A stretch of DNA of 45,775 nucleotides from Eubacteriales bacterium (GTDB taxonomy: Bacteria > Bacillota > Clostridia > Oscillospirales > CAG-272): positions 1 through 45,775 of the forward strand of contig JBGVMO010000023.1 of NCBI GenBank assembly GCA_045124835.1. The letters run 5' to 3'. A program made the translations under genes and the position numbers. Positions 1-45,775 of the stretch are shown here, in pieces (positions within the stretch are counted from its first letter, which is position 1; each line of letters begins with the position of its first letter). The notes under the pieces were generated by a model that was given only the letters and a program-made list of their open reading frames with translations, made no database searches and was not told the origin of the DNA.

Positions 1-39
1 GCGCCCTTCTCGGCCTATCTGACGCCCGGCCGCTTTTAA
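1..39 (+). CDS. 3' end of a gene entering from the left (…APFSAYLTPGRF*), product unknown
   Basis: Frame 1 is open to TAA at 37-39 and is followed by a terminator-like hairpin; too short to identify. Confidence 0.35.
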   Translation, partial: APFSAYLTPGRF

Positions 40-49
40 CTGAAGCTTC

Positions 50-99
50 AAAAAACGAAGAGCAAGAACGGAGGAACGTCCTCGTGTTCTTGCTCTTTT
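50..99. terminator. Bidirectional rho-independent terminator
   Basis: Stem AAGAGCAAGAAC (58-69) / GTTCTTGCTCTT (86-97) with an inner GAGGA/TCCTC pair; A-tract on the left, T-tract on the right; downstream of the GH127 gene on the minus strand. Confidence 0.8.
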
Positions 100-137
100 A
101 TGTTTTTGCTTGATTGATGCCGCTTCGAAAGCCAACG

Positions 138-1949
138 TCAAATCAGCGGAAGCTCCGTTATACGAAGCTTGGCACAGCCATACGGATACAGCTCTACCGT
201 CTTTTCCTCAGAAAGCGGCAGGCGGCTTTCGGGCACCTTGGCGCAAACGGTATCAAAGCCGTCCTCAAGGCCCCACGCGATTTTTCTGACCGCCGCCTTT
301 ATAACAACGGGCGGTGTTTGCGAGCTGAAGGGGCAATCGGAGATTTCCCGTTGCTCCACCGAGAAAAAGGGAGAGGCGAGGGCATAGCTCCATTCGGACG
401 TCGGGATATATTCATAATCGCAATAGGGGTATTTTCTTTCCACGCCGTTTCGCTCGTATTCGTGTATTTTCTTTTCGTAGGAAATCGGTAACGAGAAAAC
501 GAGAGAGCCGCACTTAACGCTCTTCAAGCCATAGGGCCTATCAACGAGCGTTGGCTCGACGTTAAAGGTTATCTCGATTTTTCTTTGCTCATTGGCCGCA
601 ATGGCGAAGGAAAGCTCCTTGCAAGCGGCAACGGGCGCGCCGTCAACGCAAAGGCCTTGGGCAAAGGAGGGGATTCTGACCTTAAAGCAAATAGGCCTTT
701 GTGCCTTTACCGTATACGAAAGATGATTTTTAAAGGGGTACTCTGTTTGTAGCGTAATTTCCACGCCCTCTGCTTTCAGGGCGGCAGGAATGGGCAGAGC
801 AGAAAGCACGGTGTCGCCCTTATGCATAAAGGCAGAAAGCGCAAGCTTGGGCCAGCCCTGATTGAAGTTTGCCGTACAGCAGCCATAGTTTGGCTCTAAG
901 CCGAAAAGGTGCGCTTCTCCGTTATTCGTGCGGAAAACGGGCTTATTGGGGAAGCTTTGGCAGGCTATCTGGTTGCTCATCTGCACGTACTGGTGCGCCC
1001 ACATATCGTCGCTGATGGTGGCAGGAAGGGCGTTAAAGGCAAGCATTTCCAAGCGCTCAGCCCATTTGCTATCTCCCGTATAGGCATAGAGAAGCTCATA
1101 GGAATACATTTGCTCGACAACGGCGCAAAGCTCCGTTCCCTGTATGGCGCTCAGTCCGGAAAGGCACTCGTCTCCCGTGAAAAGCCCAACGGGCGTGCCG
1201 TTATATTTTTCTAAAACCGTCAAAAGCCGCTCGGCCGCGTCCGTATAGGGTTGGCCAAGCAAATCACAGCTGACTGCCTCGTGCTTAAGCATCATCGCGA
1301 TATTGACGATGTGCGTTTCCTGCGACCATTTATTCAAGGGGCGCTTCCATTTCGGCATCAGGCTCTCATAGTCCGTTCCCTCGGCCTTTACGATAACCGC
1401 AAGCTCCGAAATCCAAGGCTCATCGTACCTTTCGCGAAGAAAATTGAGGGAAATAAAAAGCTCGAACCAACGCGCGCGCCCCCACTCAAAGAGAGAAATT
1501 CTCCCACTTTTAAGCAAGGCGTGATAGTTTTTCAGCACCCGATACACAGCCTCGGGGATTCTTTCGTCTCTTGCGCACTCGTAATAGACAACCAAGACCT
1601 TGGCTATCAGCTGCACGGCCCAAGTATCGTATCCTTCAATTTCCTCTTCCGCGCAGGGACAAATCCAACCGCTTGGCTTCTGATAAGAAAGAATGGCGTT
1701 AACGTACCGCTTGGCCCTTGCTATCAAATCCTCGTTTTCCAATAGATACGCAAGCGGGATAAAGCCGTCAAGCCAATAGGGCACTCTTTCCCAGCCCTCT
1801 GCCTCGCCGCCTATCCACGCGCTGTCTCTGACGTCGCGCCAAACCTTATCCAGATTGCCGCTAAGCCCCTCTGCCTGTATTTCAAGCTGGCGGCGAAGCC
1901 ACCCACTTGGGCAAATTTCCCTTGCGGTATATAAATCCCATTTTCCCAT
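138..1949 (-). CDS. GH127/GH146-like cysteine glycosidase (beta-L-arabinofuranosidase family), cytoplasmic
   Basis: Motifs P.GWL..QL, GWERVPYWLDG, TGDE, GTELCAVVE and YGCCTANFNQGWPK (Zn-binding Glu/Cys/Cys-Cys set of HypBA1-type enzymes); C-terminal L.PYGCAKLRITELP; no signal peptide. Confidence 0.88.
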   Translation of the reverse strand: MGKWDLYTAREICPSGWLRRQLEIQAEGLSGNLDKVWRDVRDSAWIGGEAEGWERVPYWLDGFIPLAYLLENEDLIARAKRYVNAILSYQKPSGWICPCAEEEIEGYDTWAVQLIAKVLVVYYECARDERIPEAVYRVLKNYHALLKSGRISLFEWGRARWFELFISLNFLRERYDEPWISELAVIVKAEGTDYESLMPKWKRPLNKWSQETHIVNIAMMLKHEAVSCDLLGQPYTDAAERLLTVLEKYNGTPVGLFTGDECLSGLSAIQGTELCAVVEQMYSYELLYAYTGDSKWAERLEMLAFNALPATISDDMWAHQYVQMSNQIACQSFPNKPVFRTNNGEAHLFGLEPNYGCCTANFNQGWPKLALSAFMHKGDTVLSALPIPAALKAEGVEITLQTEYPFKNHLSYTVKAQRPICFKVRIPSFAQGLCVDGAPVAACKELSFAIAANEQRKIEITFNVEPTLVDRPYGLKSVKCGSLVFSLPISYEKKIHEYERNGVERKYPYCDYEYIPTSEWSYALASPFFSVEQREISDCPFSSQTPPVVIKAAVRKIAWGLEDGFDTVCAKVPESRLPLSEEKTVELYPYGCAKLRITELPLI

Positions 1950-1974
1950 TGCTTTTTCCTTTCCTTAGCGTCTC

Positions 1975-3993
1975 TTACGCCATAAATTCCGTGCGACTGA
2001 TAATGTGGTTCTGAAATTCCGTATCCAGATCAACAAAGTAGCCGCTCCAGCCCCATACTCTGACTATCAGATTTTTGTGCGCCTCGGGATGCTTTTGCGC
2101 GTCAAGCAAAGCCTCTCTGTTGATGGCGTTCAGCTGTAGCTGATGGCCACCAAGCGTTATAAACGCCTTGACAAGCGCGGCGACCTTCTTGACCCCCTCC
2201 TCGTTTCTGAAAACGGAATCGTGGATTTCCATAGTAAGAGGGCCACCGTTAATCACCCTTGTAAAATCCTGCTTTGTAAAGGATTGTATACAGGACAAGG
2301 GGCCGCTTAGTCTTGCCGTTGGTGAGGGCGAAAAGCTCGAACCGAAGGGCTCACCCTTGCGTCTTCCGTCTGCCGTGGCACCGACCTTGGCACCCTGATA
2401 GAGATATTCCATGGCGCTTCCCGTTCCGGCGCGCAAGACGCCGCCGTGAAGATTTTTGTACTGTGCAAAGACGTCTGCAAAAATTTGCATCAGCATATCG
2501 GCATAAACGTCTGCCTCGTCATCGTTATTGCCCATTTTGGAGCAGGAAAGAAGATACTGTCGAAGCGCGCTATGCCCTTCAAAATTATCCTTGATGGCCA
2601 AAATAAGCTCCTCGGGGGTGCATCTTTTTTCGTCAAAAACTGCCTTCTTTAGCGCCGCAATGGCATCTGCGGCGGAGGAAATGCCCACGCCGTGCGCGCC
2701 GTAATTGTTGTATTTGGCGCCGCCCTCGGAAACGTCAAGCCCGCGCTCGATACAGCCGTCAACAAACACCGAAAGATAGGGAGAGAGCCCTTGCGTTTTG
2801 TTTATCATTCCCTCGGCAACACATCTGCACTCCGCTTCAACGGAGGCCTTTACCTCCTCCAAAAACGCCGCAAAGTCGGTGCAAGCAGAAAGGCAGCCGT
2901 TGACAACCCGTTCTACCGCAAGCGGAAAGTTGACTGCGGAAAAATTGGGAATATCGAAGGCGTTTCCCGGAACGATAAATTCCCAGCAAGCAGCGACCGT
3001 ATAATCGTAGGCGTCCTTAGGCTCATATCCAAGTCCAAGCAGACCGGGGATAACGACGTCATCGTTATTATACTGCGGAAAGCCAAGTCCCTTGGCCGTC
3101 AGGGCGGAGGCGAGAATCAGCCGCTCAAGCGGCGTTTCCTTATCCACACGAAGATTGATTTTCGGGTCTATCAGGCAAAGCTCAGTGGAGGCGCGAAGGC
3201 ACAGCTCGGAAAGGAGATTGTATCTATCCCTCCCGTCAAGGTCGCGTCCGCCAAGCACCATACTCATTCCGTTATCGCCCTTTTGAATACCGAAATAGGT
3301 ATCCGAATCCAAATTGAGCGTGATAAAAAAGTCCTCAAGCAATTCAAAGAGCGCCTCCTCGCTGACGCCGCGCGCAAGGTCGGCCTCAAAATACGGAAGC
3401 ATATATTTATCAAAGCCACCAAGGGTGACGTGCGCGTTACGGTTGCTGCGCAGGGTGAACTGAATGAATTTTAAAAATATCAGCGCCTGATGAAAGCTTT
3501 CGGCCGGGCGACGCGGAACGGTTAAAAGCGCTTGGTAAAGCTGCTCGTTCCCCTCGGCCTTGGCCCTCTCGCGATATTTATCCGCAAGAGCAAGGCTTCC
3601 CTCTATGCCGTCAAGCATAGCTGCGTATAGCTCCTTTTTTCTTTCATCCTTGCACACTGCAAGCTTATCCTTGACGCGCAAAAGAACGGCGTCCATCCCG
3701 ACGGAAAGAATATAGGGATAATCGGGTGTAATATTGCCCGTTGAATTTTTGAAGGTGCGCGCACCGCATTCGCCCTCGGGCGTGCTTGCCACACTTCTGT
3801 TAAAGCCAAAGCTGTCATCCTCAAACAGAACGGGCTCCTCCGCATCCAGCATATAACGCAAAAGATATTGATGAATATATATTTCACTCGTTCCCTCAGG
3901 AAAGGTGATAAGAGGCTTGTCAATTGGCTTTCTTTTGGCCTTGTAGGCACCGTTTTTGAGAAAGGCAAGCTTTTTTTGTATTCGTTCTGTCAT
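1975..3993 (-). CDS. Glycyl radical enzyme (PFL superfamily), uncharacterised subclass
   Basis: C-terminal Gly loop HKNLIVRVWGWSGYF, QLQLN motif, single-Cys loop TVAACWEF, ATADGR..GEP motif; RBS AAGGAGG; directly downstream of an activase. Confidence 0.93.
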   Translation of the reverse strand: MTERIQKKLAFLKNGAYKAKRKPIDKPLITFPEGTSEIYIHQYLLRYMLDAEEPVLFEDDSFGFNRSVASTPEGECGARTFKNSTGNITPDYPYILSVGMDAVLLRVKDKLAVCKDERKKELYAAMLDGIEGSLALADKYRERAKAEGNEQLYQALLTVPRRPAESFHQALIFLKFIQFTLRSNRNAHVTLGGFDKYMLPYFEADLARGVSEEALFELLEDFFITLNLDSDTYFGIQKGDNGMSMVLGGRDLDGRDRYNLLSELCLRASTELCLIDPKINLRVDKETPLERLILASALTAKGLGFPQYNNDDVVIPGLLGLGYEPKDAYDYTVAACWEFIVPGNAFDIPNFSAVNFPLAVERVVNGCLSACTDFAAFLEEVKASVEAECRCVAEGMINKTQGLSPYLSVFVDGCIERGLDVSEGGAKYNNYGAHGVGISSAADAIAALKKAVFDEKRCTPEELILAIKDNFEGHSALRQYLLSCSKMGNNDDEADVYADMLMQIFADVFAQYKNLHGGVLRAGTGSAMEYLYQGAKVGATADGRRKGEPFGSSFSPSPTARLSGPLSCIQSFTKQDFTRVINGGPLTMEIHDSVFRNEEGVKKVAALVKAFITLGGHQLQLNAINREALLDAQKHPEAHKNLIVRVWGWSGYFVDLDTEFQNHIISRTEFMA

Positions 3994-4005
3994 AAGAAGG
4001 CCTCC

Positions 4006-4857
4006 TTAAAGGATTTTAACTTGTATGCCGTACGCACCAAAGAGCGCTTCGCGACTTTCTACGGGCGCTGACCCATCAAACGAAGGGGCGTACTCCCTTC
4101 CTACAAGCTTGTATTTGGCACCTGCCAGCCTGTTATACGGCAAAAGCTCCGCATAATAAACGCCGTTTTCGGCAAGAAGCGAGGCGAGAAGGCGAAGGTT
4201 CTCCTCCGTATCCGTCACGCGCGGAATCAGCGGCACGCGGATAACGAAGGCTCTTTCGCTTTTGGCAAGCGTTTTGAAATTTTCAAGAATGGGGACTACC
4301 GAAGCACCCGTATATTTTTGGTGCAAGGCCTCGTTAATAAGCTTCAGGTCGAAAAGCATATAGTCACAGTTATCAAGCACCGCTTGAAACACCGCAGAAT
4401 CGCAATACCCCGAGGTTTGCACCGCGCGATGCGTTTTTCCTTCTAAAAGGGCAAGGCTGTCAAGCAGAAAGTCGGGGCTTGCCGTCGGCTCGCCGCCCGA
4501 AAAGGTGACGCCGCCGCCCGAAGCATTGAGTATCGGAAGATTTTTTTGCAGCTTATCCAAAAGTGCTTGGGGCGTATATTCCACAGCGGCATAACGGAGC
4601 AAGCCCTGCGGACACGCCTCTATGCTCGCTTGGGTGAAGAGAAGGCGACCGTTTTCGTTTTTGGCCTCCCGCTCACAAGCACCGCAGGAAAGGCAGCCGT
4701 TCGGTGCGCGAAGCACCTGATTTTGAAACGCTTGCCCCTCGGGATTGTGACACCACTCACAGCGCAAGGGACAGCCCTTCAAAAAGACCGTGGTTCGTAT
4801 ACCCGGGCCATCGAAAACCGAAAACTCCTCAATGGCAAACACAAGACCCTTCTTCAT
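4006..4857 (-). CDS. Glycyl-radical enzyme activating enzyme (radical SAM)
   Basis: DGPGIRTTVFLKGCPLRCEWCHNPE (CX3CX2C), ferredoxin-like insert CLSCGAC…ACP, GGVTFSGGEP, LLPYN. Start moved to ATG 4857 ([11 protein letters not shown]). Confidence 0.95.
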   Translation of the reverse strand: MKKGLVFAIEEFSVFDGPGIRTTVFLKGCPLRCEWCHNPEGQAFQNQVLRAPNGCLSCGACEREAKNENGRLLFTQASIEACPQGLLRYAAVEYTPQALLDKLQKNLPILNASGGGVTFSGGEPTASPDFLLDSLALLEGKTHRAVQTSGYCDSAVFQAVLDNCDYMLFDLKLINEALHQKYTGASVVPILENFKTLAKSERAFVIRVPLIPRVTDTEENLRLLASLLAENGVYYAELLPYNRLAGAKYKLVGREYAPSFDGSAPVESREALFGAYGIQVKIL

Positions 4858-4882
4858 TTCCCTCTCCCTTCCTTTTATTTTC

Positions 4883-4929
4883 ATTTTATCACAACCCCAT
4901 TGACAGATACAAGTGTTTTGTTGTATAAT
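4883..4929. promoter_or_regulatory. Overlapping divergent sigma-A-like promoters (araC on +, GRE operon on -)
   Basis: Plus strand: TTGACA (4900-4905) N18 TATAAT (4924-4929). Minus strand: TTGTAT (4907-4912) N18 TAAAAT (4883-4888) with an extended -10 TG. Confidence 0.6.
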
Positions 4930-4961
4930 TATGGCAGTAATTTGTCTTTTCGGAGGAAAAT

Positions 4962-5759
4962 ATGCCTGTTTTTCACCAACCGCACAACTCTATGGGAAAC
5001 CACGCCTACAATGTTTACATATACGAGGGTGTAGATTACGACCTGCATTTTCACAAAAACCACGAGGTAATTTACGTGATAAAGGGCGAGGCACTTTGCA
5101 CCGTGAACGGTCAAACGAAGCGCTTATGCGAGGGTGACTTTGCCTTTTGCCTCTCCAACGAGGTACACGCCATCAAATCCGAGAGCGGCCGCGTTTGGAT
5201 AGGTGTTTTTTCGGAGGATTTCATTCACGAATTCAAAAAGCACCGAGGCGGAAGAACAGGCAGCGACTTTTCCTTCCGCTGTGAAGAGAGCATCATGCGC
5301 TTTCTTTCAGAGAATCTGATTAAAGAGACCCTTTCGGACGTTTTTATCATTAAGGCCTGCCTTTACGCCTTGTGCAGTGAGTATCTGCGACAAATAACGC
5401 TGAAAGAAAAAACAGACCGCCATACAGCCTTAATGGGCGACATCGTCTCTTATATTGAAGAAAATTACAAGCGCGATATTGCTCTTGCGGAGCTTGCCGA
5501 GGCGCTTGGATACGAATACTTTTATTTTTCAAAAATTTTCAACCGTCTTTTTTCCATGAGCTTTAACGATTATATCAATTTATACCGCTTTAACGAGGCC
5601 TGTCTTTTGCTGACCGAAACGGATTTAACGGTTGCAAAAATAGCGAGCACGAGCGGCTTTAAGAGCATTCGTAGCTTCAACTATATATTCAAGAAGCTTG
5701 CAGGCACCTCTCCGCGCGAGTACAAAAGAGGACGTTTTTCCACGCAAAGCAGAAGCTGA
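4962..5759 (+). CDS. AraC family transcriptional regulator with N-terminal cupin domain
   Basis: Cupin LHFHKNHE…H; C-terminal double HTH (LAELAEALGYEYFYFSKIF…GFKSIRSFNYIFKKLAGTSPREYK); RBS GGAGG. Confidence 0.95.
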   Translation: MPVFHQPHNSMGNHAYNVYIYEGVDYDLHFHKNHEVIYVIKGEALCTVNGQTKRLCEGDFAFCLSNEVHAIKSESGRVWIGVFSEDFIHEFKKHRGGRTGSDFSFRCEESIMRFLSENLIKETLSDVFIIKACLYALCSEYLRQITLKEKTDRHTALMGDIVSYIEENYKRDIALAELAEALGYEYFYFSKIFNRLFSMSFNDYINLYRFNEACLLLTETDLTVAKIASTSGFKSIRSFNYIFKKLAGTSPREYKRGRFSTQSRS

Positions 5760-5844
5760 GGGGAGAGCCTTGCCCTGCCCTAACGCCGAGATTGCCGCGC
5801 GCCTTTTCTTTTGTTTTTCCTTTTGATTAAATTCCAAAAAGGCC

Positions 5845-5873
5845 TTGCTTTTTATGGGCTTATATGCTATGAT
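5845..5873 (+). promoter_or_regulatory. Sigma-A-like promoter for the M81-M24 pair
   Basis: TTGCTT N17 TATGAT with TG extension. Confidence 0.55.
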
Positions 5874-5965
5874 AGGTATGCTGAGCTTTATCCTGTAAAA
5901 CGGATGGCAAAGGCAAATAAGGCAAAAGAAAAGGGCCTTCGGAAATTGAAGGCTGGGTGGCAGTT

Positions 5966-7357
5966 ATGAAGGTTTTGGTGGCCTCCTTCCAATGTGAATC
6001 CAACAGTCGCGCCTCTTACCATCCGCAAAAAGAGGATTTTGAATATTTCAAGGGCGAGGATATTTTTAAAAAGCTTGCCGTTAAAGATATTTTCCTGCAA
6101 AACGGTATTACGCCCATTCCCACCGTTTACGCGGTGGCGCTTCCCTCGGGAACGGTGGAAAGAGACATTTACGAGGGCTACAAGGAAGAGATTATGGAGA
6201 TTGTCCGTCAGCATCCCGATGCAGACGGCGTATATATTTTCTTTCACGGCAGTATGGAGGTTGACGAAATTGGCTCGGGCGAGCTGTATCTTTTGAAGGA
6301 AATCAAAAGGGTCGTATCAAAGGACTGCCTGATTTCCGTCAGTCTTGACGCACACGCCAACATTACCGACGAATTGACTGATTACGCCGATATTATCAGC
6401 GGCTTCAAGACGGTGCCGCACACCGATCAGGTGGCCTGTCAGGAGCGCGCGGCACGCGCACTTTGCACCTGCCTGAAGGAGAAAATCCGTCCTTATTCCT
6501 ACACACAAAGAGTGCCCTTCCTTTTGAAAAACGATACGCTGCTTACAGCCTATGAGCCGCTGAAATCCCTGATTGCCGAAACCTATTCCCTTGAGGAAAG
6601 GGAGGACGTTTTTACCGCCAACCTGTTTTTAGGCCACTGCTGGATTGACGCGCCCAACACCGCCGCATCGACCGTTGTGACGGCGAAAAGCAAGGCAGAG
6701 GCAGAAAAAATTGCCAAGCACCTTGCAAACGAGCTTTGGGCAACCAGACGCGACTATAAGTTTTTAATTGAGGCCGAAGCCCCCGAGGAATGCGTCAACC
6801 GCGCCATTCTGGGCAAAGAGGGCCGCATCTTTATTACCGACAGCGGAGACAACACCACCGCGGGCGCAGAGGGCGATACCACGGGCATTTTAGAGCTTTT
6901 CTTGGAGAAGGCACCCAAGAAAAAAACCTGCGTTGCGGGCATCACCGATTACGAGACAGTCAACGCCTTCTGGAATGAGAAGGACGGGGCGGAGGTTTAC
7001 ATAGAGAAATTCGGTGTCAAGGGCGTTATCAAGGCACACGGCGAGATTCTCGGCTGGACCAAGGAAATCATCGGTAAGAGCCTTGCCATCTCCTTCGGGG
7101 AGGTTGACGCGGTGTTTACCGAATACAGAAGCGCCTTTATTGAAAAGGGCAATTTTGACGTGGCAGGTATCGATCTTCTTTCCTACCGCATCGTCGTTGT
7201 CAAGCTTGGTTATCTCTTCACGGAGCTGAAGCCCTTTGCAGACAGAGAGCTGTTTGCCCTGTCGGACGGCGCCAGCTGCGTTGAGCTTGAGCGCTTGAAC
7301 CTCAAGCGCATCGTCCGCCCTATGTTCCCCTTGGACGATTTTGATTTTAAGGCTTAA
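5966..7357 (+). CDS. M81 family (MlrC-like) metallohydrolase
   Basis: Motifs CESNS, FHGSM, SLDAHAN, FKTVPHTD, DSGDN..AG..GD, VVKLGYL, C-terminal RPMFPLD. Start probably ATG 5966 (alternative GTG 5957). Confidence 0.87.
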   Translation: MKVLVASFQCESNSRASYHPQKEDFEYFKGEDIFKKLAVKDIFLQNGITPIPTVYAVALPSGTVERDIYEGYKEEIMEIVRQHPDADGVYIFFHGSMEVDEIGSGELYLLKEIKRVVSKDCLISVSLDAHANITDELTDYADIISGFKTVPHTDQVACQERAARALCTCLKEKIRPYSYTQRVPFLLKNDTLLTAYEPLKSLIAETYSLEEREDVFTANLFLGHCWIDAPNTAASTVVTAKSKAEAEKIAKHLANELWATRRDYKFLIEAEAPEECVNRAILGKEGRIFITDSGDNTTAGAEGDTTGILELFLEKAPKKKTCVAGITDYETVNAFWNEKDGAEVYIEKFGVKGVIKAHGEILGWTKEIIGKSLAISFGEVDAVFTEYRSAFIEKGNFDVAGIDLLSYRIVVVKLGYLFTELKPFADRELFALSDGASCVELERLNLKRIVRPMFPLDDFDFKA

Positions 7358-7393
7358 TTTTTAAAAATACATACAGTTTACGGAGGAAAGACC

Positions 7394-8566
7394 ATGGCTT
7401 ATTACAACAAACAAGAAACCGAAGCACGCGTACAGAAGGTTGTTAAGCTTTTGAACGAGCAAGACACCGACATCGCCATCATCTATTTTGATGAGCTGAA
7501 CGTGGCAAACGGCTGGTATCTGACCGGCTGGTGCGGTCAGTTTGAGAAGGGCGCTGTTCTCGTTGGAAGAGACGGAACCACGATGCTTCTCGGCGGCCCC
7601 GAGAGCGAGCCCTTTGCAAAGCAGGACTCCGCAATCACCGACGTTAGATGCTTCCCCGTTTTCATGGTGCCCGACGAAGAATATCCCTTGGCCACTATCA
7701 TCAGCTTCAGCGAGCTGTTTGAGGAGCTGACCAAGAAGTTCCCCGTTAAGAAGGTTGGTCTGGTTGGCACCACCGATATGCCTTACGCCGTTCACGAGGA
7801 TTTGGTGAAGGGCTTTGCAGGCTGTGAGGTTGTGGATTTGACCGAGGAATACTTAAAGTTCCGTTACGTGAAGAGCGATTGGGAGGTTGAGCAGTGCCGC
7901 GAGGCTACTCGCTTGGCCTGCAAGGCCTACAAGGCAATGGCCGAGAAGGTCAAGGCCGGCAATAAGGAATACGAGGTTGCCGCCGCAGGTGAGGCCGTTT
8001 GCCGCGAGAACGGTGCTGACAGCTTCGCTTACAGAACCATCGTTGGTAGTGGCATTCGCTCCAACGCAGTCGTTCCCACCGCCACCAACAAGGTAATGGA
8101 AAACGGCGAAATGGTTATGCTGGGCATCGCGCCCCGTATCAACGGCTACGCCGGTACCTTTGGTCATACTGTTCCCGTTAGCGGTGAATACACCCCTGAG
8201 CAGAGAAAGTGCCTTATCGACATGATAGAGGTTATGAAGCTGACCAAGAGCATGCTCAAAATCGGCAACACGGGCAGAGAAATCGACGCTGTCGGCAGAG
8301 AGCTGTACGACAAGGGCGGCTATCTGCGCTATCTCGTTTGCCCCTTTGCACACACCATGGGCCTGATGGAAGCAGAGGCTCCCTTCTTTGGCCCCAACGG
8401 TGACGTTGCGCTTGAAAAGAATATGATTATCAACGTGGACGTGTCCTTCTTCGGTCACCCCACGCTCCATGGCTTGCGCGTTGAGACCTGCTACGTGATT
8501 ACCGAAAACGGTGCAGAGCCTCTTTGCCCCGAGTTTGAGGAAGAGCTTTTCAACTACGTTAAGTAA
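7394..8566 (+). CDS. M24 (pita-bread fold) protein, Xaa-Pro peptidase/creatinase-like, with non-canonical metal site
   Basis: Creatinase-type N domain (WYLTG), RYVKSDWEVE, EYEVAA, HTMGL..E.P, GLRVE; strong RBS GGAGG and highly biased codons. Confidence 0.85.
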   Translation: MAYYNKQETEARVQKVVKLLNEQDTDIAIIYFDELNVANGWYLTGWCGQFEKGAVLVGRDGTTMLLGGPESEPFAKQDSAITDVRCFPVFMVPDEEYPLATIISFSELFEELTKKFPVKKVGLVGTTDMPYAVHEDLVKGFAGCEVVDLTEEYLKFRYVKSDWEVEQCREATRLACKAYKAMAEKVKAGNKEYEVAAAGEAVCRENGADSFAYRTIVGSGIRSNAVVPTATNKVMENGEMVMLGIAPRINGYAGTFGHTVPVSGEYTPEQRKCLIDMIEVMKLTKSMLKIGNTGREIDAVGRELYDKGGYLRYLVCPFAHTMGLMEAEAPFFGPNGDVALEKNMIINVDVSFFGHPTLHGLRVETCYVITENGAEPLCPEFEEELFNYVK

Positions 8567-8578
8567 TGTTTACACTAT

Positions 8579-8610
8579 GGCCGCATCTGCCTTGGCAGGT
8601 GCGGCCTTTT
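8579..8610 (+). terminator. Rho-independent terminator
   Basis: GGCCGCATCTGCC-TT-GGCAGGTGCGGCC followed by TTTT. Confidence 0.85.
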
Positions 8611-8616
8611 ATTCTA

Positions 8617-8645
8617 TTGACTTTTTTCCTTTTTTGTACTACAAT
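8617..8645 (+). promoter_or_regulatory. Sigma-A-like promoter for the lipoprotein gene
   Basis: TTGACT N17 TACAAT. Confidence 0.6.
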
Positions 8646-8702
8646 AAGAACAGCGCTTCCTACAATAAAAAGCATCGCCAATGCGGTGCGAAAGGACAGA
8701 CT

Positions 8703-10568
8703 ATGAAATCTTATCTCAGAATTTTATGCTTATTATTGGCTATCGTTTTTTGTTTTTCCGCCTGCAACGGTGGCAACGGCGGCAACGGCGGCAATGAGGG
8801 TGGTAGCACTCCTCAAAGAACGGAATACAATATCGTATTTGCCTTGGCAACCATTCCGCCCGTTATGGCGGCGCTTGACTGCATTGAAAGCGGCAGAGAG
8901 ACCTACGCCATTATTGAGCGCGGAAAAACATATAGCGGTATTGAGGCAATTCCCTATTTCCACAATGCAGGCTTTGACAAGGGAAGCAACTTAAGCACTG
9001 GCTTTACCGAAACGGAATTTGAGGCAATGGTCAATCAGATAAAAGCCTTAAAGGAAGCCAAGGAAGAGGATAAGGAGATTTTCTTCCACATCTACGTGCA
9101 GGACGGCACGGCGCTGATGGGCGCGGCACTGGCGGCAAACGCAGGGCTGACGGCTGAGGAGTTCCACGTTTATATGTGCGAGGACGGCACGCTTGCCTAC
9201 GACACCCTTCGGGATACCTTCGTCGCAGGAAAGACAGTCACCGAGGAAAAGGATGAGGTGTATGACGATTATCTTGAAGCAAGAGCAACCGTCGAAGCCG
9301 AGCTTGCCGCCGTTTTGGCTAAAACAGACAACGCCGTAACGGACGAAGCACTCGTTTACAATATGTCCAAGGCCTTCGCCCTTGCCTCCTTGGAGGGCTT
9401 CACCTACTATTTGCAGGACGAGGCACTCTTAAAGGAGCATCTGGAGAGTGCAGAGGGCACGGAGAAAACCAAGCTGCTTTCCGCCTTTGGAATAGAGGGA
9501 TACGAGGCCGAGGTTGAGGCACATCTGAATCTGAAATATCAGAAAATTGCGGCCGGCGTTGCCAAGCTCACCGACACGCAAAGAACCGATTATCTCACGC
9601 TGATGTATGGCAATTATTACGCCGACACCTATGCCGCCCTGACCCGCACCGAGAGAGCAGGCGAGGCCGCGCCTCTCAAGAAGCTCGTCTTTATCGGCTC
9701 CCGTCACAGCGGCTATCCGAAGCTTGCATCCGATGCGGCCTACGGCATTGGCGGTCTTGCGGCAGACGCCGCTCTCCCCCTTTCCTACGCCGAGCTTGAC
9801 GCCAAGTACAAAACGCCCCTGCTCTTTGCAGAGGAGGCCGACTACAACGCCTTTTTAGCGGCGGTGGAGGACGAGGACAGCTACACCGAGGAGGCGACCG
9901 AGGCGCTGAAGAATGCCGCAAAGGTTGCCTGCTTTAACCTTTATATTGACTATATCTTCACCTTGAAAATGACTTACGCCCTGTACGGCGAGGAATATGA
10001 CCTGATTATGAAGGGGCATCCCAAAGAGGAGCTTGGCTTCCACGGCGACTGGAACAGCCTCTATTCCGTTACACTTGGCGAGGGCGAGGATGCCGTTTCC
10101 TACGTATACGATAAGCTTTTGGACGCCGCCCTTCTTTCCTTCCACGCCAACGATTCCGTCGGCAAGAAAATCGGCACGGTTCCCTACGGCACGGCTGCTG
10201 AAAATCTGGCATACCTTGGCGCTGACATTTCTATTTGCGGGCTGCCCTCCTCCACCTACAACGGCTACGACACGGCAATAGACGTTTTGTGCATCATTGC
10301 CGTTACCAACGAGGACATAAACGGCGACGTCTCACAGGTCAAGGAGCGCTATCAGGCAGGAAACCTGCTTTACACCGAGAATGGCGCGAAGAAAACCGCC
10401 CACTTCTACAACACGGGCAACATTCTCAAAACGGTGGCGTCGCTTTATGAGGACGCCGACAACGGTGCTTCGGCCACCTACCGCGCGCTTTACGAAAGCT
10501 GGCTTCTTTCCGTGCATCCCACCGCAACGGATATTGATGAGCAGGGCTTTCCCACTACGGAACAATAA
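8703..10568 (+). CDS. Acidic lipoprotein with GT80 sialyltransferase-like motifs
   Basis: True start ATG 8703 (RBS AAAGGA); lipobox VFCFSA-C followed by an (NGG)3 linker; ordered motifs LATIPP, MCEDGT..Y, FIGS, MKGHP, ICGLPSSTY. The CDS is confident, the product tentative. Confidence 0.6.
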   Translation: MKSYLRILCLLLAIVFCFSACNGGNGGNGGNEGGSTPQRTEYNIVFALATIPPVMAALDCIESGRETYAIIERGKTYSGIEAIPYFHNAGFDKGSNLSTGFTETEFEAMVNQIKALKEAKEEDKEIFFHIYVQDGTALMGAALAANAGLTAEEFHVYMCEDGTLAYDTLRDTFVAGKTVTEEKDEVYDDYLEARATVEAELAAVLAKTDNAVTDEALVYNMSKAFALASLEGFTYYLQDEALLKEHLESAEGTEKTKLLSAFGIEGYEAEVEAHLNLKYQKIAAGVAKLTDTQRTDYLTLMYGNYYADTYAALTRTERAGEAAPLKKLVFIGSRHSGYPKLASDAAYGIGGLAADAALPLSYAELDAKYKTPLLFAEEADYNAFLAAVEDEDSYTEEATEALKNAAKVACFNLYIDYIFTLKMTYALYGEEYDLIMKGHPKEELGFHGDWNSLYSVTLGEGEDAVSYVYDKLLDAALLSFHANDSVGKKIGTVPYGTAAENLAYLGADISICGLPSSTYNGYDTAIDVLCIIAVTNEDINGDVSQVKERYQAGNLLYTENGAKKTAHFYNTGNILKTVASLYEDADNGASATYRALYESWLLSVHPTATDIDEQGFPTTEQ

Positions 10569-10574
10569 AAATCG

Positions 10575-10602
10575 ACGGGCTACCTCTTGCGAGGTAGCCC
10601 GT
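10575..10602. terminator. Bidirectional terminator between convergent genes
   Basis: ACGGGCTACCTC-TTGC-GAGGTAGCCCGT. Confidence 0.85.
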
Positions 10603-10672
10603 ACTTTTATTTCCTATTCACGCCCCTTTTTCTCCTATGAACAGTGGTGAAGGGCACGCTTGATAGGTAATA

Positions 10673-12694
10673 TCAGGACTTCTTTCTGAATACGAAGAAC
10701 CAAACGGCACCGCCGCCAACCAGTACCACCGCCACGATAACCACAGGCAGTACCCAACCGTTATTCGCTGCATTCTCCTCGGGTTCGGGAGTGGGGTCAG
10801 GAGTGGGGGTAGGGTCGGGAGTGGGGTCGGGGGTAGGCGCGGGGGCTGCCTTCTCCGTCCACTTGGCGTGGAGGGTAACATCTGCCTCAACGGCAGCATT
10901 AAAATCATACGTCTCTGTCAGAGCCGCATCGGTGTACCAGCCCTCGAAGGTGAAGCCTTCCTTAGTGGGGGCGGTGGGAAGGATTGCCTTGCCACCCTCT
11001 ACCACCGTCTGGGTGGCTACGCTGCTGCCGCCGTTGGTGCTGAAGACAACGTCAAACTGAACGAGAGGCGGAGGAAGCGGTGCTTCATCCGTTACACCAA
11101 CAAGGCCGTTCTGCGCTGCTGCGGTGTAGAAGCCTTCAGCCTGTAGCACATCCTTGTAGGCAGCGCGAACAAAAAGCTTGGCGTTGCCCACGGTTTCACC
11201 GTCAAAAAGGACGGTATTATCCGTTTCATCCGTGACAAGCGCGGCATCCAACAGAATAACGGTGTTCTCCGATACGCCTGCCGATACATAAAGAATCTGT
11301 TGGACAGCTCCCTTTTCGGAGATGGAAACGATGCGCCCACCCGTAACAGAGATTTGATGCTCGCCCTCATTTACGTAAACAGTGGAGAAGCGGTTGGTGG
11401 GATGCACGGAGACAACGCTTTTGCCGGTCAGAACCGAGTCAACCACGGTTATTTGGCTTCCGTCGCCCCAGATATTGACGGCGGCCCAGCCCGTTATCTC
11501 GGAGTTGCGAATGATAAGCTCCGTTCCGCTTGCGCTTGCAGTCAGATTAACGGCATAGTAGTTTGCAACGGTAAGAGAAACCTTATCCAAGGTCAAGCTT
11601 GCCTTCGCGCCGATGCTGATGCCGCGGGCGTACGCCTTAGAAATGCTTTGTCCGTCAATAACAAGGTTATAAAGAAGAATGCTTTCCGAGGTGGTAACGT
11701 CAATCACGCGGTCGTCCGTATAGCCGATTGACGTGCGGATGGCATAGCCGTTTCCGTTGATGCTGACGCCCTTATCAAAAACGAGGCGCGCATCGATTTC
11801 GACATCGGCAAGCAAGTAGACGGTTTCGCCGTTTGCATTAGCAATAGCGTCCTCTAAGGAGCCGTAATAGGTGTTATGCACCTTGGCAACAGCGCCATCA
11901 ACCGTCAAGGTATTCAGCGAATTGCCGGATTGAATCCTGACCGTTCCGCTGATAGAGATGCTGGCCTTTTCTGCGTCTGCATCAATGGATTCTATCCTTG
12001 AAAGCTGCACGATTGCCTGCGAGGCACCGTCAACAGCCTCTGCGATAATTTCGCTGTCGCCGATAACGGAAATGGCTATCTCGGGGTCGTTTGCCACGAT
12101 AACGCCGAAGCTCTCGCCTGCGTGTTTATTATAGCCGTAGAGCACCGAATTCTCAATTGAAACAGTCGTGCCCTCGCCCCAGACGTTAACGGCGGCCCAG
12201 CCGCTAAGGCGAGAATTGCGCACGGTGATTTGGCTTCCTGCGCCAAGACGGGGAACATTCAAGGCGTAATAATCAACGCCCTCTACCGTCACGCCCTCAA
12301 GCAGAAGCTCTACCTGATCAATCACGTTGATGCCGCGCTCGCCGTTTTGACTTTGAAGGGTCAAATTGCGAACGGTTGCGGAAGCGGAAATGTTCATGCC
12401 GATTTCGGCCGAAGTTGTAATGGAGAAATCATTGCCCTCCAAGGTAATCTCCTTGTCGATAAGGAGCGTTTCGGTGAGGGTAACATCTCCATTCATATAG
12501 ACGGTGTCCCCGTCCTGTGCGGCAGAAAGTGCGTCTGCCAAGCTATCGTAATGTAGCATCGTTTTTTCACGTATAATATACGCATCGGCAGTATCGGCCG
12601 CTGTGTGCATTGCGAAGGGCAGAAGGAGCAAAATGCAGAGAGCCACGATTCCTATCTGCCATACTTTTTTGAGGTTTACTTTCTTGGTCAACAT
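10673..12694 (-). CDS. Cell-surface protein: signal peptide, two tandem beta-helix (pectin-lyase-like) modules, InlB B-repeat (Listeria-Bacteroides repeat), Pro/Thr/Asp linker, C-terminal membrane anchor
   Basis: Repeated Y.SL.DA…GWAAVN.WG.G; V.F.TNGGS…PTKEGFTFEGWYTD…TLHAKW; (TPDP)n; hydrophobic tail ending RKKS. Confidence 0.85.
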   Translation of the reverse strand: MLTKKVNLKKVWQIGIVALCILLLLPFAMHTAADTADAYIIREKTMLHYDSLADALSAAQDGDTVYMNGDVTLTETLLIDKEITLEGNDFSITTSAEIGMNISASATVRNLTLQSQNGERGINVIDQVELLLEGVTVEGVDYYALNVPRLGAGSQITVRNSRLSGWAAVNVWGEGTTVSIENSVLYGYNKHAGESFGVIVANDPEIAISVIGDSEIIAEAVDGASQAIVQLSRIESIDADAEKASISISGTVRIQSGNSLNTLTVDGAVAKVHNTYYGSLEDAIANANGETVYLLADVEIDARLVFDKGVSINGNGYAIRTSIGYTDDRVIDVTTSESILLYNLVIDGQSISKAYARGISIGAKASLTLDKVSLTVANYYAVNLTASASGTELIIRNSEITGWAAVNIWGDGSQITVVDSVLTGKSVVSVHPTNRFSTVYVNEGEHQISVTGGRIVSISEKGAVQQILYVSAGVSENTVILLDAALVTDETDNTVLFDGETVGNAKLFVRAAYKDVLQAEGFYTAAAQNGLVGVTDEAPLPPPLVQFDVVFSTNGGSSVATQTVVEGGKAILPTAPTKEGFTFEGWYTDAALTETYDFNAAVEADVTLHAKWTEKAAPAPTPDPTPDPTPTPDPTPEPEENAANNGWVLPVVIVAVVLVGGGAVWFFVFRKKS
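10781..10849 (-). repeat. Coding low-complexity repeat (APAPTPDPTPDPTPTPDPTPEP linker)
   Basis: Degenerate GGAGTGGGGTC-like 12-bp units on the + strand. Confidence 0.8.
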
Positions 12695-12912
12695 AATTTT
12701 TCCTTTCTGTTTTCATAAAAGTGCGTTTATGTATCTTCATAGAGCAAGGCCTCCCTTCCTAACGTTGCACAAAGAGAAGCTCTTGCGAAAAGGCTATACG
12801 CATTTTCTGTATTCAGTATACAGGCTCGCTTTTGAAAATTCTATCTCCCAAAACCGATTTTTTTGACGATGGCGGACGGCGCCTTTTGCCAAAAGCGGAT
12901 ATCGCAAAGCGC

Positions 12913-12966
12913 AAAAAACGGATATCTCTCTTCCCAAAGCATCGGAAAGATGAAATATCCGTTTTT
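12913..12966 (-). terminator. Terminator after the HTH-LuxR regulator
   Basis: AAAAACGGATAT (12914-12925) / ATATCCGTTTTT (12955-12966). Confidence 0.7.
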
Positions 12967-12982
12967 CATATAAAGGACTATG

Positions 12983-14233
12983 TTAAAGAATAGAGGCCAG
13001 CTCGTGACGCCCTTGCACGTTACCCTTGTGTGTTGCGCTTCTCAGGGATTGCTTGACGCTTGCCAAGGAAATACCGAGCTTGTCGGCAATCTCCTGATTG
13101 GAGAAGCCAAAAACGGCAAGCCTTGCCACCTCGCGCTCGCGGCTTGTCAAATTGGCCGCCATATTGCGCTTCTGCACGGCATTGCTCAGCTTGGCGTAAT
13201 TAGCGGCAAGAGGCTTTTGCAGCTCTCGAACGGCCAAGAGCGCCTCTTCGCTTGCCAAGGCCAAGCGCTCCTCCAAAAGATAGCTGAAGGCTCGATAATG
13301 CTCGGCCAAGAGTCCGTAAAGCCTGTCGGGCAGGGTTAAGGCGATGGCGCGGTCCAGATGCCGCGTTGCCTCCTCGACTTTGCCGACGTTATGGTACACA
13401 ACGGCCGACACAAGCCGCAGATAAATTTCGGGAACGACGAGCCTGTCGGCCGCCGCCTGCGAGACCATCGGCTCCAAAATCATCGGGAGCATATTCATCA
13501 TCGCCAAGCCCTGTACCCCCTCAATTGTGTGCTGCTTCGTGGCAACGCCGTAGGCCAAGGCATACAGATATTTGGCGTAAAAAACCTTGGCGGCAGGGAG
13601 CGCATCGGAGGGCAAAAGCTCAAAATTGCCCACCTTAAACCACGCAGGAAAGGAGCGCGCGTCAAAAAGCGCGCTATCCAAGGCGGTTAAGGAAAAGGTG
13701 ACGATATCTCTGTCCTTATCCGTTTTACAGGGTGCTTCGCACATATGCATCTTCGCATTGTTCCACATAGAAACGTCGCCGCGCCAAACGGCACAAAGGC
13801 CAAGCAGCATTCCTGCGGACTGCACGGCGTAAAAGCCCGAATGCTTATTTAAAAGATAATTCGCTCTTTCGTACACCTTATCAATTTCACCGCGCAGATA
13901 GGCAATTTCAGCCTCGAAAAGAACCTCGGCCTCGTGATTGTAAGCAAGCCTTTCGATTGCGGCGTCTGCCGTGCCGGGCACGGTATATAAATCCGTCATA
14001 TCAAGAAAGGGGGTCTTGCGCGGCAGGGGCATATCCGTCACGACGGCGCTTGTCCGTTCCTGTCTGCCTGCTTTGGTTCTTCCGTCAGCGCCGCGCTCGG
14101 CCGTTTCCGGTATCATCCAAGCGCGCCCGTGCCGCATGGCACCCTCAATTCGCCCCGCCGTGCAAAGCGCCTGCACGCGCCTTTTGGAGACTCCCCATTT
14201 CTTTGCTATCTCATCTATTGTCATATATTTCAT
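12983..14233 (-). CDS. Transcriptional regulator: N-terminal excisionase/MerR-like HTH, helical TPR-like core, C-terminal LuxR HTH
   Basis: MKYMTIDEIAKKWGVSKRRVQALC..GRI.GA…AWMIP; C-terminus LTSREREVARLAVFGFSNQEIADKLGISLASVK. Confidence 0.88.
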   Translation of the reverse strand: MKYMTIDEIAKKWGVSKRRVQALCTAGRIEGAMRHGRAWMIPETAERGADGRTKAGRQERTSAVVTDMPLPRKTPFLDMTDLYTVPGTADAAIERLAYNHEAEVLFEAEIAYLRGEIDKVYERANYLLNKHSGFYAVQSAGMLLGLCAVWRGDVSMWNNAKMHMCEAPCKTDKDRDIVTFSLTALDSALFDARSFPAWFKVGNFELLPSDALPAAKVFYAKYLYALAYGVATKQHTIEGVQGLAMMNMLPMILEPMVSQAAADRLVVPEIYLRLVSAVVYHNVGKVEEATRHLDRAIALTLPDRLYGLLAEHYRAFSYLLEERLALASEEALLAVRELQKPLAANYAKLSNAVQKRNMAANLTSREREVARLAVFGFSNQEIADKLGISLASVKQSLRSATHKGNVQGRHELASIL

Positions 14234-14250
14234 AGTGCTTCCCTTTTACC

Positions 14251-14314
14251 GTTCGTTTTGGCGAACAATATATTGTTCTTTTTTGCGCACAATATATTGT
14301 TCGTTTTTGCGCCA
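14251..14314. repeat. Tandem 24-bp palindromic repeats (2.7 copies), probable operator array
   Basis: GTTCGTTTTGGCGAACAATATATT (14251-14274), GTTCTTTTTTGCGCACAATATATT (14275-14298), GTTCGTTTTTGCGCCA (14299-14314). Confidence 0.85.
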
Positions 14315-14326
14315 TTTACAACCAAA

Positions 14327-14355
14327 ATTATACAGAAAAAAATCGTATTTGTCAA
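14327..14355 (-). promoter_or_regulatory. Consensus sigma-A promoter for the HTH-LuxR regulator
   Basis: Minus strand TTGACA (14350-14355) N17 TATAAT (14327-14332). Confidence 0.9.
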
Positions 14356-14451
14356 GATATTTTCTTGCTTTTTGCCAAAAAAATGCCCGAGCCCAACAGT
14401 CTATTGCTCCGTTGAGAGCATTCTGCTTTCGGGTTCGGGCAGCAAGACACC

Positions 14452-15312
14452 TTAACGGTGCTTGGGAATGGGTAACAGGGCGCGAGTTTCCTGCTTGTAA
14501 GCGGCGAAGCCATCCTTTCGGGACTGTCTGCCGTCTGCCATAGGAATACTGACAGCGAAAAACAAAACGGTATTGGCAAGGGCGCCAAGCAAGAGCCCCC
14601 ATGCAGCAGGCGCTAAGGACACCACCGAAAGAGCAACGCCCCACCACATCAATAGCTCGCCAAGATAGTTGGGATGACGGGAATACTTCCAAAGCCCGTG
14701 GCGGTTGAAGGGGGCATCCTTGCTTTTGCGGTAACGGTGCATTTGCACGTCTGCCGTTCCCTGCAACAGAATGGCGCATAAAGAAACACCCAAAAGTGCA
14801 ATGCTTCCCGCATTTGCCGAGAGCCCGTGTATCAGGGCATAGACGGCAGGAAGGGTGCAGGCGTAAACCACGAGCGTTGGCACCATATGAATGCCGATAA
14901 AATTGATAAGGGGATAAAAGGCCCCCGTTTTTTCTTGCAGCATGGTGTAACGCCAATCCTGATGATTGAGTCCACCGAAGGTATACGCCCAGTTGGCCGT
15001 CAGCCGCACACCCCACAAAAGAACGACGAAGAGCAAAAGAGCGCCAAAGAACGTTATCTCCTTGTCGGCGGCGAAGGCCAGAAGAATCACGGGAGGTTGT
15101 ACGCTCCAATAGGGGTCATACACCGAGGCATTTTGAAAGATAAGGCTGAAAAGAAAGGTAAAAACGGTGGCAAGAGCATCCGCCACAAGAAGTGCCAGAT
15201 ACCAAGGCAAAGGGAGCCTGCCGTAAACAAAGGCCCCAAGGGCACCGGCAAGAATATATACTGCCGAAACAGCGAGAAAGCTACCTATACGGCTTTGCTT
15301 AAGTGTCTTCAT
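14452..15312 (-). CDS. DUF1295 membrane protein (steroid 5-alpha-reductase-like)
   Basis: NASVYDPYWS, WGVRLT.NW, QDWRY, ADVQM, GLWKYSRHPNYLGE; multiple TM helices. Confidence 0.9.
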   Translation of the reverse strand: MKTLKQSRIGSFLAVSAVYILAGALGAFVYGRLPLPWYLALLVADALATVFTFLFSLIFQNASVYDPYWSVQPPVILLAFAADKEITFFGALLLFVVLLWGVRLTANWAYTFGGLNHQDWRYTMLQEKTGAFYPLINFIGIHMVPTLVVYACTLPAVYALIHGLSANAGSIALLGVSLCAILLQGTADVQMHRYRKSKDAPFNRHGLWKYSRHPNYLGELLMWWGVALSVVSLAPAAWGLLLGALANTVLFFAVSIPMADGRQSRKDGFAAYKQETRALLPIPKHR

Positions 15313-15320
15313 CGTGTCTT

Positions 15321-15608
15321 TTATAAAGCCTTGTATTCCTTCAGCACCGTGGACTTAACGTAATCGTCCTTCAAGGCACGCATACGCTCCATATGCGGCT
15401 GCTCAATGTGAATTTCCTGATGGCGCTTGGTTTCCCATGCCTCAACCAACAAAAGCTCGTTGGGGTCTGCCTCGGAAAAATAGAAATCGTACTTGTGGCA
15501 ACCGTCCTCGGCGCGGATGGCGGAGAGGATGCCCTCCTTTTTCAGTCTTGCAACGAAGGCCTCTCTCTGGCCGGGCAGACAGGTGAATACAACATAGATG
15601 CGGTACAT
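15321..15608 (-). CDS. Antibiotic biosynthesis monooxygenase (ABM) family protein
   Basis: R.EDGC..Y.F…LLLVEAWE…H...PH pattern, 95 aa. Confidence 0.88.
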   Translation of the reverse strand: MYRIYVVFTCLPGQREAFVARLKKEGILSAIRAEDGCHKYDFYFSEADPNELLLVEAWETKRHQEIHIEQPHMERMRALKDDYVKSTVLKEYKAL

Positions 15609-15634
15609 AGCGTTTTTCCTTTCTTCTTACCTTA

Positions 15635-16822
15635 TTATTTGCCCTGAAGCTTTTTGCCGATGGCGGCGATGTAGGGCTTGATATGCTCCAAGATCTCGTC
15701 CTCGGTTTCTGCCGCAGGGGTGTCGCTCCAAAGACAATAGCCACCGCCCAAAACGCGCGCATTGGGGGCTTCAAGGTTGTTTTCGGGATGCTCGTGATCC
15801 ATCACGTAGGCGTTAAAGCTTTCCTCTATCATTTCGGGGGTAACGTGATGCACGGAGCCAAAGCCGAGGGTGTAATAGGTATAATAATGGTTAAAGTTAT
15901 ACAGGGCGTGTCCCTTATCCAGATAGAATGCAGGGGTGTTTTTGCTATCGTTCGCGGTGGGAAGCCAATACTGCATTTCAAGGGCAGGGTCAAGCTGGGT
16001 AACGCCCGTATAGCCTGTATCAAAGCTACGGTAGGCGTCATCATTCCACATACGGAGCGAGGTATAGCCAAGTGCGCGCAAAAGCGCGCAAAGGTCATTG
16101 ACGTAAAGCACGAAGGCGTCATAGGCCACGGCGTTTTCGTTGCCCGTTACCTTTCGCGCGTAGTCGCGCCAATGGTCAAGGTTTTGCCATTTGGAGAGCG
16201 TTTCGTCGATGGTTTCGCCAAAGCCGAGAAGCTCGTCTCCGCCGATGTCAAACTTGGTACAGCCAAGCTCGCGGAAAAAGAGGCCGTACTCGGTATACAG
16301 GCTCTTGGCAAAGGCAAGCGCCTCGGGATTGATAATATCAATGCCGCGCGAATAGGCGGTTTGCGCCTCTTCCTTGTTGACGCTGGAGCCGTGAACGATG
16401 GAAACCTTGCCATCCTTGTGAAAATAGTTGCCGATGTCCGTCTTGAAATGTGCGTTATACTTCTTGACAACGTAGTTCATATGTCCGGGAGAATCAAGGG
16501 AAGGAATCACCTCAAGCCCGTTTGCCTGCGCGAAGCGAACGATATCCGCCATTTCCTCTTGCGTGATATATTTATCATCGTCCTCGGGACAGCCGTTTGC
16601 CGCGCCGTATACGCAAAGCGAATAGTCGCCCCCCGCAAGCCACGGATACGTTTTGGACTCCAAGCGCATGCCGATGTCCTCGGAGAAATGAATGCTCAGG
16701 GCATTGTAGCCTGCCGCGGCAAGCTCAACAATCAAGCGCTTTATCCAATTGGGCGTATAGTATTTACGCGCACAATCCAACATAAAAATGCGTTCTTCTA
16801 CGCGGTATTTTTCGTTACTCAT
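15635..16822 (-). CDS. GH20 glycoside hydrolase (beta-N-acetylhexosaminidase / lacto-N-biosidase-like), catalytic domain only, cytoplasmic
   Basis: LDCARKYY, HFSED, DSPGH, DIGGDE (catalytic DE), WND, WSD. Start moved to ATG 16822 (RBS AAGGA). Confidence 0.85.
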   Translation of the reverse strand: MSNEKYRVEERIFMLDCARKYYTPNWIKRLIVELAAAGYNALSIHFSEDIGMRLESKTYPWLAGGDYSLCVYGAANGCPEDDDKYITQEEMADIVRFAQANGLEVIPSLDSPGHMNYVVKKYNAHFKTDIGNYFHKDGKVSIVHGSSVNKEEAQTAYSRGIDIINPEALAFAKSLYTEYGLFFRELGCTKFDIGGDELLGFGETIDETLSKWQNLDHWRDYARKVTGNENAVAYDAFVLYVNDLCALLRALGYTSLRMWNDDAYRSFDTGYTGVTQLDPALEMQYWLPTANDSKNTPAFYLDKGHALYNFNHYYTYYTLGFGSVHHVTPEMIEESFNAYVMDHEHPENNLEAPNARVLGGGYCLWSDTPAAETEDEILEHIKPYIAAIGKKLQGK

Positions 16823-16833
16823 TGCTGTTTCCT

Positions 16834-17136
16834 TTACATTCTCTTTATCTTGCAAAAGCTTCTCTTTTTGCACTTGGGGCATTTCAACATTCTCTTGTCC
16901 ATATAATGGAGAGAAACGGAAAATTGATACCATTTGGCCTTAAATTCTTCATTGCAATGGGGGCAAATGTAGGTTTGCGAAAGCAATCGCATATACACCA
17001 AGACGAAAACGAGCGCCAAGGCGATGGCTAGCACGTACCAAGGCACCTCTACCGTTTTTCCTATCAGATTGACGGTGCAAGAGGAAAGGGTGAGCGGCAA
17101 AAGCGCACAAAGAAGGATGAGGGAGAGTTTTTTCAT
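16834..17136 (-). CDS. Small membrane protein: lipobox-like signal, TM helix, Zn-ribbon (CPHC…CPKC)
   Basis: MKKLSLILLCALLPLTLSS-C; hydrophobic WYVLAIALALVFVLVYM; two CxxC pairs; RBS AGAGG. Confidence 0.7.
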   Translation of the reverse strand: MKKLSLILLCALLPLTLSSCTVNLIGKTVEVPWYVLAIALALVFVLVYMRLLSQTYICPHCNEEFKAKWYQFSVSLHYMDKRMLKCPKCKKRSFCKIKRM

Positions 17137-17177
17137 ATTGAAGCCTCTTTCTGTGTTTTCCATACTAGTATAAGAGA

Positions 17178-17206
17178 ATTATAGCATACTCCTTTCCTTT
17201 TGTAAA
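17178..17206 (-). promoter_or_regulatory. Sigma-A promoter for the Zn-ribbon/GH20/ABM/DUF1295 operon
   Basis: Minus strand TTTACA N17 TATAAT with TG extension. Confidence 0.7.
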
Positions 17207-17356
17207 GAGGATATATAGAAGTGCCCTCTGAATGCCGAATGGCTCTCGAATTTACAAGATTTTTTTCGCCTTCTTGCCCTTTTTCTTGCCTTTTTCCCTT
17301 TTTTTCGGCAAAAAATAGCCCACGAAAAAACTTTTTTAAAAAAATTGAAAAAATGC

Positions 17357-17385
17357 TTGACAAATGGGAAAGATATTGCTATAAT
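17357..17385 (+). promoter_or_regulatory. Consensus sigma-A promoter for tRNA-Gln
   Basis: TTGACA N17 TATAAT, extended -10, A-tract UP element upstream. Confidence 0.9.
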
Positions 17386-17399
17386 AATATCCGCGCTGA

Positions 17400-17473
17400 T
17401 GCGGAATTGTGTAACGGTAGCACGACAGACTCTGACTCTGTTTGTTGGGGTTCGAATCCCTATTCCGCAGCCA
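17400..17473 (+). tRNA. tRNA-Gln (CTG)
   Basis: Acceptor TGCGGAA/TTCCGCA, anticodon arm ACAGA-CT-CTG-AC-TCTGT, T-loop GTTCGAATC, encoded CCA. Confidence 0.97.
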
Positions 17474-17507
17474 AAAAATCCTCGTTCTTCGGAACGAGGA
17501 TTTTTTT
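17473..17507 (+). terminator. Rho-independent terminator after the tRNA
   Basis: AAAAAATCCTCGTTC-TTCG-GAACGAGGATTTTTTT. Confidence 0.92.
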
Positions 17508-17712
17508 ATCCAAGCCGCAGGCTTGGCATATCATTGAATGTATAACTCGCCTGCGGCGAGATATACATTCGTATATCATCAGGGGCGGCAAGCCGCCCTT
17601 GTATCTCATCACGCGCCAGCGTGCATTTCCCTGCGGCTTGATGATATACAAGGCTTACGCCTTGGTGATATACAATGCTTCGCATTGATGATATCCACGG
17701 CTTTGCCGTGAT
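17508..17712. repeat. Multi-hairpin array with conserved ATATCAT/ATGATAT linkers (REP/BIME-like element or structured RNA)
   Basis: Seven distinct hairpins separated by (G/C)TATATCATC-like linkers that switch orientation mid-array; see findings. Confidence 0.8.
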
Positions 17713-17862
17713 TTTTGGGGCGTTCTATTCCGCTACACTTGCCCCGATCATATCAAAGCGTTTGGAGGGTTGTCCCTCTTTTTTTCTTGCCCTGCGGCGT
17801 TTTATGCCGCGAAAGGCTCTTGACACGAGAAGGAGCGTGGTAGGCTATCCGCCAAGGCAAAC

Positions 17863-18049
17863 AAACAATCCCGAAATATGGTATGCCACCAATATGGAAA
17901 TTCACGATTATGTAGAGGCATACAAGAGCCTGATTTACAGCGCAGACGGCTATACGGTATACAATCCCACATTGATTGATCTTTGGTTCGATGTTGACGG
18001 TGTTTTGTACGAGATTGGCTCGGGCAAAACGCTGAGAATCAAGGAGTAA
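17863..18049 (+). pseudogene. Orphan C-terminal fragment resembling clostridial polysaccharide deacetylase-family proteins
   Basis: NNPEIWYATNMEIHDYVEAYKSLIYSADG..VYNPT..DLWF.VDG; no catalytic N-terminal domain or RBS; followed by a terminator. Confidence 0.55.
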
Positions 18050-18083
18050 AGCGCATACCTAAGCTGCACTTGACTAATATAGC

Positions 18084-18121
18084 AGAACACAGACCTCTTT
18101 TTGTGGTCTGTGTTCTTTTTT
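18084..18121. terminator. Terminator between convergent units
   Basis: AGAACACAGACC / GGTCTGTGTTCT followed by a T-tract. Confidence 0.8.
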
Positions 18122-18151
18122 GGTGGGCGCGGTGCAAGGCGCAAAATCCCA

Positions 18152-19591
18152 TCAAAGCTTTTCTATCTTATCGGGGTAAGGCTCTACTCTTACGTCGTTC
18201 TTGCCAAGGCGCAGAAAGAGGCGGAAAAAGGCCTTGGGCGCGAAGGGGATGAGGGGATAGAGATAGCTTTTTCCACCGTTGACCGTTTTGTTGAAAAAGA
18301 GAAGCAGGGGGATGACGAGGCCGAAGCCGACAAAGCCCCAAAGGCCGAAAAGGGCGGTAAGGGCAAGCCATATCATCCGAAGCAGCTTGACGGCGTAGCC
18401 AAGCTCTCGGTTTTGCTGGGTGAAGCCTGCGATGGCGACGATGGCCATATAAAAAATTACGTCCGTTGAGAGCCAGCCGATATCCACCGCGAACTCGCCG
18501 AGAATCAAGCCGCCGATGATGCTGAGCGAATTGGTTAGCATACTTGGAGTATTCATCGAGGCGAGCTTGAGCCCGTCAATCGCAAGCTCGGCAAGATATA
18601 TTTGCAAAAGAAGCGGGAGTCTGCCCGTCTCCTTTGGCACGAAGATATCAAGCCACGGGGGGAGCACGGCGGCGTTTTGTACCAAAAGATACCACGCGGG
18701 CAAAAGGAAGAGGGCCATCCAGAAAACGAAATGCCGAATCATGCGCAGATAACACCCCGTTACCAAGGGAAAATAATAATCGTCCGTTTCCTGCATAAAG
18801 TCAAAAATGGTGGTGGGAAGCACCATTACCTGCGGCGAATTGTCGCAAAGGATAAGCACCCTTCCCTCCATCAGCTCTGCCGCGGCGGCATCGGGGCGCT
18901 CCAAGTACCGTATTTTCGGAAAAGGGTTATACCAGCGGCGGCGTATCAGGCATTCAGCAAGGCTTTGCGCCCCCATCGTGAGCGATTCGGGATGAACGGA
19001 GCGAAGTTTTCCTATCAGCCATTTCACATATTTGGCGTCTGCCTTGCCCTTGATATAGCTGACAACCACATCGGTACGCGAGCTTCCGCCTAAATTCTCA
19101 TAATGCATCACGAGGCGCGGGTCGCGGATGCGACGGCGGATGAGCGCCGTATTGAAAATCAGGGTTTCGACAAAGCCGTCGTGCGCCCCCTGCATCACCC
19201 TGTCGCTATCGGGCTCCTCGGTTTGCCTTGCGGGATAGGTACGGCTGTCAATCACAACGGCAGAGGCGCCGAAGCCCTCTCCTATCATCACGGAGGCCCC
19301 CGACAAAACGGCGGTTATAAGCGGCTCGATTTCCGAAATGACGTCCACCTCAACGTAGGGCAGGTTGACAGAGGCAAAGGTTTGGGCGTCCGGCAGGCTC
19401 TTCAAGCCCATAAAGTGCTGCATAAGCTTCTGCATCACCCCATCCTTCGTGAAGCCGTCAATATAGAAAAGAGCCGCCTTATCCTTCCCTATCAATATTT
19501 CACGGCAAATGACGTCAAAGCTATCCTCGGGAGCAAGGCGCAGCTTCAAAAACGCAAGATTTTCCTTATAATTTTCCGTTAGCCTTTGCAT
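18152..19591 (-). CDS. GerA/SpoVAF-family spore germination protein
   Basis: SFDVI.R, YPAR..EEP..D.V..G..DGFVETLIFNTALIRRRIRDP.L, ERPD, C-terminal TM region with SYLYPLIPF. Start ATG 19591. Confidence 0.9.
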   Translation of the reverse strand: MQRLTENYKENLAFLKLRLAPEDSFDVICREILIGKDKAALFYIDGFTKDGVMQKLMQHFMGLKSLPDAQTFASVNLPYVEVDVISEIEPLITAVLSGASVMIGEGFGASAVVIDSRTYPARQTEEPDSDRVMQGAHDGFVETLIFNTALIRRRIRDPRLVMHYENLGGSSRTDVVVSYIKGKADAKYVKWLIGKLRSVHPESLTMGAQSLAECLIRRRWYNPFPKIRYLERPDAAAAELMEGRVLILCDNSPQVMVLPTTIFDFMQETDDYYFPLVTGCYLRMIRHFVFWMALFLLPAWYLLVQNAAVLPPWLDIFVPKETGRLPLLLQIYLAELAIDGLKLASMNTPSMLTNSLSIIGGLILGEFAVDIGWLSTDVIFYMAIVAIAGFTQQNRELGYAVKLLRMIWLALTALFGLWGFVGFGLVIPLLLFFNKTVNGGKSYLYPLIPFAPKAFFRLFLRLGKNDVRVEPYPDKIEKL

Positions 19592-19621
19592 AAAATTCCT
19601 TTCCTTCTGTTTATTGAAAAC

Positions 19622-19660
19622 AAAAAAGCATCTTCCATTTTGTAGTATGGAAAATGCTTT
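19622..19660 (-). terminator. Probable terminator of the MFS-GDPD-methyltransferase operon
   Basis: AAAGCAT.TTCCAT / ATGGAA.ATGCTTT with an A-tract on the left. Confidence 0.6.
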
Positions 19661-19687
19661 CATTTTTATTCTTGTTTATACAAGGCT

Positions 19688-20809
19688 TTATTTTTTGTTT
19701 TGGAAATATTGATAGAGGGTGCAGGGGATCATACCGTTATACAGCTTTCTCACCTTATCGGCGCGGCGGCCGTAATAGCGCTCAAACTCCTTATCCGAAG
19801 TGATAACGTACACCTGCCAGGGTGCAAGCTCACGGAAGCAGGGGCCAAGCTGCCGATAGAGCGCTCTTGCCTCCTCAAGCGTTCCAAGCCGCTCTCCGTA
19901 GGGAGGATTGGTGACAATAGTGCCGCGGCGGTCAAGCTTTTTAATAAGGCGCGCGTCGGCCTCAAAGCAACGGACGCTATCGGAAAGGCCCGCCCTTTTG
20001 ACGTTGGCCTCGGCAAGAGAAACGGCGCGCGGGTCAATATCGCTGGCAAAGGCCTCAAAGCCGTTATTCTCCTCTAAATCAAGCGCCTCCTCACGCGCGC
20101 GCTGCCAAGCACCGCTCGGAATAGCGGAAAAATCCATAGCGGCAAAGGCGCGCTTTTTACCGGGCGCAATTTTTTTGGCAATCATCGCGCCCTCAATGGC
20201 AATGGTGCCCGACCCACACAGCGGGTCCCACAAAAGCACGTGCGGCAGGGGGCGGGAAATGGCGGCAATGGCGGCGGCCAAGGTTTCTCTGATGGGTGCA
20301 TCGTTCGCTTCGATACGGTAGCCTCTTTTGTGCAGGGGCACGCCCGTGGTATCAATCATCAGGGAGGCCTCATCCTTCAATATAAAGAATTCCACCTGAT
20401 ATTTAACGCCGCTTTCCTCAAACCAAGAAAGGCCGTATTGCCGCTTCAAGCGCTCAACTATCGCCTTTTTGACGATTTTCTGACAGTCGGGCACGGAAAA
20501 AAGCTTGGAATGAATGGCGTGTCCCTTGACGGGAAAGGCATCGCTCTTCCCTATCCACATCTCCCAGGGTAAGTCCTTCGTGCCTTCAAAAAGCGCATCA
20601 AAGCTTTCGGCGCGAAAATGACCAAGACGGATATAGACGCGCTCGGCAAAGCGCAGATTGACGTTGGCACGGGCAATGCCGTCCTCGTCAGCCTGAAAGA
20701 AAACGCGGCCGTCTATCGTTCCCGTGCGGTGAAAGCCCAAGGCGTCTATTTCCTCGCCAAGCAATCTTTCCAAGCCGAAAAGACAGGTTGCGACAAGCTC
20801 AAAGGTCAT
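19688..20809 (-). CDS. rlmL: THUMP-domain class I SAM-dependent 23S rRNA methyltransferase (RlmL/YpsC-like)
   Basis: ATCLFGLE, DTTG.PLHKRGYR, APIRETLAAA, DPLCGSGTIAIE, TNPPYGER, KLYNG. Confidence 0.9.
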   Translation of the reverse strand: MTFELVATCLFGLERLLGEEIDALGFHRTGTIDGRVFFQADEDGIARANVNLRFAERVYIRLGHFRAESFDALFEGTKDLPWEMWIGKSDAFPVKGHAIHSKLFSVPDCQKIVKKAIVERLKRQYGLSWFEESGVKYQVEFFILKDEASLMIDTTGVPLHKRGYRIEANDAPIRETLAAAIAAISRPLPHVLLWDPLCGSGTIAIEGAMIAKKIAPGKKRAFAAMDFSAIPSGAWQRAREEALDLEENNGFEAFASDIDPRAVSLAEANVKRAGLSDSVRCFEADARLIKKLDRRGTIVTNPPYGERLGTLEEARALYRQLGPCFRELAPWQVYVITSDKEFERYYGRRADKVRKLYNGMIPCTLYQYFQNKK

Positions 20810-21642
20810 ACTGTGTCTCCTTTTATGGCACCGAGAACATCCTCCTCAATGCTTTCAAAAATAACGGTGTCCGCACCCTTGGCCTTTAATAGCTCTTCTT
20901 TTTTCCTTACCGTCCAAGCCACCCGATAGGGCCGCCAGAGGAATGAAAGGCGAAGAGGGAGCGAGGCGGTATGCTCAATATCGTAGGCCATAAAATCGGG
21001 ACGCGCATAGACATTCAAGAGCAAAAGCGAAAGCACGAGCATCGCCGCCGAGCGACCCGTTTTCTTGTTAAAGACCCAAGAATACAGCTGTCCGCGCACA
21101 ACGGCGGGACGGTGCCGACGAAACCAACCGACAATCAGGGGGTGAAAGGACTCTATCATATAGTCGCCCTTATAGCCGTCTAAAATCGCGGCGGTTTTTT
21201 CGCAAAGAAGGGTTCTTTGATACTCACTTTTCAGCTCGATTAAAAGAGGCACCCTGCCGCCAACCAGCTCCAAGACCTCCTTCAAGGTGGGAACACCGTC
21301 CTCTGTTTCGGAAAGAGAAAGAGAGGCAAGCTCCTTGACCGTTTTTTCACGCACGCGGGCATCAACCCCCGTTACACGCTTCAGATGGTCATCGTGGAAA
21401 ACGACGACCTCACCGTCCTTGGAGAGCTGCACATCAAGCTCGATACCGACCCCCGCCTTGACAGCCGCAGCAAAGGCGGAAAGCGAATTTTCGGCAAATT
21501 TCTTGCTCCAAAGCCCACGGTGCGCATAGGCAGCGTGCATAAAGGGCACGGCCGCTCTTCTCCTTGCCCCCGTCATCAAAAGAAGGAGATACAGAAGAAA
21601 AAGCGAGGCAAGCGCTACGAGGACGTAAAATATAGCAGGCAT
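20806..21642 (-). CDS. Glycerophosphodiester phosphodiesterase (GDPD), N-terminal membrane anchor
   Basis: AHRGL…ENS..AF, IELDVQLSKDG.VVVFHD, PTL.EVL, IELK, AWTV. Confidence 0.92.
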   Translation of the reverse strand: MPAIFYVLVALASLFLLYLLLLMTGARRRAAVPFMHAAYAHRGLWSKKFAENSLSAFAAAVKAGVGIELDVQLSKDGEVVVFHDDHLKRVTGVDARVREKTVKELASLSLSETEDGVPTLKEVLELVGGRVPLLIELKSEYQRTLLCEKTAAILDGYKGDYMIESFHPLIVGWFRRHRPAVVRGQLYSWVFNKKTGRSAAMLVLSLLLLNVYARPDFMAYDIEHTASLPLRLSFLWRPYRVAWTVRKKEELLKAKGADTVIFESIEEDVLGAIKGDTV

Positions 21643-21684
21643 TTTTGTTTCCTTTCAAATGCACAAGGTAAAGACGGCTTTCAA

Positions 21685-23058
21685 TCAATCTGCCGCATCA
21701 AAGCTTTCAAGCACACTTCTCTTTTCGGCCTTGACGTCACCGTGCTTCACGAAGCACATAGAGACGGCGGCAAGCACCATAAAGATGGCGGCATAGGGGA
21801 ACAGGATTCGGTAGCCGAAGTCAGGATAGGCCTTGCGGACGGCAGAAATCAGGAAGCCTGACACAATGGGAGTTGCCACCTGAGCGGCCATAGAAAAGGC
21901 GTAATAATAGCCCGTGTACTTACCGACATCCTCCTCACTGCTGATTTGCACAGCCATCGGGAAGGAGTTGACGTTAATGGCGGCCCAACCGATGCCGACC
22001 ATAGCGAAGACCACGTAAAAGACGATTTTGGCAGAGGCGAAGAGCGCCGCATCCATAAAGGTGGCGGCGATAAAGCCCGAAAGCATCAGGCCAATACCGA
22101 TGAAAATAACGGGACGGCGGCCGATTCTCGAGGAAAGGGCGCCAACGGGAATAAAGGCAATAGCGGCGGCAACGAGGGCAACGAGAGTAAAGCCCGAGGA
22201 CTCGGAAACGCCGATATGAAAGACGTTTTCACAGTAGCGGGAGATGGCGGTGGTGACACCGTTATAGGCCATAAACCAAAGGAACACGGAAAGAAGGATA
22301 AAAAGAAGCGAGCGTCTGCTTTCCTTCTGGCTGACGGCAAGATGGACGGTTTTGGGCGCGTCCTTCTCGGAGTCTTCAATTTCCTGACGAACGAGCGCTG
22401 CTGTTTTCCTTTCCCTGACGGTCAGAAGGAAAATGCCAACGGCCAGAAGCATAAAAGCGGCAAGCGCCAGAATGACGGGAAGGTAGACCGTGCTTGAGGC
22501 AGGGGCACTCGTTCCGTCCGGCAGCTTTTCCTTTTTCACCAACAGCATCACGAGAACGAGGGAAACACCGCCGCCAACCGTTCCCATCAGGTTGATGATG
22601 GCGTTCGCGCGGCTACGCAGGGGCGCCGGCGTCAAATCGGGCATCAGGGCAACGGCAGGAGAGCGATAGGTGCTCATCGCGAGAAGCAGAAGGAAGAGGG
22701 CGATGAAGAAGATGGGAAAATTGTCAATTTTTTCGGCAATGCCCATCAAAGCGAGGAAAAGAACGGCTAAAAGGGTTCCGCCCACGATATAGGGCGTTCT
22801 TTTGCCAAGGCGCGTGGCCGTTCTATCCGAAAGCGTACCAAAAAGAGGCAAAAGAAAGAGTGCCAATATGTTGTCAAAGGACATAATAACGTTGGTAACG
22901 GCCGTTTTACTTCCCTGTCCAAAAATAGCCTCCAGCGTATCGCCAAAGGAAAATTCGAGCAGATAGGGAATAACCTGATCATAAAACTGCCAGAAAGCCG
23001 AGATAGACAAGAACGCAAGGCCGATAAAAATAGTTCTTTTTACATTTAATTTACCCAT
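21685..23058 (-). CDS. MFS transporter (SLC45/glycoside-cation symporter-like)
   Basis: LSDRT.TRLGKRTPY, YRSPAVALMPD, ~12 TM helices. Start ATG 23058. Confidence 0.9.
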   Translation of the reverse strand: MGKLNVKRTIFIGLAFLSISAFWQFYDQVIPYLLEFSFGDTLEAIFGQGSKTAVTNVIMSFDNILALFLLPLFGTLSDRTATRLGKRTPYIVGGTLLAVLFLALMGIAEKIDNFPIFFIALFLLLLAMSTYRSPAVALMPDLTPAPLRSRANAIINLMGTVGGGVSLVLVMLLVKKEKLPDGTSAPASSTVYLPVILALAAFMLLAVGIFLLTVRERKTAALVRQEIEDSEKDAPKTVHLAVSQKESRRSLLFILLSVFLWFMAYNGVTTAISRYCENVFHIGVSESSGFTLVALVAAAIAFIPVGALSSRIGRRPVIFIGIGLMLSGFIAATFMDAALFASAKIVFYVVFAMVGIGWAAINVNSFPMAVQISSEEDVGKYTGYYYAFSMAAQVATPIVSGFLISAVRKAYPDFGYRILFPYAAIFMVLAAVSMCFVKHGDVKAEKRSVLESFDAAD

Positions 23059-23186
23059 TGCCAAAAACCGCCTTTTGTAAAATTTATACACCGTTATTTT
23101 ACCATAGCTTTCCCTTCTTGTCAATGAGAAAAAGAGGGAAAGAAGAAAGAGAAAGCGGCCAAAGAGAGTAAAGCGCCTCTCTTCCC

Positions 23187-23215
23187 TTGACAAGCACGGA
23201 AAGCTATGCTATACT
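23187..23215 (+). promoter_or_regulatory. Sigma-A promoter for ribF-prmA-rsmE
   Basis: TTGACA N17 TATACT with TG extension. Confidence 0.75.
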
Positions 23216-23274
23216 TAAAGAAGGCTTTTTTCCAAAGCCTTGTTCTTGATATTTCGACAGAAAAGAGGGCTTTT

Positions 23275-24183
23275 ATGCTTTCCATTCTTTCCTTGCCCTG
23301 TGCCCCCGTTTCCTTTGAAACGGTGACGGCGCTCGGCTTTTTCGACGGCGTTCATCGCGGCCATCGAGCGCTTCTTGACGCGACCGTGCGCTTGGCAAGC
23401 TCTCTTGGCGTTAAGCCCGCCGTTTTTACCTTTTCGGGCACCTTTAAGGGCAAAGCGCCCCTGACCGACGAAAGCACGCGGCTTCGTCTGCTTGAGGAGG
23501 CGGGCATCGAAGCCGTTTTTTTGGTTGATTTCGATGCCGTTCGTTCCCTTTCACCCGAGGATTTTGTAAAGAACTGTTTACAAGGCGTTTGCCGCGCTCG
23601 TGCGGCCGTTTGCGGCTTTAATTTCAGATTCGGCAAAAACGCCTCGGCAACGGCCGAGAATTTGCTTTCGCTGCTTCCCTCCTCGCTTATCATCCCTGCG
23701 ATATATGAAAGCGGAGAGGTGATTTCCTCCTCGCGCATCCGCGCGCTTTTGAAGGCGGGTGCGGTTGAAGAGGCGGCACTATTGCTTGGGCGGCCTTATT
23801 CGCTTACGGGCGAGGTTTTGCGCGGCAAGGCGCTTGGCAAGACTTGGGGCTTTCCAACGGCCAACATGAAGCCCCGTGCGCTTTTACCTGCACCTGCCGT
23901 TTACGCAACGGAGATTTTTATCGGTGAAAAGCGCTACCCTGCCATTACGGACGTTGGCACGCGCCCGACGGTTGAGGGCGCGGGAGAGACCCGTATGGAG
24001 ACGCACATTCCCGCCTTTTCGGGCGATTTGTACGGAAAGACGCTTTCCGTTTCCTTCATCAAGCGCCTGCGCGACGAGAAGAAATTTCCCTCCGCAGAGG
24101 CGCTTTGCGCGCAGCTAACCTTGGACGTTGCCGCGCTTAACACAATTTTTGACGATACCGAGAAAGGAAAAAACAACCAATGA
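23275..24183 (+). CDS. ribF: Bifunctional riboflavin kinase / FAD synthetase
   Basis: LGFFDGVHRGH, GFNFRFG, ISSSRIR, GFPTAN, GTRPT, LRDEKKF. Confidence 0.95.
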   Translation: MLSILSLPCAPVSFETVTALGFFDGVHRGHRALLDATVRLASSLGVKPAVFTFSGTFKGKAPLTDESTRLRLLEEAGIEAVFLVDFDAVRSLSPEDFVKNCLQGVCRARAAVCGFNFRFGKNASATAENLLSLLPSSLIIPAIYESGEVISSSRIRALLKAGAVEEAALLLGRPYSLTGEVLRGKALGKTWGFPTANMKPRALLPAPAVYATEIFIGEKRYPAITDVGTRPTVEGAGETRMETHIPAFSGDLYGKTLSVSFIKRLRDEKKFPSAEALCAQLTLDVAALNTIFDDTEKGKNNQ

Positions 24184-25103
24184 GCAACGAATGGATTAAG
24201 CTAACGCTTCGCGGCAAGAAGACGGACGAGGAGCTTCTTTGCGCGATGATGAGTATGCTTGAAAACGGCCTGATGATAGAGGATTACAGCGACGTGACGA
24301 CCGACGGGCTTTACGGCGCTTTGATTGACGAGGCGATTTTGAACGCCGACAAAACGCACATTGCGGTTTCCGTTTTTCTTCCTGCGGAGGAAAATCCCAG
24401 AGAGGCCATTGCCTTTATCAAGGACAGATTGCAGGAAACGGGCGTTGAAGGCGCGCTTTCCACCGAGGGCATGAAGGAGGAGGACTGGGCAGAGGCCTGG
24501 AAGCAATACTACCACCCCATTCCCTTGGGCCGCGTGACCGTTGTTCCCGCTTGGGAGGAATACACTCCCTCCGAAAACGAGGCCATTATCCGCATGGATC
24601 CCGGCATGGCCTTCGGCACGGGAACGCACGAAACCACCCGTCTTGTCATGCTTTTGATGCAAGAGGCTCTTTCGGGCGGCGAGCGCGTGCTTGACGTTGG
24701 CACGGGAAGCGGCATTCTTGCCCTTTGCGCCTCAAAGCTTGGCGCTGCCTCTGTGCTTGCCACGGATATTGACCCTGTGGCCGTTCGCGTTGCCGAGGAG
24801 AACGTTGCTTCCGACGGAGCAAAGAATATCACCTGCATCGTTTCGGATTTGGTTAAGGACGTTTCTATCGAAAACGGCCGTTACGATTTCGTTTTAGCCA
24901 ACATCGTGGCCGATATCGTGCTTCGCCTGATTCCCGCACTTCCTGCTTGCACAACGAAAAACGCCAAGGCGATTTTCTCGGGCATTATCGAGCCTCGCCG
25001 CAAGGACGTTGAGGCGGCGCTTGCGGAAAACGGCTGGGAAATTGATACGGTTGATACCGAGCGCGACTGGTGCGCCATTCTTGCGCATCGCAAGGAGGCC
25101 TGA
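24180..25103 (+). CDS. prmA: Ribosomal protein L11 methyltransferase
   Basis: EEDWAEAWKQYY, DPGMAFGTGTHETT, LDVGTGSGIL, ANIVAD. Confidence 0.96.
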   Translation: MSNEWIKLTLRGKKTDEELLCAMMSMLENGLMIEDYSDVTTDGLYGALIDEAILNADKTHIAVSVFLPAEENPREAIAFIKDRLQETGVEGALSTEGMKEEDWAEAWKQYYHPIPLGRVTVVPAWEEYTPSENEAIIRMDPGMAFGTGTHETTRLVMLLMQEALSGGERVLDVGTGSGILALCASKLGAASVLATDIDPVAVRVAEENVASDGAKNITCIVSDLVKDVSIENGRYDFVLANIVADIVLRLIPALPACTTKNAKAIFSGIIEPRRKDVEAALAENGWEIDTVDTERDWCAILAHRKEA

Positions 25104-25105
25104 CG

Positions 25106-25849
25106 ATGCCCCGCTTTTTCGTGTCTGCCGACAAAATTCAAGACGGTGTTGCGCTCTTAGAGGGTGAAAACGCCCACCATATTTCCTTCGCGCTTCGTAT
25201 GGCGGTGGGCGAGGAGATTACCCTTTCCGACGGAGAGGGAGGCCTTTATCTTTGCCGTCTTTGCGAGATGGACGGTGAAACGGTTAAGGCCACCGTCCTT
25301 GAAAGAAGAGAGGACGAGGGCGAGCTTCCCACCAAGATTTATCTGTATCAGGGCTATCCCAAGGCAGACAAGCTGGAATTTATCATTCAAAAGGCCGTGG
25401 AGCTTGGCGCTTACCGCATCGTGCCCTTTGAGAGCAGTCGATGCATTAAAAGGCCCAAGGCAGACAAAATCAGCCACACCCTTGCGCGCCAAAGCAAGAT
25501 TGCAGAGGAGGCCGCCAAGCAATGCGGCAGAGGCATCCTGCCCACCGTTTCAGCCCCCCTCTCCTTTTCCGATATGATAGCAGAATGCCAAAAGCATCCT
25601 CTCGCCCTTTTTTGTTACGAGGGCGAGGGCCCGCTTTTCATCCGCGAGAGACTTGCCCCTCTTCCAAAGGAGGCGCTTCCCTCCTCTATTGCGGTGATTG
25701 TCGGCAGTGAGGGCGGCTTTTCCGAAGGGGAGGCCGAGGAGGCAAAGGAGGCAGGACTTCTCTTGACGGGGCTTGGCCGACGGATACTGCGCTGTGAAAC
25801 GGCCTCGCTTTATGCGCTCTCGGTGCTTTCTGCTTTTTTTGAAAGATAA
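25106..25849 (+). CDS. rsmE: 16S rRNA m3U1498 methyltransferase
   Basis: MPRFF, QKAVELG, EAAKQCGR, GSEGGF, LGRRILRCETA; RBS AAGGAGG. Confidence 0.96.
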   Translation: MPRFFVSADKIQDGVALLEGENAHHISFALRMAVGEEITLSDGEGGLYLCRLCEMDGETVKATVLERREDEGELPTKIYLYQGYPKADKLEFIIQKAVELGAYRIVPFESSRCIKRPKADKISHTLARQSKIAEEAAKQCGRGILPTVSAPLSFSDMIAECQKHPLALFCYEGEGPLFIRERLAPLPKEALPSSIAVIVGSEGGFSEGEAEEAKEAGLLLTGLGRRILRCETASLYALSVLSAFFER

Positions 25850-25871
25850 TGCACCTTCATTTTTTGATAAC

Positions 25872-25913
25872 AAAAGCGGATTTTTGGTAAAAAAAGCCAG
25901 AAATCCGCTTTTT
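25872..25913 (+). terminator. Terminator after rsmE
   Basis: AAAAGCGGATTTTTGG…CCAGAAATCCGCTTTTT. Confidence 0.75.
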
Positions 25914-25968
25914 TGGCAACTTATACAAAACAAATAGTGAATTTTTATGAAATTTTTTCATTTTCCTA

Positions 25969-25997
25969 TTGCAAAATAACCAATTATCCGTTAAAAT
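25969..25997 (+). promoter_or_regulatory. Sigma-A promoter upstream of the CdaR-family gene
   Basis: TTGCAA N17 TAAAAT. Confidence 0.65.
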
Positions 25998-26130
25998 ATA
26001 GTGCAGGTTAAACAAATAAAAAGCAAAAGGTGTCGGCAAAAAACGAAATCCGACTTTCTCTCTTTTGCTGTTATTATCTATTCATAAAAGGAAAGGAAGC
26101 TTTTGCAAGGCAGAAGCTATGGTCGCAAAA

Positions 26131-27213
26131 ATGGCAAACCGTTTGTTCCAAAATGTGATTCATCAAATGAAGGATACCGTCAAGGGCGTTATAGGTATTA
26201 TGGACGAAACCGACGTTTTGGTGGCTTGCAGCGATTTGCGCCGCATCGGCGAGATTCTTCCCGGAGTACGAGAGGAGCTTTCCTTTGCGCAGGGGCTTTT
26301 GCACCAGGGCGGCTTTACATACCGTTATCTCAACGTGAACGGTAGAACGGACTATATTCTGATGGTAGAGGGAGAGGACGCAAGCACCGACTCTCTTATC
26401 GGCATTCTCTCCGTTGCCTTTGGCAATATCAAGAGCCTCTATGACGAGCGCTACGACAAGAGCTCCTTTATCAAGAATATCATTCTCGACAACATCCTGC
26501 CCAGCGATATTTACATCAAGAGCAAGGAGATGCACTTTGACAGCGAGGCCTCTCGCGTGATTTTCCTTATCAAGTTCTACAACAGAACGGATATGCTCCC
26601 CTTTGAAATTGTGCAAAGCATTTTCCCCGACAGAAACACCGATTACGTCATCAGCGTTGGTGATCAGGACATCGTTCTGGTTAAGGAAATCACCACCGAG
26701 GAGCCCGAGGAGGTGGAGGAGCTGGCCGCTTCCATCGCGCAAACGCTCAACGCCGATTTTTATTCCAAGGTTTCCATTGGTATCTCGACCATCGTAACGG
26801 GGCTGAAGGATTTGGCACGCGCCTACAAGGAAGCAAGAGTTGCCCTTGAGGTCGGCAAGGTCTTTGACACGGAAAAGAATATCATCAGCTATGAAAATCT
26901 GGGCATTGGCCGCTTGATTTATCAGCTGCCCACCACCCTTTGCGACATTTTCTTGCAGGAGGTCTTCAAAAAGGGCTCTCTTGAATCCTTGGATAAGGAC
27001 ACGCTTGACACCGTGCAGCGCTTCTTTGAATACAACCTGAACGTTTCGGAGACCTCGCGTAACCTCTTTGTACACCGTAACACCTTGGTTTACCGCTTGG
27101 AAAAAATCCGCAAAATCACGGGTCTTGACCTGCGTAACTTTGATCAGGCCATCACCTTCAAGGTTGCCTTGATGGTTAAGAAATATCTGACCAACAAGCC
27201 CACCAAGTTCTGA
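26131..27213 (+). CDS. CdaR/PucR family transcriptional regulator
   Basis: AYKEARVALEVG, LNVSETSRNLFVHRNTLVYRLEKI…GLDLR; start probably ATG 26131. Confidence 0.92.
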   Translation: MANRLFQNVIHQMKDTVKGVIGIMDETDVLVACSDLRRIGEILPGVREELSFAQGLLHQGGFTYRYLNVNGRTDYILMVEGEDASTDSLIGILSVAFGNIKSLYDERYDKSSFIKNIILDNILPSDIYIKSKEMHFDSEASRVIFLIKFYNRTDMLPFEIVQSIFPDRNTDYVISVGDQDIVLVKEITTEEPEEVEELAASIAQTLNADFYSKVSIGISTIVTGLKDLARAYKEARVALEVGKVFDTEKNIISYENLGIGRLIYQLPTTLCDIFLQEVFKKGSLESLDKDTLDTVQRFFEYNLNVSETSRNLFVHRNTLVYRLEKIRKITGLDLRNFDQAITFKVALMVKKYLTNKPTKF

Positions 27214-27259
27214 TTTTGCTCTATTTTCTGCCGCAATCGCGGCAAAGCAAGGAACACGT

Positions 27260-28957
27260 ATGAAACAAACACTCAAAAAATTACCCCTTCTTCTTTTGTT
27301 GCTTTGTCTTTTCGTCTCGCTCCTTCCGCTTCATGCTTCGGCAATAGATTATTCTGCCTTTGACGAGGAGACGGTCGAGGCGGCCGTTTCCGCTGCCTTT
27401 CTGACGGCGGCAGATGCAATAGAGGAGGAGGTTGCCCGTCTTCGCGCCTCGGGCGAGGTTTTCAAGGACAGTCTTGGCAAACCGCTTGATATGGACGAGG
27501 TGCTTTCGGCTTACGAAACGAACGCCGCCCTTTTCCGCGCCGGCACGCTTTCCTTTGACCCCGGAAAGCTCGTTAGCACCAATTATTTATATTACTTGTA
27601 TTACGTTGGCGAATTTGTCAACTTTGCAGACGTTGCCTCCGAGGTTTGCTTCCTTCTCGGCACCAGCTATTATCTTGACAGGATGGACGGGGAGGATCAG
27701 TTCAACGCCGCCTTGATTCGCGGCTACCAGCAGATTATCGGTGACAAATTCGGTTACTACTATACCGAAGAGGATTTGGCCTCGCAGGACGCCTCGGTTC
27801 ACTACGTTGGCATTGGCGTTTCGGTTCTTTTAACGGATGACGGCTATGCAGAGGTCGTGCAGGTTTTCCGAGGCTCCTCGGCCGAGGAGGCAGGAATTTT
27901 AGGCGGTGACGTTATCGTTGCCGTTAACGGCGAGGATTTTGCCAAAATCGGCTACAACGATGCTATTGACCTGATTCGCGGAGAAGAGGGCACTCTTGTG
28001 ACCGTTTCCGTTCGCCGTGGCAGCGAAATTCTGCACTTCACCATGGAGCGCCGCCAAACGACCTCCTCCAGCGTCACCTACGAAACCATTTCCTCGCAAA
28101 ACGGAAAAATCGGTTTTATCCGCATTTCCACCTTCAACGAGATAACCTTCCCGCAGTTCTGCGACGCCGTTGAGGCCCTGGAGGCAGAGGGGGTTGAATC
28201 GTATATCTTCGACGTGCGCAACAATCTCGGCGGATTGCTGACAAGCGTGCTTGGTATTCTGGATTACATTTTGCCCGAAAACACCAATATTCCCTTGGTG
28301 CGCATACAATACAGTGACGGAAGCGCAAGATCCATCTATTCGCTGGAGGATTATATGCCGAATGCCTACAAAAACGGCTTTGAAAAGGCAAAGAACCACT
28401 CCATTGCGAAGCCCATTGCCGTTTTATGCAACGGTAGCTCCGTCAGCGCCTCTGAGCTTTTCGTTTCCTGTCTGCGCGATTTTGAGTATGCTGAAATCAT
28501 CGGCGAGACCACCTACGGCAAGGGCGTTGGCCAAAGCAGCTATAGCTTTACTAACGGAGGCTATCTGTATCTGACGGCCTTCTACTATGCGCCGCCGCTT
28601 TCGGAAAACTACCACGAGGTTGGCATTACGCCCGACAGAGTTGTTTCACTCAGCGACGAGGCCAAGTCCACCAACCTGTTCCTTTTGCCATACGAGTTAG
28701 ACACCCAGCTGCAAGCGGCCGTATCCTATATTGAATCCGTTGACCTTTCCAAAGAGCCCGCGGTGCCGACGCTTCCTCCTTCAGGCAACAACGGAAACGT
28801 GACGCTCGTGCTTTGGATTATGCTCGGCGTTCTTTGCGTTATGCTGCTTTCCATTCTCGTTTTGCTCTTCTTCTTTATCAGACGCGGACGCAAAACGGCA
28901 GAGGACACGCTGTTCAGCGCGCAAAAGCGCTCGGATGGCTCGGATATGTTCCACTAA
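27260..28957 (+). CDS. S41 family carboxyl-terminal processing protease (PDZ), with signal peptide and C-terminal TM anchor
   Basis: YVGIGV, IRGEEGT.V, DVRNNLGG.L, SVSASE, GETTYGKG, GITPD, DTQL. Confidence 0.92.
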   Translation: MKQTLKKLPLLLLLLCLFVSLLPLHASAIDYSAFDEETVEAAVSAAFLTAADAIEEEVARLRASGEVFKDSLGKPLDMDEVLSAYETNAALFRAGTLSFDPGKLVSTNYLYYLYYVGEFVNFADVASEVCFLLGTSYYLDRMDGEDQFNAALIRGYQQIIGDKFGYYYTEEDLASQDASVHYVGIGVSVLLTDDGYAEVVQVFRGSSAEEAGILGGDVIVAVNGEDFAKIGYNDAIDLIRGEEGTLVTVSVRRGSEILHFTMERRQTTSSSVTYETISSQNGKIGFIRISTFNEITFPQFCDAVEALEAEGVESYIFDVRNNLGGLLTSVLGILDYILPENTNIPLVRIQYSDGSARSIYSLEDYMPNAYKNGFEKAKNHSIAKPIAVLCNGSSVSASELFVSCLRDFEYAEIIGETTYGKGVGQSSYSFTNGGYLYLTAFYYAPPLSENYHEVGITPDRVVSLSDEAKSTNLFLLPYELDTQLQAAVSYIESVDLSKEPAVPTLPPSGNNGNVTLVLWIMLGVLCVMLLSILVLLFFFIRRGRKTAEDTLFSAQKRSDGSDMFH

Positions 28958-28998
28958 TTTCGTTAACCACCATTTTTTATATATAAGGGAGAATTATC

Positions 28999-29484
28999 AT
29001 GGCTGAAATGAAAACCTACACCCCCGCGGGCTTCAAGGCCCTGCAAGACGAGCTTGCCGACCTGAAGGTACATTTTATCGAGGTTAAGGAGGAAATCGCC
29101 AAGGCAAGAAGCTACGGTGACCTTTCCGAGAACAGCGAATACGATGAAGCTAAGAACGAGGAGGCAAAAATCAACCTCCGCATTCTTGAGCTTGAGGATA
29201 TGATTGCCAACGCGCACGTTATCGACGAGTCTGAAATTGACCACACGAAGGTTTCCGTCGGCTCTTTGGTTGACGTAAAGAATCTTACCACGGGCGCTGT
29301 TAAGAACTACCACATCGTCGGCTCCTACGAGACCGACCCCTTGGTCGGAAAGATTTCCGACCAGTCCGCCATCGGTATGGCTCTGCTTGGCACCTCCAAG
29401 GGCGAGACCGTTTCCGTTGAGCTTCCCAACGGCAATACCATCCGCTTGGAAGTCCTTGACGTGCGCCGCGCCGCTACCAACTAA
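28999..29484 (+). CDS. greA: Transcription elongation factor GreA
   Basis: ARSYGDLSENSEYDEAK, KISDQSAIG.AL. Confidence 0.97.
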   Translation: MAEMKTYTPAGFKALQDELADLKVHFIEVKEEIAKARSYGDLSENSEYDEAKNEEAKINLRILELEDMIANAHVIDESEIDHTKVSVGSLVDVKNLTTGAVKNYHIVGSYETDPLVGKISDQSAIGMALLGTSKGETVSVELPNGNTIRLEVLDVRRAATN

Positions 29485-29504
29485 GAAAGGCATTTTGAAG
29501 CATT

Positions 29505-30974
29505 ATGGAAATCAACGCAAGCTCCGAATTGCAGGTGCGCCGCGACAAGCTGGCCGCACTTTGCGAAAATCAGAAGAACCCCTTTGTTGAAACCAAGTAT
29601 GACGTAACCAACTCTGCCACAGAGATTCTTTCCTCCTACGAGGAATACGAGGGAAAGACCGTTTCTCTTGCAGGCCGTATGATGAGCCGTCGTATTATGG
29701 GAAAGGCCTCCTTCGTGCATTTGTACGACGGTGAGGGCCAGATTCAGCTGTACGTGCGCCGCGATGACGTTGGCGAGGAAATTTACGCCGATTTCAAGAA
29801 GTGGGATATTGGCGATATCATTGGCATCAAGGGCGTGGTTTTCCGCACCCAGACGGGCGAAATTTCGCTGCACCTTTCCGAAATCAAGCTGCTTGCCAAG
29901 TCGCTTTTGCCCCTGCCCGAGAAGTTTCACGGCTTGAAGGACACGGAAATCCGTTACAGACAGCGCTACGTTGACCTTATTGTTAACCCTGAGGTAAAGG
30001 ACACCTTTATCAAGCGCTCCCGTATTTTGAAGGAAATCCGCAACTATCTTGACGGCAAGGGATTTTTGGAGGTTGACACCCCCATTCTCGTTCCCTTGGA
30101 GATTGGCGCCTCCGCGCGCTCCTTCGTCACGCACCACAACACGCTCGATATGGATATGTATCTGCGTATTGAAACCGAGCTTTACTTGAAGCGCCTGATT
30201 GTTGGCGGTATGAACCGCGTTTATGAGGTTGGCCGTATCTTCCGCAACGAAGGAATGGACCCCAAGCACAATCCTGAATTTACCACCGTTGAGCTTTACC
30301 AGGCCTACACCGATTACAAGGGTATGATGGACCTGGTGGAAGAGCTTTACACCCTTTTGGCTGAGAAGATTTGCGGCTCCACCGTTATCAGCTATATGGG
30401 CAAGGAAATCGACATGGGGCATTGGGAGAGACTGACGATGGTTGAGGCCGTCAAGAAGTACTCCGGCTGTGACTACAACGATTGGGCAACTGATGAGGAC
30501 GCGCGCCGCGTTGCCAAGGAAAAGGGCGTTGAGGTTCCTGCCAACGCCACCAAGGGCACCGTTCTTGCCGAGTTCTTTGACGCCTTCGTTGAGGAGCATC
30601 TGATTCAGCCTACCTTCATTTACGACTATCCTGTGGAGAACAGCCCCCTTGCTAAGCGCAAGCCCGAGGACCCTGCCTTCACCGAGCGCTTTGAGTATTT
30701 CATCAACGCAACCGAGTTTGGCAACGCCTTCTCCGAGCTGAATGACCCCATTGACCAGAAGGAACGCTTTGAAAAGCAGGTTGCCGCCAAGCACGCAGAG
30801 GATCCCTCCTCTCGCTCCGAGGTGGATTACGATTACGTAACTGCTATGGAATACGGTATGCCTCCCACGGGCGGCCTCGGCTTTGGCATTGACCGTCTGG
30901 TTATGCTTCTGACCGACAGCGCCTCCATTCGAGACGTATTGCTCTTCCCCACGATGAAGCCTATTGCCGAATAA
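29505..30974 (+). CDS. lysS: Lysine--tRNA ligase (class II)
   Basis: RIMGKASF, RYRQRYVDL, FRNEG…HNPEFT, GMPPTGGLGFGIDRL, FPTMKP. Confidence 0.98.
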   Translation: MEINASSELQVRRDKLAALCENQKNPFVETKYDVTNSATEILSSYEEYEGKTVSLAGRMMSRRIMGKASFVHLYDGEGQIQLYVRRDDVGEEIYADFKKWDIGDIIGIKGVVFRTQTGEISLHLSEIKLLAKSLLPLPEKFHGLKDTEIRYRQRYVDLIVNPEVKDTFIKRSRILKEIRNYLDGKGFLEVDTPILVPLEIGASARSFVTHHNTLDMDMYLRIETELYLKRLIVGGMNRVYEVGRIFRNEGMDPKHNPEFTTVELYQAYTDYKGMMDLVEELYTLLAEKICGSTVISYMGKEIDMGHWERLTMVEAVKKYSGCDYNDWATDEDARRVAKEKGVEVPANATKGTVLAEFFDAFVEEHLIQPTFIYDYPVENSPLAKRKPEDPAFTERFEYFINATEFGNAFSELNDPIDQKERFEKQVAAKHAEDPSSRSEVDYDYVTAMEYGMPPTGGLGFGIDRLVMLLTDSASIRDVLLFPTMKPIAE

Positions 30975-30980
30975 TTTTCT

Positions 30981-31010
30981 GACAAACCGATTTTTAAAAA
31001 TCGGTTTGTC
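30981..31010. repeat. Perfect 30-bp palindrome (weak terminator or mRNA stabiliser)
   Basis: GACAAACCGATTTTT|AAAAATCGGTTTGTC. Confidence 0.75.
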
Positions 31011-31034
31011 CTTTATAAAGAGAAAGGAACTGCT

Positions 31035-32654
31035 ATGAAAGCCTGCGTTATTCAGCCCCCGTACTCCAGAGACCTTACGCAAAGTGACGCGCTGTTTGCC
31101 TATAAGCTTGAAATGCTCGACAAGTGTGACGAGAGCTTGGACATCATCGTTTTGCCCGAATACAGCGACGTTCCCTGTGCCACCGCCACCAAGGAGGACA
31201 CCTTCTATTATCACAACAAGTACATCGGCATTTTGCTTGACAAGTGCATCGAAACGGCCAAGCGCTGCCATGCACTTCTCTTTGTCAATGCGCTTTACGA
31301 GGTTGAGGAAGGCAAATACCGCAACACAACCTATGCCTACGACAGAGAAGGCAATCTTGTGGGCAAGTATTTCAAGAAGCACCTGCCCCCCTCCGAGCTT
31401 TACGATTTGGATCTTGACAGCGACTACACCTTTGAGCCCTCCTTCCCCACCGTTTTGGAGCTTGAGGGCTTGCGCTTCGGCTTTTTGACCTGCTACGACT
31501 TTTATTTTTACGAGGCGTTTCCCGCGATTGCAAGAGAAAACGTAGACATCATCATCGGCTGCTCGTTGCAAAGAAGCGACAGTCACGATGCCATTGAAAC
31601 GATGTGCCGCTTCCTTGCCTACAACACCAATGCCTACGTGCTTCGCGCCTCGGTCAGCTTTGACGAGGCCTCGACCATCTGCGGTGCTTCTATGATGGTT
31701 TCGCCCTACGGCAAGGTTTTGGCCAATATGGGTGGCCGCTTCGGTATGGCAACGGCAGAATTCGACCCCAAGGACAAGCACTATAAGCCGGCAGGCTTCG
31801 GCAATCCTCCCGCACCCCACTATGAATACATTGAATTCGGCCGCAAGCCCTGGCAATATCGCCCCGCAGGCACGGCCATCATCAACGATGAAAAGACCAT
31901 GGGCTATCCCCGTCTTTGCTCGCACCGCGGCTTCAACGCCGTTTTGCCCGAGAACAGTATGCTCGCCTTTGGTGCGGCGGTTGCCTTAGGTGCTGAGGAG
32001 ATTGAATTCGACCTTTGGCCCACCAAGGACGGCGAAATTGTTTCCTGTCATGATAAGCGTCTTGAGCGCGTTTCAACAGGCACGGGCGAAATTGTAGATT
32101 ATACGCTTGCCGAGCTTGAGCAATTTGACTTTGGCATTAAGCGCTCCGAATTTTTGGAGGGTCTTAAAATCGTCAGATTTGAGGACATTTTAAGGAAATT
32201 CTCCTGTCACGTCATTATGAATATTCACGTGAAGCCCCTTTCGTACGATAAGCCTTATCCTGAGGAGCTGATTCACAAAATCGTTAACCTTATTAAGCAG
32301 TACAATGCGGAAAAGCACGTATACTTTATGCTTGAAACGGACATTCAGATTCAGCAGTTCAAGAAAATTGCCCCCGAAATTCCCGTTTGCGTGGGTCACC
32401 TCGGCTCTCGCGCTTGGGAAATCGTGGAAAGAGCCATTGAATTCAACTGCGAAAAGGTGCAATTCTACGAGACCTTCGTCAACGAGGATATGATAAAGAA
32501 GGCGCACGCACACGGCATTCGCTGCAATATGTTCTATGCCGACCTGCCCGACGATGCCGAGCGACTTTTCGCGATGGGCATTGACACCCTCTTGACCAAC
32601 AATTATATGATTGTTTCGGGTCACGTCAGACCCAAGTTCTTCTCCAAAAAGTAA
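31035..32654 (+). CDS. Fusion protein: carbon-nitrogen hydrolase (nitrilase superfamily) + glycerophosphodiester phosphodiesterase
   Basis: N-half LPEY / YFKKHL / TCYD (Glu-Lys-Cys triad) and GASMMVSP.G; C-half SHRG…PENS..AF, IEFD, TKDG..V..HD, TNN. Confidence 0.88.
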   Translation: MKACVIQPPYSRDLTQSDALFAYKLEMLDKCDESLDIIVLPEYSDVPCATATKEDTFYYHNKYIGILLDKCIETAKRCHALLFVNALYEVEEGKYRNTTYAYDREGNLVGKYFKKHLPPSELYDLDLDSDYTFEPSFPTVLELEGLRFGFLTCYDFYFYEAFPAIARENVDIIIGCSLQRSDSHDAIETMCRFLAYNTNAYVLRASVSFDEASTICGASMMVSPYGKVLANMGGRFGMATAEFDPKDKHYKPAGFGNPPAPHYEYIEFGRKPWQYRPAGTAIINDEKTMGYPRLCSHRGFNAVLPENSMLAFGAAVALGAEEIEFDLWPTKDGEIVSCHDKRLERVSTGTGEIVDYTLAELEQFDFGIKRSEFLEGLKIVRFEDILRKFSCHVIMNIHVKPLSYDKPYPEELIHKIVNLIKQYNAEKHVYFMLETDIQIQQFKKIAPEIPVCVGHLGSRAWEIVERAIEFNCEKVQFYETFVNEDMIKKAHAHGIRCNMFYADLPDDAERLFAMGIDTLLTNNYMIVSGHVRPKFFSKK

Positions 32655-32711
32655 CACGCTTCCTTGGGCGCGCCTCAACCAAGGCCGCCCTTGAAAAAGA
32701 AAGGCATCCCT

Positions 32712-33434
32712 ATGCAAGACAACCAAAGAGCGCCCACCTCGCCCTTTCTCAAGAAGGTGGAAAATTACTGGTACCACTACAAGTGGCATACGATTATCGG
32801 TTCTATTCTCCTTATCGCCCTTTTGGTTTGCACCCTTCAGATGTGCCAAAAGCCCGCCTACGATACCGAGATTATTTATGCCGGCCCGCACTCCATCACC
32901 AAGGTGGAGCAGGGGGATATCAAAGCCACCCTTGCCTCCTTTATGAAGGACGCGGACGGAAACGGACAGCTTGAGGTCAATCTGATTCAGTACTGGGTAA
33001 ACGACAACGTGGCAGAGGACGAGGAGGCCGACAAATCCAACGTTCCGCTTTTGCAACAGAATTCGTTGCAGAACAAGCAGAGCTTTCACGATGAAATTTC
33101 CGCAGGCGACGTTGTGATTTACCTTGTTTCACAGGACTTGTTTTTGGAAATGATGGAGCGCGGCTGTTTATACGATTTGAAGGCGCTCATTCCCGACCTT
33201 TCCGACGGGGTGCTTACCACCGACAAGGACGGCGCAAGGACGAGCTACGGCGTCACCCTTTCCGCCCTGCCGCTTGGCTCTCTTGCCGGACTTTCCGCCC
33301 TGCCTGCCGACACGGTGCTTTGTATGCAAGACGTTCGCTACCTGAACCAAATTTTCAACAAGGACAAGACCGAGGCACAGCACGCCTACTGTCGCGAGCT
33401 GATGACGGCACTTCTTTCCTTCACCAAGAATTAA
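32712..33434 (+). CDS. Hypothetical membrane-anchored protein
   Basis: ENYWYHYKWH before a single TM helix; start ATG 32712 (RBS AAAGG). Confidence 0.75.
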   Translation: MQDNQRAPTSPFLKKVENYWYHYKWHTIIGSILLIALLVCTLQMCQKPAYDTEIIYAGPHSITKVEQGDIKATLASFMKDADGNGQLEVNLIQYWVNDNVAEDEEADKSNVPLLQQNSLQNKQSFHDEISAGDVVIYLVSQDLFLEMMERGCLYDLKALIPDLSDGVLTTDKDGARTSYGVTLSALPLGSLAGLSALPADTVLCMQDVRYLNQIFNKDKTEAQHAYCRELMTALLSFTKN

Positions 33435-33439
33435 AAAAG

Positions 33440-33512
33440 AAAAATCCGCGCGGCCTCTGCCGCGCGGATTTTTTATTCGGAAAGCGCCGCTTGATGCTTC
33501 AAGCGGCGCTTT
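33440..33512. terminator. Two tandem hairpins terminating convergent transcripts
   Basis: AAAAATCCGCGCGGC-CTCT-GCCGCGCGGATTTTT and AAAGCGCCGCTTGA-TGCT-TCAAGCGGCGCTTT. Confidence 0.85.
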
Positions 33513-33527
33513 GCTTTGAAAGACAAA

Positions 33528-35180
33528 TTATTTCAGCGTGATAAGCGAAGCGTCCCCTTCCTTTGCAGGCTCATAGCCAAGCAAAACGGCGGTGGTGGCG
33601 GCAACATTGGAGAGACCTGCGTTTTCAACACCTGCAAGGGTGTAACGGTCAGCGGTGAAGTTATCGTAGAAGATGCAGGGAACGGGGTTAAGGGTGTGGC
33701 TGGTCTTGGCCTTGAGGCTTCCGTCCTTGCCGCGCTTAGCCGCGCCCGTCTTCTTGTCCATTTCATACATTTCGTCCGCATTGCCGTGGTCGGCGGTGAT
33801 GATGGCGGCACCCTGCAATTCATCCACAACGGCAAGGATGCGCGCAAGCTGCAAATCCAGCGCCTCCATACTGCACTCGGTGGCAAGGAAGTTGCCCGTG
33901 TGTCCTACCATATCGCCATTGGGGAAGTTGACGCGCAGATAGCGATACTTACCCGAGCGAAGAGCCTCGATAAGCTTATCGGTGATCTCGGCGCACTTCA
34001 TCCAAGGGCGCTGTTCAAAGGGAACAACGTCCGAGGGAACCTCGACATAGGTTTCAAGCTCATCCGAGAACTTGCCCGAACGGTTGCCGTTCCAGAAATA
34101 CGTTACGTGACCGTACTTCTGGGTTTCGGAGATGGCATACTGTGCAATGCCCGTAGCCGCGAAATACTCGCCCGAGGTGCAGGTGATTTCGGGGGGAGAA
34201 ACAAGGTAACGGGAAGGGATATGCAAATCACCGTCATACTCCAGCATACCGGCGTATACAACATTGGGAACGCGGATTCTATCAAACTTATCAAAATCTG
34301 CGCCGCCCTCAAAGGCCTTGGAGATTTCAATGGAACGGTCGCCACGGAAGTTGTAGAATACAACGCTGTCGCCGTCCTCAATCGTACCGACAGGAGCGCC
34401 GTTTTCGGCAATGACAAAGGGAGGCAAATCCTGGTCGATAACCTTTAACTCATTGCGGTAGGTCACAACGGCCTCTTCAGCAGAAGCAAACTGTCTTCCC
34501 TCTCCGAGCACGTGGGTCTTCCAGCCGGCCTCAACCATTTTCCAGTTGGCCTCGTATCTATCCATCGTGATATTCATACGGCCGCCACCCGAAGCAATCT
34601 TGATGTCAAAGGAGCCATCGCGCAGCTCGCCCAAAAACGCCTCGAAGGGCAGGATATAATCAAGGGCAGAGGTTTCGCCAACATCACGGCCATCAATCAA
34701 AATGTGAACGCGTACCTTGGCAACGCCCTCCTTCTTGGCCTCTACGAGCATAGCCTTGAGGTGATCAATGTGAGAATGAACGTTTCCATCGGAGAAAAGG
34801 CCGAGGAAATGGAGAGTGCCGCCGCTTGCCTTTACGCCGCCGACGATTTCCTGCCAAGCGGTCGATGCGAACATTTTGCCGCTTTCAATGGACTGGGATA
34901 CGAGCTTTGCGCCCTGTGCGAACACCTGGCCTGCACCAAGCGCGTTGTGTCCTACCTCGGAGTTGCCCATATCATCGTCGCTCGGCAGGCCAACGGCCGT
35001 TCCGTGCGCACGAAGGGTGCAGGTGGGGTAGGTGGCGAGAAGTCTGTCAAGGGTGGGGGTATGGGCGGCGGCAATGGCGTTTGCCTCGTTGGAGGCGGCG
35101 ATACCGACACCGTCCATAACGATGGTCAGAAGGGGGCCCTTAACGCCCTCAAAGACGGTTGATTTTTTCAATGCTTCCAT
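33528..35180 (-). CDS. gpmI: 2,3-bisphosphoglycerate-independent phosphoglycerate mutase
   Basis: MDGVG, MGNSEVGH, DGRD, NFRGDR, ETQKYGHVTYF, DMVGHTG, TADHGNA. Confidence 0.97.
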   Translation of the reverse strand: MEALKKSTVFEGVKGPLLTIVMDGVGIAASNEANAIAAAHTPTLDRLLATYPTCTLRAHGTAVGLPSDDDMGNSEVGHNALGAGQVFAQGAKLVSQSIESGKMFASTAWQEIVGGVKASGGTLHFLGLFSDGNVHSHIDHLKAMLVEAKKEGVAKVRVHILIDGRDVGETSALDYILPFEAFLGELRDGSFDIKIASGGGRMNITMDRYEANWKMVEAGWKTHVLGEGRQFASAEEAVVTYRNELKVIDQDLPPFVIAENGAPVGTIEDGDSVVFYNFRGDRSIEISKAFEGGADFDKFDRIRVPNVVYAGMLEYDGDLHIPSRYLVSPPEITCTSGEYFAATGIAQYAISETQKYGHVTYFWNGNRSGKFSDELETYVEVPSDVVPFEQRPWMKCAEITDKLIEALRSGKYRYLRVNFPNGDMVGHTGNFLATECSMEALDLQLARILAVVDELQGAAIITADHGNADEMYEMDKKTGAAKRGKDGSLKAKTSHTLNPVPCIFYDNFTADRYTLAGVENAGLSNVAATTAVLLGYEPAKEGDASLITLK

Positions 35181-35210
35181 GGTATATATCCTTTCAATCT
35201 TTATATTTCT

Positions 35211-37238
35211 TTAAACGTCGGCGTCCTTGACGTAAAGGGCACCGTTTTCGGCGATGAATTTCTTTCTGTCCTCAATGGCGTCACCAAGCAGAGTCTCAAA
35301 AATATAGGCAGTCGCTTCCGCATCGGCAGGCTGCACCGAAATCAAGCGGCGCGAGGCGGGACACATCGTGGTTTTCCACATCATATCGGGCTCGTTTTCG
35401 CCAAGTCCCTTGGAGCGCTGCAGGGTATATTTCTTATCCTTCAGCTTGGCAAGAATTTCGGTTTTTTCGTTCTCGTTGTAGGCGAAATAGGTTTCGTCCT
35501 TGGTGGTGATTTCAAAAAGAGGCGACTCTGCGATATAAATCTTGCCGCGCTCAATCAGGGTGGGAAGGAGGCGATAGAAGAGAGTCAAAAGCAGGGTGCG
35601 AATCTGGAAGCCGTCCTCATCGGCATCGGTACAGATGATGATTTTGCTCCAATTCAAGCGCTCCCAATCGAAGTTGCCAAGCTCGGATTTGCTCTTGCCG
35701 CCTGCCTTATCCGTTTTGTCGATTATTTCAACGCCGCAGCCGATAACGCGCAATAGATCCGTGATAATCGGGCTTTCAAAAATACGGGCATAGGAGCTTT
35801 TCAAGCAGTTAAGCGTTTTACCGCGAACGGGAATGATGGCTTGGAACTCCGCATCTCTTGCCAATCGGCAGGAGGTCAAGGCGGAGTCGCCCTCTACGAT
35901 ATACAGCTCGCGCACGTTTTTATCCTTGGAATGACAGGCAACGTACTTTTCCACGCTCTTGGCAAGGTCGGTGTTGCCCTTGGAGAGTATGGCGGCAGTA
36001 TCAATCTTGGTCGCCTCTGCCTTTTCCCTGCTTCGCTTGGCAATCAAGACCTGCGAGGTCAGGGTTTGTGCGGCGGTGGGATTCTCGGCAAAGTAAATTT
36101 CAAGCTGACTCTTGAGGTAATCGGTCAGGGCCTTCTGAATGAAGGTGTTGCTGATGGCCTTCTTGGTCTGGTTTTCATAGGAGGTTTGCGTGGAGGCGCT
36201 ATTGATGATAACCAGAAGATTCTCCGCCACGTCCGCATAGGTGATTTTGGGCTCATTCTTGTTATACTTGCCCTGCGCCTTCAAATATTTATCAATGGCA
36301 AAGGTGAAGGCTGTGCGCACCGCTTTGTCGGGAGATCCGCCATGCTCCAAAAAGCTGGAGTTATGATAATACTCGGTGGCGTTGGTCATTTTGGTGGTGC
36401 AGAAGGCAATTTCCGCCTTCAGCTTATATTCGGGCTTATCCTCTCTGTCCTTACCCTTAGCCTCCATTTTCCAGAGAACAGGCTCGGTTAAGGCGTTACC
36501 GTCCGAAATTTCGCGGATATAGTCGCCAATGCCGTTTTCGTAATAGAACTCCGTCTTCTGCATTTTGCCGCTTTCGTCCTCCGAAGAAAGCACGAAACGG
36601 ATGCCTGCATTGACAACGGCCTGACGGCGCAGCGTTACGTCAAAGAAGGAAGCGGGAATATCAATATCGGTGAAAACCTCAAGGTCGGGCTTCCAGCGAA
36701 TGACGGTTCCCTGCTTCTTTTTGTCCTCCTTTTGCAAATCGCGCACGCGAAGCTCCCCGTTAACCTCACCCTTCTTAAAGTCGATTTCCGACAGGGTTTT
36801 TCCGTTATAGGAGCGAACCGACATAAATTCAGAGGAATACTGCGTGGCACACGCGCCAAGGCCGTTAAGACCGAGAGAATACTCGTACGCGCCGCCCTCC
36901 TCGTTGTTGTTGTATTTACCGCCCGCATACAGCTCACAGAAGATAAGCTGCCAGTTGTACGTTCCCTCACTCTCGTTGTAGCCGAGGGGAACACCGCGGC
37001 CGAAGTCCTCAACCTCAATCACATGGTCGCGCGTGACGGTGATATGAATTTCCTTACCATAGCCCTCGCGCGCCTCGTCTACGGAGTTTGCGAGAATTTC
37101 AAGGAAGGAATGCTCGCAGCCCTCAAGCCCGTCCGATCCGAAAATAACGGCAGGACGCTTTCTGACGCGCTCGGCGCCCTTGAGCATGCTGATGCTTTGT
37201 TCGTTATAGGCAGTAGCGTCTTTTTCCTTTTTTGCCAT
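35211..37238 (-). CDS. Type IIA DNA topoisomerase subunit B (divergent GyrB/ParE-like)
   Basis: VRKRP, EILANSVDE, D.GRGVP, YAGGKY, GLNGLG, TOPRIM VEGDSA, PVRGK, TDADEDG, RSKGLGE. Confidence 0.92.
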   Translation of the reverse strand: MAKKEKDATAYNEQSISMLKGAERVRKRPAVIFGSDGLEGCEHSFLEILANSVDEAREGYGKEIHITVTRDHVIEVEDFGRGVPLGYNESEGTYNWQLIFCELYAGGKYNNNEEGGAYEYSLGLNGLGACATQYSSEFMSVRSYNGKTLSEIDFKKGEVNGELRVRDLQKEDKKKQGTVIRWKPDLEVFTDIDIPASFFDVTLRRQAVVNAGIRFVLSSEDESGKMQKTEFYYENGIGDYIREISDGNALTEPVLWKMEAKGKDREDKPEYKLKAEIAFCTTKMTNATEYYHNSSFLEHGGSPDKAVRTAFTFAIDKYLKAQGKYNKNEPKITYADVAENLLVIINSASTQTSYENQTKKAISNTFIQKALTDYLKSQLEIYFAENPTAAQTLTSQVLIAKRSREKAEATKIDTAAILSKGNTDLAKSVEKYVACHSKDKNVRELYIVEGDSALTSCRLARDAEFQAIIPVRGKTLNCLKSSYARIFESPIITDLLRVIGCGVEIIDKTDKAGGKSKSELGNFDWERLNWSKIIICTDADEDGFQIRTLLLTLFYRLLPTLIERGKIYIAESPLFEITTKDETYFAYNENEKTEILAKLKDKKYTLQRSKGLGENEPDMMWKTTMCPASRRLISVQPADAEATAYIFETLLGDAIEDRKKFIAENGALYVKDADV

Positions 37239-37299
37239 CTACAAGACTTTCCTTTCTTTTGGTTTTGCTTGTAAACATTTCTTTACAAGTTGGCGGCAC

Positions 37300-38307
37300 T
37301 TACAGCAAATAAATGCCGTTTTCGGCGCAAGCCGCAATCATTTCCTTAGGCCAGACGGAGCATTGCACCTCGCCAACGTGCGCCTTTTCAAGCAAGAGCA
37401 TACAAAGGCGCGACTGGCCGATGCCGCCGCCGATGGAAAGGGGCAGCTCGTCCTCTAAAATCATTTGATGGAAGGGATACGCACGGCGCTTGTCCTCGCC
37501 CGAAAGCGAAAGCTGCTTATCCATTGCAGCGGCGTCAACACGAATGCCCATCGAGGAAATTTCAAGTGCGTGTCCCAAAACCGCATCCCAGACCATCAGG
37601 TCGCCGTTGAGCGTCCAGTCGTCATAATCGGGGGCGCGGTCATCGTGCTTCTCGCCGTTGGAAAGCAAACCGCCGATTTGCATAATGAACACAACGCCCT
37701 TTTCCTTTGTGATGGCGTCCTCGCGCTCCTTGGCGGTTTTATCGGGATATTTCTTCAAAAGCTCCTCGGAGGTGATGAAGAAGACCTCCTCGCTTATCGT
37801 CTCCTTCAAGACGGGATAGCGGCTGTTCAAAAGCGCCTTCGTGTCGGCAAGCGCCTTGACGATTTTGCGCACGGTATCCTTGAGGTAATCAAGGGTTCTA
37901 TCCTCACGGGAAATGACCTTTTCCCAATCCCACTGGTCAACGAAGACCGAATGGGTGTTATCAATTTTATCATCGCGGCGAAGGGCGTTCATATCCGTAT
38001 AAATTCCCTCGCCTATTTCATAGCCATAGCGATAAAGCGCCATTCTTTTCCATTTGGCAAGCGACTGCACCACCTCTGCAGTACCGTCAGCCTCCTTCAT
38101 GGTGAAATGAACCTTGCGCTCAACGCCGCTCAAATCATCGTTCAGACCGCTTCCCTGCATCACGATGATGGGGGCGGTGACTCTATCCAGGTGCAAGGCC
38201 TCGGCCAACGCAACCTGAAAGGTATCCTTGATGAGCTTTATGGCTTTCTGCGTGTCGCGTTGCGACATCTTGGCATCATACCCTTTCGGGAACATTAACT
38301 CTGCCAT
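37300..38307 (-). CDS. asnA: Aspartate--ammonia ligase
   Basis: NDDLSGVER, VVQSLAKWKR, VDQWDWE, RAPDYDDW, SIGGGIGQSR. Confidence 0.97.
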   Translation of the reverse strand: MAELMFPKGYDAKMSQRDTQKAIKLIKDTFQVALAEALHLDRVTAPIIVMQGSGLNDDLSGVERKVHFTMKEADGTAEVVQSLAKWKRMALYRYGYEIGEGIYTDMNALRRDDKIDNTHSVFVDQWDWEKVISREDRTLDYLKDTVRKIVKALADTKALLNSRYPVLKETISEEVFFITSEELLKKYPDKTAKEREDAITKEKGVVFIMQIGGLLSNGEKHDDRAPDYDDWTLNGDLMVWDAVLGHALEISSMGIRVDAAAMDKQLSLSGEDKRRAYPFHQMILEDELPLSIGGGIGQSRLCMLLLEKAHVGEVQCSVWPKEMIAACAENGIYLL

Positions 38308-38351
38308 AAAAAAACTCCTTTCACTTTGTAAAAATGTGTCAAAATTCGGTT

Positions 38352-39722
38352 TTACCGAATGCTTCCGACGGTTCTCGGATAGAGAATCACGTCGCGAATG
38401 TTGGACATACCCGTTACGTACATAATGATGCGCTCAAAGCCAAGTCCGAAGCCGGAATGGGGAACAGAGCCGTAACGGCGAAGGTCAAGATAATCGCGGT
38501 AATCGTCCAAATTCATACCGCGCGCCTCCATAGCGGAGATGAGCTTGTTGTAATCTGCTTCTCTTTCGGAGCAGCCGATGATTTCACCAACACCGGGCAC
38601 GAGAAGGTCGGTTGCGGCAACCGTCTTTCCGTCGGCATTCTGCTTCATATAGAAGGCCTTGATATCCTTGGGATAATTGATTAAGAAAACGGGCTTCTTA
38701 TAAATCTGCTCGGTGATATAGCGCTCATGCTCAGTCTGCAAATCCAAGCCCCATTCAACAGGATATTCAAACTTGACGCCCGAGGCCTTGAGCTGCTCAA
38801 CGGCATCGGTGTATTCCACAATGGCGAAGTCCTCGTCCACCACGCTTTGCAGCTTGGCGCGAAGGCCCTTTTCAAAGCGCTCCTCAAAGAAGGCAAGCTC
38901 CTCGGGACATTTTTCCATCACATCGGCAATAACGTACTTAATCATTTCCTCAGCAATGGCAATGATATCGGGAAGCTCGGCAAAGGCAACCTCAGGCTCG
39001 ATATGCCAGAATTCAGCCACGTGGCGAGGGGTGTTGCTGTTCTCTGCGCGGAAGGAGGGGCCGAAGGTATAGATTTTGCCAAAGGCCATTGCGGCAACCT
39101 CGCCCTCTAACTGACCCGAAACGGAAAGGCCCGCGCGCTTGCCGAAAAAGTCGTTTGCATAGTATTCCTCAGCAGACTTATATTCGGTATTATAGCCGAG
39201 CGTGGTTACCTGAAAGACCTCGCCTGCGCCCTCGCAGTCAGAGCCCGTCAGAAGAGGGGTGTTGATATACATATAGCCTCTTTCCTGGAAGAAGCGATGA
39301 AGCGCGGCGGCCATCACGGAGCGAACGCGGAAGACGGCGTTGAAGGTGTTGGTGCGAACGCGGATGTGGGGCATCTCGCGCAGGGTTTCAAGCTTCTGGA
39401 ATTTCTTTTGCAGAGGATAGTCCAAGGGCGCATCTCCCAGAACCTCAATGGTTGCGGCGTTGATTTCCACGCCGTTATTCTGCATATTGGGAACAACCGT
39501 GCCCACCACGCGCAAGGACGCGCCAAGGTGCGAGGCGTTCTCGGGCAGGGAAAGAACGGCCTTATCCACCACGATTTGCATATGCTTTAAGGTAGACCCG
39601 TCATTCAATTCAATAAAGGCCATATTTTTGGAGTCTCTCGCCGTGCGAACCCAACCGCAAACGGTGACCTCCTTGCCGAGAAAATCTCCTTCTCTGATAA
39701 CGCGAATATCGGTGTGCTTCAT
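38352..39722 (-). CDS. asnS: Asparagine--tRNA ligase
   Basis: DCEGAGE, VSGQLE, FRAENSNT.RH..EFW, KAFYMK, PHSGFGLGFER; Asn T-box upstream. Confidence 0.97.
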   Translation of the reverse strand: MKHTDIRVIREGDFLGKEVTVCGWVRTARDSKNMAFIELNDGSTLKHMQIVVDKAVLSLPENASHLGASLRVVGTVVPNMQNNGVEINAATIEVLGDAPLDYPLQKKFQKLETLREMPHIRVRTNTFNAVFRVRSVMAAALHRFFQERGYMYINTPLLTGSDCEGAGEVFQVTTLGYNTEYKSAEEYYANDFFGKRAGLSVSGQLEGEVAAMAFGKIYTFGPSFRAENSNTPRHVAEFWHIEPEVAFAELPDIIAIAEEMIKYVIADVMEKCPEELAFFEERFEKGLRAKLQSVVDEDFAIVEYTDAVEQLKASGVKFEYPVEWGLDLQTEHERYITEQIYKKPVFLINYPKDIKAFYMKQNADGKTVAATDLLVPGVGEIIGCSEREADYNKLISAMEARGMNLDDYRDYLDLRRYGSVPHSGFGLGFERIIMYVTGMSNIRDVILYPRTVGSIR

Positions 39723-39771
39723 AATTTTTCTCCTTGCATACGATAGATTTCAAATAATGATAGGTAAAAAG

Positions 39772-40038
39772 ACAAACAAAAAACGCAGCCCCGTCCAAAA
39801 TAGGACGGACAACTGCGGTCCGCGGTACCACCTATTTTACCGTTAAAAAACGGTCCCTCTGCGGCTTCCTACAAAGCCATTCCGCCTAACGCGCGGAGGT
39901 CGGCGCCCATACTTGCCAAAAGGCTTTCCGTTTGCAACTCCGAAGTGTTCTTCGCCAAGGCTCCTTCTGCGCGGCTTGCACCGCCCCGCGCTCGCTGTGA
40001 GGGGAAATCCGAGGGTACTTTTCTTCATCACTGTTTTT
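39772..40038 (-). promoter_or_regulatory. T-box riboswitch, Asn specifier (AAC)
   Basis: Minus strand: AGTA (GA motif), ACAGCGAG…GGTGCAAG stem I apex, GAAG-AAC-AC specifier (39947-39949), T-box AATAGGTGGTACCGCG, terminator CCGTCC/GGACGG with U-tract. Confidence 0.92.
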
Positions 40039-40047
40039 ACATAATAT

Positions 40048-40076
40048 AGTATAATACAGTTTTTCTCTTTTGTCAA
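40048..40076 (-). promoter_or_regulatory. Sigma-A promoter of the T-box-asnS leader
   Basis: Minus strand TTGACA N17 TATACT. Confidence 0.8.
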
Positions 40077-40113
40077 GAAAAAATACGGATTTTTTCTAAA
40101 AGAAAAAAGAAAG

Positions 40114-40142
40114 GGTGCGGTGTCCAAAAGGGACACCGCACC
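40114..40142 (-). terminator. Terminator after the glycoside hydrolase
   Basis: GGTGCGGTGTCC / GGACACCGCACC with an A-rich tract to the left. Confidence 0.85.
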
Positions 40143-40151
40143 AAAAAAGCT

Positions 40152-42068
40152 TTATTTTGCGATGATGATGGAGGCGGCACTGTTTCTTGCCATACGAACC
40201 GTGATAACGCCATCCTTTTCGGAAAGAAGCGAAGAATCCTCCAAGGGCAAGAATTGCTCGACCTTATAACCGTCGGCAACGGAAACGGCAACCTCCTTTT
40301 CCTTGGGCTCGTAGTTGATGAGCACCAGAAGGCGACGACCGTCCTCTAAGGGATGCTCGGTAAGACCAAGATGAGAATCCGTTTTGGAGGCAATACGCGC
40401 GGAAGAGCGAATGTTGAGCATTTCATAAATGCGGTAGGTAGCGGTTTCGCTGTAACCAGAGCCTTGGCCTGCATTCTTCTCAATGGGGTAATTGAGATAG
40501 TAAACGGTGCCTTCGCCAAGCTTGTTCTTTACAAATGCAGGATATCCTTCCTCGGTTTCAAGAAGAACCTCAGCGCCTCTTCTTTCCAGCTTCAGGGTGG
40601 TGGTGCCAAAGAGGGTGAGCTTTTCGCCATCGATAACAACGGTATCCTTGCAAGGAACGCTGACCAGATACTCGGAGCGAACACCCGTATACTCCTCAAA
40701 TGGAGAAAGCAGGGAATTTTCCCAAGACATATACAGGGTTGCGCCCTTCTTTACGCGCTCAATAACGGGCGCGATCTCGTGGCTATGATAAGGACGGTCG
40801 GATGCCAAAGAGGGCAACAGATATACAGAAGCCTCAGGAATCTCCTCGGTGATGTAGCAGAAGGTGATATCAAGGCCAGCCTGCTTAGCCAGAAGGAAGG
40901 TGCCATAGGCAACCGTCCAGGTCTCCTGCTCCTTGGTCAAGATGCAGACAGCATCCGTCAAGGGTGCGTTAACGGGAACGGGGAACTCATCCATATACTT
41001 CTGCATCTTCGTGAATGCCTGCATAACGGGCTTAGGCTCCTTAGCGGCATTGAAGAGACCCAGCTCTCTTTCCACGCCGTTCCAGTCATAGGGCGCGTGG
41101 GTCAAGTGAGACTGCTCATTCATGCACCACCAGACATAGGCGCGCAGATTGTGCGCCCAAGCCGTCATACAAGAGGCGATGCCGTAGTGGGCGGTATTTT
41201 CAAGGTTGACCATCATGGGGCCGAGGTTTCCTGCCTCTTCAACGAAGCAGGGCTTGCCGCCGATGCCCTGATACATCAAAGACTCGCCTGCCGCGTGCAG
41301 AGCGCTCTTCATGGTCAGCATAGAATCGGTGTTGCAGTTGGGGGTGAAGAGAGGATAGGGATGGGTGGTGAGCATATCGGTGATAGCGCCCTGGTCGCGC
41401 ACATCAAAGCTGCTTCCGGGGAAGATACCGTGCATACCCGAAAGCATCGGTCGCTCGGAGTCGATTTCCTTCACAGCCATCGTCAGGGTCTTAGCCCAGA
41501 CATATGCTTCATCTCTGGTGACACGAGCCATACAGTTGCACTCGTTGCCAAGCTCCCAAGCGATGATGGACTTTTCGTCCTTGAAGCGGCGAACCATGTA
41601 CTGGATAAAGAGAACCTCCCACTTGATGGCGATGGGGTCTCTCAAAACATTGTTGCGCTCCAAAAGATGGGGAACATAGAGTCTACCGCTCATCCAGCCC
41701 GTAATCAGGCCGATAATCAAGGAGATGCCGTACTTTTCTGCCAGCTTACAAACAGTTGCAAAGCGCTCGACCATAACGGGGTCAACGCCTGCCTTGCCTT
41801 CCTCGGTAAAGGGCATAATCTCCTCGTTGTTTTCATAGCGAACCTCGCGCACAGTGCCTGCACCGCCGAAGATGGGCTTCAGGGGTTGAAAATCAGGCCA
41901 AAGGGGGAAGATACGCAAAAGGCGCAAGCCGTTATCGGTATAACGCTTAAAGTCTGCCTCTACTTCCTTCTCGTCCCAATCGCGCCACATATTCGTGCCT
42001 GCGTGGGATGCCCAGTAGTTGGCACCGAGCAAAAAGGTGCCTTCGGTCAAGGGAGTCTTATTTTCCAT
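40152..42068 (-). CDS. Clan GH-A glycoside hydrolase (GH5/GH42-like; beta-mannosidase or beta-galactosidase-like) with trimerisation-type C-domain
   Basis: GANYWASHAG..MW, LRIFPLWPDFQP, WELGNE (acid/base), HPYP, VEEAG (nucleophile), WWC; no signal peptide. Confidence 0.82.
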   Translation of the reverse strand: MENKTPLTEGTFLLGANYWASHAGTNMWRDWDEKEVEADFKRYTDNGLRLLRIFPLWPDFQPLKPIFGGAGTVREVRYENNEEIMPFTEEGKAGVDPVMVERFATVCKLAEKYGISLIIGLITGWMSGRLYVPHLLERNNVLRDPIAIKWEVLFIQYMVRRFKDEKSIIAWELGNECNCMARVTRDEAYVWAKTLTMAVKEIDSERPMLSGMHGIFPGSSFDVRDQGAITDMLTTHPYPLFTPNCNTDSMLTMKSALHAAGESLMYQGIGGKPCFVEEAGNLGPMMVNLENTAHYGIASCMTAWAHNLRAYVWWCMNEQSHLTHAPYDWNGVERELGLFNAAKEPKPVMQAFTKMQKYMDEFPVPVNAPLTDAVCILTKEQETWTVAYGTFLLAKQAGLDITFCYITEEIPEASVYLLPSLASDRPYHSHEIAPVIERVKKGATLYMSWENSLLSPFEEYTGVRSEYLVSVPCKDTVVIDGEKLTLFGTTTLKLERRGAEVLLETEEGYPAFVKNKLGEGTVYYLNYPIEKNAGQGSGYSETATYRIYEMLNIRSSARIASKTDSHLGLTEHPLEDGRRLLVLINYEPKEKEVAVSVADGYKVEQFLPLEDSSLLSEKDGVITVRMARNSAASIIIAK

Positions 42069-42094
42069 CGTTATTTCTCTTTTCTGTTGAATTT

Positions 42095-42137
42095 AAAAAA
42101 AAGGAGGCCGTATGCGAAAGCATAGACCTCCTCTTTT
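42095..42137 (-). terminator. Terminator after gap
   Basis: AGGAGG..TATGC-GAAA-GCATA..CCTCCT with an A8 tract on the left. Confidence 0.75.
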
Positions 42138-42144
42138 ACAGAAA

Positions 42145-43152
42145 TTAAAGCTCTGCGAAGTACTTAATGGTGCGAACCATCTGAGAGGTGTAGGAGTTCT
42201 CGTTGTCGTACCAAGAAACAACCTGTACCTGATAGGTGTCGTCGTCGATCTTAGCAACCATGGTCTGGGTAGCATCGAACAAGGAACCGTAACGCATACC
42301 GATAACGTCGGAGGATACGATTTCGTCGGTGTTGTAGCCGAAGGACTCGGAAGCAGCAGCCTTCATTGCGGCGTTGATGCCGTCAACGGTAACGTCCTTA
42401 CCCTTAACAACGGCAACAAGGATAGTGGTGGAGCCGGTGCAGGTGGGAACTCTCTGAGCGGAGCCGATGAGCTTGCCGTTCAGCTCGGGGATAACGAGAC
42501 CGATAGCCTTTGCAGCACCGGTGGAGTTAGGAACGATGTTCTGTGCGCCGGCACGAGCACGACGGAGGTCGCCCTTTCTGTGAGGACCGTCCAGAATCAT
42601 CTGGTCGCCGGTGTAAGCGTGAACGGTGGTCATGATACCGCTCTGGATGGGAGCGTAATCGTTCAGAGCCTTAGCCATAGGAGCCAAGCAGTTGGTGGTG
42701 CAGGATGCAGCGGAGATGATCTTGTCATCAGCGGTCAGGGTCTTCTCGTTTACGCTGAATACGATGGTCTTGAGGTCCTTACCTGCGGGAGCAGAGATAA
42801 CAACCTTCTTTGCGCCTGCGTTGATGTGAGCCATGGACTTCTCGGTAGAGCAGTAGAAGCCGGTGCACTCCAGAACAACGTCAACATCAAGCTCGCCCCA
42901 AGGGCAGTTGTTAGCGTCCTTCTCGGCGTAGATCTTGATGGTCTTTCCATCAACCGTGATGGTGTCCTCGCCAGCCTCAACCGCGTGGTTGTATCTACCC
43001 TGAGCGGTGTCGTACTTCAAAAGGTGAGCAAGCATTTTGGGAGCGGTCAGGTCGTTGATAGCAACTACCTCGTAACCCTCTGCGTCGAACATCTGACGGA
43101 AAGCCAGACGACCGATACGGCCAAAGCCGTTAATGGCAACTTTAACAGACAT
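42145..43152 (-). CDS. gap: Glyceraldehyde-3-phosphate dehydrogenase, type I
   Basis: [33 protein letters not shown]. Confidence 0.98.
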
Positions 43153-43240
43153 GATAAATCCTCCAATAAATATATAATTTTTTTATACCCGATAAATAAG
43201 CGCGGTTAAGGTTTATCAGTGAACCTTTTTAACCTTTGTT

Positions 43241-43269
43241 ATTATAGCACACCCTTTTGTCGATTGCAA
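43241..43269 (-). promoter_or_regulatory. Sigma-A promoter for gap
   Basis: Minus strand TTGCAA N17 TATAAT with TG extension. Confidence 0.8.
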
Positions 43270-43316
43270 GAGGATTTGCGATTTTTTTAACAAATTTGTT
43301 GCATTTCCCGATGAAA

Positions 43317-44078
43317 CTATATCCTATAACCCCTTTTTTGTGATTTTTGTATGAGTTTGCGCCCTCCCGCAAGGGTCGCGCGCCAGAAAAAACGCGGAAG
43401 GGGCAAAAGCCGCCTTGCGCGATGCGGCTCGCAGAGAGTTCGCCAAAGCCATTCTAAGCCGAGGCGGCGCAAGACACGCGGTGCGCGCATCGCTTGCCCT
43501 GCCCAAGCATCAAGAGAGCCGCCAAGCCCCATAGCAACCCCCGAAAAGCGCCCACGCAGAGAAAGAATAAAGCGCTCTTGGCGCGGAAAGCCGAGACAGA
43601 CGAACAGCACGTGCGGCGAGAAGTGCGAAATCGCCTCCTCCGCCCCCGGCGAATATCCGTCATGCACGCCGACAGCAAGGCGGGGGTGCTTGGAAACTAT
43701 GGCCTCGCGCGCCGCCAAGGCCACCCCCGCCTTACCGCCGTAAAGAAACAGGCGAAGCCCTTCCCTTTCCAAAAGAGGCAGGAGCGCTTCGGCCGTATCA
43801 ATCCCCGTTAAGCGAGGCGGCACGGGAGAAAAAGAAAGGCGGGACGCCAGCGTCACGCCTATTCCGTCTGCAAGCAGAAAATCTGCCTTTTGTAAAATCG
43901 CCTTTAACGCCCCATTCTTCTCAGCCTCGGCCGCGATAACGGCGTTTGGCGTGAAAACGGCGGTAAAGCGCCCCTCCTTCGCCAAACGGGCAAGCAGGCT
44001 TATCAAAGCGCTCTTCTCAAGACAGGTGTAGGAAAGCCCCAAAAGCTCCGTTTTCAAGAGCGCTTTTTCCTCGCTCAT
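43317..44078 (-). CDS. WecB/TagA/CpsF family glycosyltransferase (GT26)
   Basis: FTPN, ADGIG, RLTGID, HDGY, VCLGFPRQE, GLGGSLD, RAP…GLEWLWR. Confidence 0.93.
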   Translation of the reverse strand: MSEEKALLKTELLGLSYTCLEKSALISLLARLAKEGRFTAVFTPNAVIAAEAEKNGALKAILQKADFLLADGIGVTLASRLSFSPVPPRLTGIDTAEALLPLLEREGLRLFLYGGKAGVALAAREAIVSKHPRLAVGVHDGYSPGAEEAISHFSPHVLFVCLGFPRQERFILSLRGRFSGVAMGLGGSLDAWAGQAMRAPRVLRRLGLEWLWRTLCEPHRARRLLPLPRFFWRATLAGGRKLIQKSQKRGYRI

Positions 44079-44773
44079 ACGGAAGTGGCGAGCGCCTCGC
44101 CCACCGCACGCGCTATCACCTCTTGCCCTAAATCGTTGGGATGAATGCCGTCGGCACAGTAAAGCGCCGACAAGTTCTCGTGCGCAGAAAAGGCCGCATA
44201 CAAATCAACGAATATACAGCTTTCCTTTTTGGCCACGCGCTCTGCTACAACCGAGTATTCATCGTGAAAGCTGGAAATGCGTTCCTTCGTGCCAAGCCAA
44301 CGCAAAATGTTTTCAGGGCTTCTTCCGCCTGCACTGATGAAATCAAAATATTTTTCCGCAATGACGGGAGGCAAATTGGTCATAATGATTTTCATTCCCT
44401 TCTCCCGAATGGCGCGAACCATTCTGCAGAGCGTGCTTTCGTACTTCGCCAAGGAGGTTTTGGGCAAGTGCTCTGCCTCGGGTGCATCGCTGATGGACTG
44501 CCAATCAAAATCGCTGTCATTGCCTCCAAAGCCGATAAGCGCGGTGTCTGCCGTCATACCGCGCGAAAGGTCCTCCTCTATCTGCGCCATCCCATCAACC
44601 GAGGTCATACCCATTCTGGCGCGGTTGGTTAAGGGCACACCCCCCTCGTTTGCAAAATATTTCACGGCCGCCTTGGGCGAAATGGTGTACCGACGTCTCG
44701 TTTCATCGTACACCACGCCACGTGCCACCGAATCGCCCCATACTATCGTTCTTCCAAATCTTGAAAAATCCAT
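44075..44773 (-). CDS. SGNH/GDSL hydrolase
   Basis: WGDSV, FGGND, DGIHPN. Confidence 0.92.
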   Translation of the reverse strand: MDFSRFGRTIVWGDSVARGVVYDETRRRYTISPKAAVKYFANEGGVPLTNRARMGMTSVDGMAQIEEDLSRGMTADTALIGFGGNDSDFDWQSISDAPEAEHLPKTSLAKYESTLCRMVRAIREKGMKIIMTNLPPVIAEKYFDFISAGGRSPENILRWLGTKERISSFHDEYSVVAERVAKKESCIFVDLYAAFSAHENLSALYCADGIHPNDLGQEVIARAVGEALATSV

Positions 44774-44925
44774 TTTCTGTTCCTCGCTATTGCTTTATGT
44801 AGTTTTCAAAACCATGTTATCACATTGTTATAATTTTGTCAACAGATTTTTGTGATTAAATTTTCTTTTTTTCTCTTCCGCTGTCTTTTCTCTCATTTTC
44901 TTTTAGCGGCTGTGTAAACTAACAC

Positions 44926-44954
44926 TTGACACAAGGCACAAACTGTGATAGAAT
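44926..44954 (+). promoter_or_regulatory. Sigma-A promoter for the DUF1836 gene
   Basis: TTGACA N17 TAGAAT. Confidence 0.7.
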
Positions 44955-45087
44955 AAGGAAGATATAATATCGGTTATTGCGGTCTTTTTTATATTTGACC
45001 GATTTTCAGAAATTATACACGCAATAAAAAAGCGGGCTGCTCAAAGGCGCCCGAAATCGCGCTTGCGAGAAAGGAATCGGTGTTCAT

Positions 45088-45775
45088 ATGGGTGAAAAAG
45101 CAAAAAAGAATTCTGCCGCCTCTAACGAATACGAGGAATTTTTCAAGCATCTTGCCTCGTATAGCCAAGCTTCCGTTGAGGCTTGGGACAGGCTTCCCAC
45201 CATCGGGCTTTATATGGATCAGGTTACAAGCTACGTCAACGGGCAGCTTTCCCCCTTTTCCTTTTCGGGCGAGGGCGGGCTTACCTCCAGCATGGTAAAC
45301 AACTACGTCAAGCTTTCTTACCTTGACAGACCCGAAAATAAGAAATACTCCCGTGAGCAAATTGCCGCACTTTATATGCTCTGCTCCTTGAAGCAGGTTT
45401 TGCCCATTTCTACCGCCGCTGCTCTTTTGCGCTATCTCTCGTTTGCCGACGCCAACGCAGAGGAGGCGCTTTACGAAGGCTTCACGAAGCGTCAGGCCGT
45501 GCTTGCCGCCGAGGCGGCCGCCGAAACTCTGAAAAGCAAGGATGGCGGAAGAGAGACCCTGCTTCGCACAGCGCTTGATTTTGCGCTTCGCGCCGAGGCA
45601 ATGCGTCTGATGGCCGAGGAGCTGGTTGGCGTTGCCGTTAAGACGGACGAGGCGCTTGACCAGAACGCCAAGGAAAAGGAAAAGCAGGAGGCGCGCGCCG
45701 AGAAGGAAAAGGCCGAGGCGAAAAAAGCCAAGGAGAAGGCCAAAAGAAAAGGCGAAGCGCGCGTCGAGAAGGCAG
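45088..45775 (+). CDS. DUF1836 domain protein (MerR-like DNA-binding), runs off the window edge; absent from the ORF track
   Basis: Manual translation from ATG 45088: WDRLPTIGLYMDQV…LTSSMVNNYVK…KKYSREQIA.L…LKQVL; RBS AAAGGA. Confidence 0.88.
   Translation, partial: MGEKAKKNSAASNEYEEFFKHLASYSQASVEAWDRLPTIGLYMDQVTSYVNGQLSPFSFSGEGGLTSSMVNNYVKLSYLDRPENKKYSREQIAALYMLCSLKQVLPISTAAALLRYLSFADANAEEALYEGFTKRQAVLAAEAAAETLKSKDGGRETLLRTALDFALRAEAMRLMAEELVGVAVKTDEALDQNAKEKEKQEARAEKEKAEAKKAKEKAKRKGEARVEKA

Follow-up and report, generated by a model that had tools for sequence, protein, structure and literature searches.

An AraC-linked operon pairing a short, atypical glycyl radical enzyme with a GH127-superfamily protein in gut Clostridia: a candidate radical route for a carbohydrate-derived substrate

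Glycyl radical enzymes (GREs), which are sensitive to oxygen, carry out consequential anaerobic chemistry in the gut, involving trimethylamine, p-cresol, hydrogen sulfide precursors and the use of hydroxyproline. Aldehyde-forming diol dehydratases usually reside in microcompartment loci, and the GH127 and GH51-like enzymes constitute beta- and alpha-L-arabinofuranosidase families, respectively. As described in the accessible text of PMC13450708, all GRE eliminases and isomerases retain a Cys-x-Glu (CXE) motif, the Glu of which is hydrogen-bonded to the substrate hydroxyl, and a His of glycerol dehydratase protonates the leaving hydroxyl. The sole sugar-acting GREs characterised, according to the same text, are YbiW and PflD, isomerases of 1,5-anhydroglucitol-6-phosphate and 1,5-anhydromannitol-6-phosphate. 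On the glycosidase side, the available passages of PMC8106489 place HypBA1, the founding GH127 enzyme, in a pathway for the beta-arabinooligosaccharides of hydroxyproline-rich glycoproteins and describe its Zn-(Cys)3-Glu site, in which Cys417 acts as the nucleophile and Glu322 as the acid/base. In the GRE literature on links to GH127, arabinofuranosidase, arabinose or glycoside hydrolases, covered mostly as titles and abstracts, we found no description of a system like the one reported here.

The window analysed, a stretch of 45,775 nucleotides from a Eubacteriales bacterium (contig JBGVMO010000023.1), carries at 138-4884 on its minus strand an activase, a 672-aa GRE and a 603-aa GH127-fold protein, as given by the ORF listing (Table 1). 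The co-orientation and tight packing claimed in the initial annotation were reproduced from the ORF coordinates, with spacers of 12 nt between activase and GRE (3994-4005) and 25 nt between GRE and GH127-like gene (1950-1974), and the one terminator said to end the operon was recovered by consensus scan as a terminator-like hairpin at 84-63 on the minus strand. These spacers together with the single terminator indicate co-transcription of the three genes. Our terminator scan of positions 1-6200, based on consensus only, returned 16 terminator-like sites versus 9.9 expected, and the hairpin may be bidirectional, since the plus strand also shows a hairpin followed by a T-run. The cupin-AraC gene had been described as diverging from overlapping promoters: its divergence stands, as does a consensus promoter on the araC side (4900-4929), located within the 77-nt divergent intergenic region, and no consensus promoter was found by the scan on the operon strand.

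Table 1. Features of the operon and its control region in the window
Feature	Position	Strand	Basis
Terminator-like hairpin with T-rich tail, downstream of the GH127-like stop at 138	63..84	-	consensus scan
GH127-superfamily gene, 603 aa, putative cytoplasmic Zn-(Cys)3-Glu cysteine glycosidase	138..1949	-	ORF and AlphaFold2 fold
Short PFL2-type GRE, 672 aa	1975..3993	-	ORF and Pfam
Radical-SAM GRE activase, 292 aa as listed	4006..4884	-	ORF and TIGR02494
Sigma-70 consensus promoter TTGACA-18-TATAAT, upstream of araC	4900..4929	+	scan, 12/12 positions
Cupin-AraC regulator, 265 aa, divergent from the operon	4962..5759	+	ORF and Pfam

The activase reached 239.8 bits with TIGR02494, the NCBIfam GRE-activase model (cut-off, 174.35), and may truly start at Met10 (ATG at 4857), behind a purine-rich stretch resembling a ribosome-binding site. 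In Pfam, the 265-aa regulator matched Cupin_2 (39 bits), AraC_binding (33 bits), HTH_18 (72 bits) and HTH_AraC (62 bits), i.e., an N-terminal cupin/AraC_binding part and a C-terminal double HTH as in the AraC/XylS cupin-sensor class. Inspection of the N-termini by eye agreed with the earlier statement that the proteins lack signal peptides, and, by Pfam and window inspection, genes for a microcompartment, a dehydrogenase, a kinase or a transporter are likewise absent from the operon and from its immediate surroundings in the window. M81/MlrC-like and M24 Xaa-Pro-peptidase-like genes come after araC both in the window and in L001, one of the loci described below, and a 685-aa ORF at 8511-10568 gave no Pfam, NCBIfam or PDB match. 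An assembly artefact as the cause of the gene order was ruled out, because contigs from other public runs bridge the junctions: the GH127-like/GRE junction is bridged by contigs from four other runs (four studies), the GRE/activase junction in three of those (X2, X3 and X4) and the activase/araC junction in one (X2). In the X2, X4 and X6 contigs the 25-nt spacer has lost 10 nt, through a single 10-nt deletion in X2 and X4 and several small deletions in X6.

The GRE matched PF02901 with 302 bits and PF01228 with 72.5 bits over residues 553-654, and every NCBIfam model scored far below its cut-off: TIGR01774, the PFL2/glycerol dehydratase subfamily (348.3 versus 678.2), PFL (293 versus 1109), HypD (NF043068, 271 versus 1100), HpfG (268 versus 1000), CutC (239 versus 1050), indoleacetate decarboxylase (177 versus 1100) and HPAD (157 versus 1150). 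By full-length score, its best solved relatives are glycerol dehydratase (GD, 285.9 bits), PflD (271.6 bits) and diol dehydratase (PD, 256 bits), and over residues 70-345 diol dehydratase ranks first. The enzyme is some 70 residues short in its N-terminal part, and its first 98 aa found no match among PDB sequences even at E <= 10.

Active-site positions were mapped by sequence alignment to solved relatives. The radical motif reads R645-V-W-G648-W-S and the Cys loop C336-W337-E338; G648 as well as the loop are invariant in 82/82 family sequences. C336 aligns with C433 of GD and with the catalytic Cys of PflD, and the CXE motif of the GRE 1,2-eliminases and isomerases is present in the short GRE, the catalytic apparatus of which is complete as read from these alignments. 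The position of the His of G-x-G-H in PD, GD, PflD (two entries) and 9rco is occupied by N87, again invariant (82/82) and aligned to the His in each of the five nearest solved relatives (5i2a, 1r8w, 8yjo, 9rco and 8id0). Hence, in this alignment the short GRE lacks the general-acid His (His164 of GD) of glycerol/propanediol-type C-O dehydratases. Moreover, an invariant Asn (N350) and a Gly conserved at >=97% (G525) stand at the positions of GD D447 and Y640, two residues which we take to line the GD pocket. At the sequence level the short GRE is distinct from the characterised classes; its placement outside them, already claimed, is upheld by the sub-cut-off NCBIfam scores and by the replacement of the His by an invariant Asn.

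For the 603-aa protein, PF07944 gave 36 bits (cut-off, 24.9) over profile positions 288-373 of 376 alone, i.e., the last ~90, and phmmer against the PDB reached E = 0.015 at best. An AlphaFold2 model computed from a 57-sequence alignment had a pLDDT of 96.4 (39 from the single sequence), and a PDB fold search with this model placed HypBA1 and other GH127/GH146 structures on top (E 6.6e-24, TM 0.61-0.73, 11-17% identity); among the matches listed, the top 21 ranks were all GH127/GH146 (TM 0.54-0.73). The predicted structure displays the (alpha/alpha)6-barrel plus beta-sandwich architecture, and a GH127 fold is thereby confirmed for the modelled protein. E261, E273, C275, C357 and C358 are invariant in 57/57 sequences, and in a sequence alignment E273-x-C275 and C357-C358 fall on the E-x-C and C-C of PDB 6ex6; judged by these residues, the protein looks catalytically intact as a putative beta-L-arabinofuranosidase-family enzyme. 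It belongs to a separate and large clade (3741 clusters at 50% identity, E <= 1e-3), in which we found no characterised member. Some NCBI records call members of this clade "glycoside hydrolase family 127 protein."

Neighbourhoods were compared over 66 loci, the window plus 18, 30 and 17 from genome and metagenome scans that yielded mostly GRE relatives of 38-53% identity. The conserved core consists of AraC, activase and GRE: an activase adjoins nearly all family GREs with visible flanks, an AraC relative adjoins the GRE/activase pair in 21/66 loci, and the glycosidase partner differs between loci. GH127-superfamily genes directly flank the pair in 10/66 loci (the window, L001, L003, L012, L055, L058, L068, L081 with two copies, L089 and L095), or in 9/65 non-redundant loci because L089 is nearly identical to L012, and are absent beside the GRE in the other 56. 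The flanking genes belong to at least four GH127 clades, vary in their gene order and are spread across the GRE tree, including both of its main branches (quick IQ-TREE on rows of >=600 aa, with L095 and other partial GREs left out). The window's own 603-aa clade is present in only 3/66 loci; L081, with a GRE just 44% identical, has a homologue of it (583 bits) as well as a canonical GH127. GH51-like genes (PF06964) are adjacent in 6/66 loci, whereas 5 loci, 4 of them non-redundant, have GH36/raffinose-synthase-like genes in that place, and further neighbours comprise GH2, GH3, GH38, GH78, FGGY kinase, xylose-isomerase-like TIM barrels, a split transketolase and MFS sugar transporters. Gene content around the GRE varies greatly, the 100 and 105 neighbours covering 117 and 139 Pfam families, respectively, with no conserved downstream enzyme in the clade, and the GRE-GH127 adjacency could partly reflect a general siting in AraC-rich carbohydrate islands. 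Contigs of the same size (45998, 2209 and 2279) turned up among the GRE and the 603-aa-clade matches, a hint of more contigs with both.

Among the 401 genomes of the window's order, the ~670-aa GRE clade occurs in 29 and GH127 in 187, in most cases unaccompanied by the GRE; the 603-aa clade, too, greatly exceeds the GRE clade in size. GH127 is commoner in GRE-positive genomes (25/29 versus 162/372 of GRE-negative ones; Fisher odds ratio 8.1, p = 7.9e-6), also after stratification by family (24 observed versus 16.1 expected, p = 0.0014), and these statistics overstate significance because the genomes are related. In two genomes (G000, 85.6% complete, and G089, 100%) PF07944 matches a single gene, which lies beside the GRE. 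Recurrent adjacency and this enrichment bear out the expectation that homologues of the GRE are linked to GH127 or other glycosidases. On contig C15, the source genome also encodes a full-length GRE that forms part of a microcompartment locus. A bypass of L-arabinose isomerase was considered and set aside: AraA_N (PF02610, strong matches) occurs in 42/401 genomes, and AraA in 1/29 GRE-positive versus 41/372 GRE-negative genomes, a non-significant difference (p = 0.34) and an uninformative comparison, because neither AraA nor the GRE is present in most GH127-positive genomes.

We propose a model of an AraC-controlled cytoplasmic operon whose GRE acts on a carbohydrate-derived molecule provided by intracellular exo-glycosidases, for which we see the chances as evenly balanced. 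The radical-SAM activase would generate the glycyl radical at G648 of the short GRE, from which the radical would move to C336, which in turn would abstract hydrogen from a substrate carbon that bears a hydroxyl group. This hydroxyl would then be deprotonated by E338 of the C-W-E loop, with breakage of an adjacent C-O (or C-X) bond, by the same 1,2-eliminase/isomerase logic as in glycerol dehydratase and YbiW/PflD. The substrate would be carbohydrate-derived and supplied by intracellular exo-glycosidases, in the window by the putative Zn-cysteine enzyme of the GH127 superfamily, and the cupin-AraC protein would sense a sugar or oligosaccharide. For the reaction type, we infer a radical eliminase or isomerase that is new and independent of compartments. 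That the substrate is derived from sugar and functionally coupled to the glycosidases is a proposition to which we give as much credence as doubt. Its identity is speculative: an L-arabinofuranose/L-arabinose-type pentose or close derivative is the likeliest class, because the recurring GH127 and GH51-like partners are arabinofuranosidase families, and an L-arabinose-type pentose specifically is put forward only tentatively. The initial annotation had proposed a radical pathway for a rare sugar; the glycosidase linkage and the distinctness of the GRE support it in part, and GH127 is not a fixed partner. Since the glycosidase partners vary, the data favour a common sugar-derived substrate, with a recurring L-arabinofuranoside theme, over a rare sugar tied to this particular glycosidase. 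A bolder version, rather doubtful at present, would be an undescribed radical conversion of L-arabinofuranose or an arabinofuranoside in an AraC-controlled two-step module of release and radical conversion, possibly in the form of a hemiacetal or C2 dehydration to a deoxy-pentonolactone or deoxy-ketopentose. If true, this would constitute an anaerobic pentose route without L-arabinose isomerase in gut and rumen Clostridia.

Other explanations should be weighed against this model. The GRE might dehydrate small diols or polyols, as enzymes of the glycerol, 1,2-propanediol or ethylene glycol type do, and work on by-products of plant-sugar fermentation, with the glycosidases adjacent through AraC-governed carbohydrate islands. 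Such an enzyme would agree with GD (285.9 bits) and diol dehydratase (256 bits) as closest solved relatives, with the CXE motif, with the self-contained AraC, activase and GRE core among variable neighbours, and with the Zn-alcohol dehydrogenase that adjoins the pair in L082. We nevertheless hold it to be unlikely: the acid His ascribed to glycerol dehydratase in the accessible text of PMC13450708 is an invariant Asn in the short GRE, Asn and Gly occupy the GD D447 and Y640 positions, the genome already has a full-length microcompartment GRE (contig C15), and neither the GH127 enrichment nor the genomes with their sole GH127 beside the GRE would be explained. The clade lacks a conserved kinase, PTS component or aldolase, and PflD retains the His that the short GRE does not, both of which count against a GRE whose substrate is not a free pentose but the glycoside itself, an anhydro-sugar or a phospho-sugar, with hydrolases processing the products or substrates of this GRE. 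Under this quite unlikely reading, the anomeric substituent or the ring oxygen would, for example, be lost after radical abstraction at C2, in chemistry of the YbiW/PflD type, two enzymes that show GREs opening sugar rings by such logic (PMC13450708, accessible text). PflD indeed ranks second among the solved relatives (271.6 bits), the GRE is directly followed by an MFS sugar transporter in four metagenome loci, FGGY kinases lie near it in L004 and L054, and loss of the acid His would suit a leaving group that needs no protonation.

The peptidase genes behind araC in the window and L001 (M81/MlrC-like and M24, prolidase-like) raise the idea of hydroxyproline-rich glycoprotein breakdown, in which GH127 would strip beta-L-arabinofuranose, the peptidases would cut the peptide and the GRE would take hydroxyproline or a derivative, like HypD, HplG and HpyG. 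The role of HypBA1 in the arabinooligosaccharide pathway of such glycoproteins (PMC8106489, available passages) and the use of hydroxyprolines by several GREs (PMC13450708, accessible text) fit this idea, which is however improbable, as peptidases accompany the GRE in only 2/66 loci that are close relatives of each other, the score with the HypD model (271 bits) stays well short of the cut-off (1100), the window showed neither a pyrroline-5-carboxylate reductase nor an amino-acid transporter, and the GH51-like, GH36-like, GH2, GH3 and GH38 partners are off-theme. A fortuitous GRE/GH127-like adjacency without functional coupling, already disfavoured, appears highly improbable: the glycosidase beside the GRE is not constant, GH127 is common among genomes of the order (187/401) and most genes of the 603-aa clade must sit away from any GRE, but the 12- and 25-nt spacers and single terminator point to co-transcription, the adjacency recurs in 9 non-redundant loci with at least four GH127 clades and both main GRE branches, and two genomes have their sole GH127 match beside the GRE.

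Returning to the proposed coupling of glycosidase and GRE, our study delineates a compact (~670 aa), well-delimited and motif-complete GRE family of animal and human gut Clostridia, marked by an Asn in place of the acid His of the five nearest solved relatives, by a C-W-E Cys loop and by a repeated genomic tie to alpha- and beta-L-arabinofuranosidase families. Should this tie prove functional, the fermentation of plant glycans (arabinan, arabinogalactan-proteins, extensins and pectin side chains) would gain a new reaction, and the large 603-aa GH127-like clade would gain a pathway context. With three genes and its own regulator, the operon is small enough for direct heterologous testing.

Compared with known systems, the window GRE shares with GD (PDB 1r8w) and PD (5i2a) the PFL2-type barrel, the C-terminal glycine-radical domain, the Cys-x-Glu loop and an adjoining activase gene. 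It differs from them by its length (672 aa versus 787-843 aa), by a C-W-E instead of a C-V-E Cys loop, by Asn87 in place of the G-x-G-H His, and by glycosidase neighbours without a microcompartment context. YbiW and PflD of Escherichia coli are likewise cytoplasmic and microcompartment-free and keep the CXE (PMC13450708, accessible text), whereas they are full-length (about 780-826 aa), PflD has a His where the short GRE has Asn, and the short clade lacks conserved phosphotransferase, kinase or aldolase partners; in the text of PMC13450708 that was available, "glycosidase" and "glycoside hydrolase" have no occurrence and a glycosidase linkage of YbiW/PflD goes unmentioned. HypD, the trans-4-hydroxy-L-proline dehydratase, is also a gut-microbial GRE eliminase with CXE, and its substrate comes from hydroxyproline-rich proteins, the plant forms of which bear beta-L-arabinofuranosides removed by GH127; its structure (PDB 6vxc) scores 215 bits to the GRE in two separate stretches, and the peptidase context of the GRE is limited to the window and L001. 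Finally, HypBA1 (GH127) and BtGH146, retaining beta-L-arabinofuranosidases, have the same three-domain fold as the model of the 603-aa protein and are, like it, cytoplasmic and about 600-660 aa long; identity is only 11-17% in structural alignments, and the Glu-x-Cys, the Cys-Cys and the upstream Glu of the 603-aa protein would, at motif level, correspond to the Zn-(Cys)3-Glu site of HypBA1.

The three co-oriented genes for the activase, the short glycyl radical enzyme (GRE) and the 603-aa GH127-like protein are tightly packed, with spacers of 12 and 25 nt; a hairpin with a T-rich tail lies immediately past the final stop codon, and a cupin-AraC gene diverges from the operon, all as described by the initial annotation. 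Of the overlapping promoters that it had also proposed, the one on the araC side stood as a perfect consensus, whereas a scan of the operon strand found no consensus promoter. Altogether, activase, GRE and glycosidase form one co-oriented unit linked to an AraC gene, and their catalytic motifs are complete. The activase may truly start at Met10, ahead of which lies a purine-rich stretch resembling a ribosome-binding site. The GH127-like/GRE junction is bridged by contigs of four other public gut metagenome runs from four studies, the GRE/activase junction by contigs of runs X2, X3 and X4, and the activase/araC junction in X2 alone, and the gene arrangement is therefore no assembly artefact. 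The GH127-like/GRE spacer is polymorphic, with 10 nt missing at 1964 in X2 and X4 and several small deletions in run X6, and would measure ~15 nt in those strains, 10 nt less than in the window.

The remaining genes of the window are unrelated to the operon. Beyond araC lie an M81/MlrC-like peptidase gene, an M24 Xaa-Pro-peptidase-like gene and a 685-aa open reading frame (ORF) for which sequence searches of Pfam, NCBIfam and the PDB gave no match, a trio that also sits beside the operon in locus L001 and is absent from all other loci. A GH20-like hexosaminidase gene and an MFS transporter gene lie 10 to 17 kb from the operon, with unrelated genes in between and no evident link to it.

Coordinates of the operon, of further genes in the window and of related features elsewhere
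Feature	Sequence	Coordinates	Strand	Description
Radical-SAM GRE activase	Window	4006-4884	minus	TIGR02494 239.8 bits, cut-off 174
672-aa GRE	Window	1975-3993	minus	PF02901 302 bits, PF01228 72.5 bits
603-aa GH127-like protein	Window	138-1949	minus	GH127 catalytic-domain model 36 bits, profile 288-373 of 376
GH127-like/GRE spacer	Window	1950-1974		Polymorphic among strains
Cupin-AraC gene	Window	4962-5759	divergent from operon	77 nt between it and the operon
araC promoter	Window	4900-4929		TTGACA-18-TATAAT, perfect consensus, within the 77-nt divergent region
M81/MlrC-like peptidase	Window	5957-7357	plus
M24 Xaa-Pro-peptidase-like gene	Window	7394-8566	plus
685-aa ORF	Window	8511-10568	plus
GH20-family hexosaminidase-like gene	Window	15635-16933	minus
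MFS sugar-type transporter	Window	21685-23193	minus
Distant second GRE	L049	14496-17595		162-232 bits to window GRE (range of the three)
Distant second GRE	L080	8898-11917		As for L049
Distant second GRE	L068	1670-3655		As for L049
MFS transporter	L083	4197-5516		PF00083 346 bits
MFS transporter	L084	3586-4905		phmmer homologue of the L083 protein (618-897 bits, range of the three)
MFS transporter	L085	1986-3011		As for L084
MFS transporter	L086	5711-7048		As for L084
Separate full-length GRE	C15, another contig of the window's genome	14957-17032		PF02901 787 bits, 850-aa open frame

The GRE falls outside the characterised classes, in agreement with its initial description as atypical: it scores below every curated NCBIfam cut-off (348 bits versus 678 for TIGR01774, 293 versus 1109 for PFL, 271 versus 1100 for HypD, 268 versus 1000 for HpfG and 239 versus 1050 for CutC) and carries an invariant asparagine, N87, in place of the G-x-G-H histidine of its five nearest solved relatives (5i2a, 1r8w, 8yjo, 9rco and 8id0). 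The best of these are glycerol dehydratase (GD; 1r8w, 285.9 bits), Escherichia coli PflD (8yjo, 271.6 bits) and a diol dehydratase (5i2a, 256 bits). Matches to family models start at residues 81 to 85 but at profile positions 153 to 155, so that ~70 N-terminal residues are absent, and the first 98 residues are without a PDB match up to an E-value of 10. The radical motif reads R-V-W-G648-W-S and the cysteine loop A-A-C336-W-E338, whereas the five solved relatives have C-V-E in this loop. C336, W337, E338, G648, N87 and N350 are invariant in an 82-member family alignment, in which H188 is kept by 79 members. Asparagine and glycine occupy the positions aligned to D447 and Y640 of GD, two residues that we take to line its pocket. 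According to a 2026 review (PMC13450708), the CXE motif is kept in every GRE eliminase and isomerase, with its glutamate bound to the substrate hydroxyl, and His164 of GD protonates the leaving hydroxyl. The conserved CXE together with the altered pocket positions argues for a predicted eliminase/isomerase apparatus with a different substrate pocket. With asparagine in place of the acid histidine, either the leaving group would need no protonation or the acid would be another residue, possibly H188.

Relatives of 670 to 675 aa, 53 to 82% identical to the window GRE, form over 100 clusters at 90% identity in the protein collection, and wherever members of the short GRE clade have been named, the name is just "formate C-acetyltransferase" or "pyruvate formate-lyase". 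The family occurs in 29 of 401 genomes sampled from the same order (E <= 1e-100) and in none of the 25 further genomes from the window's taxonomic family, two of its genus included; the clade is therefore patchy. The named records come from Clostridia metagenome-assembled genomes of gut or rumen plus two bins labelled Alistipes (Bacteroidota; L010 and L017), and the window stretch itself was found in animal-gut metagenome runs. The Alistipes cases could reflect horizontal transfer or a binning error; the L010 GRE is nested among Clostridia-type sequences in the tree, from which the partial GRE of L017 was left out. Two genomes hold two short copies each, on different contigs in G312 (L063 and L064, branch lengths 0.079 and 0.089) and more divergent from each other in G236 (L054 and L070). 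A second, distantly related GRE lies near the short one in L049, L080 and L068, an arrangement that makes these loci tandem radical-enzyme systems; in two of them the second GRE comes with an activase of its own.

Gene neighbourhoods were compared across 66 loci (the window, 18 species-genome loci, 30 order-sample loci of about +/-9 kb and 17 metagenome contigs), with ORFs called by a simple in-house script and many metagenome contigs offering little or no flank. The recurrent core is the activase and the GRE, in either order, joined in 21 of the 66 by a cupin-AraC relative of the window regulator (>=100 bits). Besides the window, only L001 and L081 have a clear homologue of the 603-aa protein beside the GRE; their GREs are 82% and 44% identical, respectively, to that of the window, and the L081 and window proteins of the 603-aa clade match at 583 bits. 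Other flanking GH127-superfamily genes occur in L003, L012, L055, L058, L068 and L095 (PF07944 bits 286, 267, 261, 55, ~276 and 337, respectively), in L089, which is near-identical to L012, and as a second copy in L081 (371 bits). Thus, a GH127-superfamily gene flanks the GRE/activase pair in 10/66 loci (9/65 when non-redundant), drawn from four or more GH127 clades distant from one another, in varied gene orders, and spread over both main branches of a quick IQ-TREE phylogeny of 54 GREs of >=600 aa. A GH51-like gene (PF06964) adjoins the pair in six loci (L010, L065, L067, L070, L076 and L087), near sisters of the GH127-linked ones in the tree, e.g., L065 and L067 beside L068, and a GH36/raffinose-synthase-like gene follows it in L012/L089, L016, L072 and L078. 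Further neighbours include GH3, GH38, GH2, GH78, GH4, GH123 and Melibiase-family proteins, FGGY kinase, xylose-isomerase-like TIM barrels, split transketolase, DUF4867 and MFS sugar transporters, the last directly after the short GRE in four related metagenome loci (L083 to L086). A glycosidase lies no more than three genes away in at least 22 of the 66 loci; apart from this, neighbourhoods are highly mixed (100 and 105 additional neighbours carry 117 and 139 different Pfam families, respectively), and no downstream enzyme is conserved across the 66 loci. The expected glycosidase linkage of homologues is therefore recurrent, but GH127 is not a fixed partner.

The AlphaFold2 model of the 603-aa protein, built from a 57-sequence alignment (pLDDT 96.4, pTM 0.95), has HypBA1 and other GH127 and GH146 enzymes as its top PDB fold matches (E down to 6.6e-24, TM 0.54 to 0.73, identity only 11 to 17%). 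E261, E273, C275, C357 and C358 are invariant in its clade, and its E-x-C and C-C motifs align with those of the GH127 structure 6ex6. In HypBA1, whose site is of the Zn-(Cys)3-Glu type, Cys417 acts as the nucleophile and Glu322 as the acid/base (PMC8106489). Modelled fold and invariant motifs make it highly likely that this GH127-superfamily protein is a functional cysteine glycosidase; the specificity of HypBA1 is not transferable to it because its clade is separate and uncharacterised.

We propose that the activase would form a radical on G648, after which a C336 thiyl radical would take hydrogen from a carbinol carbon, E338 would deprotonate the hydroxyl, a vicinal C-O or C-X bond would break, and hydrogen would be handed back to the product. 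Since no partners recur more often than the alpha- and beta-L-arabinofuranosidase families, we favour a substrate from L-arabinofuranoside breakdown, i.e., L-arabinose/L-arabinofuranose or a close derivative; the most far-reaching interpretation, a radical pentose route, has a low probability. On replacement of L-arabinose isomerase by the GRE, the order sample speaks neither for nor against, AraA being present in 1/29 GRE-positive versus 41/372 other genomes (p = 0.34).

The GRE and the glycosidase could also be uncoupled altogether, or the GRE could be a small-diol dehydratase lying in sugar islands by chance. Two genomes, that of the window (85.6% complete) and G089 (100% complete), have a single PF07944 match each, which adjoins the GRE, and we estimate the chance of a lone GH127 gene flanking the GRE at ~0.1% per genome (one gene among ~1,400 to 1,900, two flanking slots). 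PF07944 is present in 187 of the 401 genomes of the order sample, 25/29 GRE-positive versus 162/372 other ones (Fisher odds ratio 8.1, p = 7.9e-6), and stratification by taxonomic family gives 24 observed versus 16.1 expected (p = 0.0014), both tests being inflated by kinship among genomes. The converse fails: the majority of GH127 genes have no GRE with them, and the size of the 603-aa clade (7961 matches; 3741 clusters at 50% identity) implies the same for most of its members. The tie between GRE and glycosidase is reproducible but loose. The M81 and M24 peptidase genes beyond araC point to another option, a hydroxyproline-type enzyme connected with hydroxyproline-rich glycoproteins, but only the window and L001 have these genes alongside the GRE. 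A further alternative would have the GRE act directly on glycosides, anhydro-sugars or sugar phosphates.

The absence of a microcompartment from the operon fits a product other than a volatile aldehyde. In the window's genome, a separate full-length GRE lies among seven shell-protein matches (PF00936) at ~10.5 to 18.7 kb of contig C15, outside the window, a locus that looks like a classical GRE-associated microcompartment distinct from the short GRE. At the edge of contig C114 lies a third PFL-like match, a partial one. A full-text literature search, with supplements and the network of Levin et al. (2017) outside its scope, returned no paper tying a GRE to GH127, DUF1680 or arabinofuranosidases, and the 2026 review (PMC13450708) contains neither "glycosidase" nor "glycoside hydrolase" and mentions no GRE-GH127 link. 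The finding is real, and the GRE is a new, well-defined variant in a known superfamily, with a function predicted from its sequence and context. According to the same review, the isomerases YbiW and PflD are the only known sugar-acting GREs.

Follow-up and report, generated by a model that had tools for sequence, protein, structure and literature searches.

What kind of element is the array of short hairpins that follows a tRNA-Gln gene in this Eubacteriales genome, and does it act as RNA or as DNA? The array lies in the window, by which we mean the whole stretch of DNA analysed here (45,775 nucleotides). A sequence-only reading had described seven variable stem-loops joined by a conserved linker that flips orientation. 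It proposed either a non-autonomous REP/BIME-like element targeted to tRNA terminators, or a structured ncRNA or protein-binding scaffold.

Here, we describe the anatomy of the array, its relatives, the evidence on its acting form and the genes that accompany it. The window's array proves to be a true member, and an orphan of word class GTATATCATC/GATGATATAC, of a large superfamily of DNA elements that is widespread in gut Clostridia and has so far gone essentially undescribed. Our working reading, held tentatively and with slightly less than even confidence, is that this array acts as DNA and not as folded RNA, in the form of a DNA-level, protein-binding platform. Judging from the genes found beside its relatives, such arrays are probably read by a small four-helix-bundle protein.

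Layout of the locus

The tRNA-Gln gene is followed by a terminator, an anchor hairpin (X) and two blocks of modules, each module consisting of a word and a mini-hairpin. The features are listed below; strands are given where assigned.

17357..17385, + strand: consensus promoter of the tRNA-Gln gene (TTGACA, 17-nt spacer, TG-TATAAT), with 12/12 hexamer matches and a TG extension
17400..17473, + strand: tRNA-Gln, anticodon CTG, the array being placed 3' of the gene (ARAGORN; Rfam tRNA, 59.8 bits)
17473..17506: bidirectional intrinsic terminator, made up of an A-run, a 15-bp perfect stem, a T-run and a constant TAT
17510..17526, + strand: anchor hairpin X (H1), CCAAGCC-GCA-GGCTTGG, with a C-GNA-G loop on the + strand
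17527..17623, + strand: left block of three 'word + mini-hairpin' modules
17527-17534: word L1, CATATCAT, with hairpin H2 (17536-17570; 16-nt arms, 94% complementary)
17571-17580: word L2, GTATATCATC, with hairpin H3 (17581-17600)
17601-17610: word L3, GTATCTCATC, with hairpin H4 (17610-17623; CACGC-GCCA-GCGTG, holding GCGCCAGC on the + strand, which fits GCGNNAGC)
17624..17640, + strand: centre, made up of the spacer CATTTCC and then X' (CCTGCGGCTTG); X' is the reverse complement of X's 5' arm plus loop
17640..17710, - strand: right block of three modules in opposite orientation, resembling Rfam Gut-1
17640-17649: word R1, GATGATATAC, with hairpin H5 (17649-17664)
17664-17673: word R2, GGTGATATAC, with hairpin H6 (17673-17687; GCGAAGC on the - strand)
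17687-17696: word R3, GATGATATCC, with hairpin H7 (17696-17710)
17714..17738, + strand: weak candidate for a decayed tRNA-Gln 3' end, TTGGGG..CTATTCCGC, with an exact 9-mer
17764..17785, + strand: second terminator-like hairpin, GGAGGG-TTGT-CCCTCT, followed by a T-run

All seven hairpins and the left and right linkers were recovered where the sequence-only reading had placed them. The long-range complement that it reported is also real and extends over 11 nt, CAAGCCGCAGG (17511-17521) being 100% complementary to CCTGCGGCTTG (17630-17640). It was likewise right that the array holds no ORF or cas gene: only mechanical ORFs run across it, and no cas, transposase or reverse-transcriptase domain was found in the 12 neighbouring ORFs scanned (10673-25103). 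Past the array, the next ORFs are one of 51-70 aa, with a sub-threshold match to DUF7841 (19 bits against a cut-off of 25.2 bits), and a GerA gene on the opposite strand. The candidate tRNA 3'-end remnant at 17714-17738 was dropped, as 241 of 2000 shuffles reach its alignment score.

Copies and relatives of the array

The array is not a single-copy sequence. The window's genome is a metagenome-assembled genome (MAG) of 200 contigs, 85.6% complete, and it contains 25 such arrays, counting all word classes; further full copies lie on contigs C71, C155, C182 and C199, and variants on C84, C95 and C51. Many Oscillospirales MAGs have further arrays of the family, and 23 of 41 related genomes have array matches, including 4 of 16 from other families of the order. 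A search with an exact 19-mer of the anchor hairpin found at least 124 loci in species-representative MAGs of other species, a sample that is skewed to one class because it was collected with that 19-mer. These MAGs are labelled Acutalibacteraceae, Oscillospiraceae, Faecousia, Flemingiibacterium and others, and come mostly from ruminant guts. In bovine-gut DNA runs, the summed contig depth reaches hundreds or thousands over the array and 3-20 on its flanks, as expected from an abundant repeat.

These relatives share a common grammar: a terminator, TAT, X, three repeats of word and hairpin, a spacer, X', and three repeats of reverse-complement word and hairpin. The terminator stands directly 5' of the anchor hairpin in all 124 loci listed. 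Of these, 107 have at least 300 nt past the anchor hairpin and 89 can be parsed into left and right linkers; among these matches, 58 of the 89 parsed arrays have exactly 3 + 3 linkers. X and X' co-vary, with 15 of 19 arrays that carry a variant anchor hairpin having their own matching X'.

Upstream of some copies that do not follow a tRNA lies either a twice-occurring 'tail' motif (CACCTTTTTACTGTTCTT) or sequence that looks like a tRNA end. Under a strict pattern, the tail motif and the remnant are each limited to six loci, and the remnant pattern also occurs in 3 of 31 control stretches, so both leads were set aside.

Folded RNA or DNA hairpins

The array could be a structured non-coding RNA, related to the candidate small RNA Gut-1, that is transcribed from one strand and acts as RNA. 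One block of one word class was in fact catalogued in 2010 as Gut-1, which Weinberg et al. (2010; PMC2864571) give as a likely RNA. The right block of the window's array and Gut-1 (RF01706) have in common three short GC-rich hairpins of free sequence and a constant short linker, which is (G)UGAAAU in Gut-1. In the model alignment, H5, H6 and H7 match the three model hairpins, with the linker TGATATAC in place of UGAAAU; the Gut-1 linker itself is carried by another word class of the same genome, that of contig C113 (GATGAAATC/GATTTCATC). Gut-1 and the array family are both derived from gut metagenomes and both are without known function; our literature search on Gut-1 found the original description and a structure-prediction benchmark only.

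Whether the array had already been described in Rfam thus has a divided answer. The right half resembles Gut-1, but with 20.3 bits the match (17639-17719) stays below the gathering score of 50, and by the Rfam rule the window is therefore not a Gut-1 member. The highest scores among the family members tested are those of L145, with 36 and 31.9 bits on opposite strands, and no Rfam family reaches its gathering score on the window's array or on the family members scanned. Gut-1 also covers one block only, whereas the full element also has a terminator, an anchor hairpin, a second block facing the other way and, in many copies, a promoter. Finally, Gut-1 is catalogued as RNA, while the evidence from the arrays points to DNA, as follows.

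Both strands of the window's array are predicted to fold strongly. The RNA minimum free energy is -96.5 kcal/mol for the + strand and -94.3 kcal/mol for the - strand, compared with about -61 +/- 4.6 for shuffles (n = 200), giving z = -7.46 and -7.51, respectively, with no shuffle equal. The hairpins also co-vary. In an alignment of 46 sequences (A1), with pairs counted by scripts, each of five local hairpin helices of at least five pairs has three to six pairs changed on both sides while remaining 89-97.5% paired, and the controls all fall far below these helices in pairing. The two short segments of the central hairpin vary less than the other helices. That hairpin sequences vary while pairing is kept, as the sequence-only reading had noted, holds for the local helices, and such co-varying hairpins would also be expected by the RNA explanation.

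The wider fold has fared differently. The same reading held that the linkers could zip the two halves into a large multibranch structure, and this comes from energy prediction alone, which pairs left and right linkers because the same word is present in both orientations. Over 52 distinct linker sets, nested pairing of the linkers leaves 152 mismatches, and the other five assignments leave 138-177. The commonest L1 variant, with C at position 2, faces G in R3 in none of the 32 linker sets that carry it, and 33 of the 46 aligned sequences have no pair at the two linker columns that vary most (18/222 and 107/167). The long-range linker helices thus have no compensatory support, which weighs against a single folded RNA.

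Among 176 distinct hairpins between linkers, 952 of 973 stem pairs (98%) are Watson-Crick; with nine G:T and six A:C pairs among the rest, there is no strand bias and no enrichment of G:U. Stems so nearly pure in Watson-Crick pairs favour DNA, since a folded RNA would tolerate G:U on one strand. The loops have a polarity as well. Of 181 distinct left and central hairpins, 78 have a C-G(N)NA-G loop on the + strand and 7 have C-T(N)NC-G, whereas the 161 distinct right and tail hairpins include none of the former and 83 of the latter. GCGNAGC and GCGNNAGC are described as an 'extraordinarily stable mini-hairpin DNA' motif (PMC13037366). Loop polarity flips along with the words, so that the array is made of two opposed blocks of oriented modules rather than one folded strand, and neither strand is uniform.

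Transcription provides the remaining evidence on the RNA explanation. A weak promoter-like site on the - strand (17776 to 17747) is directed into the window's array, and the terminator is bidirectional. We compared the region 15600-19700 with contigs from two metatranscriptome runs (X19 and X20) and two DNA runs (X2 and X6). Short contigs from the RNA libraries cover parts of family arrays, so some transcription may occur: the array pieces are 50-57 nt long at a depth of 2.7-5.5, compared with 23-47 for the tRNA and 3-4 for neighbouring coding DNA. Against this, the libraries may contain DNA, and contigs carry no information on strand, ends or level. In addition, a strong terminator precedes the array, and 32 of 84 copies run into a promoter for which they provide the -35 element. 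Taken together, the evidence favours DNA over RNA as the acting form of the array, and we regard a structured RNA as improbable. Of the scaffold and the ncRNA that had been offered as a pair, it is the scaffold that the evidence favours.

Position behind tRNA genes and overlap with promoters

Among the 124 loci listed, 66 lie 34-48 nt 3' of a tRNA gene in the same orientation and none lies 3' of an opposed tRNA gene; the tRNAs concerned represent 15 amino-acid types. In the window's genome, 10 of the 25 arrays are placed behind one of the 41 tRNA genes. Copies without an upstream tRNA are found behind other terminators. The DNA model leaves this placement behind tRNA genes unexplained.

At its other end, the array often runs into a promoter. 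Among the matches listed, 32 of 84 arrays have a -10 hexamer 16-18 nt from a TTGATT or GTGATT that is made by the end of the last hairpin plus ATT, and 26 of those 32 have a TG extension, whereas control positions give the promoter pattern in 26 of 1068 cases. The overlapping downstream promoter is absent at the window's copy, and likewise in 26 of the 84 arrays tested.

The content downstream of tRNA-Gln varies among species of the genus. In 20 tRNA-Gln regions from 20 genus members, the tRNA could be located by the tRNA-end pattern in only nine; a hairpin-linker array follows the terminator in three of these, other sequence follows in five, and the contig ends at the tRNA in one. None of the nine is a clean empty site.

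PF05635 genes as candidate partners

A gene that starts MAKNYLLIYSEQL and follows many of the arrays encodes a PF05635 protein ('23S rRNA IVS protein'), the four-helix-bundle family to which the Avd protein of diversity-generating retroelements (DGRs) belongs. Among solved structures, its closest relative is 2RLD, an uncharacterised protein whose entry contains five chains. PF05635 proteins are common, as Avd of DGRs and as the 23S rRNA intervening-sequence ORF, and to our knowledge they have no established role outside DGRs. Literature searches on PF05635, 23S rRNA intervening sequences and the IVS four-helix bundle found no description of such arrays, nor did a search on REP elements in Oscillospiraceae find a relevant one. 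The name '23S rRNA IVP' appeared only in a figure legend on CRISPR adaptation modules (PMC10910872).

The window's genome has 11 PF05635 genes over the cut-off. An array precedes all nine of those with assembled upstream sequence; each of the nine has a different word, and at each the left word is the reverse complement of the right word. Seen from the arrays, 9 of 25 have a PF05635 gene directly downstream. In several word classes there are, in addition, 'orphan' arrays that lack the gene; five of these, the window's included, belong to the GTATATCATC class. In relatives, an upstream array was judged by eye to be present at 26 of 28 PF05635 loci; of the two exceptions, L186 lacks an array and L202 carries another kind of palindromic element. 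In the set of 41 genomes, arrays and PF05635 occur together in 22, arrays alone in 1, PF05635 alone in 5 and neither in 13; the five PF05635-only genomes are without a match to the window's array class, and the arrays-only genome is 63% complete. The link to four-helix-bundle (IVS/Avd-like) genes that the sequence-only reading mentioned for gut Clostridia hence holds for the family. It was also correct that the window's copy has no such gene, since PF05635 is absent from its neighbouring ORFs.

Words and proteins co-vary. Word similarity correlates with protein identity (Spearman 0.49; 23 arrays, automatic 7-mer word), none of 5000 permutations being as high, and identical words correspond to 91% mean protein identity; this correlation is a necessary result of recognition and not proof of it, because linked inheritance alone also yields it. 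For the window's own class, the candidate partner is encoded on contig C38 and starts MAKNYLLIYSEQL. In L208 and in at least 12 of the L028-L151 loci, a GTATATCATC-class array is followed by a gene for an orthologue of the C38 protein, and we infer from these orthologues that the C38 protein pairs with the GTATATCATC word class. The pairing is taken from orthologues because the array ahead of the C38 gene itself is unassembled, the contig ending there.

Outside the order, we looked at 24 PF05635 loci across the phylum. Some 6-mer occurs at least four times in the 180 nt upstream at 11 of these 24 loci, against 23 of 311 controls. Two of the genes lie inside 23S rRNA genes (L224 and L225), one lies behind a tRNA, and another lies inside an RNase P RNA gene (L231), where the RNA match spans 775 nt for a model of 367 positions. 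PF05635 genes thus tend to carry private word repeats and to lie at stable-RNA genes.

Mobile units and selfish repeats

An alternative is that a mobile gene cassette, homing to the 3' flank of tRNA or other stable-RNA genes, has the array as its cis-acting head, a folded-DNA recombination site comparable in function to integron attC or attI and moved in trans by some enzyme. This overlaps with the protein platform and differs in the primary function given to the array. Several observations fit it. The GTATATCATC-class array together with a MAKNYLL-type PF05635 gene is found behind at least 10 different tRNA species in different genomes, and unrelated genes follow arrays, including NUDIX and methyltransferase genes. 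On contig C71, an exact 37-nt direct repeat of the terminator flanks a unit of array, NUDIX gene and tail motif. The variable content downstream of tRNA-Gln within the genus and the PF05635 genes inside 23S rRNA and RNase P RNA genes elsewhere in the phylum also agree with it.

These observations suggest, but do not demonstrate, mobility of array-headed units, and other results count against it. Metagenome contigs were scanned with two gapped patterns for empty versions of the C71 site and of the window's site, and neither scan gave a match; the contigs of the DNA runs break at the tRNA or array repeat, with no bridging or skipping contig seen for the window's locus. The pentamer TTTAT was rejected as a target-site duplication, since it behaves inconsistently: the 5-mer ahead of the anchor hairpin recurs past the array in 18 of 84 cases and the 8-mer in none of 84. 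No recombinase gene lies beside any of the 25 arrays, and the three tyrosine recombinases of the genome are on other contigs; the genome also has no matches to reverse transcriptase (PF00078) or to Y1 transposase. Mobile-DNA collections are nearly empty of the element, with 1 of 2.9 million viral contigs and no plasmid or phage records. Lastly, tRNA 3'-end remnants are not established, given the control matches of the strict pattern and the non-significant remnant in the window. We consider it unlikely, though well worth keeping in view, that the array is primarily a cassette head.

A simpler possibility is a selfish repeat of REP/BIME or MITE type, spread in trans by a transposase such as RAYT and with no function for the host or a partner. 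The REP, BIME and REPIN elements of Enterobacteria and Pseudomonas are extragenic palindromic units, present in many copies, that combine with short linkers into mosaics 3' of transcription units; BIMEs reportedly bind host DNA proteins. The arrays are likewise extragenic and palindromic, have many copies (25 in the window's genome) and lie at the 3' ends of transcription units, behind terminators. Their hairpin modules are shuffled between copies as well. Among the matches listed, the hairpins form a shared stock of 174 distinct sequences, of which 44 are present in at least two arrays; left-block hairpins have a fixed position, while right-block hairpins shuffle between slots, and CGCAACAAGTTGCG is found in 27 arrays at slots R1 to R3.

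The differences are nevertheless considerable. Y1_Tnp (PF01797), the RAYT domain, has no matches in the window's genome, which is 85.6% complete, whereas the control search was positive in 6 of 14 reference genomes; the arrays also have no GTAG-type head motif. Instead of alternating, their units form 3 + 3 opposed blocks with free stems and a conserved linker, and the arrays are tied to tRNA genes and PF05635 genes. Unlike MITEs, they have no target-site duplication and no terminal inverted repeats beyond the words. There are about 25 arrays per genome, not hundreds, and the 3 + 3 architecture, strict tRNA placement and PF05635-matched word classes would be unexpected of a purely selfish repeat, which we regard as very improbable. 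The original proposal of a REP/BIME-like element at tRNA terminators is accordingly kept in part: the arrays are repeated, non-autonomous, modular, intergenic and tied to terminators, but no RAYT gene was found in the window's genome.

Comparison with other hairpin and repeat systems

Integron attC sites and their cassettes are folded-DNA sites of conserved shape and free sequence, which accompany varied single accessory genes at one chromosomal hot spot. The arrays share all of these traits. They differ in that the array is on the 5' side with a promoter, no integron integrase is nearby, R/L core sites are absent, and neither a demonstrated excision nor, in the two scans, an empty site was found.

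Pneumococcal BOX elements (boxA-boxB(n)-boxC), like the arrays, are modular intergenic repeats with variable internal modules, which are foldable and sometimes affect neighbouring genes. Their sequence is unrelated to that of the arrays and their modules are conserved in sequence; they have neither the word-and-hairpin grammar nor the tRNA link and partner protein family.

CRISPR arrays resemble ours in the regular alternation of a constant and a variable unit. However, the constant unit of the arrays is only 10 bp and flips mid-array, compared with CRISPR direct repeats of 23-50 nt, and the variable units are palindromes from a stock common to several genomes, not captured foreign DNA, with no cas nearby.

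DGR target sites are closer. They are GC-rich DNA hairpins with free stem sequence and a strand-specific GRNA loop, and Avd is named as a possible contact (PMC3240598). The arrays share the GC-rich DNA hairpins, free stems and a strand-specific G..A loop, and their partner family, PF05635, has the Avd fold. The differences are that a DGR has one hairpin beside a variable repeat, whereas the arrays have many; that array loops are mostly of 3 nt (GNA), compared with GRNA; and that no reverse transcriptase and no template/variable repeat pair was found in the window's genome. DGR target hairpins are the nearest worked precedent for a protein-read DNA platform (PMC3240598).

A proposed DNA platform read by protein

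The anatomy of the arrays, their DNA-type pairing and loop polarity, the tRNA position, the promoter overlap and the PF05635 association with its co-variation are what we observe; protein binding of the words, hairpin extrusion and the consequences of binding are what we infer from them. In the proposed platform, the GC-rich palindromes are free in sequence, and their C-G(N)NA-G loops lie on whichever strand agrees with the orientation of the block; palindromes with such stable mini-hairpin loops could extrude, either as small hairpins or as cruciforms. Sequence specificity would reside in the 10-bp words that separate the palindromes, presumably read by a word-specific PF05635 (Avd-like) protein; for the window's class, this would putatively be the C38 gene product, encoded elsewhere in the genome. 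Where the last module provides the -35 element of the next gene's promoter, as in many members, binding may then control or insulate the gene behind the tRNA unit. The window's copy lacks such a promoter; it probably serves as a passive binding site, or survives as a relic of one, in the interval that separates tRNA-Gln from the next gene.

A bolder extension, which we think likelier to be wrong than right but not far-fetched, is that each word class is a private address for its own Avd-like (PF05635) protein. Protein and array would then make up one element of a novel type, which settles next to tRNA genes on their 3' side in Oscillospirales and, in other groups, within the genes for 23S rRNA and RNase P RNA, in each case at a stable-RNA gene. 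Such an element would carry or control single accessory genes. If this is true, the '23S rRNA IVS protein' family gains a function, namely the programmable recognition of DNA words between extruded mini-hairpins, and Rfam Gut-1 would be reclassified as half of a DNA element.

The array family in any case offers a concrete partner candidate for PF05635, since its arrays alternate stable DNA mini-hairpins with a private word of 7-10 bp that occurs in either orientation. Should the protein prove to read the word, the result would be a compact and naturally re-programmable DNA recognition system, and both the orphan Rfam motif and the clustering of PF05635 genes at stable-RNA genes would be explained. 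Otherwise, they still represent a class of intergenic repeat that is both new and widespread. In Clostridia that are abundant in gut and rumen, the arrays lie where tRNA genes give way to variable accessory genes; they break assemblies, many of them lying at contig ends, and they supply promoters to neighbouring genes.

The gene directly downstream of the array

Immediately 3' of the array, the window carries a small, conserved and functionally uncharacterised gene, preceded by a conserved leader:
17795-17872: 78-nt stretch that includes a TTGACA box and a leader, 84-95% identical across many genomes of the genus
17894-18049: small open reading frame (ORF) that starts with the ATG at 17894 and encodes 51 aa, matched at 70-78% in genomes of the genus
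A 70-aa version of the ORF matches DUF7841 at 19 bits, which is below the 25.2-bit cut-off for that family.

Duplication and orientation of arrays

Tandem duplication of arrays occurs, both in the genome from which the window derives and in a related one. At the end of contig C95 of the former (positions 1-190), a unit of ~78 nt is repeated, and locus L205 of the related genome G028 carries two complete arrays, head to tail, with one terminator each. Within a single class of linker word, either of the two opposed blocks can come first with respect to the tRNA and its neighbouring gene, as seen when loci L195 and L201 of other genomes are compared with C199:362-537 and C132 in the window's own genome. 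The CATCATT block comes first in some and the AATGATG block in others, so that ‘convergent’ and ‘divergent’ arrangements both exist.

Some arrays that are not adjacent to a tRNA have a tail motif just 5' of the terminator preceding them. The motif consists of two copies of about CACCTTTTTACTGTTCTT, spaced ~13 nt apart, and was located at the following sites:
Own genome: C71:2290-2450 and C199:1580-1640
Loci of other genomes: L060, L072, L101, L106, L117, L127, L144 and L147
On contig C71, the motif forms the closing end of the unit bounded by an exact 37-nt terminator repeat.

PF05635 genes and their upstream repeats

Outside Oscillospirales, genes of the PF05635 four-helix-bundle family often have simple tandem repeats of a word, free of hairpins, upstream (L215, L221, L223, L227, L243 and others in the phylum sample). 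Enrichment in repeated words was seen in 11 of the 24 PF05635 upstream regions, compared with 23 of 311 control windows. Two examples 5' of PF05635 genes are:
L221: ~13 copies of CAGGAG-type 8-mers
L227: six copies of GTGATGG

At locus L231 (G124:C1:402344-405661), the PF05635 gene lies within the RNase P RNA gene, whose Rfam match extends over 775 nt against a model of 367 positions. The arrangement resembles an intervening sequence that interrupts rnpB, comparable to those in the 23S rRNA of L224 and L225.

A second type of element, a long imperfect palindrome built from short repeats of the CACT/TTCAC type together with their complement (..CACTTTTCACTCTTCAC .. GTGAATAGTGAATAAG..), is present after a tRNA terminator or 5' of a PF05635 gene at L164 (the tRNA-Gln locus of related genome G049), L202 and L239. 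Unlike the window-type arrays, it has no mini-hairpins.

Other candidate insertions

In four tRNA-Gln loci of relatives (L166, L169, L170 and L177), inverted copies of the tRNA 3' end, e.g. GGCAGGGGAATAGAGGATTC, and GC-rich blocks are found beyond the tRNA-Gln terminator; both may have been left behind when other elements integrated at this tRNA. Upstream of the array, the window may also contain a piece of an integrated element:
10673-14233: 673-aa surface protein with a Listeria-Bacteroides repeat and a C-terminal match to a CD1107-like ‘mobile element protein’; adjoining it, a 416-aa regulator with HTH_17 and LuxR-type domains
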